A stretch of DNA of 63,971 bases, counting the filler, from Olpidium bornovanus S191 (Eukaryota > Fungi > Olpidiomycota), in assembly GCA_017911155.1 (NCBI GenBank). It is 31 parts of 31 records of this genome, joined end to end, with 100 filler letters (N's around TTAATTAATTAA, not from the genome) between each part and the next. Parts side by side here need not be neighbours in the genome. Positions count along the whole stretch, not along the records: positions 57,483 to 59,584 come from JAEFCI010001227.1; positions 59,685 to 61,467 come from JAEFCI010011518.1; 29 more parts are not named here. One strand, written 5' to 3'. This document shows, one piece after another, positions 1-63,971 of the stretch. The notes under the pieces were generated by a model. The model was given only the letters and a program-made list of their open reading frames with translations, searched no databases and had not been told where the DNA came from. The first letter of the stretch is position 1. Every line of letters begins with the position of its first letter. The position numbers and the translations under genes were made by a program.

Positions 1-12
1 GCGCGCGGGGCG

Positions 13-74
<62 letters not shown>

Positions 75-133
75 GGGGGGGCAGCCTGGCCGAGCGGAGG
101 GGGAGGCGATGAGCAGAGGCCGAGCGATGCGCT

Positions 134-190
<57 letters not shown>

Positions 191-722
191 AAGAGAGGAA
201 GGAGGGAGAGAGAGAGCAGAGAGGGGGGGTCCCTGTTCGGTCGGCGAGGAGCGGAGGCGGTGCGAGCGAAGGCGCGGGGATCCGAGAGAGAGAGAGAGAG
301 AAAATCGGGAACGGCGGAGGCGAGCCGAGTTGTTGGTGGGGCGGGGGAAAATAAAGATAACCAACCCGGGAGAAAAAAAAAAAGAAAGGAAAAAGGAAAA
401 AAAAAAAAAGGGAAAAAAGAGAAAAGAAAAAGGAAAAAAAAGAAAAAGGAAAAAAAAAAAAGAAAAAGGAAAAAAAAAAAGGATTCGCCGGGGCCGCCGT
501 GTGATTGGCCGAGCGAACGTTTTCCCCCGCCGGCGCCGCCGCCAACCCGCCCCTCCATCTCCCCGGCGGGGGGGAAAGGGGCGGGCGGGGAGAGAAAACG
601 CCGCCCGTCGCTTCCCCGTTCTTTTCCCCCGCAATCTCTCTCTCTCTCTCCCTCTCTCTCTCTCTCTCAGTCCCTCTCTCAGTCTCTCAGTCTCTCTCTC
701 AGGTCTCTCTCTCTCTCTCTCT
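1..722. repeat. Low-complexity block: poly-G, (AG)n, A-rich purine tract, (CT)n
   Basis: G run in the first ~80 nt, (AG)n ~135-185, A/G tract ~370-480, (CT)n with CAGT interruptions ~636-722. Confidence 0.95.
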
Positions 723-928
723 CGCCCGCTCCGACAGACCGGGCCCCGCCCTCCCCCTTCCCGGCCCCGACCGGCCGCTAACACCCCCCCCATCCTCCCC
801 TTGCCGGAAGTCGCCCTTTGCCCGCCGCGCCAGTCCGCCCCGCGCGCCCTCCCTTTCTTCTTCGCCTGCGCCCCCCGCCCTTCTCCCGCCTCTGTCCCGC
901 GCCTGTCCCCCCTCCCCCCTTCCCACCG

Positions 929-2413
929 ATGAGTCCGGCCGTCGTGACCCTTGCCCCGGCGCGCGGCCCCGAGTCCGCCGCCTCCGCGCGCCACGCGGCC
1001 TGCCGCTCCCGCCCGCCGTCCACCGACACGTTGCGCCGCACGCGCACCCTGGACGACCCGGTCGAGGAGGGCGCAACCGAAGTGAACATCACCCGGCTGA
1101 TCTCCGAGACCCGCCGGCTGTTCGCCCCCCTCGCAGCCGCGCGGCCCCGGAGCCCCGCCGGCGATCGCCGCCGTCACCACGAGTTTATGCGCTGCTTCCG
1201 CTCGTGTTTGAGGCCCAAGGACCTTTTCCGCGGCCCCGTCCTCGTCCCTTACCGGGCCGCCGCTGCCGCGCGCCCGGCGCTTCCCGAAACGCCCAGAGAA
1301 CGGCCCCAGGGTCGCGCCGGCGGCGTCGGAACTTCTGAGACGGTCGGCGCTCGGGCCTACGGGCCGATTTCCGCGTCCTGCGCCGTCTACAGGACTAAGA
1401 GGCAGCGCCGCGCCGCGAGTGTTGCAGCGGCAGGCCTGAAATCCCTCGCGGCCCACGGAGGTTCGACGGCAGGCGTGGCATCTCTCGTGAAATCTGCGGC
1501 CCACGGAGAGTCGACGGCCGGCCTGACGTCCCCCGTGAAATCTGTGGCCCGCGGAAGTTCGACGGCAGGCCAGACGTCTCCCGTGAAATCTGTGGCCCGC
1601 GGAAATTCGACGGCAGGCCAGACGTCTCCCGTGAAATCTGTGGCCCGCGGAAATTCGACGGCAGGTGTGAGGCCCGCCAGACCGCAAACGTCGCGCCAGG
1701 GACCCGGAACCGAGTCGACTGGGAATGTCCTTGAAGAAGACGCTGGACTGAATTGCGGCGTAAGCCAGCGCGGGGCGCCTCGTCCCGCTCTTTGCCAACA
1801 GCGCGAAGCGGGGTCACGCGCCGGCATAAGTGTGACGACCGTAACGGACGCGGAAACATCAGCTGGCCCGAGACCTAGGTTAGATCACCGCAACTCCGCT
1901 GTGATTATCCTCAAGCCGGAAGTTGGCCCGTGCGGAGAGTTAAGCAATCTCATCAACATCATGAAGAGACCATCTTTTGAGCGCTCTTCCAAAGAGCAGC
2001 ATTACGTTTACCAAGCTTTGCGGTCACTCAAGCCCTTCACGCAGTTGTCGCCCTTTTTCCTGAAAGACTTATGCAAGATGGCTGCGTTGCTAGAATTCCC
2101 CGAGGGGAAAGTCGTCTTCCGCCAAGGGGACGTTGGTGAGCATTGCTTCTCCGTCTTGGTTATTTTCCCGGTGCTTTCGTCGTCGGCGGAACGGGCATGT
2201 GTGCTGACGACCGCGGTGAAACGTTTCCGGCCGAGACGCCTCGCGACTCGCGACGTCAAATTGAACCGTCCAGGAACGTCTTGGTACGTCCTGTTGAGCG
2301 GTCTGGTGGATGTATTCATTTGCCCCGAGCCAAACAACACCGGGACCATGAACAAGATCGCGCAGCTCAAGGCAGGTGACGGGTTTGGAGAGCTCGCGCT
2401 TGTTAACGACAAG
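929..2413 (+). CDS. Cyclic-nucleotide-binding domain protein (Epac2/RAPGEF4 CNB-A- or CNBD-like), 3' partial
   Basis: Removing the GT-AG intron 2136-2273 gives IMKRPSFERS...VVFRQGDVGTSWYVLLSGLVDVF...KAGDGFGELALVNDK, a canonical CNB beta-roll with a GELAL phosphate-binding cassette. Next donor is likely at 2414. The start codon is uncertain. Confidence 0.8.
1439..1666 (+). repeat. Coding 48-bp tandem repeat, ~4.7 copies (STAGQTSPVKSVARGN)
   Basis: The AAA TCT anchor recurs at 1490, 1538, 1586 and 1634 (48-nt spacing), with a diverged 51-nt copy starting at 1439. Confidence 0.95.
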
Positions 2414-2632
2414 GTGAAACTCCGCAGTCGTCTGAGCCCGCTTTGTTCCCGAGCGTTTCCCCGATGANNNNNNNNNNNNNNNNNNNNNNNNNNNNNNNNN
2501 NNNNNNNNNNNTTAATTAATTAANNNNNNNNNNNNNNNNNNNNNNNNNNNNNNNNNNNNNNNNNNNNCATGACTCAAAGTCGGCGGCAGGTTATCCCGTG
2601 TTTGCTTGCAAGCCGCCACCTGAGCAGCGCTT

Positions 2633-3014
2633 GTGCACCTCCCGACTTCTAGGGCGAGGCCGTCGCGTATGACGAGGGCGGCACTCAGCAGTTTGTTTCG
2701 TCCGTATGCTGGAAGCCGAACTCCAGCGTTCTGCTCGCTGCGAACTCTCAGGGCACTGTCAAGGTACGATATGCATGACATTGATTTGCTTGTTCTGGGA
2801 TTGTCTTTTGTTCCGACCGCTTATCTCGGCACTACTGCTTTTTGGTGTATCACGCAGGTTTTGGAGCTCGTCTAGCTCTGTTAAATTCGTGATAACGTCC
2901 GACGCCGGGAGTCGGGATCCGAGGATACATTTTGGTTACACCATGGGAACCTGTCACTGTACCATGCTCACCGCTGGTTGGTGTACGACCATAACATCTA
3001 TCATGATACAGTAA
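2633..3014 (+). CDS. Possible spliced hypothetical gene fragment
   Basis: Candidate intron 2764-2875 (GTACGA...TCTAG) joins two open frames. No recognisable domain. Confidence 0.2.
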
Positions 3015-3836
3015 TCCTAATCGCCAGGTTGAGCGCTGGACGCCCCCCCTTCCCCAGTCCGCGTTTCGCACTCTCCGTCCTGGAACCTGCTTCAAACTAC
3101 GATATGAGTGATATCCGTCGTTTACGAAAAACGCGCACACCTCAGGAGTTCGCGTCACAGGCAACTTCGAACGGCCGAAACAGACCGGCTTGTGGACCTG
3201 AATAGTTTATTTTGTCGCTCGGCTGGGGTTCGCGTCTGTACGGCTGCTGCTTCGGGACCACCCACTGTTCGTCCTCCGTTTATGGAATGAAGTACCCAGA
3301 GGAGGTTGCTGGGCCCCGTTATTGCGGGGAGGATGCGGCATGGAGAGGAAGGCGAGGTCTGAAGCAGGCGGCCGCGGCATCTCAACCTCTGGGCCGTCGG
3401 CTCGCCATGGACGCCACGGGTCGCCAGGTCCCGCAGATCAAAAGCGCTTGAGCGGCTGGCCTCATCAGTGAATCTTCGTTGCCAGTGAAGTCAAAAACCG
3501 GCCATCGATTCGGCTTACTCTGAAGCGGCTTCGGGAACGACGCGGCCGCCAGCGTTGGGCAATTTGCACTTGAACGCGCCGTTCCGCCGCTTTTGCACCA
3601 AATGCCGTCACAGGACTTTGCGGGGGAAGTCACTGCCGCCGCAGCGCAGGTGAGCCTGACAGGACGAGGCCGCAACGCAGCCCAGCGGCACCAGCGTCGT
3701 GCGAAATACTGCCCACCTCGGCAACGAAAGTCCCGGACGCTTTCGGAGCGGTCCAGCGGGGGAAGCGGGACAGGAAACTTTTATGGGGAAAGCGGGCTGC
3801 GGTTGTTCACTGGCACCGCAAACGGCGGTTTTTTTT

Positions 3837-3873
<37 letters not shown>

Positions 3874-4056
3874 CCCCCCCCCCGAAAACCCCCCCCCCCC
3901 CCCCCCCCCCCCCCGCGGCGCCCGGGGCTCCCCCCCCCCCCCCTCCCCCCGGGGGCNNNNNNNNNNNNNNNNNNNNNNNNNNNNNNNNNNNNNNNNNNNN
4001 TTAATTAATTAANNNNNNNNNNNNNNNNNNNNNNNNNNNNNNNNNNNNNNNNNNNN

Positions 4057-4933
4057 CCGCGCGCTCAAGCCGATGGGCGATGTCGAGGTCTGCCGTATCC
4101 CCCATCAGCCCGCGACTTGCGAGATACGGACCCGTACTCTCCTGCCTCGAACTACCTTCCAATTGCCACGCCAGCCGATGCTCCAGCACCTTCAAGCGCG
4201 AGATTTCCTTCCGGAGCGCGTCGACCTGCTCCAAGAGCGAAGTTAATTCAAGGCTCCGCCGCAGCTCCTCGCCGGGGCTCTTTCTGCTCTCCGCGCCGCG
4301 GGACAGCTTCCGGTGAAGTCGCTTCTCACGGTCCATCAGCCTGGCGTTCTCCTTGCGCAGCCATTCGTTTTGCTCCGTGACGGTAAACAGCTGCTGCATG
4401 TGAGATTCGAGATTTGCGGCCAGCTCGTCCGCCCGAAGCCGTTCCTTCGCCGCCCGGTCTCTCATCTCCGAAATGTCCCGCTCGCGATCCGTCAGATCAG
4501 CCTGGCGGAAACGCTTCTCTCGCTCTGCCGCTTCCAGCTTCACTTTGAAAGCGTGCGCGGAAGTGAACGACCGTCGCAACAGCGTGAGCTCGTGCGCTAA
4601 GCGGTTACGGTCGAAGTCGGCAGCGGCCAATTTTCGGTTGTAAAAGTCGACCATGGAGGCGGCCTTGTGTCCCGCTGGATACTGCTGGCCGTCGCCGCCG
4701 ACGGCCGCCGCGTTTGCCGGGCGCTCGTCAGATCCCTCTTGATCCCCGAGCGGGCCGTCTCGCCAGATGTTTGAACCCAATTCTCCGAAGACGGACGAAA
4801 CGTTTTCGCGGATGATCGCCCCGGATTCCGTCAGGAAGAGGCTTGAGTCGGAGCGTCTCGCGAGGCGGTTCTCCGACCGGATGGGAAGCTCGTCCGGCGC
4901 TTTGCGCGGCCCGCTGCGAGGGCGCTGCTCCAA
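4057..4933 (-). CDS. Coiled-coil protein, 3' partial (weak CCDC77-like resemblance)
   Basis: Long E/K/R/L heptad-rich stretch. VDFYNRKLA and ADLTDRERDISEMR loosely recall CCDC77 segments as remembered (LEYYQKKMA, DLQQREEEIAELQ). Confidence 0.45.
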
Positions 4934-5729
4934 ACCGCACCCGCCCTCCGCGGCGGGCGCCGGCGCAACGCTCTCCGGCGGCTCCGGCGATTTGTCTTTT
5001 CCGTCGGCCGGTGGCTTTCTCGTGCGGCCTTTTTCGTCCGGAACCTCCGGCGCGCTCTCGATGCGCTCGGCGAACTGGTCTTTCGGAACTGGAAAAAGGC
5101 GGCGAGGCCAAAGTTCCGCCCCAAAGTGCGTTTTGCAACGCGCGGATCTTTAGTTACGCGGAAAAAAAAAGATGTTTCGTAAAGCAAAAGAAACACTTTA
5201 AAACGGACGAATTCGATTTCGACAACCCACAAAGCTCGCCCTCCGGCGCCGCCGCCGTCGTTAACATCACCGCCGCCCCCGCAAGTGGGCATTCCCCTCG
5301 CTGTAGTTGTGACGTGGACGGTCCGGCAGGTCGCAGGAAATCCGCAAACGCCGTCTTTCCAGGGCCGTCTGACGACCGGGAGAAGGCGGCGGGATAAATT
5401 GCGGTGTTACATTTTTGGTGAACTCTCCGCGTAAAAAAATTCATTACCTGAACTGATCGCCCTTTTTGTTGCCACGGCTTGACCGGCTTGACTGGCCGAA
5501 GGGCCTGGTGAGGNNNNNNNNNNNNNNNNNNNNNNNNNNNNNNNNNNNNNNNNNNNNTTAATTAATTAANNNNNNNNNNNNNNNNNNNNNNNNNNNNNNN
5601 NNNNNNNNNNNNNCCTGGCGAACGTGAGAGGAGAACAAAGAAGAACGGATTAGCGCGCGACGGCTCTGTTAGTTTTTCTTTATTTTGTTTCGGATGAGGG
5701 GGGGGGGCAAACCGAATTTGTTTTGCTTA

Positions 5730-6768
5730 CCATGAATACCGGCGGGACGGTCGTTGCGTTGGAAGGGACGCCCGGGATGGTGGGGAGCAGTCGCGTTATG
5801 GTGACCAGCGACCGGGGGTGAACGGGCAGGTACACTGCACAGCCCCTGGAGTGCAATAGCGAGGACGACATGTCGGCGAAGAAACCTGGATAGTCTGCGC
5901 ACAACAAAAAAAACCCCCCGCGACGGTCAGAGCGCGCCGCGTCTTTAACCCCAACCCGAACGCCAGTATTTTTCACCAAAGGCCGGGACGGGGGTGGGGC
6001 GAGAAAAGTCACCTTTAACGGGCTCCATCTTCGCGTACGTTCCTGGCGGCTGCAGCAGCTGTCGCAAAAGCTTGGTCTTCATCGCCAGTCGGGACGTTTC
6101 TTGGCGTTGCTTCTGCTCGAGGTGACGGGGTCAGGGCGGGCGCGCGGGCGCAGGCGACAGACGCGTCCGCACAAAATCGCGGACCTTCTGCAGCTGCTTC
6201 TTGGACTTCTGGTACGTGGCGTGAAAGTCTTCCACCCCCAGCTCCTTCGAAGACTCCAACCCGAGATCGAGGACCTCCAGGCCGGTGAGTATCGCGTCTT
6301 CGTGGTGGACCGGGAGCCAATTGCTGAAACGGAGCGGAGCTCTTTGGTTTACTCCGGCACGCGTGATGGCCCGTGCGACTTTGCAGACGCGGGCCGACCA
6401 CGAACCTCACGAACTGAACGGCCTCCATCTGAACCCCCCCGTGCTTTTGCTTCATGAGCGGGTGGACAAACTTCTTGAACAGTGCGCCCAGATACACCCG
6501 GTTGTACTCTGTCGGCCGAATCTGATTCAACGTTTTTTTTGTTTTTTTTTTTTTTGTGACCGCCCACGCGTTAATAAACAATCCGCACGGCGCCGAGCGT
6601 TTTTTAACCCGGAGAACCGGGCGAGGGGCGCGCAGCCGCGATTCCGCCCGACTCCTCCCAAACCTGGTTGTTCATAATGTCCAGCAGCGCCTTGACCACG
6701 TACATCCCCTTGTTCCCGGCGCCTTTGACGTTTGCGGCCTCGCCGTTCGCAAATTCTTCGTACATGAG
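5730..6768 (-). CDS. Multi-exon hypothetical protein (partial at both ends)
   Basis: Phase-compatible GT-AG introns at 6522-6663 and 6324-6405 give ...LLDIMNNQ|IRPTEYNRVY...VQFVS|NWLPVHHEDAILTGLEV.... Two further candidate exons follow (KQRQETSRL...MEPVK; DYPGFFADM...PPVFM). No family recognised. Confidence 0.5.
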
Positions 6769-6909
6769 NNNNNNNNNNNNNNNNNNNNNNNNNNNNNNNN
6801 NNNNNNNNNNNNTTAATTAATTAANNNNNNNNNNNNNNNNNNNNNNNNNNNNNNNNNNNNNNNNNNNNCCAGGCGGTTTTTCTGGGGGAGCGTCCGTGTG
6901 GCGTCGTCC

Positions 6910-6949
<40 letters not shown>

Positions 6950-7080
6950 CTTTCTTTTTTCCCCCGCTTCCCGCGGCCGCGCTCCGTCCGACTTCGGGCC
7001 CCCGCCCCGCGGCGGAAGAGAAACGCCCGGTGCTTCTTCCCCTTGCAAGGGGAAGAAATCGCGCCTTCCCACTCCCAGCA

Positions 7081-8541
7081 ATGTCCTCCCCTCCCCCGAG
7101 CTCCGCCGCCGCCGCCGCCGCCGCGTCGCCTTCCTCCTTATCCTCCTCCTCCCCGCCCGCAGGCGAAGGCCCCTCCTCGTCGTCCGCTGGCCCCGCCTCG
7201 CCCCCGCGCAACGCCCCCGCCGCCTCCCCGCCGCCCCCGCAGGCCCCCCCGGTGGCTCCCGCGATGATCGCAGGTGCGGTTGTGATCGAACGAACCGGCG
7301 GGAACGGAAAAACCGAGCGTGCCCGCCCGATCTCTTCCCCCTTCCCCCCCCCCCCACCCAACGCCCCCCGCCTTTTCGTTCCTTCCTGCCCACGGGAATT
7401 AACGGATCCACCTCGACTTTTGCCGACCCTCCCCCCCCGCCCCCCTTTCTGCTCCCCTGCCCCCCCCTCGCCCTTGTTCCCTCACCTCCCGTGTTCCGGC
7501 CGGGTTGCTTTGCTTCGCAAAAGGAGCCTACCGGGCGGTGCGCCTGCCGACGTCCGGACTCGCGTCTTCGCCGCTGGGGCCGGACGACCTTGGCTTCCCG
7601 GTCAACGACCGCGGGTTCCCGGGGGGCCCGGCCGCCGCCGCCGCCGGCCTGAGGCTGTCGGCGTCCATGAGCTCGCTGGACGACGCGGTGAGCGCTCGCG
7701 CGCGCGATTGCCCGCAATCCTTTCCGATGCTTTTGTAGCAGCTCCGGTCCCCCGAAAACGCGCCTCCGTTTTGTTTGCGAGTTTGCGAGTTCGCGTTTCG
7801 CCCCCCGAAAGTTGTTTGCTTCTTACGCACGGCCCCGGGCTCCCTCTTCGCCCCTCCCCCCCCCCTTCACCCACCCTGAACCGCCCTCTGCAGAGCGCGC
7901 CGATATCGCCCGCGCAATTGCAGGGAATCCGGCTGCCGCCGGCAGAAGCCGACGACGGCGAGATCCCGTGGCCACACGCGAACCCCGATCTCGTCTCGTC
8001 GCCGGCGTCTTCCCTCCGTCCGAGCCAGGAGTTGACGAGCCAGCAGGAGCAAGGGAAGCGCGAGATTCTGGCGGTCATTCAGAAGTGAGACGGTCGGGGA
8101 CGAGGGGCTTTTCGTTTGTCCGAGCGGAAGGAGGGGGAAAACCCTCCGGTCCCGTTTAAGGGGGGGTTTTTTTTTTCGTTTTGAGGGCGTTTTGCTCGCC
8201 GTAAATTTACTCTTTCGGCTTGCGGGGGTGGGGGGGGGGGGGGGGGGGGTTTCCCAGACCCACGCCGCAGGGACGGCTGAGCAAGTGCCGGATCATACGG
8301 ATCCGAGAGTCGGGGCAGACGCAGCTGCGCTTCCCGCAGTACCACCTTTACCACGACGAAGAGGACGATCGGCAGTTCATCATGGCGGCCAGAAAGGTCC
8401 CCGCGCGCCGCGGCTCCCGCTACTGGATATCCGTTCCGTTGGAAGGGATGGAGGAGCACGTCGTGGCGAAGCTGAAGTCAGTGCGCGGACGGCCGTCGGC
8501 CGGCGCCCGGCGCGGGCGGCGAGGCCGCCGGCCGCCCTTTC

Positions 8542-8581
<40 letters not shown>

Positions 8582-8789
8582 CCCCCCCCCCCCCCCCGCC
8601 AACCCCCGCCTGACCGTCAGCGCACGCCCCCCCGCCTGTTCGTTCCGCCTTCTCCACGCGAATTGCGGGGCCAGGTCAAATTTTCTGGGGACGCAGTTCG
8701 TGGCCTACGGCATGGGACGAAACCCGTCGAAGGCCAGCGCGAAAACCGCGCACCTGCCGGTTCGAGAAGAACTCGTCGCCGTCATGTAT
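7081..8789 (+). CDS. TULP: Tubby-like protein (TULP family), 3' partial
   Basis: Exons ...-8084, 8258-8476 and 8675-8789 splice to KPTPQGRLSKCRIIR...FPQYHLY...FIMAARK...SRYWIS...VAKLKSNFLGTQFVAY...NP...REELVAVMY, the N-terminal half of a Tubby domain (KLRSN-GT-F motif). It is preceded by a low-complexity S/P/A N-terminus; the start is inferred. Confidence 0.9.
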
Positions 8790-8864
8790 GTATGTATGTA
8801 TGTATGGTTTTTTTTTTCCTGCGGGGGGTTTTTTTTCCTTTTTTTTTTTTCTTTTTCCTTTTTT

Positions 8865-8946
<82 letters not shown>

Positions 8947-10414
8947 CCCCCCGGGGGGGGGGGAANNNNNNNNNNNNNNNNNNNNNNNNNNNNNNNNNNN
9001 NNNNNNNNNTTAATTAATTAANNNNNNNNNNNNNNNNNNNNNNNNNNNNNNNNNNNNNNNNNNNNCCGTAGGGAAAGTCTTCGCCTGACAATGCACATAA
9101 ACGGCTGTATCAAAGTTCTGAACTCCGGCGTTCTCTGGCCACGGCCCCTGTATGTCCTGGCCAATATTGTATTGATCACAGGCATGCATGTAGCGCATGC
9201 CGGTACCAGCGATGTTTTCCATCGCATTTGTATGCGCAAAGAAAAAAAAAAGCAAGAACGTTGCTAAACACACTGCCGGGGAACGGCGTTTTTTCACATA
9301 AAATGTCTGGTAAACCTGAACGAACACTGCGTAAACGGCGCCGTTTTACCCTGTCATGTCACACCTCGTTGTCATGTAGCTGAGGGAAACAGCCAGAAAG
9401 AGGTTTTAAGTGTCTGCAAAGGTCCGATGGTGATTGGTTGAATCAAAAGATGTTAAAAGAAAAGGAGAAAGGGGCACGCGCGAAGGTGTCAAAGGAAAAG
9501 GAAAGGGGGAGCACGCGCGAGTCCCATTTGGACCATGGGAGTTGCTGTGTGTGTGTGGGGGGGTGTGGGGGAGCATGCCTGAAATGGTGGGAAGAAGATC
9601 GATCTGCAGCGCGTAACGTCCGCAGATAATTGCGCTGATTACTTCCCCACGGCCCTCCCTGTGCTGACCCATAGGCAAATGTGCAAAACGGTCGGCCTTA
9701 AACGGCTTTCATGCCTCCTGCGGGAGAAAGAGATGGAGATCTAGACGGCTTGTGTTGTGGTGCGAGTCGAAGGGCCGTTGTGTTTATTAGAATGCCCGGA
9801 GGTGGTTTTGCGTTTTGCGCCCTCTATCGATTGGGGGGGCCATCGATGTTCATCAGTCTAGTCGATGGGTCACGTGACTCCAAAGTGGGCGTCCACCACT
9901 ATACTTGCCTCACGCGTGAGGAAGTGGCACTCTCAGGAGGAGCTTAGGGGAGCGCGCCTATCTGAGTGCTACCCTGGCATCAGCTGAGCGCCTTTTTTTT
10001 TCCAGCTCCGGCTTCGGGTTTTTCCCGGTGCGCTCAGTTCTTACCATTGCCGCGCGTGGAGCTAAACTCCCCTCCCCAGCGGACGAGGGTATGAGCTTCA
10101 CAAGGACGACCCCCCGCAAAGGAGGAACCATGGACGTTCCCCTTTAAGCGAGGAGGAGAGTTGTGAACCATACGATGTTCTCTACGGGTCACGTGATCAT
10201 CAAACTGCCACTACTTGAGGGAGGAGCCGGCGCAGTCCGGCCCCGCCCTCACGGAAGCGCGCGGGTGGGAAGTGGGGGAGGGGGGCTTCGCGGAAGGGAA
10301 AAAGTGGGAGCGGCGGCGGTGAGGGCTGCGCGATTTTGACGCGGGTCCGGAGTGCCGGGAGCAGGGCTGGGAATTCGAGCAGACGATTAAGCCCGTGGCC
10401 TGAATGTTCCGATT

Positions 10415-10543
10415 CTACTGCGCATGGAAAAGTTTCTGCGCGTCAAGCGCTCGCCCGAGAAGTAGAGCGACTTTCCTGTTCGTCGTTGCAATGATGAAGG
10501 CGAGCACGTCCACGGCCTTGCGCCCGTCGAAACAGTCGCGATA
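10415..10543 (-). CDS. ROM2: Rom1/Rom2-type RhoGEF DEP-domain exon fragment
   Basis: YRDCFDGRKAVDVLAFIIATTNRKVALLLGRALDAQKLFH matches the fungal Rom2 DEP signature (ALLLGRALDAQKFFH). It was missed by the ORF track and ends in either an intron donor or a stop. Confidence 0.8.
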   Translation of the reverse strand, partial: YRDCFDGRKAVDVLAFIIATTNRKVALLLGRALDAQKLFHAQ

Positions 10544-10815
10544 NNNNNNNNNNNNNNNNNNNNNNNNNNNNNNNNNNNNNNNNNNNNTTAATTAATTAAN
10601 NNNNNNNNNNNNNNNNNNNNNNNNNNNNNNNNNNNNNNNNNNNATGATGCAAATGATGATTGCAGAACAGTGTTGCGGATTATCGACAGCACAAAGGAAT
10701 GGAGCCGGGAGAGTATGCATACGCACAAAGCAAAAACCAAAGAAACTTGTAGTGTACGTGCATGCGAAAAGAAAAGAAAAAGAAGGAGCAAAAACGACAG
10801 CGGCTTTACGCGATG

Positions 10816-13800
10816 TTAAGAACACGGCACACTGGAGGCTTTCTCGATCATCTTCTCGATGCAGTACACCCATTCCTGCGCCTCCAGCTTGGACCGGGCC
10901 TGGAACACGACGTTGACTCCGCGGCGGCCGAAGCGGCGGCCGAAGCCCAATGACGCTGCCAGCCGCACGCAGCACCCGGCCCTGCCTTCGCACCGCTTCT
11001 GTTTCCCGCCGATTCCGTTGGTCTTCGCCGGCCTTTGCGACACTTCAGCCGCGAGAAACGCGGGCTCCTTCTTGCGGCCGCTCTTGAAGCGGTTCCATAT
11101 CGAAAGCCACGAACGCGCCGATGAGGAGACAGATGGGACAATACCCGCAGCCGCGCTGCTGATGGAGGACGTGCGTGCCCACAGGACCCGCGGACGCCAA
11201 AGGACGAACCCGCACTCCTCGTTCTCATCGACGGAGATCGTTCCGTCCTCGAATATTCGGGGCAGCTCGCCCGTCTCCCAATCCAGCTCGAAAGCGTATT
11301 GATCGTTTCCCGAGTCCCCGGACTCCGCGGTGTCCGGGTTGCCTAAACCCGTGTACACGTAGCACGCCGATAGGGGAATGATGCCTTGCAGTGTTCGTTC
11401 CGCCCGGGATGTTGGAGAGAAAACCATGAGATGGCGAGACATTAGAACCAAAAATGCCTGGTTAAAGAATCCACGACGTCCCGTCCGGTAGTATAATGGA
11501 CCGGATTTCTACAATAAAACGGGAAGAGAGTGAGAAATATAGTTAATCCTGAAACCCGCGACGTACTGTGTCGATTGCGACGACCGTACCACAATAATGG
11601 GATGACACCCGGCCGCCACGCAAACATTCCAGAGCACCGGGTTCGCGCACCCGCTCGCGGGATTGCTCGCCTCCAGCCAACTGTTGACGTATTCGTCCTC
11701 GTCGTTGGCTCGCACGGTCAAACATTTTAGCAAAGTCTGTTGCCTTTGCGTTAGCTTCCAGTACCGTGAATGCCGGAGAAGGTGGTATACCCAAGCCTCC
11801 GCGGCCCCAAAACAGTAGGCCTAATAAACTTCATGTAAGCGCGGGCAATGTTGCAAGTCGGAACATTGGGTTAAGTTTAACCGTCAAACGCGCTGACTCT
11901 TACCATGAGGTAGATCACCGACCCGTCCTTAGTGGAAACGCTGAATATCGTTTCCTCATCTTTCTCAGTAGTGGAGCTGTGTTCGACTGTTTCGGTCCGT
12001 TCCGCTGGCATTTCTAATCCGAAAAGTTCGCGGATTGTCCCAAGGACAGCTGCGTTCACGATCCACGAAAGATCGATAACGCACTCGGCTTCCAGTACGG
12101 CCAGTTCCAACGCGGCCTTCGAGTGCGCATCACCGAAGTCGCTTAGAAACGTTGGACTCACGGGAGAGACGGGGCGGCAGGCGGCGGAAGTCGTCGGGGA
12201 CAATGTTGGAGAAGACGGGGCAATGGCCTGAACCTGACCCGGAGTAGTTGAGCCGTAGGAAGCCAAGTTGGTGGGGTACCCGCTGGCAGTGTGGCCGGGA
12301 TTGCAAAAATTGGCTTCTGGCCCCGTAACATGCGAAGATGCCGACGACGGTGGACTCATCGGCGGTATCTCGAACTCCGCCGTGGTTCCGATGCGCTCGT
12401 CCAATGCGTTTCCGAATCTTCCATTCTCCGAAAAACCCGGCTTCGGCTGGCCATCGCCGCCGCTTGCATCGAATCCTCCGCGTTCATCGCCATCTTGCGA
12501 TAGGCGCCGTTCTCCCGGTACGCGATCTGACGTTCCTCCAGTCTGCAAATTGTCGTTTAAGTGCCGTTGGCTGGCAGCGTCGAGGGGCCTGTCTATATTG
12601 TGCATCTGTCCGCCATGGAGACTACTGTTCAATGCCATACCAGTCAGGTAGCTCACCATGTTGACTGAAGGCGCGAGGTTCGTCCGCGACGGCCGGGAAT
12701 ACAGAAGAAGGTGGCCCTCAGTGCGAAAAAACTTGCGCTGACCGGTGATGTAACCGAGCCGAGTCGGTGCCCGCAACCGTACGAGGTAACCGCTCACCGG
12801 CGGGGGTTCCTTGACAGTCAGCCCCGTGGAGCTATCCTCAACGTACGTCGGCCGGTGGAGTTTCGAGTGGAGCTCCAGCCTGTGCGTCTGCGAGTGTTTG
12901 CAACGCAACGACGCGGATTAGCAACAAGCTCGGACAACACAGCGATGGCGACGGCGACAACAAAACCTGGCTCTACGCACACGTTCCAGAAATTGCGGGC
13001 CCAGAACTAGGTCCGTCCGTTCCAGCAATTTGTCGCGCTCAGCAAGCTGAGGCGAGCCCCGCTGAGTGAACGCCTCTGGGCTTTCTGCCGGCCGGCACTC
13101 CGACCAGCAATCCGCCCGCCACCAATCACGCAACCGCTCGTTCACCCACTCCAACCGCGCCCGTCGACGCCAACAGACGCCCCAGTTATCCGGACCGCCG
13201 CCATGGTGGATGACCTCTAACCACTCGTGGACGCCCGAAGAGATTAGAATGTTCATTGCCGAGTCACGAACATCCCACACCGTCATCAGCTCGTGCACAA
13301 TCGGGACAGTGATCTGTAGCTCAAGATCCGGAACATATACATTTATCGTGGGCGGGAACGAGCGGGCCTCCGCCGGCGACGGGGAGGGCTCAGTTGCGCG
13401 TCCAAACGCGGGAGAGACTGCGGGTGAAGGAGAAGTCTCCACGGTCCCGGATCCAAGGATGGTTGGCCAGGTAGTGGATGCCGCCCGATCGGCGACCGTG
13501 AGCGAATCAACGGATTCCATTGCGCGACTGGTACTGGTTTGGAAACTGCTTTGGACAGCGGGATGGTGATTAGCCACACCCTTGCCCTTGAGTGGCGAAT
13601 CCATTCCTAGTGATGCTGCAGGAGCAGAAAATGCCGCAGGGTTCACGGTCGACGTATTTGGGCTTTGGGAGAATGTGGCGGCGACGTTGGTGGAACAGGG
13701 CGTCCCTGAATTCCTCAGCCGCCTTCGAAGCAGGCGGTACCACGCAGTGGTAGCACCAGGAGTCTGAGCCCTCATGATGTATACTACATGCGTCCCGGCT

Positions 13801-13973
13801 ACCAAGGACGGCATGCCGAGTGCAATGGTGAAATCCAGCGCCGAGTAGACAGACAGCTGAGTGCATTTACCGAGGGGTACTTCAAAGTCAGGTTTTCCCT
13901 GTGACAGTCCGGCGACATTAATTAGAAGTCGCGTCCAGCTCAGCCGTTCACCGACTAATTGTTGAATGCACAC
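10816..13973 (-). CDS. SPO71: Spo71/Mug56-like tandem PH-domain protein, 5' partial, multi-exon
   Basis: Same-strand ORFs carry family-like motifs in order: AWYRLLRRRL, INVYVPDL, EPPPVSGYLVRL, LSACYVYTGL, LPRIFEDG-S-DE-CGFVLW, VVFQARSKLEAQEWVYCIE. Confidence 0.72.
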
Positions 13974-15049
13974 CTACCAAAGACTTGCCAAAAAACAATC
14001 CTCCGTCTTCCCCGATCCACGAGATGTATTCCCGCCACCCCATACATAACCCATGNNNNNNNNNNNNNNNNNNNNNNNNNNNNNNNNNNNNNNNNNNNNT
14101 TAATTAATTAANNNNNNNNNNNNNNNNNNNNNNNNNNNNNNNNNNNNNNNNNNNNCCCTTTGCGAGAAGAGCCCACCGCCCGTGACTTTCACGTGATTTT
14201 TTGCTCCTCAAAAGAAGTAAACACGCGCCCATCCGCCAGGTCCTCCCCCTCCCCCTCTTTTCCCCACACGCGGGCGCGCGCGCGTGGCGTTCGGTCGAAC
14301 CCACCCTCCTTTCCCCCGCCACGTGGGACCTTCTGGCCCGCAGCACCCCCCCCGCCGCATTTTCCGCAAAACGAGCGAAGGTGTCCCTCCCTTCCTCCCC
14401 ACCTCGGCGGTCGCGCTGGAGGGAGGTGGGTTGGGCGGCCTCGCTTGCCTGAAATTTCTAAGCCCACGCGGGCGCTCTCGTCCTCTGCGGCGCTCGCGCA
14501 CACCGAGTCCGTCAAACGTTGCTTTCCCCCACTAAAAAAAAAAAAAAAAAAAAAGCAACCCGCCGAAAGGGGGGAAAAGGGGGGGGGGTGGTAGAGGGCG
14601 CGATGCTATTCTCCGGTTTCAAAAAAGAACCGGAGAGATTTTGGAACACGGAGGTTTTCCGCCGCTTTTAGCACTCGACGGAGATCCCGAACAGCTCGCC
14701 GAGGCGAATCGATTCTGTTTACCTTCATAGTGCGATGTGTGTTTCTTCCCGTTTTCCAGGGCATCACAGGGTGCAAAGCGTGATTCCGCGCATCAGGAAA
14801 CGTCTTAAATTGGACAACACGGCTGCAGAACTATTTCAAAGCCTCAATACTACCGTTCTTTACTTCTTCCCGAGTCGCAACGGATTGGGCTCTCATCCAA
14901 GTTTTTCGGGCGGGAAGGGGGCTGGCCCCCCTGCACGACGAAAAATCTGACCGAGCGCATTTTTTTTTCACTCACGACGCGAGGACGCCTTGCCCTCGTG
15001 ACAAACTCACCGCGCGCCCGCTGTGCAAGTAGTGTCTTCGGCGGGGCGG

Positions 15050-15102
<53 letters not shown>

Positions 15103-15433
15103 GGGTGGTCGGGAAGAACATAGGGTGCACCAGCAATTTTTGGCCCCACTCCGCCGCACCGCCAAACCGCGACGCGGCCGGCCTGTTCTTTTTTGTCGTT
15201 GGGGGGTTTTTTTTGGCCCACCTCCACCTTCCCCGAACCCCCGCCGTCCTCGTCCTTTCTCCTTCGCCTTCTCCGCTCGCCCGCCCGCAAACCCGGTCTC
15301 GGAGCGTAACCAAATCCCGCCCGCGCGCCATGCNNNNNNNNNNNNNNNNNNNNNNNNNNNNNNNNNNNNNNNNNNNNTTAATTAATTAANNNNNNNNNNN
15401 NNNNNNNNNNNNNNNNNNNNNNNNNNNNNNNNN

Positions 15434-15853
15434 CATGCCCCGCCGGCTGTAACGGCCGACAGTGCTTCTTCCCCCGCCCCCGGCCGCCGCTCCGCTTCGC
15501 CGGAACTCTGGTCCCAAGTGGATCCGCGGCAGGAGAACTCGCCGCTCCGGTGCTTCCGGCATTACTCTTCCCCGCAGCCCGCGTCGAGCCCGAACGGCGG
15601 CTCCTGCGCCGGGCCTCACGCTCTGTCCCAGGTGTCGTCTTTTGGGAGCTTCAATGTCGAGAAGAACATTAAAGACATTGAGGTGCGCCTCTGTTTCTCA
15701 GTGGGCTTCTGCCTGGTGTCCGTGCCGACTTTGCCGATTGTGGCTGTATTTACATCTGTGCATATCCGCCTTTCTTGCACTCTGCCCGGTCAGGCCTTTT
15801 TGGAAACGGACGTCGACTGGAGGCGAGACATCCCCGAAAGCGACCAAGAATGA
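15434..15853 (+). CDS. C-terminal end of a hypothetical protein
   Basis: Intron 15683-15793 joins SFNVEKNIKDIE|AFLETDVDWRRDIPESDQE*, after an S/P-rich segment. Confidence 0.35.
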   Translation, partial: HAPPAVTADSASSPAPGRRSASPELWSQVDPRQENSPLRCFRHYSSPQPASSPNGGSCAGPHALSQVSSFGSFNVEKNIKDIEVRLCFSVGFCLVSVPTLPIVAVFTSVHIRLSCTLPGQAFLETDVDWRRDIPESDQE

Positions 15854-16256
15854 ACTATACCCGATGTCATCGCTTCCGTACATTCATCACCCTGGCATCC
15901 CTTCGTCGGTCACTAGAACCGCGCTGATCTCTGTTTTAAGCCCGCATGCGCCGGGACCTCCTCCTTTTTCCTACCTGTACTTATATACTCGTGACTCCAT
16001 ACACACTCTGCTGTCCTCTCCACTAAACTGAAAATAATAATAATTGATGAAGTCCCATGTGACCGGACTGCGGTGGTGCTCCTCCGCGGAGAACCGTGGG
16101 ACCTCCATCGCTTCGCCGGAGACGGAGAATGCGGCGTCACTGTCCGTGCCGAATCAAGTTCGCGGACAAACTCGGCTTCGAGCAACAGTCCGTGAGCGGC
16201 AGAGCTCCTGGTATCTAACCCAGCCGCCATGCGAGAGGTGCGCAAAGTGCCAAGCG

Positions 16257-18071
16257 TCATAACTCTTCTGCTTCGCTCGACCCAGACTCCGCAGGCTCCT
16301 CGCTACCCGATTCGGTGCCCGAAGTGTCCGCAACGTCGTCGTCCTCGGACGCATCGCCAGAGTCCGCCGCCGCCGCCGCTTGCCCTCCTGTCTCCATCGT
16401 GGCTGCCGTATACCGCCACCGCTGCACGAGGTCCCCCCATCGCAACTGCGCGCGGCAGTCCGGGCAGCGGCCGTACGTGGGGATCAGGTGGCTCACGGCC
16501 GCGACGTACTCGCCCGGTCGGCCGGAGGTGTAAGGAGCCGCCCTGGCGGACCACGCAGGCGTCACGTCTGCAGACTCCCGCTCCAAGAACCGCCGTGCCA
16601 GGCAGCGCGTGTGGCACACCATTGCACAGCCAAGATCCGTACAAGTCACGTATGGCGCTCGCGAATCCTTGGTTGTTTTTTATCGTTTTCCGGTCGGGAA
16701 TGGTGAAAAAGCCAAGGTTGAGACAACAAACGGGGTTCAGCACGTTTCCGCCCATCTGGAAGCCGTGTCGTACCCGCACGTGTACAGGTTCGCAGCACAA
16801 CGAGCACAGGACGGGAGCCCTCCGCTGCAGAGATTGGCGTCGCGCAAAGCTTTTCATCAACAAGTCGCCTGTCGTCCGGCATGTAACAAGGGCGAGAAGC
16901 TGAGCCGAACTGGAGAATTCCGTTTTTGCACCCCGCGCGATCAATGTCGTCGAAATCGGCCGAAAAGAGGGGAAGGAGGGTTCAACTGAGGCACGCACCA
17001 TCTCGGAGGCCGCGGTCCGCGAAGGCGTACGCCATATCAGAAACCCTGCCCTGCGACACGTTCCACCAGCCCGCGAACTCGCCCCGCGCAAAAATTAAAG
17101 GTTGCTCTTTGAGTGTCTTCTCCCAGAGCGCCGGGACATCCGGCGCGGCGAAGCGCACGGAGAGCGGCCAGCGGGAGTGCTTCGGGATCATCAGCAAGTC
17201 GGCCAGCACGGCCAACTTCGTCGCCAGGAGCCACGACTTGCGGGACTTGAGGTACAGGCGCGTGGGGCCGGCAGCCGCCGCCGTCGCCTCCGCTTTGGAC
17301 TTCCGGGACGGGTGCCGCGCCTCCCCGTCGCCGTCGCCGACGGCCGACCCCTCTGAGTGAACTTTTTTCTTCCGCCGGCGCCGCCCCGCAGTTGGCGCCG
17401 AGGGCTCCCCCGCTTCGGGTCCGACCTTAAATTGGCGGGAAAGGTGCGGATTCTGCCAGGCCCACTCGAACTTTGCAGGCCGCGGGGGAAACGGCCACCC
17501 GCGAAGAAAAAAGGAATAAATTCAGCTCTCCCGTCTTGCAGCGCCTGGGGGGGTTTTTTTTTCCGCGGGCGTATGTCCTCCCCGCCGCACGCGCGCGTAC
17601 CTGCAGCGCGGCCAGTCGACTGGGGAACCCGTGGACAACTACGATCATTTCCCTTTGAGAGGGGTGGGGATGCGGCGTACGCGGGCAAATAACCGTGAAC
17701 AGGTGGGACGCTACCGCGACAAAAAAAAAAAAAAAAAACGCAAAAAAGACCCCCTTTCCCCTCCTCTCTCTCCCGCTCTGACGTGGTGAGGGGTTTCGTT
17801 TTGTTGCTTTCGCGCACCAGGGCCTTCCCTTCCTCGTTTTCCACGCGCCTCCGACGACCTCCCCGTTGTGCTGGCGTATCCTGCGCAGCGGGTCGGAGGT
17901 CGTCCCGATGTACACGCTCCCGGCGGTCGCTGCCCTCGTGGACCTGAGCGAGCGCAGCAAGTAGGCGTTGTAAGGCTGCAAATAAGCTTTCCTCCAGCGC
18001 GCGAGGGTCGTCTTGTCGACGCCGGCCGACTCGGAGTGGTGCGGGTCAGGCGGTCGCCTTCTGTCAGCCAT
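16257..18071 (-). CDS. SLX1: Structure-specific endonuclease subunit SLX1 (GIY-YIG plus C-terminal RING/PHD-like zinc finger)
   Basis: Exons 18071-17818, 17652-17601 and 17470-... splice to AYLLRS...[58 protein letters not shown]. The C-terminus has C..C/H..C and GRCPDCRAQLRWGDLV. Confidence 0.95.
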
Positions 18072-18622
18072 TATTTTTTTTTTTTTTGTTTTTCCTGTTC
18101 CTCTGGGAGCGGGCGTTTCGGTTTTGGCTGGCGCTAAACTTCTCAACCACGAAACGCCACCGGAGGAGAGAAACTTTACGTCCAGTTGCAACTCACGTCG
18201 AGGCGGCGACTTTCACGGTCCAATCCCCAAGTTTACCACGGCGAACGGTAAGCAACCAACAAAACAAATAAGTCCCACCGGACGACCTTCTCTCTCTTTT
18301 GAGGAGGAATGTAATGCAACAAAAAAAAATACCACGCAAAAAAATAGAAGTCTTGCCTCGAATTCGATTTTCTTTCCCGGTAAAATAAAAAAATAAAAAA
18401 CGTGCGAGGATTTCCGCGCGAAGGAAAGCGAACAAAAAGGGAAAAGAATAAAAGAACAAAAAAATTCCGATGCTGGCGCAAGAAAATGTTTTGTAAAACT
18501 GGGCGGAAGGAGCAAGGTTGTCGGAAATTGGAGGGTTTGGAAGGGGGGGAGAGGGGTGGGGGAGAAGGTGCAAGGGGCGGGACGGGAGGGAGGGATGTGA
18601 GAGGCGGGGGGGCATGTCCGTT

Positions 18623-19984
18623 TCAAGGGTTGGCGTTTTGTTGTGCCATCGTCGAAAGGACCCGCTCGATGCACCTGTTGATGTACGTCTTGCGCCCGAT
18701 CGCGCCCATGTCGACGCTGAACCTCCTCGAGACCTCGTCGCGAACTCCCTTCTTCGTGATCTTCATCAGGTCTGCGGTCGAAAGGATGTCCCGTACGGCC
18801 TCGCTGATCTCGTCGTCGCTCGGCCCGAGGGACGGGCCGCCGCCGGCCACGACAGAGTAGTTCGACACGCTTCCAGTCCTGGAGAGCGCGCCCGGCGAGA
18901 GCGGCGGCTGGTAATTGCTGTTGTTGTGGTACTGCTGCTGCGCGAAGAAGGAGGCCAGCGGCGAGCCCATCGGGGAATCGAGGCTCGCGTAGCCGGGGTC
19001 TGGCACGGGGCCGCCCGAGTAATAAACGAAATCCGCCAGCGGGTGGTGATAGTTCTCGTGGGTCCCACCGCCGTTCCGGCTGGAACGCCGGCTCGGGGAA
19101 CCGACAACGGAGGCAGGCCGGTCGTCGTCGCCGCCGCCGTAATTGGAACCGCCGGCGACGGACCGCGGCCGACCGCCGCCCGCGCGGGACTGGCGGGAGG
19201 CCCGCGACACCGCCGTTGCCTCGGAATGGAAGGACTCGACCGAGCGGACTTCGGCGTGCTCCTGCTGGTACTCCTCCCAGGTCATCCGGGGAATCGAGGC
19301 CGGGTCGAAGGGCTCCTCGTCGGCCGGGATCTTCTGTTTCTTTCCCTGCTCGCCGATGACGATGCGGGTGTTTCCCCAGGAAAAGTCGTCGAAGTGCCAG
19401 AAGGCGTAGACCGGAAGGAAAAAGCTGTAGACCGGGAGCGCCATCAGGTGTATGATCATCCACGCCAGGTGCTGCCACTGCCGCTTCAGCATGAAGATGA
19501 TCATCTGCAGGCCGTAGACCGCCGCCAGGAGGATCAGGGATATCACCGGTAGTTCCGAATCCGAGAAGGCTAGCTGGTAGACCAGGTAGCCGAGGTAGAC
19601 GAGCGTGGCGGGCATGATCACCGTGGCGAAAAGGTCGATGAAAACGACGAAGCGCATGGAGAAGCAGCAGAACCCGCAGAGCTGCGGCAGGTTCACGAGC
19701 TCCACGAGGTTGTGCACCGTCGAGTTGATCCACCTGCGGCGCTGCGAGAGCAGCGTGTCCCAGGTGTCCGGGGCGATGGTGAGGCACTTGGCGTCAGGCG
19801 TGAACTTCATTTTGTACTTGGGGAAGTGCTTCAGCATTAACGTGGTCAGGTAGCGGTCTTCTCCTAGCGAAAGGAGGTTCTTCTTGTGGAGGGTGTTGAC
19901 GCGGTTCTCCGAGTAGTCCCCAATGATAAAGTTGGAGATTAGCAGAGGGGACCGGATCTTGTTCGGCGCGCGAATGCGGTACAT
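18623..19984 (-). CDS. CHS: Chitin synthase class V/VII C-terminal half with DEK-C domain, 5' partial
   Basis: LGEDRYL and QRRRW catalytic motifs, several transmembrane helices, WHFDDFSWG, and C-terminal PSDDEISEAVRDILSTADLMKITKK (DEK-C). Confidence 0.97.
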   Translation of the reverse strand: MYRIRAPNKIRSPLLISNFIIGDYSENRVNTLHKKNLLSLGEDRYLTTLMLKHFPKYKMKFTPDAKCLTIAPDTWDTLLSQRRRWINSTVHNLVELVNLPQLCGFCCFSMRFVVFIDLFATVIMPATLVYLGYLVYQLAFSDSELPVISLILLAAVYGLQMIIFMLKRQWQHLAWMIIHLMALPVYSFFLPVYAFWHFDDFSWGNTRIVIGEQGKKQKIPADEEPFDPASIPRMTWEEYQQEHAEVRSVESFHSEATAVSRASRQSRAGGGRPRSVAGGSNYGGGDDDRPASVVGSPSRRSSRNGGGTHENYHHPLADFVYYSGGPVPDPGYASLDSPMGSPLASFFAQQQYHNNSNYQPPLSPGALSRTGSVSNYSVVAGGGPSLGPSDDEISEAVRDILSTADLMKITKKGVRDEVSRRFSVDMGAIGRKTYINRCIERVLSTMAQQNANP

Positions 19985-21883
19985 GNNNNNNNNNNNNNNN
20001 NNNNNNNNNNNNNNNNNNNNNNNNNNNNNTTAATTAATTAANNNNNNNNNNNNNNNNNNNNNNNNNNNNNNNNNNNNNNNNNNNNAAAACCGACGCGCAA
20101 AGAAAAAAAAACCTTGCGCTGACGGTTCGGCATCCGGAAGACGACAACGGCGGCGGTGAAAACAAAACCAGCACCGCAGCCGCGATCTCTGCATCGCGAT
20201 CGGGCACCACCCACGCTCCGTGCCTCCTCCGCTGCGGCACCTTCCTCGCCACCCTTTCCTCGTAGTTGGCCTCAGCACGCGGGCGCCGGGCCGTTGGGCG
20301 TTTGCAGACTACGCCCCGACGCGGCTCCCGGCTTGTCGCTCCTTTGACGCGCGCGGCGACCGGGACCGCTGCGGTTTTGTTTAGCTTCACAAGCTTCCCG
20401 GCGAACAGGAAGCTAAAAAAGCTTCCGTAAAAGGCTAGCATATGTTTTACTGTTAACCTCTATATATAAGGTTGATAAACGAGGCGATCACTACCAAAAG
20501 GGACAGAAAAAGCGTTGTCATTATTTTTGCTAATAAAATGCTTTTACGGGGCCCCGCTTGGGGGCGCTGGCTGTATCACGAGACGCGGAACGCTTGATCT
20601 TTTTTTTTAGCTGTGGCGCCGCCAGATTCCTTAGACGCGTCGAGAATTTGCCGTTCTTTCCCGCTACCTACTGCTACTGCATCCACACGCTGCCACTTGC
20701 ATCCGCGCGCACAACTTCCACTGCTAGTGCGGCGCCCGTTGCGCCTGTCGCTGAGCTCCATGGAGGGAATCCTGAACCCACCCCAGAGGATTAGAAATGT
20801 TCGCAGGTGTTTTGGCGCCTGCTGTATTCCCTATTTGCATTATCAGCGTGCCGTCATCGGTTTTTTTTAATGTTTTTTTCTATTTTTATTTCTGGAAAAC
20901 GACTCACGTTACCGCTCAAACATGTTCCACAACGGTGCTCACGCAGAGGAAGGTTTGGGAGAGAAAGAGAGATTCAGAAATCTTGATTTTTGCCGCAGGT
21001 GTCGTCGTCTCATATTTGCCGGACCAAAAACAGCCTGTTTTCGACTAGCCTAAACAATCAATGAGAATCTACGTCTCATCACAATCGTTTTGCGTCATAT
21101 CTTAACGAGAGAGCGCCTAGGCATCTCGCTACTGCCGGCCGTCATCGGCGGTTTGCTCGTCAACCGAACCATCGGATGCATGNNNNNNNNNNNNNNNNNN
21201 NNNNNNNNNNNNNNNNNNNNNNNNNNTTAATTAATTAANNNNNNNNNNNNNNNNNNNNNNNNNNNNNNNNNNNNNNNNNNNNCAAAATTTTTTTGAAATG
21301 ATTTCAGCGTAAGGCCCCGAGTCACGTGATCGCACGCCCTAAAAGCACGCGACCCCTGCGCGCCGGCCTGGGGCTCGGCGCCCGCAGTCGGAGAAACGCA
21401 CAACGGAGACGCACGACGAACGACCAACCCGCTTTTTTTCGCCAAAAACGCTTAACCCGAAGTCGCGGTCGAGCGCCTCCCTCCCGCACACGTTTTCGCG
21501 CGTTTCCTAAATTCGGATCTACAGGTGTTTCCGCCTCTCTGTCTTCCGCGAAAGCCGAGTGCCGGAGCGTGTACAAGCCCAAATAAAAACCCCCAAACGC
21601 CGCTTTCTGCAATAACGGGGCCGATCCGCAGTCCCGTTTTGCGGTAAACGTGGACCGCCGGCGCGGCTGGTATGGCCGCAGGCGGCGCGCCGCCGTCCAG
21701 CCTTCAAGCCGTCAGCCAAGGTTGAGGCGGCGTCGCTCGCGAACCGGTCCGCGCGCAGCGTTGCGCGCCTCGATCCGCAAAGCGGGCGGGAAACCCGGGA
21801 GACCTGCGGACATCGTTGCTGCCGCAAGCGGCTCCCGTTTCGCTGCCCGCGTAGGTGCGCTCAGAGATATAGGGGGCCCGTCG

Positions 21884-23445
21884 ATGACCATGGGCAGCTC
21901 GCCCACGGTATGGTGCCTCGGCGAGGAAAACGGCGGCGTGCGGTTCTCCAGCACGCGGGCAGTGGACAGTTACATGCGCCTCCGAGGGCGAGCGGTGAAG
22001 GCACAAGCCGCAGACCTTCGCGCGGATCCTCCGCTGCACCGTCGTCCGCTGCATCCGCCGGTGAAAGCTATTATCGGTGCGTGGCCTTTTTTGTAAAACT
22101 TTCTGATGTAAAGGCAGATTGAGTAACGACTCAAGCCGGCTGTACCTTGCCCTTCCAGAGGCGGTCATTCCGGATCAGGCCAGCACCGGTGCTGCGGATG
22201 TGCCTGCTCTTTCAGAGCCGGCGACCCCTGCATTGCCCCTGGACGAGACGCACACGTACATCGCTAGCACACGGCTCATCCAGAATACAAAGTTGTGCGG
22301 GACGATGCAGAGAGAGTATGCCATTCGCTTGGAGGAGCGTGATTACGGATATCTGAAGGTGCGGATTCTTTGCGGCAAAGGTTTGCCACGGGAGCTGAGG
22401 AGCCACGAAGCTGATGGAAGTTGCGACCACCGTAACGGCGCGGCAGTCGGGAATTAAAGGTTTTTCGATCAGTGAGGCTCGCTGACGTCGCTTGGTTTTT
22501 TCGCAGCCTTTCGCGCCCGACGGGTCTGATCCTCAAGAAATCCTGGAAGCCGATCTGGTTATCGACTTTCGCACGGCACTGATTTATCACCCAATTTTAG
22601 ACCTTTGCCAGACCCAGAGCCTCTCGACTGGTGGGCGGAGCGGGTTGTCCGCGCTGCTGCGCCTGCTTGTACGGGCCAGCGCACGCTACGAGGTGCTTTG
22701 GGCGGTCCTGGACGCGTCCGCATGCGGGCGCAGGGATACCCTAACGCCGCCCGTGCGAGCCGCCCTCAGCAGGTTGTCCGCCGTCTCCGCGGCTCTTGGC
22801 GAGCGGCTACAGCTGGACGTGCGTGTCGTTGTAGGGTTTTCGATGGACGAGCTGGCAAGATTTGCGAGGCGAGCCGGCGAAACGGCACGCAGGGAAGCGG
22901 AGTCCGCCGCGGCGAAGTTGGGCGCCCGGGGAGGTTGGGGCACGGGCATGCCGTGGAATTCGAGGGACTTTCTTGGTCCAGATGGTTTGGTGCGCCTTTT
23001 TTCGGCCGGTCGTCTAAGCGAGCCCGTTCCCTGTGTTTGACGGGTTTCGCTTCCGATCCGCTGACGCCCTTTTTCGCATCTTTTCGTTTCTCGCCCAGCA
23101 CGAACATTTCCTCTGTTCCCTTGGATTAAGTTCCTTCGCCGCGCAGACTCTCCTCACGCTCTTCCCGCTCCGTGAGCTGCTCTCCCTGGGCCGCTGGCGG
23201 AAAGACAAAAGTGAAGATTCGGACGAGGTAGACAAGCCAAGCAGGGATTCCTTGCTAGGTTGGATTCCCGACAGGGTCCTGGTAAATCTGGAACTTTGAC
23301 CACTTTTTTATTATTTTTTTTTTTCGTTTATAATTTTCGCCGCACCGGCTGACGTTTTTCTCTCCCCTTTCTCAATCAACAGAATCGCCTTCAATCCCTG
23401 ACGCTAACCCCTTTTGGGTTGGCTGGTAGCGGGAATGGGCCGTGA
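21884..23445 (+). CDS. XPF-like protein resembling meiotic SHOC1/Zip2
   Basis: Introns 22359-22506, 22990-23098 and 23282-23382 give TYIASTRLIQ...YAIRLEERDY...ADLVIDFRTALIY...ASARYEVLWAVL...LDVRVVVG...HEHFLCSLGLSSFAAQTLL. This is colinear with the SHOC1 ERCC4-like plus HhH region as recalled. The start is uncertain. Confidence 0.55.
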
Positions 23446-25299
23446 ATCACGGCGGGCAAAACGAGGTTTATGTATTACTTTTCCTTTTTTTGGTTGTTGT
23501 TTAACAGGTAGCTTCCGAGCCGTTTCTGTGGCGACGAGCACCTGGTTGACGTTAGTCTCTTTGCGGCCCATTAGGCCTAGCGCCAAACTCAGATGCAGTT
23601 CGGGGAGAGAAATATACGAATAACATACGGGGAAGACCCCCTGATTATTTGTTATGGTAGACTCCCGCTCCCAACGAGCTCATCCCTGTGAAACACGTCC
23701 CGTGATGATTGTCGGGACACCAATTTCTAGGAGTTGTGAGGTCGATTGCGTTGTTTCACGAATAATGAATACGCAAACGGGGAAAAAGGACGAAACCCCT
23801 CGGTCAAAGGCCAGATTTCGCGCGCGTGGAATCGCGCCGCAAGTTACGCTGGCGTAGTTTTGCGAATGGTCGGGGGCCACCCCGGTCCGTCCCTGCCGGC
23901 GTGAGAGAAAGTGAGAGAGAGTGTGTGTGCGTGTGTGTGCGCTTGCAGACGGGTACATCGAGCCCACTCGGGCCTCGGAAGTTGCCGCCTTCTCCCCCCC
24001 CCCCCTCCCCCCACCACACCCCGGTGATCCGGCAGGGCTCGGCGCCGCAGCTTTTGTCCCCGCCCCGAATACTTTCCCGGCGTTCGCCCCCGGGCGGCCG
24101 TTTCGAGCGCCGACACGCGCGATCGGCGGCGCGCGCGAGTTCAGCAAAAAAAGAAAGACATTGGGCCAACGGCGCAGTTGGCCGCCATCCGCAGAAACAT
24201 CTTACGCCGCTTCGCGCACGCGCGCGAACTTGCACCTTTTTCCTTTCCATAATTCCCGGGATTGTCGGGACGGCGGAGCGCGCGTGGTCATCCTCCGGTA
24301 AATTCGTCGCGCGATGACACCTGCCGGGCCAGCCCTGACGCAAACGGTTCCGCTCGAAACTGTGTTACGAGGACACCGGCGGCGCGTTCGAGTTTCCCGA
24401 AGAGCCCGCACGCGGCCGCCGGAAAAGAATAATAACATAAAAAAAAAGATAAAACCCGCGAGGCTTACTTCCGCAACACCCGCTGTTCCTTTTCATGCCG
24501 AAACATCAGGAAAACACACCGTTCTAAGCTGCCTTTTGTACCCGGTCACGCGAACTTGCCGACACAAAATTCTCTCGTACCTTTGAAAGTTAAGTCAAAA
24601 AGAAACAAACAAACAAACGACAAATGCAGCAAACAGAGATTTCCAAAAGGTCGCCGAATCCAAAAAAAAAAAGCGTTCACCTCCTCCTGTGATATCGGGC
24701 ATGTTCTCAGAAGCAAATAAAAACATACGTAAGTATCTGCACGGAGACAAAAGTAATTAAAGGAAACATTATTTTACTGCGGTTGGTATGGGCCATGTGG
24801 TTAATGGAATATACGCGATAGATTTGATGTCCGTACACTCCGAAATCAAAGCGTCGCGAATATGCCCGCACGGCATANNNNNNNNNNNNNNNNNNNNNNN
24901 NNNNNNNNNNNNNNNNNNNNNTTAATTAATTAANNNNNNNNNNNNNNNNNNNNNNNNNNNNNNNNNNNNNNNNNNNNCCCAGCCATAACTTAGGAGGGGA
25001 TATAACTTTCGAGAGGTATGACATCTTTGATATAATCAAATCAAAAAGTCGCAGCATGCTGTGGCATCACATGGAGAATACCTGTATTATACATAACAAT
25101 CCTGTATAATATATATTCCTGTATAATAACCAAAGCAGGACAAAACCTTTTGGAAAATGTAAACAAATGACAAAGCATTTGAAGAGGTCAAAACATCAAA
25201 ATTTGGGGGCTCCCAAGGGTATAAAAAGGGTGCTAAAATCCCCATTTCCCCTTCTTTTTTCACCACACAACAGCCCAACACATCCCCCATCAATTCATC

Positions 25300-25775
25300 A
25301 TGTCTCAACACAGATTTTCGGTCGAGCAGAAGCTTCGGACCTGCAAACACCACACTACCACGCATCCCCGCATCTCCCAAACCATTCTTGCCCAATGGGC
25401 ACAAAAAGAATTTAAACTTCTAAAAGCTCCGTCGCAAGCTGCCATCAGCAAAATCCTGAAGAACTCCAAGCAGTATGAAGGTAAGAACCCTGATTTGAAG
25501 CGTAGCGCTACGGTGACTTACCCCTCTCTTGAAAAAGCTCTTGTCCTTTGGATTTCACAGTGTCAAGCGCATAACATTGCCGTCACAAGCAAACTCATCA
25601 AGAAAAAAGCTCACAAGTATGCTCGTGAACTCGAGCAGATCACCAACCCTGATCATCTAAAATTTTCAAATGGTTGGCTGCACTGACTCCAACAATGACA
25701 CAGGCTGCGTTTTTTTCGAATCTCCGGTGAGCGTTTTGGCTGATCAGGATGCCATCGATCGTGCCCTTGTTGGGG
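25300..25775 (+). pseudogene. pogo/Tigger (CENP-B-type) transposase N-terminal HTH domains, inactivated
   Basis: HTH_psq-like LAQWAQKEF..PSQAAISKILK, Tc5 HTH YPSLEKALVLWI...LIKKKA and KFSNGWL. These are followed by in-frame TGA at 25684 and 25696 and a frameshift after ISGE. The region is AT-richer than the genes. Confidence 0.88.
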
Positions 25776-27589
25776 GCGAGAGGGGGGTGTGTGGAACCTG
25801 GGTGGAATCCGGGCAGAGCCGGGGTCCCACCCGGACCATAGGTCATTTACCACCCCGGAGGCCAACACAGCCCCGGAGGCCACCACCCCGGGGCCAACAC
25901 AGTCCCGAGGGACCCACTGGGTCCGCCCTTGTGCTGTAGCACAGCCCTCGAACCGCTGTCCTTGACCGACGCCACGACGGGCGAAGGGCGGCGGGCGAGG
26001 GGCGGGGTCAGAAACGATTTCGCTCTGTCGCCCGCGGCCGAGCAGTGGGCGAGCCCTGCCTTAGACAAAAAACCCCCCCCCTAACAACAACAGAGCACTC
26101 CGTCACTTTTCCTTGCGCATAAACCTCCCGGAAGAATAATAAACAAAGGGTTTGAGCCCACCCGCCTTCGACTCCCTTGCGACCACGGCGCTTACGAACG
26201 GCGTCGGCGCGCTCCCTGGAACGAGGCGGAGGCAGCAAAGAGAGGAGAAGTAGGGAAGAGTCGGAAGAGCCGAGCACCGTGCCCCTCTTCGAAGGGTCCA
26301 CCGAAGGGAGTTGGTCGGCACGGACGCTGGAGGGCGCGGTAGGGCGTTTCAGAGGGGAGAGAGGTACGTCCTGCACACCGTCGCATCCCCCGCAGCAAGG
26401 GCCCTAGCCATCCCGCCCTCCTGCAACCCCTCGAGGAAGGGTTATATTCCCCGACAACTGGTGCTCCCGGGCAGGATCGGTGGGGCGGGCGAAGCGAGCG
26501 CGTCAAAGCAGGACGTGCAGATCGGGATGGAGGAACTATACCTACTTGCCGCGCAGATGCGCGCGGCNNNNNNNNNNNNNNNNNNNNNNNNNNNNNNNNN
26601 NNNNNNNNNNNTTAATTAATTAANNNNNNNNNNNNNNNNNNNNNNNNNNNNNNNNNNNNNNNNNNNNCGGGGAGGGCCGCCGAGCCCTCGCAAAGGCGCG
26701 ATTACGGATAATCTGCTCAAGCTTCCGTGAAATTCTCGCCTGTTCCCGATGCTGTTCCTCTCACATTGCGATCGTGTCGCCACCCATGTAAACATGCATT
26801 TATATCCATCTCACGGCTGTTCGTGTTCGCCTCGTTGCTCAAGGCGAAAAACGTCTCAGTTTTTTCGTGGAAGAGATTTGGCGGGTCGCCCGCTGGTGCC
26901 GTGTTCCCCAAAAACAAACAGCTCCTTTCTGAATTCCTTCGGCCGTTTTGCTGTCGGGCGGAGCCGGCGGCCGGCAAAGCAGAAAAAATGAATTCTAGAA
27001 GAAAGCGGCCTTCGCGGGCCATTATGGGCCGATATAAAGACCATGGAAAAACAGGGACGGTGTAGATTGTCAATAAAAGTTACCGTAATCCGCCGCTCAG
27101 CCGCCCGGGCAGAGAAACAATAAAGTGATGTCAGATGATGCGTAGAGTAATTTATGTGGGTTGGATCGATTCATGGACAAGCGGGCGGGCGCTCAGTTCG
27201 TCGGACGGGGTTCGGTTCGCCGCCGAGGCGAAAAGAGCTGCAGTTTGCCGTGGCATTTGTCAAGATCAGCCAAGAGACGGAGCCGGGCGAATGCGACGGC
27301 AAACCGAGATGTGTTGGCAGACAAGCCCGTCCACTTACAAGCCGTTAAAGCCCGCTATTCTTCCGCGGCGGCGGCCGCGGTGGCGCCTTCGCCGAACCGG
27401 TCCGGTGCAGGACTCGGCGTTGCGGTCAACGCGGGAGCCGTTGGCCTGTATCAGCACGGCCGCGTAATAATAAAAAAAAAATTAAAAAAAGGACGGCCGC
27501 CTGTCACGCGAGGCGCGCGGGACGGGTGGTTTTTGCGCAAAAGCCGACGGAGGCCCGACCGATCTTAAAAAAAAAGAATAACAACCACG

Positions 27590-28109
27590 GCGCGCACCTC
27601 TCGGCTCGAACCGCCTCTTCAAGTATCCGAGCGAGCGGCAATCCGCCGCGCGGTTCCCGGGCCGCTTTCCCTCCGGGAGGTCGGTCTCGCGGCGGCCCCG
27701 GGCCGGGGCGGACGTTCTCCTCGCCGCCCGGGGCCGCGATTTGGGGGGGTCGTCCGGCGGCGCCGTCGCCGTCCCGCGGCTCGTCGTCGTCCGAAGGCGG
27801 CCCGGCCGCGTCGCGCGCGCTGTCCGGCGGGGGCAGCGCCGGCCGCTGCTGATGCCGCTGCTGCTGCTGCTGCTGCTGCCGCTGCGCACCGCCGCCCTTC
27901 CCAGCCGCGGCCAGCGCCTGGACCTGCCTCTTGAGCTGGTTCATGGACGGAAGGAAAAAGAAGACGTTCCGCGACAGGTCGAAGCGCACGCGGCGCTGCC
28001 CGTCGCCGGCCCGCCTCCCCGCCGGCGGCGAGGCCTGCTCCCCGGCTCCCGCGGAGTCGGCCTTGCCGGCCCTGCTCCCGGCGGCGACGGCGCCGGATGG
28101 AGGACGTGT
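27590..28109 (-). CDS. Low-complexity hypothetical exon with RVRF motif and poly-Q
   Basis: Open frame after a TTCTAG acceptor: ...GQRRVRFDLSRNVFFFLPSMNQLKRQ...QQQQQQQ.... Confidence 0.3.
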
Positions 28110-28222
28110 CTAGAAGCGAGAGNNNNNNNNNNNNNNNNNNNNNNNNNNNNNNNNNNNNNNNNNNNNTTAATTAATTAANNNNNNNNNNNNNNNNNNNNNN
28201 NNNNNNNNNNNNNNNNNNNNNN

Positions 28223-29185
28223 CATGCCATTGGTCGCGAATTGTCGCGGCCATTGCTTTCGTGACGCAAAGGTGCGCGTGTGCGTCGCGTCCAAACCGGC
28301 CTTCAAACCTTGCGGGAACGCATTAATGTCTGCGTATGATTCGTCAGGCGAAACGACGAAAAAAGGGGAAAACCTCGAAAATCCAAGCGGACGCGCGCGC
28401 AAACACGTTGATAACGGTGACCACTTCTTTACCATCTGGCAAACCGGACCGCGGGGGGATTGTGGCCGAGCTTGAGTCCGAGGATGGTGTAGCCGAAGTT
28501 GTGCCAGTCGATCACCAGCCGACTGCCGCGGATGGAACACACCAGTTGCGCGACGAGAAGCGTAGGAATGCTCGGTGGGTTCTGCAGAATCATTTGGGCG
28601 CAGCTGTCAATATGAGCTGCGCGTTGCGGCAGTCCCCGGGTAATTCCCCGAATCACTCGAACTCGGGTGGTGAAACTCGACGCACTTGGACAACGAGATA
28701 GTCCACTTGCGGCACACTGCGCAGAAGTATCCATAACAAAACGAACGACTGGAACAAGGCTTTAAAGGGCGCGTATACAAGAAAAAGCGGCTTCGGCGAC
28801 CTGGCAGGGAAAGGCCACGGTGTGGCGATGTACCGCAGCGTTATGTTATGGGCGTTCCTGATCTCCTTACGAGGCTCGGCACCTGCCGTTGCGACTAGGT
28901 AAGTGGCCAGGAGGGCTAACCAGGAACACCCGAAAGATCCTTTTTTTTTTGCGGAGCGTCGCTGGAACAAAAAAAATGACCCTCCCCCAGGCCCGGCGCA
29001 CCTTTGTAGCCCACAAAGTCGACCCGGACGCCTGGGAGTCCAGCTAGCGAGATGGCGTGGTATTGCATGCGCGGCGACCGGCCCACGTCGCCTAGGACAA
29101 GGACGCACACGGCTGTCTGCTTTGGCGCGCCGCTCCCTCGGACGGCGTCGCCGCAAGCAACGGCGGAAGAACGCACGGCGTCCAT
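28223..29185 (-). CDS. ALG1: Beta-1,4-mannosyltransferase ALG1, 3' partial
   Basis: [40 protein letters not shown], and across intron 28309-28432 W|[19 protein letters not shown]. Confidence 0.95.
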
Positions 29186-29940
29186 TTTTTTTTCCCGCCC
29201 GCTGGGCTCTCGGGGCTGGGCGGGGCACGGGCGAGCGGGCTGCAAGAGGCGCTCGAGGACCCAAAAAGGCCAACCTTCAAAGAAAAAAAAGAAAAAGATG
29301 GAATCTGGGGGGTCCGATGCCCCCTTTTTTTTTTTTTTTTTAATCGCGGGCTCGTTATTTCTTTCGAGCGGCGGAAGTTACTGCGCCGACGCGCCGGGAT
29401 TCTTCGCTTCGAGCGGCGAACTGCCGGGCCAGCGACGCTTTTTTTTTTCGCAACCGAGTGCTAGCGACGGGAGTGTCTCCCTAGACCGGCGCCTTTGCCT
29501 GCCGGTTCGTTGCCGCGGTCTCTTAAGAGTGTTTGCGCAGGGGAGTCTGCCACACCTCGCGGCCAAAATGCGAATTGCGCGTGCTTACTGACACGGAAGC
29601 CGCGCTCGAGTGCAGAGGAGCCGAGACCCGGCCGCCCGACGGCCGGAATAAGCAATATATATTATATACATATATATATGATTCTTTTTCGGCGGACGGG
29701 CGTTCGGGGCGACAATGTCCCGACAGCAAATCTGCTGCGTTCACATCGACGTGCGAAACGGAGCTTGATATTTCCGCGGAGATCGGCCGCAAGCCCCTTT
29801 CCTTCCGCCCCCCCTCCCCCCCCCCGCAGAGCAGCGGTTTTCTTTTTTGCGCTGGGCGCGACGTGGCGAAAAGGAAGTGGGGGCCTGTCAAACTCTTTTT
29901 TTGCGCGCCGCGCTCTCTTTATCCTGCGCTTGGGGAGGGC

Positions 29941-29984
<44 letters not shown>

Positions 29985-30013
29985 TCCCCCGGGGGGGGAA
30001 AAAAAGAGCCCCG

Positions 30014-30048
<35 letters not shown>

Positions 30049-30160
30049 TTTTCCCCCGCNNNNNNNNNNNNNNNNNNNNNNNNNNNNNNNNNNNNNNNNN
30101 NNNTTAATTAATTAANNNNNNNNNNNNNNNNNNNNNNNNNNNNNNNNNNNNNNNNNNNNC

Positions 30161-31951
30161 ATGCCCTCTCGCAAACGCGACAACTCGTTCCCGGCCCTTG
30201 ACTGGCAGAGGCACGCGGCCCGCAGGATGATCTCGCATTTCTTAAACCTCGCGGGGTGGATCTCGTCCCGCATCCTCCTCGCGCGGTACTCCAACGTGCC
30301 GGTTTGCAACATCGAGGGTGACTCGCCGATTTTCTTGGCGGACATCCTCTTCGCTCGGAGGCTCAAAAGCCAGAACTTCCTCCTCTGGTGGTCGCCCACT
30401 TCGAAGCCGGACCTGGGGGGAAGAGAAGAGGACGAGAACCGCAACTTCGTAGGCGAACTGTCGAATCCGGAGCTCAACTATCCCGGATCGTACAGCAAGG
30501 TCTGCTTGGAGATGGACGTGCTGAATCTTGCGGTAAACACCGTTTTAGCGTCCAGCCTGGTCAACGATCTGGAGGGCAGCGTCGGGACGCTCGGGTTCGA
30601 TCCGGCGACCCGGACCATCGATTCACAGTTCAGCAGCCAGAAGCCTGCCCAGCAGCAGGCCGCAGGTTCGTTCTTCGATGCGCCCGACGCAGGCGACCGG
30701 AGCGGTTTGGCCGCGTCTTTCAACCTGCTGAAGACGATGGTGAGGTGTTGGGTGGAAGAGTACGCAGCGACTCGGAACCGCCACGCGGAGATGATGGTGG
30801 ACCACTTCTACCGCTGGCTGACAAGCTCGGCCAGCAACATGCACGACCCCGTGCTCCACGCGACGGTGCACGGCCTGATGCGGAAGGTGTTCATGCAGCT
30901 GGTCGCGGAGTTCAAACGTCTCGGCTCGCAAATCGTTTACGCCAACTTCAACAAGATAATCCTCGTCACGTCGAAGGACTCCATCCACAACGCTCGTGCG
31001 TACGGCAGCTACGTCCTCCGAGCGATCACGAAGAAGCCCCTGTACCAGCTCATGGAACTGGTTCCCCTGCACTACTGGGAACGGCTGCTCTGGATGGACT
31101 GCGCAAATTTTGGAGGAGTCGTGGCCGGCGATGAAGCCGAGACCGCAGACGGCCAGCAGCGGACCCCGCAGATTGAGATGCAGTGGAACATCAAAGATTA
31201 TCTGCCGCCTGCGACTCACCAGAGCTTCCAGATTATAATTGCCGAATTTATCCACGAGACGCACAAGCACCGGATGTCGCGCGCGAGCGGCAGCCTCGGC
31301 CGCTCCCGCGCTCAGAACGCCTCTCAGGCGGCGGCGCCGGACGCCGACACGGCGTTCTGCCAAGCGCTCGTCGGGCAGACGCTCACGCGGAAGCTCCTCC
31401 GCATCGTGCCGGAGATGTACAAGACGCAGACGGGCTTCTACGGGATGAGCGCGGAGACGCGCGCGGCGTTCGAGTTCCCGCGGCTCCCGGGCTCCCACCT
31501 GGACCTCAGCAACCCGGTCCTGGAGTTCGTCAAGTCGGTCTGCGCCGTGCTCGCGCTCGAGGCGCGGGCGGAGCGCGAAGTGCGCGTGCTGCGGCGGAAC
31601 CTCCTGGACCTCGTCGGGGTGCGCGAGTTTTCGGACGAGGCGCAGTTCCGCAATCCGTGCCAGTCGTTCAGGCTGGACCGGGTGATCTGCGCGTACTGCA
31701 ACTACTGCCGCGACCTGGATTTCTGTCGGGACCCGGACCTGATGCCCCTTCCGGGCGACCGGGAGCGCGGGACGGGGGCCGCCCCCGCCGCCGCCGCCGC
31801 AGCCGCAGCCGCAGCCGCCAGGCCGTGGCAATGTCCGGCCTGCCGGACCGAATACGACCGCGGGGCGATCGAGGAGCTTCTCATCGGCGCGGTGAGCCGG
31901 CACCTCCTGGCTTTCCAACTGCAAGACCTCACGTGCCAGAAGTGCCGGCTG
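30161..31951 (+). CDS. POL2: DNA polymerase epsilon catalytic subunit, C-terminal part (DUF1744 plus CysA/CysB zinc fingers), partial
   Basis: KVFMQLVAEFKRLGSQIVYANFNKIILVTSK, CAYCNYCRDLDFCRD, CPACRTEYD, FQLQDLTCQKC. Confidence 0.97.
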
Positions 31952-33594
31952 GNNNNNNNNNNNNNNNNNNNNNNNNNNNNNNNNNNNNNNNNNNNNTTAA
32001 TTAATTAANNNNNNNNNNNNNNNNNNNNNNNNNNNNNNNNNNNNNNNNNNNNCCTCGAGCCGTAACGTGCCCAATGTCCAGGTTCACTACGCGCTCGTAG
32101 TCATCGACGATTTCGTTACAGAACGATCTTACGAGGAGGAAGACCGACGTCGACTTGGGCAGTAGCACATTCCCACCTCAGCATGCCGAACGGGAGGCTG
32201 TCGACATATTGGCCTGCAGAAAGCCGCCAGCGCATACGGAGCGGAAAAAACTTGGGAGTGCCAGCCCACCTGTGAGAAAGGCAGCTGCACACGGAGCGCC
32301 GATAAGAGCAGGTTCGGGGTAAAACTAGTTTTAGTTACGTATCGTGGGTTTTGACGGTGGGTCTGTTCGTCTCCGTGCTGATGATCTGACTGACGTCCGG
32401 GAAGACGGTCTTCGTGCTTCGCCTGTGTCTGAGCCCATCCAACATTTCGAGTTCACGAGGAGCGCCGCCAAAGACTGCGGCGGTGCGTCGACACCTGGAG
32501 GTTGTCCCCAACGCTACAGGCGGTCGGGTTTTTTGGAGGTTCTGGAGAGGACCAGTAACGGGCGGCGCGCTTCGGCCCCGTATACGCGTTTCCGACCGCG
32601 CCCGCGCGTGCTCGCCCCACTCCACGCTGGCAAAACCCAGAGCCGCCTGCGCGGTCCACCGCGAGCGCGCTTTCGCGGAACAGCGCACAGGTGAGCAACT
32701 GCCGAGCGCGGCGAAACCGCGTGGATACGAAAAGCGCAGGTGCTGAGCCGCGCCGTGGTGTGCTGAGAGTTTCAAACGCGCGTTACTCAGCCCTTGCCCC
32801 CTGCCGCGTATGCCGCCTCCGCCAGCTGTTTTCCAGACAGGCACTCTTAGATGTCCTGCCGACTCGCTTGACCCGCCGGACACTACGTAGTCCGGCAAAC
32901 GGTCTTCCCGAAAGTACCCATTCGAAGCGCGGTGAGCTCTTCCTGGCATGGCAGCGGCGTTCTTCCTCTCCGCGGGGGGTCCGAGACAGGCGCCGCCGTA
33001 CAGCATCGCCGGCCACATCGCGCAAGCAGCCGGAGGTCATGTGGAGGCGGTGCTCGGCGAATTCGGCGAAGCGTTCGAAAAGGTGCTGGAATTCGTCAGC
33101 GCAGTACTGTCGGACAAAGAATCTACGAGGCTCGTCCGCGAGCGCGCGGTGCATCCTTTTCAAGGTGGAGGAGAACGTAAGGACCACGTCGCTGATCTAC
33201 AGCGGAGTGCCGCCGCCGTGCGTGGCCACATGCTTTTGAGGAAATCCGAGAAAAGTGCTGGGCTTCGGAGAGAAAGCCGTCTCACCAAGCGTGAGGTGAA
33301 CGGTCTGGGTGGGTTAACCGGCATCGAATTTCTGTTGCAGTTCCTCTCGTCGCACTTTAACGTCCGAACAACGCTCGCTTGCAGACGCAGAATGCAACTC
33401 TGTTGGAAGGTTGTACGAACTTTTGACTGTCGGGCCACTGGTAAGCTCCAGAAGGCGACCAGATGAAGATTGTCCAGAAATGACCTCGAATTATGGATTC
33501 CGTTGTGCTAAACGTTTTTTCACACGATAGCGAATTTGTGCAGGTGCTGTCATACCCGTCTCAGAACACCGTGCATTGTATGATACGTGGCCAG

Positions 33595-34057
33595 CCTGCG
33601 AGAGTTGTTCTACGAGCAACGACGAGGAGTCGCTGGCTTGCCAATCGAAGTGCTGCAGCGCAGTGGATACGGTGAGCGGCAAACGCTTGTGATCGGGACG
33701 GACCGTGCAAAGTACGGTACACAAAGCGCAGACTCGCAAAGCATTCGGTCTTCGACTGACCGACGCCTCCTCCAGATAGGGGCCTCGGCGATTTGTAGAT
33801 GCCCCGCGGATTACTCTGGATACATGTGCGAGACGAAACGGCCGTGGTCGTGCGCCCTCGAGCTCCTCTCGCCCGATCTGCGCTGCTCGTCGCCCACCGC
33901 CCCGATCCAAATCGACACGTACGGCGACTCGACGTGCTTCAAGTTCCTGAGGCGAGACGAGAACGCGAAGCTCGCTTTCCGCGCGTCCTGCGTTACTGCG
34001 GGAACGATGATGGACACGGGAGACTCGCAGTTTGCTTATTACTTGAAGACCGATAAG
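33595..34057 (+). CDS. Cysteine-rich protein fragment with an EGF-like motif
   Basis: Intron 33672-33775 joins ACESCSTSNDEESLACQSKCCSAVDT|IGASAICRCPADYSGYMCET, which contains the CxC-x5-G-x2-C EGF end. The exon ends at a donor at 34058. Confidence 0.55.
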
Positions 34058-35734
34058 GTCAGCGGGCCGCCCCGAATTTCGGTGCCTAATCATGCCCGGC
34101 GGGCCGAATTGGACAGACACGTCTCGCTTTGTTTCTCCTTGACCTCTCGGACCGGGGAACCGCTGATTTGGATCTCCGGCGAACGGGAACGCAGTTAGCG
34201 CTGAGCGAGGNNNNNNNNNNNNNNNNNNNNNNNNNNNNNNNNNNNNNNNNNNNNTTAATTAATTAANNNNNNNNNNNNNNNNNNNNNNNNNNNNNNNNNN
34301 NNNNNNNNNNCATGGACGCGTCGCCGCCTGGCGAGAAAAAAAAAACCCGCCCGACCGCCGCCCAGCGAAGCTAAATATCAGCGACCGCGGCGCAAATTCC
34401 CTGCAGCAATTTGCAACGCGCGGGCGCCAGGCTGCCGAGGACTCACAGGGGGCCTGGCTGACGTACATGTGGAACGTGGCCGGCGGACTAGCCGTCCACC
34501 GGAGACCTGCCGCGGCCAGTTCGGCCCCCGCGACCCCTGGCGCGTCGAAATCGAACAGTTCGCCGGTTCCCCGTCCTTCCAGCGTGAGCTCGAGCTGGTG
34601 GAGGAGGTGGCTTCGGAACGCGGCGGCGAAGGAAAAAAAAACAACGGCCGGGGGTTTTAAAATCAGGTGATACAGAAAGCCCCGTTGCGCACCTTCGACG
34701 GACGCGATTATAAGACGGCGCCGTGCGTGGGGAAAAGCGCGAGCCATAACCGACCGGACGAGCGCTCGCCGCGCCAGAACTTCCGCATGGCTGTCGTTGA
34801 CCACGTCGCCGGCAAAGCCGAGCTTGCTCTCGGGGAGGCACTTCAGGCCTGCGCTGGAGAAACCGCGGGAAAGAGGGTGTGGGGGAAGCGAGGCGTCGGT
34901 GCCACGAGCGAGGGCGAAGAAATGCTCCGCCTGAAGGTCAACGCGTATTCGCCGCCTCCGACAGCGGCGGAGCGAGCCTCACCCGAGCGCAACGCAACGG
35001 ATGGTGTACTCCTTCTTCGCCTCGCCTGCACAGAGACCAGATGGAAAGAAAAAAAACAAGCGGGGGGATAATGTGTCGGTCAGAGTCGGTTTACGATGCT
35101 TTTTCTTTCTTTTGTTGGTGCAAATGCCCCCGCGTCCCGGACAAAAAGCACAACTCTGCCGGACGAGACTTCACACTTGTGACGCGGACGACGGCGATCC
35201 CGGCCAGCACGGTCCACTCCTTCTTCTTTCCCCGCAGGGCGGGCTTTCCCTGTTTGGGCAGGGCCCTCCACCGCGCGAGGCACTCCGCGGCGAGCCGGTC
35301 CGCAAACGCCGGATCGTCCGCCTCCGGCCGGAAGGAGGCGGAGCGGCTCGCGGGGCGCTCCGACATCTCCTCCGCGAGAGGTTCCAGCCGGTTTCGCGGT
35401 TTCCTCCGCGTATTTTTTTTTTCTTGGATTTTGCTTAGGCGGGAAGGGCGGCTCTCTCTCCCCGGGAACTTTTCTGGCCGAAAGAGGTCGAAAACGCGGC
35501 GTTGAACACGGAGCAAACCACTGTTGCCGCTGGAGGCAAAGCCTGGCCTCCGCCCGCCCCTTTGCCGGAACGGTTGGCCGGCGTCGCTGCCGACCGAGTC
35601 CGACACCGCGCCGCTCTCCAGGTGCGCAATTGAGCCAGGCACGGATGTATAATGCCAAACGCGCGCCAGTACAATTCCGTAGAAAAGAACATGTGCGCCT
35701 CAAGCGCCAAGGCCTCCAAACAGCACGAAGAAAA

Positions 35735-36090
35735 ACTGCTGTACCGAAAATGCGTAGCTTCTTTTAATGGCCCCTTCGAGATCACAGATAAAGACGAAGA
35801 AACGGGACAACTACAGGCTGCATCTACCCCCCACCCTCTGCACCCACGCGGTCTTCCACGCCTCCTTACTCCGTCGCTATGTGGAGCCGGGGAGAAGGAA
35901 GGAAAATCAGCCGTCCGCCGGCGGATTGATGACCTAGAACACGACGTAAAGAAGATTGTGGCATCACGGAAAACGATGCGGAAAACAACAATGCCTTGTC
36001 CGCCGGCTCGGATACGACGAGTCAGAAGCCACGTGGAAAGACGAAGAAGCGCTAAATCAATGCAAAAACACACAGGCAAGTAAATGGGCC
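35735..36090 (+). mobile_element. Degenerate chromoviral Ty3/Gypsy integrase C-terminus plus chromodomain
   Basis: Across frameshifts: FNGPFEI (GPY/F motif), NYRLHLPPTLCTHAVFHASLLRRY, HDVKKIVASR, QCLVRRLGYDESEATWKDEEAL. Confidence 0.85.
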
Positions 36091-37867
36091 TACGACAGCC
36101 ACATATCGATCTCACGTGTCATGACAGCCAGAGTCTCAGCCAGTTCTGATGCTTCCGAAGTTCTGGAGTATTCGGCCTCGTCATCGACCGAAGGCTCAGA
36201 GTGCTTGAGAGCGTCATCATATCCTCCCAGCTCAAAGCGCCTGTAACTCGGCGCAGGCCGGAATCCCGGTGTGGTCACAAATTACCACTGACGCCGGGGG
36301 ATCCCATGAGCCACTAACAGTCTCCTGGCATGGCCATCTGGCAAATCCATGACACCAATTCCATGTGGCTCCTCGTTCGCAAAGAAGAAGAGGTAATTAT
36401 CCTGTAGCTTAAAAAAAAACCGCGGGCTTGCAGACAAACTCACCGCCGGTGATCCCCGGAGCCTCCATGCAATGGTATCATAGTTAAGTAGCCGGGAGAA
36501 GCAGGTATCTTGGCTTCGATGGACAACAGTATGCCGCACGTTAAGAAAAGGACAGCGCAAGAAACAGCATCAAGGACATCATGCAGCTGAGGCAAAGGAC
36601 AGGGTGTGGGACACGGCGAAAAGGGAGAGATGAGAGCAGAACCGGCAACCACAGTAAGCGAATCTCCTTGAAGCAAGTAAGTTCCGCACAAGTAGTAAAG
36701 CTACATACGGCTCTCGGCCACCTGTCACATGCTTGAACGAAGACGTTCGTTGTAGTTCCTCTGTTTCTCGGCAACAGAACAGGTCTTCGTTGCTCGTCCC
36801 GTGGCTTGGTGTAGAAGGCCGAAGGCGAGGAAAAATGCGAGAAACTAGGCGAGAAACTGCCGAAACTGCATTCAAGCAAAGACTTACAACGTGTCAACCA
36901 GGCTGTTCGGTGTTGCAGGAGGCGAGGTGGAACGGCTGCTGTCCGACAATACCGTTGTTTACTTTTTTATACCGGCCATGGCAGGAGCAGTGGGCCTACT
37001 TGGACCCCAGCCACAGGCCAGGATAACGAGGGGAGGCAATTGAAAAGGGGCCAAGCCAGATCAGGCACCTGCCGCCACAAGCACTTAATAGGCACCGCTG
37101 TTGAGCCTTGCACAACTTATTATTAGTATGGGCGGATGTTATTTGCGGAAAGCGCCGCTAGGCGAGCATCTTTTTTTCTTTCTTTTTTGTGGCCATTGAA
37201 GGGAAATGGGAGACCTGTTTAATATTGACCAATGAAAATTTGAGCCGGACAGCTTTTCATCCGGCGAGGGGTGCATACCATACCAAAACAGGGGAACCCC
37301 TTGAAGCGCATCCTCGAATGAAACATCCCCTTTGAAACCCCAGGGGGAAACGCCAGAAAAGGCCGCCGTTGGAAAAAAAAAAGACACCCGTCTTCTGTCA
37401 ACCAATGAAATCACAAGTATCGTATCAAGGGCTTCCTTCCTTTTCGAAGCTTAACCTAAACCTTAAACTCGGTTATGTTTTGCGTAGACGGCACCACCCC
37501 GATTTTACGGTTTATACCATGGTAACCATGGCACAAAAGACCCTCGACGTTCCTCTACAACGGGCACATACATTGTGTAGGGATACCCTCCCTCGCCTCG
37601 CAACCGATGTACCTGTGTCGGAGGCCTGTCGTACGTGACTTTCCGTGCCTTTATCGTGCGAACACGGCCCCACCGACAACCAGGACGACGCAGTGCAGGG
37701 CGCCGTAGCAGCCATAGCCGTAAGCGAGGAATAGGAGAGCAGAGCACGCTCAGGAATGCGCTGATCGACATTATTTTGTTTCAGTTGCGCCTGTGGCAGG
37801 GGCCCCCTCCCCGTCGTCGACCTCACAGCGCCGCGTCCGGCGCGAGGATAAATAATAGGGCATCCTA

Positions 37868-38102
37868 GATTCCGTCCCACCCATATGACATCAGCTCCGC
37901 ATCGCTTACCATTGTCGCCGCCGCCGATCTCGACGCCCCGAGTTTGCGAGCTCTCTTTCCCGGCGAAGACTGGGCCCATCCCATGAAAGCAATGCGTATC
38001 AACGAGGGCACCGAAGGCGCATTGCACGGGCACCAGACAGTCAATGTTTCGACGATGAACGCCGCCGTGCGCGTCCTCGACGTGCTTCTCACCGCGCGGA
38101 AA
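37868..38102 (+). CDS. Hypothetical exon fragment
   Basis: Open frame after a CCTAG acceptor running to the contig end (IPSHPYDISSASLTIV...VLDVLLTARK). No domain recognised. Confidence 0.25.
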
Positions 38103-38203
38103 NNNNNNNNNNNNNNNNNNNNNNNNNNNNNNNNNNNNNNNNNNNNTTAATTAATTAANNNNNNNNNNNNNNNNNNNNNNNNNNNNNNNNNNNNNNNNNN
38201 NNC

Positions 38204-39109
38204 AACCCGCGGCCGGTGAAAATTTCGCCGACGGATCTGAAGTCGGAAGAGGACACCCATATTATGCCCCGCACGGTGGCAACGGTGATCGCTGCCCTGG
38301 GCGAGCTGCCCTTGCAGCCCATGCAACTGCCGGAAGGGATGCGTTTTGCCAAACGCGCCGTCATTCCAGCAGGAGAAGGGGCCGTCCGGGAAGCTTTCGC
38401 AAACGAGAGCAGAAACGCAGCCGTGGGTGCGATTTTTTGCAAACGCGTGTGGCAGTCGCGGAATACGAACGGCAGGGACGACGCGACCGTGCGCGCGGCG
38501 TACGTGGAAGCCCTCGCGCGTCAGGGCGAGGGGGCCGAGGCGGAGGATGTGCTGTTCCAGTGCGGCGATTGGTCCGCGGCCCGGCTCACCGCAGCCGTGC
38601 AGCATCACTTGGAGCTGGCAGAACCGCGGGGTGCGGAGGAGCTGTCCGACTGGAAAGTCGGCGCCTCCAAGCTGCACCCGCGGCTGGCGAAACTGAAGTC
38701 GGATAAGGACCTTTGGGCCGCCGCGCGCGAGGCCGGGATCGTCGAAGGGGCCCCCTCGAAGTTCAACCCCCCCCTCATCCTCTTCGCGGGGATCCCCGCG
38801 AAGATCGCCGGAGCGGCGAAGATCGACAAAATGGGCGTCCCTGCCGTCTCGCGGGCGGGCCAACGCGCGCTCGCGGCGGTGCTGCACTCGGTGAAAGCGG
38901 CGGGACTCGAGTCGGAATATTGCCGCATCGCGGACCGGGCTGTGCGGGAGCTCGACGGGTTATCGGCCGGCGGCGGCAAGAAGTTCGCCGACGTCGTACG
39001 GTACCTTGACAGCCCCGACGCGGGGTACGAGATGGTCGAAGGTTCGGAGGAAATCTTTATACCCGACGATGTGGAAGCGGAACGGCACGGCGCCGTGTGC
39101 GGCGAGTAG
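38204..39109 (+). CDS. Intronless orphan ORF, 5' partial (~300 aa)
   Basis: About 900-nt stop-free frame with G/C-rich third positions and globular amino-acid composition, open to the contig edge. No fungal family recognised. Confidence 0.7.
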   Translation, partial: NPRPVKISPTDLKSEEDTHIMPRTVATVIAALGELPLQPMQLPEGMRFAKRAVIPAGEGAVREAFANESRNAAVGAIFCKRVWQSRNTNGRDDATVRAAYVEALARQGEGAEAEDVLFQCGDWSAARLTAAVQHHLELAEPRGAEELSDWKVGASKLHPRLAKLKSDKDLWAAAREAGIVEGAPSKFNPPLILFAGIPAKIAGAAKIDKMGVPAVSRAGQRALAAVLHSVKAAGLESEYCRIADRAVRELDGLSAGGGKKFADVVRYLDSPDAGYEMVEGSEEIFIPDDVEAERHGAVCGE

Positions 39110-39558
39110 AGATGGATCAGATCACGGAATAGTTAATGTCCAGGCCGTCATCCGCATTTATCCAATGTACATTCTTTGTTTTCATCCCTCCTGTCCGAGT
39201 CGGCCACGTCAGGTAATGCCCACTCGCATTCCCGGATCTCGCAATATCCATGCACCATTTGTACTAGGGAACCCTTTTGAATTTTGCTGAGGACCCCTAT
39301 AACTCCAATTACTTCCTGGCAAAGTCACGCAGCTCATCATGACACGTACTAGAAAAGATGTAGAGCCCTTGCAGACCGCTGCAACCCAAATTCACGTTTT
39401 TCGCCACCAGCCCACCAGCTCTCCACGTAGGGCGATAGCGCGTACATCTAGCGTGCGGNNNNNNNNNNNNNNNNNNNNNNNNNNNNNNNNNNNNNNNNNN
39501 NNTTAATTAATTAANNNNNNNNNNNNNNNNNNNNNNNNNNNNNNNNNNNNNNNNNNNN

Positions 39559-41624
39559 ACGCAATGGCAGTCGCCTTCTCCCGAGGCGTCAAACTTTTCT
39601 GCGGCCGCCTGATTCGCACGTCTCGGGATATTTGGGTCGCAATCGCCACAAACTTGTCGTGTGTTTTCGGCCGCCATGGATATGTTGTCGTCGTCGGAGC
39701 ATGCGACAGAGATCGTCCGCGGCTTCGCACGGCGGTGCTCGGGATAGTCGTCCAGAAAGGAGGTTGTCTCGTCTTCAAACGACAGAGGAGAATCCTTGGG
39801 TGGTGTGACGGAAATCGTTTTCAGTATCAATTCCCCAGGTCCGGATCCGCCGTCCAATCGGCTAGCTTGGGGTTGCTGATGCGCCCCCACGACGACAATT
39901 TGCTGAAGGGCAGACTGCCGGAGCGCGGAGGAAGGTAGCTTATTCTTTCCGACCGCCAACGTGTCTTCCCGTTCCAGTGCTGCCGCCGGAGCGGAAACGG
40001 AGTCATTCGACGAACGCGGCAGCGTCCTGCACTCGTGGTCTACTGTGACCGAGGCAGCGGACGCGATCGACGCGACGGAACCCCCCTGCGCCCCCGGCTG
40101 GTGCGTCGACGGCTGTTGCGACGTGGCGGATGACGACATGTCGGAGTGTCGCAGCGATGTGCATACCGGAGGGGCGGCGGGCGTCTCCTGCATCTGCGCC
40201 GTGAGCCTCTCAACAGCGCTGTTCGCCAAGAGGATCCACGGGGCGTAGTGGAAAGCCAGGTTTGGCGGCGACGAGAACCCGATTATCGGAACCTCGACGC
40301 GGTGCACCGATGTGACTTTCCCATTGCTGCCACACTCGCTCTTGCTCTGTCTGCGGGCGTGAGCATCGGCCGCCTCGCCGTCGTGCTCGACGATCACTTT
40401 CAGCCTCACGGCGTGCGTCACTTCCAGAGTGCGGCAGTTAATGTCAGGTTGAGCGTTGGAAGCCCCGACGTACAACTGAACGGTTGACGAGGCGTTGTCC
40501 CATTCGTGTCCCGTCAAATCCCTGCGCACCCGACAAGTGGAGAGCCTCTCAAGGCATGAGACTTGTCGGGAGTTTCTTCCCTTGGGAAAGCAGGCGATGC
40601 TTTCATTCTGGTACATCCCTCTGTTTACCGGGTAAGCAGGGGGCATAACGTTAGAGGAAACAATGCCCAAGATTGGCTGTCCTCGTCCAACGTAGGACAG
40701 CTTCCTCTGGAAAACCGAAACTCAACTTATACTTCGACACCTCTCGGAGAGTACATTCGAGTCGCCGTACGCGGACTTTTGGGATGTCAGCCGCTGGCGC
40801 CTGATTCGCCTGCTCCAGTTTCACTACCGCCTTCACTTGGCCTCCCGTGCAGGCAAAGACTTTCGGCACCTCGATCTCGTATTTGATGGTGCCGCCCGCG
40901 AGCGCACCCGAATACCGGGCCGTCATCGGTAGGTCAGGCGGGTGGACCAGGCAGCGACGAACGTACACCGGACGCCAAACGCTGAAGGGCTTTGACAAGG
41001 GGCCGCGCGGAGTGATGGTTGCTCTCAAGATGTAGGACACGCAGCCGTGCTGGCCGTAGAACGTAGGCGGTATGCCGTTCGGCAGCTGCGGCGAGCGGTG
41101 TTAATAGAAACGACCCCGCCAAACGGGTGAGTGGCGGCGACGAAATTCCGCCACCAGGGGGAAGCTCGCCCGGGCTGCGGACGTGCTGCGACTTGGCGCG
41201 GACACGGAAGGTGACCCTGGCTAGCTCGCAAAGCGCGACGCACCCCTATCCTGAAGGCAAAAACGTGCACGCGGGCGGGGAGCGGGCCGACCTCCTGCCA
41301 GACGATCTTCTCCGTCGCGGACGTGACGGTCGAGTACTTGACGGTGCGCGCCAGCCGCCGGCGCCGGAGGACGCCCTTCCGGACATACGGGATCTCCAGG
41401 GACGAGGTTCCCTCGAGAGTGACGGTGATATGTTTTAGCCGGTAGCGCGATCGGAGGTCGAGGCACAGGGCGCCGTCCAGCTGCGGCCTGTGGACGGCCT
41501 CCGGGACCAGCGTCGACCGCCCGCAGCCATGGAAGTAGCGGAACACGGTGAACAGCTCGTCCGACGGCAGCTCCAGCGACGCCGCCCGCACGGTGGCCGG
41601 CAGAGGAGCACGCGAAAACGGCAT
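39559..41624 (-). CDS. Alpha-arrestin (ART/ARRDC family), 3' partial
   Basis: LKHITVTLEG, HVFAFRI|QLPNGIPPTFYGQHGCVSYILRATI (arrestin-N signature), then arrestin-C-like IKYEIEVPK...VRRLECTLRE and HAVRLKVIV. Confidence 0.85.
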
Positions 41625-42489
41625 CGTGCACTTGCGGTTTCTACCTCTCTCTCTTTCTCTTTTTTTTTTTTTTTTTTTTTCCCCGCCCGCGGGCTTCTCG
41701 CCGATTCTGTCCTTTTTGCAAAGTTTCTGCGGGACGCGCGCCGCCGCCTGGCTGGCCAGAAAAATGGGGGAAAGAAAAAGAAGAAAGTGGGGACGGCCCG
41801 CGCGCACCGCGTCCCCCGGCTGGCCCATGCGCGGCGCCGTCCTCACGGAAACCTCGCCGTAAAAAAGACTGCGAGCTTCTCCTCCGTCAGCTCCAGGAGA
41901 ACCCAATGGACAGGCAGGACAGACATGGCGGGGGCAAATGCAACTGCCGTGTGTGACATCGGCGACGAACGTTTCCTGGCAATGGTCGATTTTCAGGTGC
42001 GAGGGATGCACGCGTCCCCCGCGAGGGGGCGATTGAAGGCCATGTATGGGCGGGGGCGGGAGGCTCCCCATCAGGGTTGCCATGTCCCCTGCAGGGTGCG
42101 GATTTGCCGGTGCACGGCTCGTCCTGCGCGACCCCGCATCGGATGCGTGTCAGGCTGTGGACAAAACGCGGACAACACGGGACGTTGCGCGCCGACGCGA
42201 AGTGACGCGCGCGCTTTTGATTCGGGGATTTTACGTGTGGTGCATTCGACGGATTGGGGGTGACGTCGACATGCAGGAAATTGCATGCGGAAAGCATTTT
42301 TCACGTTCTCTGCGCGCAGCACACAAATGCACTCCGCCTGCCCAGCGGCGGCAGCCCCCGCGCCCTCTCCTTTTCCGGGCAGGGCGCGCGCGGGTTGAGA
42401 CGACACCCGCCATCCCGCCGCAGGTCCACAGAAGCAGTCAGAAACACACAAAAACCGCACCCGGAAAGGGCGGACCGACCCCCGTGAGG

Positions 42490-43772
42490 ATGCGTTCCCG
42501 GCGAACGGCGGCCTCCGCCCAAAGGCTTTCGGTGGCCGGGAGGGCGGCGGGAAGGCCCGACGGAGGAGGCCGCAGGGTGGCCAAGCGCACAGCCGCGCAC
42601 AGGGTCCTTTCCTGGCGTCCCTCGGCCAAGCAGGACAACAACGCCCGGCCGCCGGTTGGCGCGAACGGATCCAGGCGCCGCCCGGCCGAAGTCATAGAGA
42701 TCGACGACGAGGACAGCGAGGGGGCACTCGACGCTGCCGGCGACGACCAAAGTGGCGACGTCTTCGAGGTGGAAGCGATAGTTGATCACAAGAAAGGGCC
42801 GGTGAGAATTTGGAAACGCTTGTCCAATCTCCAACTCCACGCAGTGTTTCGATCCGGCAGGCGAACACACCTGAATGAGTGGCAAGCACTCGGCTCATCC
42901 GTTTGCGGACTAGACGGCCGAACTTGTACCGTTCCAGGCCGCTGACATTTGGCCTTCGTAACGTCTCGCAGCGCGGTGCTCTCAAGTACTACGTGAAATG
43001 GAAAGGTTGGCCGGAAACGTCGGTACGTTGGACGAAAACGGCCTCGGCGCACTCGAAAACGCTGGCCGTGAGCGACGCCCCTTTCTTATTGGAGTCCGCG
43101 CCGGAGTTGTTTGGTGGGGACGAAAAGTGGGGACAAAAGCGGGGAACCGAGAACGTAGGCCCGGCCCGGGTTCTGCTCTCTTGGTTAATATACGCTGCCC
43201 GGCGTCTTGCACTTTTCCGTAAACATCGCCGCCGTCTGCTAACGGATTCGCTGTGCAGAATTCGTGGGAGAAAGCGAAGGACGTGTATGTCCACTTGTTT
43301 CAGTACCTTCAAAACGCGGTTCTCCGTACGCATCCCACCGTGATTCCAGGTGACGGGGTTTCCACGTTACTTCGAACCCTTCCAGCTTCTGTGACGACCT
43401 CATCAACGAGTACTGGGAGAAGCAGAAATCGAAAACGCTTGACGCGCGGGCTCCCTTGTCCGAGGGGACCCCGGCGCGTATTACGCCGGCGCTTGACCGC
43501 CAACCGGTGGCCTCGAGAACTCCAGGTGCAGCCTCAAGTACTATGGGTGGAAACGACGGTTTGCAGGCAATGTCCGGCAATTCTTCTTCTGCGAAATCTA
43601 CAGACGTTCAGGAGGAACCGCTCCGCGCGAGAGTTCATGGCGGCAAGCAGGACAAACCGGAGAGTGCCCGGGTTCCGTTTCGTCTCCCGCCACGCGGTGA
43701 ATGGGAAAACGAGGCTGTCGCGGTCCTGGCTGTCGAGATTGATGCTGGCGGTCTCATGGCTGAATTAGAGTG
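42490..43772 (+). CDS. HP1/Swi6-like protein (chromodomain plus chromo-shadow domain), 3' partial
   Basis: Spliced exons give FEVEAIVDHKKGP|RGALKYYVKWKGWPETS|NSWEKAKDV|FCDDLINEYW (aromatic cage residues present). After a hinge comes WENEAVAVLAVEIDAGGLMAELEW (shadow-domain start). Confidence 0.85.
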
Positions 43773-44472
43773 GTGAGTCTACCCGGCGGCACGTGCAGGG
43801 AAGCCCCACGAGTTTTCCGCAGTAACTGCTAATTCTGGAACTCTCGGGCGTGAGTTGAGCGACCTTCTTTTTCCANNNNNNNNNNNNNNNNNNNNNNNNN
43901 NNNNNNNNNNNNNNNNNNNTTAATTAATTAANNNNNNNNNNNNNNNNNNNNNNNNNNNNNNNNNNNNNNNNNNNNCCCTTCTCGTGCCGTTTTTCTCTCG
44001 CACGCACTGTGGTCGATTGACTTATATCAATATATCGTGTCTGATTTCCAAAGAAAGAGAACAAGCTGATCAGTTTGGGAGGAATTCTGCCGCATGGGCT
44101 TAGGGCGTGGAACAGCTCCCGAAAAGCCATTGACGATGGGGATGAACCTGACGCCAGAGGAGTGATGACGAGAAAGCTGGGAGAAGCAGTCAAGGGCCCG
44201 CGTCAGCTACTTCCCCAATAGGGGAGAATGCGGATGGTAGCGCCCCGGGACGACCCCAGGTCAAAGTCACACACCCACCCAGCAGAGGGGGAAGAAAGCC
44301 CTTGTACCCTTCTGCCAACCGGTCGCGGTCATCCACGCGCCGACGCCAGACGTTGATGACTCTCCCAAGCGTACCCGAACAACCCCAGTTGTGCGTCCGA
44401 ACATAGCGAGGTTCGTTCAGCGCGGGACGCTTTGTCTCCCGCGCCCCACCCCACCAAACCCCGACCTTCTCG

Positions 44473-44509
<37 letters not shown>

Positions 44510-44677
44510 ACCCCCCCACCCACTTCACCGCGCGCGGAACACGGGAAACAATCCGCGACGAGTCGTTCCAACGACAGTTTCCGTGGAGTGCGAGCGTTAT
44601 GTGCGTAATGCCTCGGGGTGGATTTTGCCGCCGTCGTTATTTTCCGCAGCCAATTACGTTCGGCTGTACAAATAATG

Positions 44678-45209
44678 CTATTCCTTTCTCAGATTATCCA
44701 ATCGCGCTTGGAGGGACGCGTCGTCCGTGCTGATGTCCGCGGCGATGGCCGTCTTCGATGGCTCGGAAGCGACGATCCCGCCTTTGATCCCGCTCGGAGT
44801 CGCGGCCAGCTTTTTTTTTTTTTTTTTTTTTTCCGGGAGGTGTGAGCAGATGTCCCGACAGACGAGGGGGTGTTGCAAGGGAATCGAGCGACGGCATTCG
44901 GTCAGGGGAGCGAATAGCGGCAGGAAAAACGAAATCAAAAAGACGGCCGCGGAAAGTCGAAAGCGCGCATATCGCGCCGCCGGCGGCCCCTTTCCTTACC
45001 GATTGGTCTAGGTTTATTCCAATCTCGTCGAGAACCTGCTGGACAATCGTCTCTGATTCCTCCTCGTCAGCCTCGTCCTCCATCACGTCGTCTATCGCAT
45101 CCGACATCATCTCCTCCTTCATGTCCATGATTTCCGACTCCCTCTCGAATTCAGTCATGATGCGCTGAATCGCTGGAAGATTCATTGTTTTGTTCATGCC
45201 CTTCATTGC
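44678..45209 (-). CDS. VPS2: ESCRT-III subunit Vps2/Did4 (CHMP2A), 5' partial
   Basis: AMKGMNKTMNLPAIQRIMTEFERESEIMDMKEEMMSDAIDDVM...VQQVLDEIGI, intron 44810-44999, then LAATPSG...DDASLQARLDNLRKE*. Confidence 0.94.
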
Positions 45210-45826
45210 CTATTCGAATGCAGTTTTTTTTTACCTTTCCACTTCAGTATATGCTTGTTAACGATCACACGAAGTATGAACCCCACGCCGATATTACCCT
45301 TGTCGCACCCTTCNNNNNNNNNNNNNNNNNNNNNNNNNNNNNNNNNNNNNNNNNNNNTTAATTAATTAANNNNNNNNNNNNNNNNNNNNNNNNNNNNNNN
45401 NNNNNNNNNNNNNCCCCCCCCCCCCCTTCCCCCACAGCTCACCGGGAAGCTCGCCGGAGGCGCGGCGCGCCGGCCTGCCGGAGCGGCCGTGAAGTTTCCG
45501 ACTGTCGGGCGGTCCGAGAACGGCGGCCGCGCCGGCGGTGCCCCGGGGCTGCTGTGTGGGGAACGCGAGAGAGCCGGTGCCGAAAGAACAAAAAAACAAC
45601 AACAACACTGGTCAGGTCGCTCCGGCGGGGAAACAAGGCGAGCGCGCGCGGGGGCCGACCGCGCGAAGTTTCCGGAAGCCTTCCTGGGACAAGGTGCGGC
45701 TAGCGGGGGCCGACCGCGCGGGGTTTTCGGAAGCCTGCTCCGTGACTCTTTTCTAACCGCCCACACGTCGACGCAGAGCCCCTGAACGGCAAAGCCGGGG
45801 GCCGGCGGGGTTGGGGACAGAGGGCG

Positions 45827-45921
45827 GGGTTGGGTTGGGTTGGGTTGGGTTGGGTTGGGTTGGGTTGGGTTGGGTGACGTTGGGTTGGGCTGGGTTACGT
45901 TGGGTTGGTTTCGGTTGGGTT
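45827..45921. repeat. (GGGTT)n pentanucleotide array
   Basis: About 10 perfect TGGGT units followed by about 9 variant units that keep the 5-nt phase. Confidence 0.95.
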
Positions 45922-47253
45922 GCGAGCGCGGCGTGAAAACCCCGCCACGGCTGGCACTTGCAAGGGCGTGGAAGGGGGCGGAGGCAGGCACGAATGGAGA
46001 CGTCAGCCTCCGGGGGCAGCTCCGGGCGGCGACGACAAAACCGGTATTGTTTGTTTTTTTTCCTTTCAGGCAGCGCATAAGAGAATTATGCGCATTCAAA
46101 CGCATAAAAGCGCATAAAAAGAGCGCTTCGCATGGTTCTTTCTGGCCAGCGGGGGCGTCCCCGCGCAACAGAAAACCTCCCCCATCCTCGGCCCCAAGCG
46201 GATGCGTGAGGGTGGGGGGTTGGGAAAGGGACTGTGGACTGCCCGTCTGCCGTTGTCTCCCGTCTTGCTAAGCTAGGCCGGGCGACGGGTAGGCGCCAGG
46301 ATTTGCGGGTTTTGCTTTTACCCCCTTTTTTTCTTCATTGCCCTCCCGGGATTTGCGTCGTTTTCGGGATTCGCGTGATCGGCAATTTTCTTTTTTCCCC
46401 TCATTTTCGGGACTCCCGGGATTCGCCGGATTCGCCACGATTTTCATGANNNNNNNNNNNNNNNNNNNNNNNNNNNNNNNNNNNNNNNNNNNNTTAATTA
46501 ATTAANNNNNNNNNNNNNNNNNNNNNNNNNNNNNNNNNNNNNNNNNNNNATCTTCCATTTCTGCGGGAGTCGCGCGCGCATAAAGACTTCTCCTGTCCGT
46601 CCCCGCGGGCGCTCGGGGCGAAACGTTTTCCGCGACCCAGCGGCCGCACAAAAAAAAAAAAAAAAAAAAATCTTTAAGACCTGGAGGTGAGCGACTTCGG
46701 CCGCCCTCGCGTTCGATGTCACGCTCGGGCAGCTGTTGGGGCGGCTCGCCCGCTACACCTGCGCCCGATGTCGATTTGTAGCACGCTAGAACGTTTTTGC
46801 GTCGTGAAGGGCTGCCAGGGTTTTTGGAGGCCGAAGGGTGAGAAGCGTGATGGGCGACGCTTGCTTCTTTCCGGATGACCCGCGGAGCGCCCCGTCGACT
46901 TGCGGCAGGTCGTGTCGCGGTAAAAGCCCCCGTGAGAATTCCACAAAAAAAAAAGCGCACGGGGACGGTTCCCCCGCAAACCCTTCGTCCTTTCGGCCGC
47001 CTCGTGGCTCCCGCCGCCTGGACGATTTCCGCCTGTCCGGTCATGCCGCCAACTGCACCTCGTCCGCATGCCACGTTCCTCGTTTCGGGTGGGCCCGCTG
47101 CTCAGCCGGTGAGGCCGTCGGGCGCCAGAGCAGGTTGCGCGTTGCGAGCATGCGACCAGCCAAACACGCGTCGAAGAGAGGCTGTGGAGCAAAGAGTGGA
47201 GGGGGAGGACCTTGGTATAACGCAAAAAAAGGCCGCGACGTGGGTGTTGAAAT

Positions 47254-48150
47254 TTACATTTGCAGTTGCAGCGCAAAGACGTCCTGCGACGCTTCCCGGT
47301 AGCGTCTGAAATGGCGCTCTATCGTCTCCAAGCTGCGACGTTGGGCGATGTAAGACAAGGCAAGGTAATAATCGTTTCTCCAGTCTAGGTCCCTAGCAAA
47401 AAGTCGGGCGCGACGTCCCTGGTAAGTTAGGTTATCCAACCAGACTGCGCCGCGCGTTAGCTCATTGCCTTTTCTTACCAGCAGCTGGCCACGTAGCTGA
47501 CGACGCACGAAGCACGCGCTTCGGCGTCCGTCGCGGGGAGGCTGCCCGGGTAGTCCAGCAGCTCCTGCAGCTCCGGCTCGGAGACGAAAGGTCGGCTTCC
47601 GTTCAGCAGCACCGACGCTATCTTTTGCCGCGTCCACTCCAGGTCGGCGGCGGCCGCCTCCGGTCCCGCCGGGCTGCCTGTCGCCTCGGGCTCGAGGAAC
47701 ACCACCCACGCCCCCGTCCAGTCCTGCTCGGGCGAGGCGAGCGGGTGGTCGACGCGCCGGCAGCACACGACGGCGGGCGCGGGCTTTTCGCGAGGGAGGC
47801 CGGCGCGGTACGACGGCGCGACGTCCAGGCGGGCCCCTTCCGCGGGAAGAAGGACCTCTACGGCGAACCGGTCAACGAGGTCCGCCCGCGCGGGAAAGTG
47901 CGGCGCGAGGACGCACGGCTTCGCACCGGCGGCGAGAAACAGAAACTCGCCGGCCAGCCGCATGTCCCGCGGGTCCAGCCCCTCCCGGAAAAGCCTGGCG
48001 AGGTCGGGCTCCGTCAGCGACGAGTAGAAAGCCTCCTCGCGCCGGTAAAAGGCGCAGAACAGCTCGGCCGCCGTGCGCCGCCGCTGCTGGTGCTGCCCAT
48101 CCGCGTTGTCCCCCCGGCGTGCGCCCGCACTTAACGAGTCGCCCGCGCCC
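47254..48150 (-). CDS. Hypothetical protein, two exons visible
   Basis: Long GC3-rich ORF with LAGEFLFLAAGAKPCVL and LLDYPGSLP. Intron 47393-47478 (GTAAG, CTAAC branch, TAG) joins to W-DLDWRNDYY...HFRRYRE...QM*. Confidence 0.6.
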
Positions 48151-48802
48151 AACCCGGCTCCCAGCACTTGGCCATTGGAGAAACGATTCTGGGGGCGGCC
48201 GGACGGGAGCATCCCCCGCCTCGTCTAACGCGGAGGGATTTTATGCAGGGGGGTGACGGAAGAGCGTGCAGGCGCCTGCCACACGCCAAACACCCCGCCG
48301 CCGAAAGCCCCGCTCGGCCACGGGGAAACTCCCCGTTCCCCTTGTCAGCCACAACGCCGTGACAGGGGACCTCGTTTCATTTTTCGACAGGCTTTTCGAT
48401 GAGTCGTGTAAATGAAACGAAAAGAACGAAAAGTGATGCAAGGTGACAAAATACGTCCTTACAATCAACGGGCCCTGCGTAACCAGCAGACCGTTAATGT
48501 GTAGAGTCGCAGAAACAAGCGCAGGGACAAAAACTGGGAGCAACTTGAGAGAAACAAGCGGCCCTGGCGTGCTCGAAAACGGTCGAGAAAATTGGCACAA
48601 ACCCGTCCAACAAGAAGGCCCTGCTGGCCCTTAGAGGTCGGTCAAACGAGTCCGTTTAATGCATACCAGCGAAACAGGCGGATTAGTCGCTGTGAAACGT
48701 TGTCGTGTCTCCGCCGGATAAGAGGCGTCATCTCGCCAAATCATCAGAGAGGTTGGACAAGAAATGAAACGGAACACGAACCCGAAGGCCGACGCTTTCG
48801 GT

Positions 48803-49458
48803 TCAGACATCAGACAGCCCAGGAAATCCCTTGTAAGCCGCAGGCTCGAAATACACGACATCCCCGACGAAGTACGCTCCGCCGGCCAAGCCCTCGTAGA
48901 GGCTCCACGGGTGATCCGGCACTGTCCGCGCCACAGGGGAGGCCGTATGTATCAAAGTGCAAGAACCTCCCGCAAACAGACGCCGACGAAGCGCATCGAC
49001 TTTCCGTCGCACCGGAGCAATCTGCAAACAAATCTTTTTCACACAGATCTTACCCCTGAATGCCCCTTCTTTCGTCTTCTGCTCCCACTCCGCGCAGGCA
49101 ACGGCAAAAGATACGGCACGATCCCAGTAGATCTGGTTTCCGGTGAACTTGAAGAGTGTCAGGAATATGTACCCGTTTCCACCAACGCCGTGGCACAGAC
49201 CTGCAACATCAAAAAGTCAGGAGCGGCAGGTCCCCAGCGTTCTCGATTTCGTACCCAAAAACGGAGCTCCGCAACCCGAAAAACGAAACGTATGGATAGG
49301 ACAAAAAGCAGCGGCGCCTGCGCGTACCAACGCCTTTGTAAAGCAGGCCCGCGCCCCAAACGGCCTCCGCGGCGTACTTGGCGACCTCGAGGTACTCTTC
49401 GTCGCCGTAAATCTCGTACGCCTTGGCGGCACACAGACCTATCCCGGGTGCGCCATGG
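48803..49458 (-). CDS. LANCL: LanC-like protein (LANCL1/2 homolog), 5' partial
   Basis: Exons 49458-49328, 49200-49054 and 48921-48803 splice to HGAPGIGLCAAKAYEIYGDEEYL...VWGAGLLYKGVGLCHGVGGNGYIFLTLF...FRVPDHPWSLYEGLAG...FPG. It is not represented in the ORF track. Confidence 0.93.
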
Positions 49459-49571
49459 NNNNNNNNNNNNNNNNNNNNNNNNNNNNNNNNNNNNNNNNNN
49501 NNTTAATTAATTAANNNNNNNNNNNNNNNNNNNNNNNNNNNNNNNNNNNNNNNNNNNNGCGCGGGGGGGGG

Positions 49572-49645
<74 letters not shown>

Positions 49646-50457
49646 AAGCGACATCCGAACGCCGGAGATGCCCCGATCCGCGGGGCCGATGCGTATGATC
49701 GACAGGGTGGTCTCCCGGGCCAGCGGGGAAGATAGCGGTTGCGGCTTTTTGCGGCGCATTTTTCGTGGTCTCCGGCGCGGTGTTGCCCCTCCGAAAGTGA
49801 GTTTCGGCCTCCGTTGCCGAAACTCGGGGTGGGGGTCGGAGGAGGGAAGTCAGTCCCCACCGCAAAACGCGAGGACCTGGCAGCGGCGCGCTTCCCTTCT
49901 CTCTTTCCGACAAAATGTCAAAAAAAAATCGATTAAACTGCGGCAATTCTGCAAGCAAGCCCGGCAGGGTCTTGGTTGTTTGGCCAACCGTCCCTGCGGG
50001 GCGAGGGAAAATTATCTTATGCTTCCTCCCCCGCCCCGACCCAACCACTTGCCCCTCCCCCTCTCCTCCCGGCCGCGGGGCGCGTTTCCCTCCTTTCTCC
50101 TCTTTTTTGCCTTCGGACGCGTAGAAAACGGAGGGCGTTCGCCGTAACCCCTTCCCCGTCCCGGTTCTCGCTGCGACGTTCGCCCCCCGTCTCCGACAAA
50201 AACTTCAAGAAAACAACACCCCCGCCTGTTCGAGCCGTCGAGGAGCGAAGGAGGGGGAGGGGAAAGGTGGGTGGAGGAGGTGGGGCGGGGGGAATTGATT
50301 TATGTTACCTGAACAGGGCAAAAGTGGTGTGTGTGTGTGAGAAAGTGCCGGTGTGTGCGTATGTGTGTGTGTGCGTGCGTGCGTGCGCGCGGGGAGTGAA
50401 GCGATGATGACATCAGCGGTTTTGCGAAACGAAACAAAATCGATAACGAGAAAAAAA

Positions 50458-50499
<42 letters not shown>

Positions 50500-50839
50500 A
50501 AAGGAGCCCCCGTATGGTGCGAAGCGTGATGCGGGGCAGGGGTGGCGGGCGCGCGTGCAGGGAGAGAGAGGGGAAGAAGTGGGGGGGAGGCGGGGTGGGT
50601 CGGGCCATGAGAGAGCGAACAAAAATGTGTGACGGGAAGTTCCCTTCTATGTGACGGAACAAAAACGACAAAAAAAAAAATTCGCATACGCGGCCCGTCC
50701 GCGCGGGGGGCAAGGAAACACCCGGTGGGCGTCGTCGCCGGTGGTGGTGGTGGTGGCGTGGCGTAGACGTTCGGGGCTTTCGTGTCGTGACTTTCCCACC
50801 CCCTCTCGTCACCGGGAGGGGAAGCGGGGACTCGAGGGG

Positions 50840-51416
50840 TCAACGGGAAAGTTCCGGGGTGGAGGGAGACTGCGGGCGCCCGCCGTGCTTGCGGACCCAG
50901 GCGCACCGCAGGGCGTCTCGCACCGTCAGGCGGTCCGACCACCGCGCCGCCAGCAGGCCGGCGACCAGGGCGCGGACCTCGGCGGACCCGGCCAGCCGCG
51001 CGTTCTCCTGCTGCTCGGCGACGGACCGCGGCGGCGACCGGCGCCGGGGAAGGGGAAGAGCGGTGGGAGTGGAGCGAGAATGAAGCGGCGGCGGCGGCGG
51101 CGACGGCGGCGCGGGAGACGCCTCCTCGACCGCCGCGCTCGCCGCGCGGCGCGGGCGTCGAGGGGTGAACGGGTTCTCTTCCGCGAAAGGCGGCGGCGAC
51201 GCCGGCGGGGAGACCGGCGCCGCGGCGGCCGGGATGGTAGCAGGCGGCGCCGCCGCCGCCGCCGCCGCCGCGGGCCGCACGGACAGGCCGACGAACATGT
51301 CGCCGAACCCGGGTGGCGTCACCGGGGTCGGCGGCCCCGGGTTGAAATTCGGCGACCACGGGTACTGCAGGTTCACGATCTTGACCACCAGCCGCGGCTC
51401 GAAGTCGTCCACGAAC
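50840..51416 (-). CDS. Protein kinase C-lobe end (subdomains X-XI) with a long Pro/Ala insert, 5' partial
   Basis: LVVKIVNLQYPW followed by AEVRALVAGLLAARWSDRLTVRDALRCAWV, resembling the subdomain XI pattern LL..DP.KR.T..EAL.H.W. Confidence 0.55.
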
Positions 51417-51526
51417 NNNNNNNNNNNNNNNNNNNNNNNNNNNNNNNNNNNNNNNNNNNNTTAATTAATTAANNNNNNNNNNNNNNNNNNNNNNNNNNNN
51501 NNNNNNNNNNNNNNNNAACGTATTAG

Positions 51527-51572
<46 letters not shown>

Positions 51573-51608
51573 CCCGTAGCCCACCCCAAAAAGCACCCCC
51601 GGAGGGGG

Positions 51609-51643
<35 letters not shown>

Positions 51644-51753
51644 CGCCGGCACCCCGCGGCACTTCCCCTCCCCCGACCAAAAAACCAACGGCCGGTCAGA
51701 CCGGCCTCCCGGCCGACGAGTTTTGCCGTAACCGAAAAGGCGCCGCCACTCAC

Positions 51754-52161
51754 TCCCGGACAACTTGAAGAGCTGGCGGCGTTGAGCGGACTCAACCAAT
51801 CAGTGCCGCGTTCAGTGCCGGGGTCGAGCCCGGAGAGCGGCAGGAGCAAGAGAGAGAGGAAGAAAAGAGCAGATCTCCGGGCGGCGGGCTGCGGAATGGG
51901 GTTCGGGAATGCGGGGGGCGGGCGGGTGAATGATTGGAGGCACACCTGCAGCAGATGCGGCTTGCAGTAAAGCTTCCCGAGGTTGGCCGAGTAATTCCCG
52001 GGGCTTAGAACCTTGTTGCAGTGCGCGCAGCGCATGCAACCTTTATGGTACGTCTTGTCGTCCACGGTCACCTTCTCCAACGGGTAAGCCGTCTTGCTGC
52101 ATGCCGCGCAGGTGCTGTTTGCAGAGCCGGCGGCAACGACGACAGGACGTTGCACCAGCTG
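51754..52161 (-). CDS. LIM-domain protein (LIMD2/EPLIN/plant-LIM type), partial
   Basis: CAACSKTAYPLEKVTVDDKTYHKGCMRCAHCNKVLSPGNYSANLGKLYCKPHLLQ; intron 51773-51945 joins to a 19-nt exon LFKLSG. Confidence 0.9.
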
Positions 52162-52690
52162 CTGGGCGAAAGCCGGAAGAAGAGAAGAAAGAGAAAAAAA
52201 GTAAAAATTCCGTTTGCCCGGAACGTTGTGTGGGGGAATTCAGGCAACGTCCGGGGAAGAGAAATGAGGGCGAGCGGTGTGGAGGGCAGGCGTGGGGAGG
52301 GGAGGGAGTGCGAGGGGGAGATTTACGTTGTGCTTTCTGTTCTTTTTCGAGGTGACCGCCCGACCGGGGAACGTACCCCTTGGTGGACCTCCATTTCCTT
52401 CCAAGCGAGGGAAATCTTCCGCTGGCGGGAGAGATCTGCGGGGCCTAGTCGGCGGAGGGGGTCAGGCGGGGAGGTCCTGACCGGGGGGTGATGGTGTTGC
52501 AAGAGAAGCGCCGTTTTGCTGCGGGGCGGGGCCACCAGGGGAGGAGGGGGGGGCTTTCATTTTTTTTTTTTTTTTTTTTTTTTTTTGGGNNNNNNNNNNN
52601 NNNNNNNNNNNNNNNNNNNNNNNNNNNNNNNNNTTAATTAATTAANNNNNNNNNNNNNNNNNNNNNNNNNNNNNNNNNNNNNNNNNNNNC

Positions 52691-53083
52691 ATGTGCGACC
52701 AAGTTGCCCCAAAGGTCGCCACGCGACCAGACATTCTGCGGGTGCTCGCGCGATTCTACGCCCAATCCGACCGGCCTCGTGAAGCGCTAGAAGCTTACGA
52801 GAAGGCGTACCGCGCCCTCGTGAACGATCCTTTTCTCGAGCGGGACGAAAAAGCCTTTAAGGCGGCGGCCGGGGGAGCACTGGAACTCGCCGAAGCTTAT
52901 GCCAATTATGGCCCGCGCCAGGTTGAGGGTTGCGGGGATGCACCGAGTCTCGTCTGCAAGGAATGGCAGTACCGTACAAGGAACATGTTTCGCAGCCTCA
53001 TCAGCCGGTCCAAAGCCGTTTTTGAAGGGACCGTGGAGTACAAGCGGCTCGTGGAAGCCATGGCGCGCTTAGTTAGTCCGTGA
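52691..53083 (+). CDS. EMW1: TTC27/Emw1 TPR protein C-terminus, 5' partial
   Basis: TPR-like ALEAYEKAYR, ELAEAYANYGPR, LVCKEWQYRTRNMFRSLISRSKAVFEGT. Confidence 0.75.
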   Translation: MCDQVAPKVATRPDILRVLARFYAQSDRPREALEAYEKAYRALVNDPFLERDEKAFKAAAGGALELAEAYANYGPRQVEGCGDAPSLVCKEWQYRTRNMFRSLISRSKAVFEGTVEYKRLVEAMARLVSP

Positions 53084-54279
53084 ATCTCGACCACTTCCCA
53101 ACTCCTCCTCTTCCTCCCCTCGTGCAACACGCCGAGGTTTTTTCGTCTGCTGTCTTTCGTACACGTCGTCATTCCCACTACGTAGTTAATTTTGTATTTA
53201 GATCCGCATACCTGCTGCTGTATGGAGACGTTAGCACTCCGAAGAATGCTATCGCTGTTAACCCCCCCCCCCCCTTGTTTGTTTCCTGCGACCTGTTTGC
53301 GCCTGGCAACGCGAAAATTTTCTGTACAGTTATGTAACCTGCATGTACAAACACATTGCGGAGCCCACCGTGCACGCGTGTTTTTGGCGCACCGGCAGCG
53401 GCCGCTCCCGCTATGCCGTACCGCGCGTATCCTGCCTCTCGGTCGCGGCGCCTCTGGCAGCGGCGCCTCGGTAATTGTGCTGACGCCCCGCGGCAACCGG
53501 TGCCGACGCTCCCCGGCTTTCCCGCCGCAATCCCCGCTGTGCCCGTCACCAGCCGCCGCGCCGCCGTCATGTTGCCGGTGCAAACGCTGCCTCTGCTGGC
53601 GAGAAGGCTCAGGACGGCGCGCGAGGTACCGGCGTTTGAGAAAAGGGGATCGCTGAGATCGCCTTTTCTCCTGTCGCTCTCGGGCGTTTGATACCGAATT
53701 GTCAGGCCCGACATGTCTTCCTCTTGTTCTCGAACACGAGATCAGTGTACTTTTTCTTCGCAAAAGCGCCAGGGGCCCTGCGGCTGGTCGCCAGTTGATG
53801 CGCTCTGACGAGCAGCCCAGTTAATCTTGCCCNNNNNNNNNNNNNNNNNNNNNNNNNNNNNNNNNNNNNNNNNNNNTTAATTAATTAANNNNNNNNNNNN
53901 NNNNNNNNNNNNNNNNNNNNNNNNNNNNNNNNCATGATCGAGAACCACTTGTAGGCTGAAGCCAGGCAAACTTTAGCAATGTACTTGGTTGAATTGCGTA
54001 ATAACCTTATGGGCTCAGGTACGGGCCGTGCCTAGCTTTCCCACACCGCTCTTGTACATTGCCAGGTTTTTAGCAAAAGCTTTTGCGCAAAGGGTATAAC
54101 TAAAGTTCAAAAGCCGACCCTGTCTGCGAAAAGCTTAAACTTGCACATCGAAACGAATGTGCTGGGGGGGGGGGCGCTTGAACCCCGCCTGGAAATGGAC
54201 CTCGGGCCGCAGAGTTCCGCGCAGACGGGGTGACGTGTCACTTTCCGGGCCGAAGCTTATGGCGGCGCAAATCCAACAC

Positions 54280-54310
<31 letters not shown>

Positions 54311-55459
54311 GTTGTTTGGCGAGTCACAACACCCTGACCCACCGAGTGGGCAGGATGCACCAGAAGATCCACACGCCAAAGAAATGCAAACTGTTTCTTC
54401 TCGTTGGCATGCTTAGAATAGAAATCGCTCGTCACGGGACGTTTTTACCTCTGAAATGTGAAAAAAAAACCAATCCCGACGGATGAAAGGCCGGCAAATT
54501 CGAACTCGGGAAGATGCGCGGACAGATATAATCTTACGAGGTGTCGGGTTGTAACAAGCGGGTCCCCCCCCCCCCTCCCCTCCCCCAAAAGAAAACAAAA
54601 AATGTGGTTTGGTAAACGTCGTTGTTCTTCAACGTCGCCACGTGCAACGCAACGCGGCATGGCACGTCACAGTAAGGGACAACACATTCCGCAGCCTGCA
54701 GCGAATCCCAATTTGCGTTTGACGTTACTTCCGGGGAACAGGCGTCGATGAGCTTCTGCTCAAAGGCCTTTTTTTCCAACTACAAAATGTGCACTCAGGC
54801 CTGCAGCAGCTCCGTTGCCTCGGCAGAGAGAGGCGTCGCCGCGGATGTCATAGTCTACGACCAAAACGAGCGTTTCTGACGCAAAGTCGGGGGAAGGGGG
54901 GGGGGGGGGGGGGGGGGGGGGGGCTTCGCATTGTGATTGCGGATGGGGGAACGCTCGGTGGGGTACGGCGTATTTATCCAGCGTTTGTGCGCACACACCC
55001 AGCTGGTGAAACTGTCCTTTCTCGTAGGGTAATCCACCTCGACCATCAATGAACGTCGGAAGGTGGGTTTGGTATGTAAGCAGTGTGTTCGACGGTCTGT
55101 ACTCAACTCCGTGGAGCATTTCCAGGCCAAAAGCAGGTTACTCTCGAAGCCAAATACGCGAAAAAGGTTCTTCGTGTCTTGAGATCGAGGATTCTACCGC
55201 CGAGCCTCTTACGAACTTATTCCCCCAGGAATTTCCCGCGAAACGCGCCCGCATTTCCAAGGTCGACCCGAAATCAAATTCGACAGCCCGCTACTGCGCG
55301 CGAACAGCCACTAAAACCGTTGGGGTTGCGCAAAAACTTTTGGACCAAAAGCATGTCGNNNNNNNNNNNNNNNNNNNNNNNNNNNNNNNNNNNNNNNNNN
55401 NNTTAATTAATTAANNNNNNNNNNNNNNNNNNNNNNNNNNNNNNNNNNNNNNNNNNNNC

Positions 55460-56112
55460 ATGGCATTTGACGTGTCGTCCGTGTCCCTTCACCCTTCTAA
55501 AGCAAAATTCGTGGTCGGGGGAAGCAACGACCTGTGGGTGAGAATATTCGATTTCGAGAACGGAACAGAGCTAGGTGAGTCTTTTTTATCGGGCGTTCCC
55601 TGTAGTCTCGTCATTTCTCTTCACCAAGGAAAGGTATCAAAATGACGGGGTGGGTGTGGGGTCTCGCCAAAGAGGCGGAGATTGTGCAAAAACTTCTCGT
55701 CCAATGCGGAATTTGACGTGTACTACACCTATCTCTATAGAATTATACAAAGGCCACCACGGTCCGATACACACCGTGGCGTACTCGCCGGACGGCGAAA
55801 TATATGCTACGGGGTCTGGTACGTTTCATTGTTCGGCTCCTGGCACAACATTGGCCGTTATATGGAGATTCACCGCGTCCTCTGCATATACCGCTTTTTT
55901 CCGACTCTGAAAACTGCGGGTGGCGACGCGCATTCCTTGCAGAGGACGGTACCATCCGCCTGTGGCAGACGGTCGCAGGGAAGGCTTACGGACTCTGGGT
56001 AGAAAAGCCGAAGAAGGAGGATACGGACAAGGACAATGCGTCGACCTCGTCAGCTTCCGGTGTTCCGACTTCGGGCGCCCAGCAGCCGCCCATGGGGTCG
56101 TCGCCGCCATGA
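55460..56112 (+). CDS. STRAP: STRAP/UNRIP WD40 protein C-terminus, 5' partial
   Basis: Introns 55575-55740 and 55819-55942 give SVSLHPSK-KFVVGG...GTEL|ELYKGHHGPIHTVAYSPDGEIYATGS|EDGTIRLWQTVAGKAYGLW. Confidence 0.92.
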
Positions 56113-57482
56113 CTCGGAGAGTTGGGAGGAAGAGCCAGAAGAAATTTGGCAAACATTGTATGTTTCGCTTTCGCCAATTACAGTCATATACGGCAGTGAC
56201 ATTGGCGATAAGCCAAAACGTAAAAACGCTCGCTGTAGGGCCGCCCGTCGCACGACGTTTCCCGATCACACAGGCTTCCCGGACGCCGTGGAATGGACCA
56301 GTGCTCAACCTGGCAACAGCATATGCAGAGTACGCAGACGACAGGCTTGGGTACTGTTATCACAAAATCCATTGTACTTCTGTTCACGCGTTAAAAGCCG
56401 GATTCAGACGAGGGCGCGTATAAGAGAATTGTTTTCTTTCGTACCGGCGAAACTAGCGCCGCAACGCCAGATCACCGTAGGACGCAAAGTGGCGCGGCAG
56501 CTGGGAAGAACGCCTTATTGTGCGTCCTGGGCGCCCTTGCACTCCTCGTTGGCGTGTTTTTTTTTTTTTTTTTACCAGGTTTGGATGCTGGCAGGGGATT
56601 GTTAATTCACGGTTTCGCACGCCTGGATCTTCCGCGCGGAACCCAATGCGGACGACTCAATTGACAGGTCCCATCTTGGGTGGTCAGGATCAGAAACGCG
56701 GATTTTAAATCAGAACGACCCTAGTGGTATCTCAGCGGGGCTCGCCAACGTTTAGTAAATGTCAGAAAAAGCAAGGACTGTTGAGCGGTATCAAGGTGGT
56801 GTAATGGCGACGCGCGCACAGTGCAACGGCAGATCAGGCGTGAAAGTCACACGATCTGGCAATTCATCATACCTCCCAAAACATTTCCTCCTGCTGTCCA
56901 AGACAAAATGCGGCGGAATTGATGATTACCATGACTACAACGGCCGTGTGGTTAAGTACCATCAGGATCCCTCCGCACTCATGCCCGAAGGAGCCTTCGT
57001 TCCAATAATCGTAGATTAAAAAAAGGACCACGTATTGGTACTTCACAGACTTTTACGTAATGCCAGAGCCACCCTCACTGAGCTGCGGGAGCACAAGCTC
57101 GGCGTAATCACGGACCGGGGAGCCCTTCCACCCACCTCTTCCACGCCAACCTGCCTCCTCTACGACTCTTACCGTCAATTCGCCGAACCTCATAACCCAG
57201 CTTCCCCCCGGCTCCCCGAGTTAGGTCGGTCGGAGCTGGGGGACCGAGCGCTCCGGTCCATCCATGACCCATCCCGATTTGCGCCGTTTGCGTTTCCTTC
57301 TCCCCAAACCCCTCGAGGCGCGCGCACGCTTTTCCCCATTCTCGGCGACTCGGTGGCCTGTAGAGCGCCCACAAGAGTTCGCNNNNNNNNNNNNNNNNNN
57401 NNNNNNNNNNNNNNNNNNNNNNNNNNTTAATTAATTAANNNNNNNNNNNNNNNNNNNNNNNNNNNNNNNNNNNNNNNNNNNN

Positions 57483-58400
57483 GCTGCCGCTGCCGTTCGA
57501 GCCAACGTTCATGGTCCTGGTGGAGGATGGTGGCGAGGGTGGCCTTCCGGGCCTGCTCCAGCTGCCGGAGGCAGTCCATTCGGGCGGCGTAATGGTCAAC
57601 CTGTGCTTCCAAGTCGTGCGGAGCGAACTCCGAGTCGTTGTCCAGGGGTAGTCGTGGTTCAAACCCGTACTTCCAGAAAAATGCGCTGCCTCCCGACTGC
57701 GAGAGACGCCTGCTCGTGTTCACGCACCAAATGGCGTTGTCGAACACTTGTCCCCAACCGGCTCCCCGATCCAGCATCAGCTGGGAAAGCACGCGACCGA
57801 CTTCCTGTACTGAGCGCTCGGCGGCGCCGTTGGCCCGCGGATTATAGGCCGCTGTCCGACTGAACTTGATCCCGAAGGCAGTGGCAAGACGATTCCGAAA
57901 TGTGCGGCCGAATTCCCCTCCGCGGTTGGCGACCATCCGAATAGGCACACCGTGCTCGCGCACAACGCGTTGGAGGAGTGTATACAACGTTTCCTCTGTT
58001 GGTTTGCTCCTGGTGCGGTGGCCGACGACCCAGCCGGAGAGGCGTTCCATTGCGATCTGGAAGTAGCGAAAGCCCGCGGAGGGGGAAAGTGCCCCGCTGC
58101 TGTCCAAGTGCCATACCTCGAAGAAACCCGGGAGCGAACTCGATCCTTCCGACGGGGGGTCCTCGTCGCGCGGTTTCCCGCGCCGTTGACACACATCGCA
58201 GCTCTGGACGTAGCTGCGCACGTCCTCCTCGATCCCCGGTCAAAAGTAGCGCGCGCGGATGCAAATTAGGGACGACCCGCTCCCATAGTTCCCTCTAGAA
58301 TTGCCGTTTTCTTGCGTTCGTCGCAGCCCAGGACGACGCGGCGCGGCGGCCAGTCTGGTGTGCGCTTGTGCAGTAGCCCGCCGACAAGGAGAAACCGGGA
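57483..58400 (-). pseudogene. DDE retroviral-type integrase (zinc-binding region plus rve core), inactivated
   Basis: FLLVGGLLHKR...RRVV, IRARYF*PGIEEDVRSYVQSCDVCQ, WHLD, HGVPIRMVANRGGEF (D>N), TAAYNPRANGAAERS, W...NT...YG-EPRLP. Confidence 0.92.
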
Positions 58401-58544
58401 CAGACGATGATGGAGCCGGGACGGGAGAGTACTCGGTTTTTCCTGGTCTAACGCTTGGCCAATGGAGACGAGGTCGGAGTCCGCGGCGTTCAGGAGCGGA
58501 CTGATCGCAATTGGCGGATCGAGGCCGTTCGGCGTTCCGGCAGC

Positions 58545-58970
58545 GGAGATGCGCACCGCCAGCACCGGCCATCTCGGACTGCCAACTGCGATCCGGTTGT
58601 CCGTGTAGCCAGGGAGAAACAGGTCAAAATCGCGAGGGAGGGCGACCGGGGTGTCCATAGCTTGCCGCAAAACGGTGGGGAACCAGGGCGCGGTCGTCCA
58701 GGCGGGGATCAGAAGGGTCAACGTCGCACCATCCGTTTGCACCTTCGAAAGGATGCGGAAAAACGTGTCCGTTTCGAAAGGGGGATTCGCCCACGCGTTT
58801 TCGGCGGACCAGTCGATGGAAAAGGCGTCAACGACCGCTCCCTCCTCAGGAACGGCAGAGGCAAAACGGGAAAGCTGGCGATTTCGTGTGGTGGCGAACA
58901 GATCGATCGTGTGGGGTCCCCACCGTGCGTCGATAGCGCGAAACCACGCCGGGTAGAGCTTCCAGTCGGA
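58545..58970 (-). CDS. DIRS/phage-Dam-type N6-adenine DNA methyltransferase domain
   Basis: SDWKL, RWGPHTIDLFAT--N-QL-RF-S, DAFSIDW, catalytic WANPPF (58776-58787), LLIPAW--APWFP. No stops in the domain. Confidence 0.9.
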
Positions 58971-59189
58971 GGTTGAAGTGCGTGCGCGTGCACGGAGGGC
59001 AAACCAATCGGTGTCAATGACGTCGTCGCGGGGAACGGAAGACGTGCGCAGAATCGTCGGAACAAAACATCCCTCGGGGGGGGCGAAGAACGCCCCCAAA
59101 ATCATCATTTAGCAGAACGTTATCCTCCACGCCGTCGTCGAGCAACCCGACATCCTGCGGCCTCTCCCCCTCCTGCTCGTAGACGGGGT

Positions 59190-59583
59190 GGAGACGGGAG
59201 AGCGTGTCCGCATCGCGATAGCAGGCAGCGCTGCGTTGGCGGCAGTCGAAGGGGAAGTCAGCCAAGAACATTACCCAGCGGGCGAACTTCCCACTCAAGT
59301 CCGGCTTCTTGATTAAGTCGACAATAGCGGTGCAGTCGGTCCATAGTATAAACGGATTATGGAGAAGATACGGGCGGTATTCCCGGCAGGCGCGAACGAC
59401 GGCAAGGCATTCCCGCTCCGGCTGGCTGTAATTCTGCTCCGTACGCGAAAGGTTCCAGCTGCTGTAATAGCAGACGCGGTGGTGGCCGCTGTCGTCGCGT
59501 TGGTAAAGGTTTCCGGAAATGGCGCGCGGCCCGGCATCCACCGCCAACTCAAAGGGACGACGAGGATCGGGGTGCGTGACGAC
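59190..59583 (-). CDS. Ty3/Gypsy-type RNase H of pol
   Basis: VTHPDPRRPFELAVDA, EQNYSQPERECLAVV, PFILWTDC, KFARWVMFLADF, DADTLSR. Confidence 0.92.
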
Positions 59584-59720
59584 CNNNNNNNNNNNNNNNN
59601 NNNNNNNNNNNNNNNNNNNNNNNNNNNNTTAATTAATTAANNNNNNNNNNNNNNNNNNNNNNNNNNNNNNNNNNNNNNNNNNNNCATGACGTTTGCCGCG
59701 AGAGTTCCGCCAACGCGGAC

Positions 59721-60714
59721 GTGCTGGCGCCGTCGCGAGACACCCGGCTTACAAAAGCACACTCTAGGCCTTCGTTGAGTGAGGAAGATGTGAGCCGCCT
59801 GGTTCAGGCTTACCAGAAAAAAAGAAGAGCGACCCGCGAGCATTTTCCTGGAATCTTTTCGCAAAAGAACTTAGCCGGACTCCGTGCTTATGTGACCGTA
59901 AACCTCGAACGTTACCTGGCGGCGCACCGTCCGGGGCAGGTGGCGGGGCTTAGGCTTTTCATGGTTCGTTGACTGGCGCCGAAAATCTGAGCTCAGGGCC
60001 TCGAATTGGACAACCTCGTTGGAGGTTACCGGAAGGGGTCCTCGGACACGTTGCAGAAGGGGTGGCCAGATTGGCCTTCGGTTTTCATCAGCTTCACGTT
60101 GGATTATTTGACCACGAAAATCAAACGTTCGTTGTCAACCGTGGAGCAGAAGCTTCGCGATTATGTCATGACACACTGGCCCAACATTGTCGCAAGCTTC
60201 CGTGGACAAACTTTGGCCTCCCTAAGGCGGAATATTATGGGATGCGACCATGTACAAAGCGATTTCGCGGCCCCTCATAGACTGATGACGCGAGCCAAAC
60301 CCTCGTTACAACCGTCGAGCAGCAAAAGGAGGAGTTTGGTAGGATTGACTGGTCTAGCATCACCGCAAACTTCCCTGGGAGAAAAACTCCGAGTTCTTAT
60401 AATGCAGAAGTACAAAACGTTGCAAACCTCTCCACCAACGTGTCGCTGTCTCTGATGGACTGAAGACATGAATCAGACGCTCATTGCAGCCGTTGAGCAG
60501 CAGCTGGAGGCGGTAGCACGATACCATGGGCCAGCATTGCAGCTGGCCTCATTGGTCAGACGCCGGCTTCCCTACAGCAGCAGTACAGGAGGTTGCGGGC
60601 CGGCCCATCGACGCATGTCTCCCTACGACTGAAGACAGGGGTCGAAGCCTTATTACAGCCGTTGAAGAGCAGCTCTCAAGTCCCGGCCCCGTCAAAGCGG
60701 GGGCCGGCGGATAA
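59721..60714 (+). pseudogene. Disrupted long ORF with two Myb/SANT-like repeats (probably transposon-derived)
   Basis: One frame from 59721 to about 60630 is interrupted by TGA at 59970, 59988 and 60453. It contains L*WTEDMNQTLIAAVEQQL and a second copy, TTEDRGRSLITAVEEQL, 169 nt downstream. Confidence 0.5.
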
Positions 60715-61567
60715 ACCGGACCTGCCCGGCTTTCGGCATTCGAAACAGGTGTCCCCGGCTGGGACGTGAGAGAGAAGATTAATGGCTCTGGGGCGGCCTC
60801 TGAGCCCCGCCCTCACACCTCTCTTTTCTTGCACGGGAGCTGGTCACGACGTCGGGCAGAAGGCGCCTTTGCGTCGTCGCACGGCCCGGCCCGAAAAATC
60901 GTCGGATCTCCGCAGCCCGGCCGGCAGAAGAAACACCTGACCCTGAGGCGGGCATAAAAAGGACCCCGACGCGCCTAGCCCCTTCCCCCCAACCCCTTTC
61001 CCCCCCTTCTCCTCCTCCCTCCTCTCTCCCGGTTTGCTTATCGAGGAAGTCGGCGAACGTTGGTGATGACCATCAACTGTCCGCGACGCTTCCTCAGGAT
61101 GGCCCTGCCCATAGCGAACAGCGACGCCAAACTCCGCTGTATACCTGAGCACGCATCTAATCAAGCTCATGTTAACTCTCCCCGTGGGGAGGTCTTTGAC
61201 CTACCGATGGAACCGAACGGGCAACCGGAATGCCGCCGTGGCCTCGTTTTTCTCAGGGTTTGTCCCGTCGACCTTCCCGTCCGATAAACGGAGGAGCGGG
61301 TGGTCGCTCGGGCAGTTGGCAAAATAGCTCCCTGCGAGCTCCCCTCATCTTGCATACCTTTAACCTGTCCCAGTAGTTCTCGGCGGACTTTCCGCTGAGA
61401 CGCCCCGCAACGCGCACTAACATTTGCTCGGCAAATCCCCGAACGTGGTCTTTCTGATAGTCATGAANNNNNNNNNNNNNNNNNNNNNNNNNNNNNNNNN
61501 NNNNNNNNNNNTTAATTAATTAANNNNNNNNNNNNNNNNNNNNNNNNNNNNNNNNNNNNNNNNNNNN

Positions 61568-61895
61568 CATGGTGGCGGAGAGGTATCTCCTTGACGAAGA
61601 CCACGACTTCGACCTGAACAGTGACTTCATCGACCTGGAAAGACGTTCCCAGTTGTTGCAGATCTGTTGTTGGAGGGAATGCAAAGCCGCGGATTCGGAG
61701 GACCGGCCACAAAGTTTCCCTGCTGGCTTGGTAAGAGGGTGAATTCTTCGATAATTACCAACAATGGCTGTCGCTGTGCGAAAGATGACGTAGGCCGGCA
61801 AGTCCTTTGGCAGCAGGAGGCATCCGCCGGCATACAGCGTCTACATCGCCCAGAAATGCCACGGGAAGTGCAGCGTGCCGCGGCTGGAAGGATGA
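61568..61895 (+). CDS. C-terminal fragment of a hypothetical protein with a PPxY motif
   Basis: MVAERYLL...QSFPAGL|GTAAG intron|QEHPPAYSVYIAQKCHGKC...*. The splice is inferred. Confidence 0.3.
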
Positions 61896-63259
61896 GACCG
61901 GCGTGCCCTCGGTTTGCCGGCCAGTTTACTGCTGGGTTGGAAGGCAGAAATCGTCCAAGGGGGGGGGGGGGGGCGAGGCGGGGGGGGGGGGGGGGGGGGG
62001 GGTAAAGCTTGCCAAGAAAGGTGTCTGGGGATATTCGGCCCCACTCCTTGTCAAGACGTCTGGATTTTGTTTTGTTGAATCAGGTCTTGGTCCGCAAAAA
62101 AGTTTGGCCTCGAGAGGAAGGCGATTTCAGCAGCCACCACAAGATGTCCCGGGGCGCAGTGAGTTAGCAGAAGAAAGTTGCGAAAGCGGCAGATCCGTGG
62201 CCTTAAACAACAGCACCGTCGTTGCCGCCGGGCCGAAGCGCGCGCCGGGCCTCAACGCGGGGGGCAAGACATTTGGTGGCATCTTTTCGGGGGAACAGTT
62301 TTTTGTCGGAGCCCTTGTGCACTGTCGGGCGATGAGATTGAGCTGCCGTGTGTGGTTGGGCGGGAAAATCCCTACGTTCGTGTGTGTGTGCCTTTCAAAG
62401 GGGGAAAGGGGGGGGGGGGGGGACCAAAAAGAAAGTTACGGGGAAGCTTTTCTGAGTTTGCTGGGCCGTTCGCTCGGTACATGTGTAAAATCCTCTCAAG
62501 TTGTTCCTACGGGGCGGCGCACATCGCTACGCCGTAGGAACAACTTTTGAAGAGGAAAAAAAAAAAAAAAAACACCGTTTGCGAGGCACTTTTCGTGCGN
62601 NNNNNNNNNNNNNNNNNNNNNNNNNNNNNNNNNNNNNNNNNNNTTAATTAATTAANNNNNNNNNNNNNNNNNNNNNNNNNNNNNNNNNNNNNNNNNNNNC
62701 ATGCATGAACGAGGCCCAGACCCCAATTCCGCGGAAAATTGCCCAAGCACGTCGTTGGCCGGAAATGCGGAATGCAGCCGTTTCGAGTGAAAATCGGGGA
62801 ATCAAACATTACGGCATAAGTGAATGACACAGGCCGAAGGGGGCATTAGAGTGTGTGGGAAGTAAGCACAGGCGCGCACGAATACAACAGTCCTCAGGCG
62901 GCGACTCTGGTTACTTGTTCCAACAGCAGTAAAGGCATCTTCGAGGGCAAATCCACCTGTGCAAACAGCAGGTTTGCCTCCCGATCCGGTGGGATTTTGA
63001 TCCGGCCGAAGCGTGGTCGCAGAGTATCCAGTGAATCTGCAATCCCCAACTTGTCTCCCGCTCCAGCCCCGAGCTCTGTAAATCTCGTTTGATCTGCAAA
63101 TCCTGACCCTGATTCCGGCTCCCCGAACCTGAAACCGCAAAATCCTGCGAATCCCGTGAATCTGTAAATCTCGGCTGTCGTGAAAAAAAGAGGAAAAAAA
63201 AGGAAGGAAAAAGGAAGAAAAGCAGCGGATTCTTACAACCCAAATTACTTCTTTTTGCC

Positions 63260-63404
63260 ACAGGAGCCGCTCGCACCTGTGTTGGAACCCGCTGTTGTTC
63301 GGACGCGGGGCCGCCCGAGGGGCACAGAGAAAGACCATAGCACCCGTGGTGAGCCATCCGCCTTTGTGAGGGCAGAGGCCTTGGTTGAAGGCGCAGGGGC
63401 GTAG
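63260..63404 (+). mobile_element. Mutator-like (MULE) transposase C-terminal relic
   Basis: EPAVVRTRGRPRG...STRGEPSAF resembles the AT-hook-like RGRP...STRREPS-F tail of fungal MULE transposases. The upstream sequence is stop-ridden. Confidence 0.45.
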
Positions 63405-63971
63405 ATTCGAGAATCGTAACAATGAGTATGTTGCGACATGGGCAGCCGGGCAGTTGGAGGCTGGCAGTCCGCCGGTCGACGGTGGACCGGCCGACAGGCG
63501 GTTGACGGCAGACTTGGCGTCCGTCGGCTTTTGGTGGTCGTGTTGGTGTTGTCTCCCTGCTCGCACACCGAGTGGGTTGACATGGGGGGGGGCGGTGGGC
63601 GGGGGAAGGGGGTGACGAGAAAGCAAGGGGGTTCCAGGGGAGGACAGAGCACTTCGCCCGCCGATTGTTACCCCTTGTTGTGAACCGAAAGAGTGCGCTC
63701 TACGGGCACGTGATCAAAGATGCCAAAGACCGGGAGGGGAGCTCCGGTGGGCTTCTCCCTCCCGCCGTCCAAACAGCAAACAAAGGAGAGAAGAGAGGAA
63801 GACGCAAAGAAGAATCTTTTGCAACACGTTATCAGCACCATTGCCGGCGCCTGCATCATTGCCAAGCGCCCATAGCTTTGCCCGCTCTCCCGCTTTGTCG
63901 CTCTTCTCCCTGCGCTGCCTGCTCGCTGTGCCCGCGCGCCACCGGGAAGCGCCAGCCGCCGCTCCGCCTTC

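Follow-up and report, generated by a model that had tools for sequence, protein, structure and literature searches.

DAM-LTRs are Ty3/Gypsy retrotransposons with a DIRS-derived Dam methyltransferase. They were named by Fernandez-Moreno et al. in a preprint of 22 May 2026 (bioRxiv 10.64898/2026.05.21.726589), which proposes that they mimic active chromatin through 6mA. Its main text sets out five lineages, two chlorophyte-centred, one ichthyosporean, one in Pyropia and one in Euglena, and nowhere mentions fungi. DIRS1-like elements share the methyltransferase (MT) family, and its position next to RNase H (RH) in pol, with the element described here (PMC3783388). DIRS elements have a tyrosine recombinase, lack a protease and a DDE integrase (IN), and end their pol ORF with the MT. 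The third described system is PCIF1/CAPAM, the cap-specific adenosine N6-methyltransferase of cells, which acts on RNA and carries a WW domain and a helical cap-binding domain. Iyer et al. 2016 (PMC4738411) put the DIRS1 MTs in the PCIF1 clade and regarded them as inactive.

We analysed a stretch of 63,971 nucleotides from Olpidium bornovanus S191 (the window). Positions 57483-59584 are very probably the RH-MT-IN part of a degraded O. bornovanus Ty3/Gypsy pol, whose ancestral polyprotein would have had a Dam-like, DIRS-type MT module of ~195 aa inserted after RNase H and ahead of the integrase zinc finger. The element would thus be a fungal DAM-LTR. The original prediction took this architecture to be undescribed, and on that point it has been overtaken by the DAM-LTR preprint. 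Performing translation and Pfam scans, we found RH, MT and IN on the minus strand in the predicted order (RT_RNaseH, Dam and rve matches). There is no additional domain between them, and the three use up the whole 2.1 kb. The features are given below; L002 is a second O. bornovanus contig, and P0007 and P0151 are proteins of related copies.

59254..59568, minus strand: Ty3/Gypsy-type RNase H domain (Pfam RT_RNaseH 4.2e-28, 98 bits, profile 1-105/105)
59583->59017, minus strand: RH ORF, stop at 59014-59016; open past the edge of the contig part at 59583
59076..59083, minus strand: homopolymer (G8 on the plus strand), frameshift 1, between RH and MT (alignment with L002)
58494..59021, minus strand: N6-adenine MT domain, Dam-like, DIRS-type (Pfam Dam PF05869 2.3e-10)
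59108->58269, minus strand: MT ORF, 280 aa (58266-59108 including the stop; from translation)
58269..58406, minus strand: pre-integrase segment plus the first part of the HHCC zinc finger (RFLLVGGLLHKR...RRVVLGCDERKKTAILE), sharing the MT frame
58290..58300, minus strand: 19-bp deletion, frameshift 2, within the HHCC zinc finger (alignment with L002)
58240..58242, minus strand: in-frame TGA, Trp (RYFW-) in related copies (comparison with L002, P0007 and P0151)
57483..58239, minus strand: DDE integrase, comprising the last part of the zinc finger (CDVC) and the catalytic core, truncated at the edge (Pfam rve 2.1e-7)

The MT ORF contains the strings IDLFAT, VVDAFSIDW, NPPF and APWFP and scores 40.8 bits against Pfam Dam PF05869 (cut-off 28.1). 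In an 80-sequence family alignment it keeps all invariant and nearly invariant residues, including NPPF and D40 of IDLFAT. The domain is intact, as predicted, and its frame passes without a break into the pre-integrase segment ...RFLLVGGLLHKRTPDWPPRRVV, which also agrees with the prediction. We retrieved 6404 MT homologues at E<=1e-3. The best 150 of these 6404 are MT-bearing, eukaryote-type transposable-element proteins or fragments, and most of the homologues are DIRS-like proteins with a C-terminal MT. The MT tree, which leaves out prokaryotic Dam outgroups, places the Olpidium MT inside the DIRS-type family, in a 95/94 clade with other LTR-borne MTs of RH-MT-IN elements. The clade includes the MT (P0146) of Abeoforma whisleri, a species among the DAM-LTR ichthyosporeans.

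We then considered what the MT would act on. Its AF2 model has a Rossmann-type fold (pLDDT 89.7). Among solved structures, PCIF1 is the top Foldseek match (E 1e-5, prob 1.00, TMq 0.56-0.67), and VIA-align gave PCIF1 a Z of 11.7, with all others at or below 9.1 (T4 Dam 8.8, EcoDam 8.5). The model shares the PCIF1-type MTase fold and the (D/E)xFA...NPPF layout with PCIF1/CAPAM at 15-18% sequence identity. These observations raise the possibility, in our view an unlikely one, that the putative MT acts on RNA, performing a PCIF1/CAPAM-like N6-methylation of an adenosine of the element transcript, for example a cap-adjacent one; the architecture would be unchanged. Such methylation could alter transcript stability, translation or packaging. 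In the same direction, the MT family profile gives a marginal PDB match to PCIF1 over the DLFA...NPPF stretch, one DIRS-type relative matches Pfam PCIF1_WW at 3.5e-4, and the clade assignment of Iyer et al. agrees. Eukaryotic DAMs expressed in E. coli also gave no gain of 6mA (bioRxiv 10.64898/2026.05.21.726589).

The sequence of the MT itself argues against an RNA substrate, since it matches the phage-type Dam PF05869, while Pfam PCIF1_WW had no match at E<=1 in this copy. The WW domain of PCIF1 was absent from the Pfam scans of the three ORFs, and the MT is flanked by RH and IN. A search of the MT sequence against PDB chains gave no match, and the prominence of PCIF1 may reflect the fact that the PDB searches returned no structure of the PF05869 family. 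In addition, DAM-LTR copies from three species were reported to have more 6mA than the remaining LTR elements (bioRxiv 10.64898/2026.05.21.726589). We tentatively predict cDNA or an RNA:DNA intermediate as the substrate, with a little less than an even chance; that the domain only binds, with no catalysis, we consider rather improbable. The E. coli result and the judgement of Iyer et al. on DIRS1 MTs nevertheless weigh against an active enzyme. In the proposed mechanism, the putative MT would be made within Pol, would travel with RT and IN, and would then methylate adenines on the nucleic acid of the element itself. If cDNA or RNA:DNA is the substrate, new insertions would be marked with 6mA, which in other early-diverging fungi is associated with active genes.

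The present copy cannot do this. RH and IN lie in frame 1 and MT in frame 2, a split that the original prediction does not mention. Relative to L002, the G8 run at 59076-59083 has one extra base that puts RH and MT in different frames (pairwise alignment), and the 19-bp deletion near 58295 interrupts the HHCC zinc finger. The TGA at 58240-58242 stands in place of W in ...RYFWPG, a residue kept by L002, P0007 and P0151. The integrase has the strings CDVC, HLDSSG and NGAAER, and its Pfam rve score of 31.6 bits is slightly below the 32.6 cut-off. Its second catalytic Asp is replaced by Asn (VANRGGEF, near 57925-57927), and the predicted CxxC and D-D/N-E signatures were recovered in this form. L001, a contig of a second Olpidium subfamily, also has Asn at this position, whereas L002 and P0007 have Asp. 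Because of the two frameshifts, the in-frame TGA and the D-to-N change the copy is dead. As a whole it is a pseudogene, though its MT domain is intact, and it is able to make none of the proteins of the RH-MT-IN element.

L002 is 94% identical and collinear over 2076 bp, with 98 substitutions and 5 indels across 2.08 kb. It is intact at each lesion site of our copy, whose private lesions are the +1 at 59083, the -19 bp at 58295 and the TGA at 58240. L002 in turn has private lesions, a -1 at about 58763, a -5 near 57900 and a stop of its own, such that either copy is open wherever the other is broken. In L002, a single frame from RH to MT reads ...DDFGGVLRPPEGCFVP...; the PF05869 domain and the pre-integrase segment share one frame in our copy, and in L002 RH shares it too. 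Therefore, the different lesions in the two 94% copies show that their ancestor had one continuous RH-MT-IN ORF.

The second subfamily (L001, P0007) is about 65% identical and has one ORF running from the MT C-terminus into IN. Compared with our copy over the MT C-terminus and linker, dN/dS is 0.23, and the MT-IN stretch of this subfamily appears to be under purifying selection. In L002, P0007 and P0151, the MT frame continues via Integrase_H2C2 (1e-15, 8.5e-14) into rve, which reaches 33.6 bits in the sister copies, over the cut-off. Our copy ends before the IN C-terminus. The Pfam scan of P0007 showed no chromodomain after IN (only H2C2 and rve), and the complete IN C-terminus of P0151/L001 likewise has only H2C2 and rve and no chromodomain (precomputed Pfam).

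L001 also has a Retrotrans_gag (1.7e-13)/Ty3_capsid ORF ~1.9 kb downstream of the IN stop. The order is IN stop, purine run, ~1.7 kb, ...CA, PBS-like TGGTAGCAACGC and Ty3-type gag, in which the putative LTR borders are a guess from a single copy. In L001-L003, ARAGORN detected no tRNA against which the putative PBS could be checked. Among the Olpidium contigs, all <=4.1 kb, we recovered no full-length copy, RT, protease or second LTR of the RH-MT-IN family, and all the copies with the MT core that were seen are broken. The C-terminus of an L003 ORF was considered as a protease (LLDTAS by eye) and dropped, as Pfam gave no match.

We checked the identity of the backbone from the RH, as RT falls outside 57483-59584. 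In DIRS elements RT-RH-MT is the normal pol order, and most MT homologues are DIRS-like with a C-terminal MT. One may ask whether a DIRS element, whole or reduced to an RH-MT fragment, was nested in, or recombined beside, an unrelated Gypsy integrase, leaving an accidental order at one locus. We regard this as very improbable. In the RH tree, a 100/100 split separates DIRS RHs from the Gypsy side, on which our copy lies, and its closest RHs are ordinary Gypsy pols. Using phmmer on 152 proteins, the RH matched LTR-type RHs only and gave zero matches to about 130 DIRS-like proteins. In three DIRS-like representatives scanned, RT_RNaseH scored <=21 bits or not at all, compared with 98 bits here. 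Both junctions recur in the 94% copy and the MT-IN junction in the 65% subfamily. RH, MT and IN fill the 2.1 kb, and no space is left for remnants of RT, a tyrosine recombinase or terminal repeats. A recombinase had no Pfam match in the three ORFs, and other ORFs are short and overlapping. The same RH-MT-IN order occurs in Abeoforma and chromoviral elements. The original prediction had named a nested DIRS insertion as one of the dangers to its reading, and this danger did not materialize. A chimeric misassembly of DIRS-like and Gypsy-like repeat reads, conceivable in a metagenome-derived, highly fragmented assembly whose repeats are prone to collapse, is more improbable still, given two separately assembled, diverged contigs (L002 and ours) that are collinear over 2.08 kb, two further contigs that span the MT-IN junction, and a reading frame that crosses both the RH-MT and MT-IN junctions.

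Judged by sequence relationships, these comparisons show a Ty3/Gypsy backbone and a DIRS-family MT. The predicted hybrid is upheld by the separate RH and MT phylogenies, by phmmer and by the collinear 94% copy. Unlike DIRS, the Olpidium element has a Gypsy-type RH, a DDE integrase in frame after the MT and a Ty3-type gag nearby. It shares with DAM-LTRs the placement of a DIRS-derived PF05869 Dam between RT/RH and IN of a Ty3/Gypsy pol, a conserved N-P-P catalytic triplet, and an MT phylogeny incongruent with that of the backbone. It differs from the described DAM-LTRs in its host, a fungus (Olpidiomycota), and its RH backbone differs from those of ichthyosporean and chromoviral DAM-LTRs, being sister to an MT-less Gypsy element.

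This sister, P0193/L004 (ENA metagenome ERZ25039592 contig_20208), groups with our RH at 100/97 with 53% identity. Its integrase is also the closest to ours (36% identity over 196 aa, E 4e-39), and our pre-integrase segment is homologous to its KRFTLMNGILYR. P0193/L004 has RH, IN and the same pre-integrase segment, and has no MT, whereas the Olpidium element has one. The RH end and the pre-integrase motif are 62 aa apart in P0193/L004, compared with about 259 aa for the element of Olpidium, and the RH-to-CxxC gap is 130 aa versus 323 aa. GC content is 39% in the P0193/L004 genome versus 58-62% in 57483-59584 and the Olpidium contigs. The expectation that other copies carry the MT holds for L002 and the 65% subfamily.

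As the closest homologues we found the O. bornovanus MAG proteins KAG5463041.1, KAG5459464.1 and KAG5461086.1, in line with the predicted zoosporic fungal host; this assignment is based on a metagenome-derived assembly. Homologous-protein searches with the MT ORF and with P0151 gave 2 and 3 matches, respectively, mostly Olpidium paralogues. Scanning metagenome contigs with the MT ORF, we matched 82 patterns and confirmed no relative, and an ESM Atlas feature search gave no usable match (all scores <0.8). Substitutions between the Olpidium copies cluster at CpG sites, a hint that 5mC may have targeted these elements anyway. RIP was rejected as the cause of the transitions, as CpA sites change least.

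Among zoosporic lineages, Olpidium stands nearest to the terrestrial fungi. The RH-MT-IN architecture itself is already known, and the fungal host and the distinct backbone are what the Olpidium element adds. As a tentative reading, to which we give somewhat less than even weight, a sixth, fungal DAM-LTR lineage arose separately in Olpidium: an otherwise ordinary Gypsy backbone, with an MT-less element as its closest known relative, acquired an MT from the LTR-associated part of the DIRS-type family, and the same genome redeployed a sister MT in a second architecture, fused behind a dUTPase. On the same reading, the MT may act as a PCIF1-like writer on element RNA or replication intermediates, and not as a classical dsDNA Dam. 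The link to PCIF1, from structure and literature, sharpens the substrate question between DNA, RNA:DNA hybrid and RNA. DAM-LTRs have been proposed to exploit 6mA-marked active chromatin (bioRxiv 10.64898/2026.05.21.726589), and early-diverging fungi belong to the eukaryotes in which 6mA signals are robust (PMC12695648). The element would bring the DAM-LTR phenomenon into Olpidium, and a lineage in fungi that has a Gypsy backbone of its own would be one more independent acquisition or transfer.

We analyzed the piece at window positions 57483-59584, which has 61.8% GC and is coding on its minus strand. The original prediction placed an N6-adenine methyltransferase domain (MT) between a Gypsy RNase H (RH) and a DDE integrase (IN) on one strand, and the ORFs and Pfam matches confirm this order, with rve one bit short:

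59583 to 59017, minus strand: RH ORF, entering from the piece edge; full-length Pfam RT_RNaseH match (4.2e-28, 98 bits)
59108 to 58269, minus strand: MT ORF, 280 aa; Pfam Dam PF05869 (2.3e-10; 40.8 bits against a gathering score of 28.1)
58239 to 57483, minus strand: IN ORF with CDVC, HLDSSG, VANRGGEF and NGAAER; rve 2.1e-7, one bit below the cut-off

The three domains fill the entire 2.1 kb, and no further ORF of note was found on either strand of the piece. The anticipated MT motifs (IDLFA, DAF..DW, NPPF, APWFP) are all present in the 280-aa ORF, as IDLFAT, VVDAFSIDW, NPPF and APWFP. Translation also bears out the unbroken run of the MT frame into the Gypsy pre-integrase segment, as it carries on into RFLLVGGLLHKRTPDWPPRRVVLGCDERKKTAILE, where that segment leads into the beginning of the HHCC finger.

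Performing phmmer searches among 152 retrieved MT-bearing proteins, we find that the RH of the piece matches only integrase-carrying proteins and none of the ~130 DIRS-like RT-RH-MT proteins; three DIRS-like representatives scanned scored ≤21 bits for RT_RNaseH. The RH tree splits DIRS-type from Gypsy-type sequences (100/100) and puts the piece on the Gypsy side, as sister to the metagenomic Gypsy pol P0193 (100/94; 100/97 in a reduced set). P0193 also has by far the nearest integrase (E 4e-39, 36% identity). No MT was found by tblastn in its 10.7-kb contig (ENA ERZ25039592 contig_20208), and its RH end lies 62 aa from the pre-integrase motif, versus ~259 aa in the Olpidium element. Thus, the MT is an extra module of ~195 aa within a Gypsy pol that is otherwise ordinary.

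In the MT tree (62 sequences), the piece falls within a 95/94 clade of 15, separate from 47 representatives that are nearly all DIRS-like with a C-terminal MT. This clade includes the five other representatives with an MT between RH and IN, namely the chromodomain-bearing metagenomic P0074, P0089 and P0137, Abeoforma whisleri P0146, and its relative P0069. P0037, a P0069-related fragment with RH and MT, groups with them, and a few odd architectures also belong to the clade. Together with the RH split, this tree supports the predicted hybrid of a Gypsy backbone and a DIRS-family MT. An AU test rejects uniting the RHs of every LTR element with an MT in a single clade (p = 0.0035; the group was named by architecture, but after a first tree had been seen); therefore, the histories of MT and backbone disagree. 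Such discord fits multiple captures, or movement of the MT from one element to another.

The sister of the piece's MT (86/90) is a metagenomic relative plus a second Olpidium MT, P0025 (KAG5459425.1; JAEFCI010006863.1, L003:161-2455). Its 764-aa ORF holds a dUTPase (PF00692, 2.8e-25) and, immediately behind it, a Dam-like MT; neither the 310 aa ahead of these domains nor the 170 aa beyond them have a Pfam match. By its predicted domains, P0025 represents a second architecture for the MT in this genome. Other metagenomic members of the clade have the MT joined to an APE-type Exo_endo_phos endonuclease (P0109) or carry long tails without Pfam matches (P0102, P0111, P0133). Metagenomic P0101, outside the clade, is an RT-RH-IN protein with a C-terminal MT ~400 aa past the integrase. 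From these arrangements, the MT module seems to be mobile among several types of retroelement.

The piece is a dead copy, with RH and IN in one reading frame and MT in another. Its lesions were placed by comparison with a relative on the Olpidium contig L002:

59076-59083: frameshift from a single additional base in a G8 homopolymer
near 58295: 19-bp deletion inside the zinc finger
58240-58242: in-frame TGA stop, Trp in relatives
~57925-57927: second catalytic Asp of the integrase changed to Asn, within VANRGGEF

An exhaustive HMMER search gave 6404 homologues of the MT ORF (E ≤ 1e-3), the three nearest being proteins of the O. bornovanus metagenome-derived assembly GCA_017911155.1. L002 and the piece share 94% identity across 2076 bp (98 substitutions, 5 indels; window 57483-59584 against L002:69-2156). 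In L002, a single frame joins RH to MT (...DDFGGVLRPPEGCFVP...) and a single frame runs from MT via a complete HHCC finger to the integrase core. L002 has lesions of its own: it contains a stop (ARW*PHTIDLFAT), lacks 1 bp after NPPFETDTF and has lost 5 bp within the integrase. The two copies have no lesion in common, so their shared ancestor had a single RH-MT-IN reading frame. Every copy seen with the MT core is broken. The deposited 509-aa protein KAG5463041.1 (L002:25-1938) is a spliced gene model hopping over the L002 lesions; its 'introns' bypass the stop codon and frameshift of a dead retrotransposon copy, which leaves the annotated MT domain without its N-terminal half.

A second subfamily (P0007, and P0151 on contig L001) is ~65% identical to the piece, and its MT C-terminus reads directly into Integrase_H2C2 and rve. 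Comparing it with the piece, we obtained a dN/dS of 0.23 for the MT C-terminus and linker (dS near saturation) and a dN of 0.23 for the integrase (synonymous sites saturated); the junction region was therefore subject to purifying selection as the two subfamilies separated. The integrase Asn occurs in the piece and in the otherwise open L001 ORF, and Asp in L002 and P0007; this GAC-to-AAC type change recurs in two subfamilies. Between the piece and L002, 46 of 78 transitions are at CpG, and CpG sites changed at 9.5% versus 1.3-4.7% at other CpN. The pattern looks like 5mC deamination; RIP was rejected as the source, since CpA changes least. CpG observed/expected is still 1.21.

L001:1379-4122 probably reads IN-LTR-PBS-gag, with candidate LTR limits from one copy only:

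after the integrase stop: purine run
3' of the integrase stop: pyrimidine-rich tract
near 1500: GGGGAGGGGGA
between the purine run and ...TTACA: ~1.7 kb of non-coding DNA, TATA-like box near 3040
3195: TGGTAGCAACGC, directly after ...TTACA; we take it to resemble an initiator-tRNA primer-binding site
3' of TGGTAGCAACGC: decayed Ty3-type gag (Retrotrans_gag 1.7e-13, Ty3_capsid 3.4e-7), interrupted by a frameshift and a stop, with a CCHC knuckle where the contig ends

Every residue that is invariant or nearly so across the MT family is retained in the piece. An AlphaFold2 model on the family alignment (window 58494-59021) is confident (pLDDT 89.7, pTM 0.83). Among solved structures, Foldseek places PCIF1/CAPAM nearest to it (E 1e-5, TMq up to 0.67); this enzyme methylates the N6 position of the adenosine next to the mRNA cap. 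An independent all-against-representatives structure alignment gave PCIF1 Z 11.7 versus ≤9.1 for everything else (T4 Dam 8.8, EcoDam 8.5, M.TaqI 8.4). The top rank of PCIF1 may arise because PDB searches with this MT returned no PF05869-family match. Both the fold and the catalytic motif of the domain speak for an adenine-N6 methyltransferase. On family origin, the modeled fold sides with PCIF1 and the sequence profile with Dam, as the Pfam match is Dam and no PCIF1_WW match was found in the piece. The literature also disagrees: DIRS1 MTs were placed in the PCIF1 clade, derived from cellular PCIF1 and likely inactive (Iyer, Zhang and Aravind, 2016; PMC4738411), versus a single acquisition of prokaryotic Dam with a conserved N-P-P pocket, as proposed in a preprint of 22 May 2026 (bioRxiv 10.64898/2026.05.21.726589).

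That preprint describes "DAM-LTRs", LTR retrotransposons other than DIRS that carry Dam domains. It reports that the domain passed at least four times from DIRS to Ty3/Gypsy elements, and it distinguishes five lineages (Chlorophyta chromovirus-like, Chloro-Ochrophyta, ichthyosporean, Pyropia and Euglena). In three species DAM-LTRs had higher 6mA, and in the two ichthyosporeans their expression was higher; E. coli assays showed no 6mA gain. In the proposed model, the marks that the MT places on replication intermediates allow host AMT1 to maintain permissive chromatin at new insertions. The expectation that the architecture was undescribed is thus not borne out, as both it and the 6mA hypothesis appear there. 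Our full-text literature search found the design described nowhere earlier and turned up no work on transposons or 6mA in Olpidium; the preprint's main text and one supplement file (figures and supplementary species tables aside) do not mention fungi or Olpidium. In summary, the RH-MT-IN design is confirmed, the hybrid interpretation is supported, and the design was already described. The piece shares with DAM-LTRs a Ty3/Gypsy element carrying a Dam domain, and the new points are modest: the host is a fungus, the backbone differs from those of the lineages already described and its closest relative (P0193) lacks an MT, and a sister MT occurs in a second architecture of the same genome.
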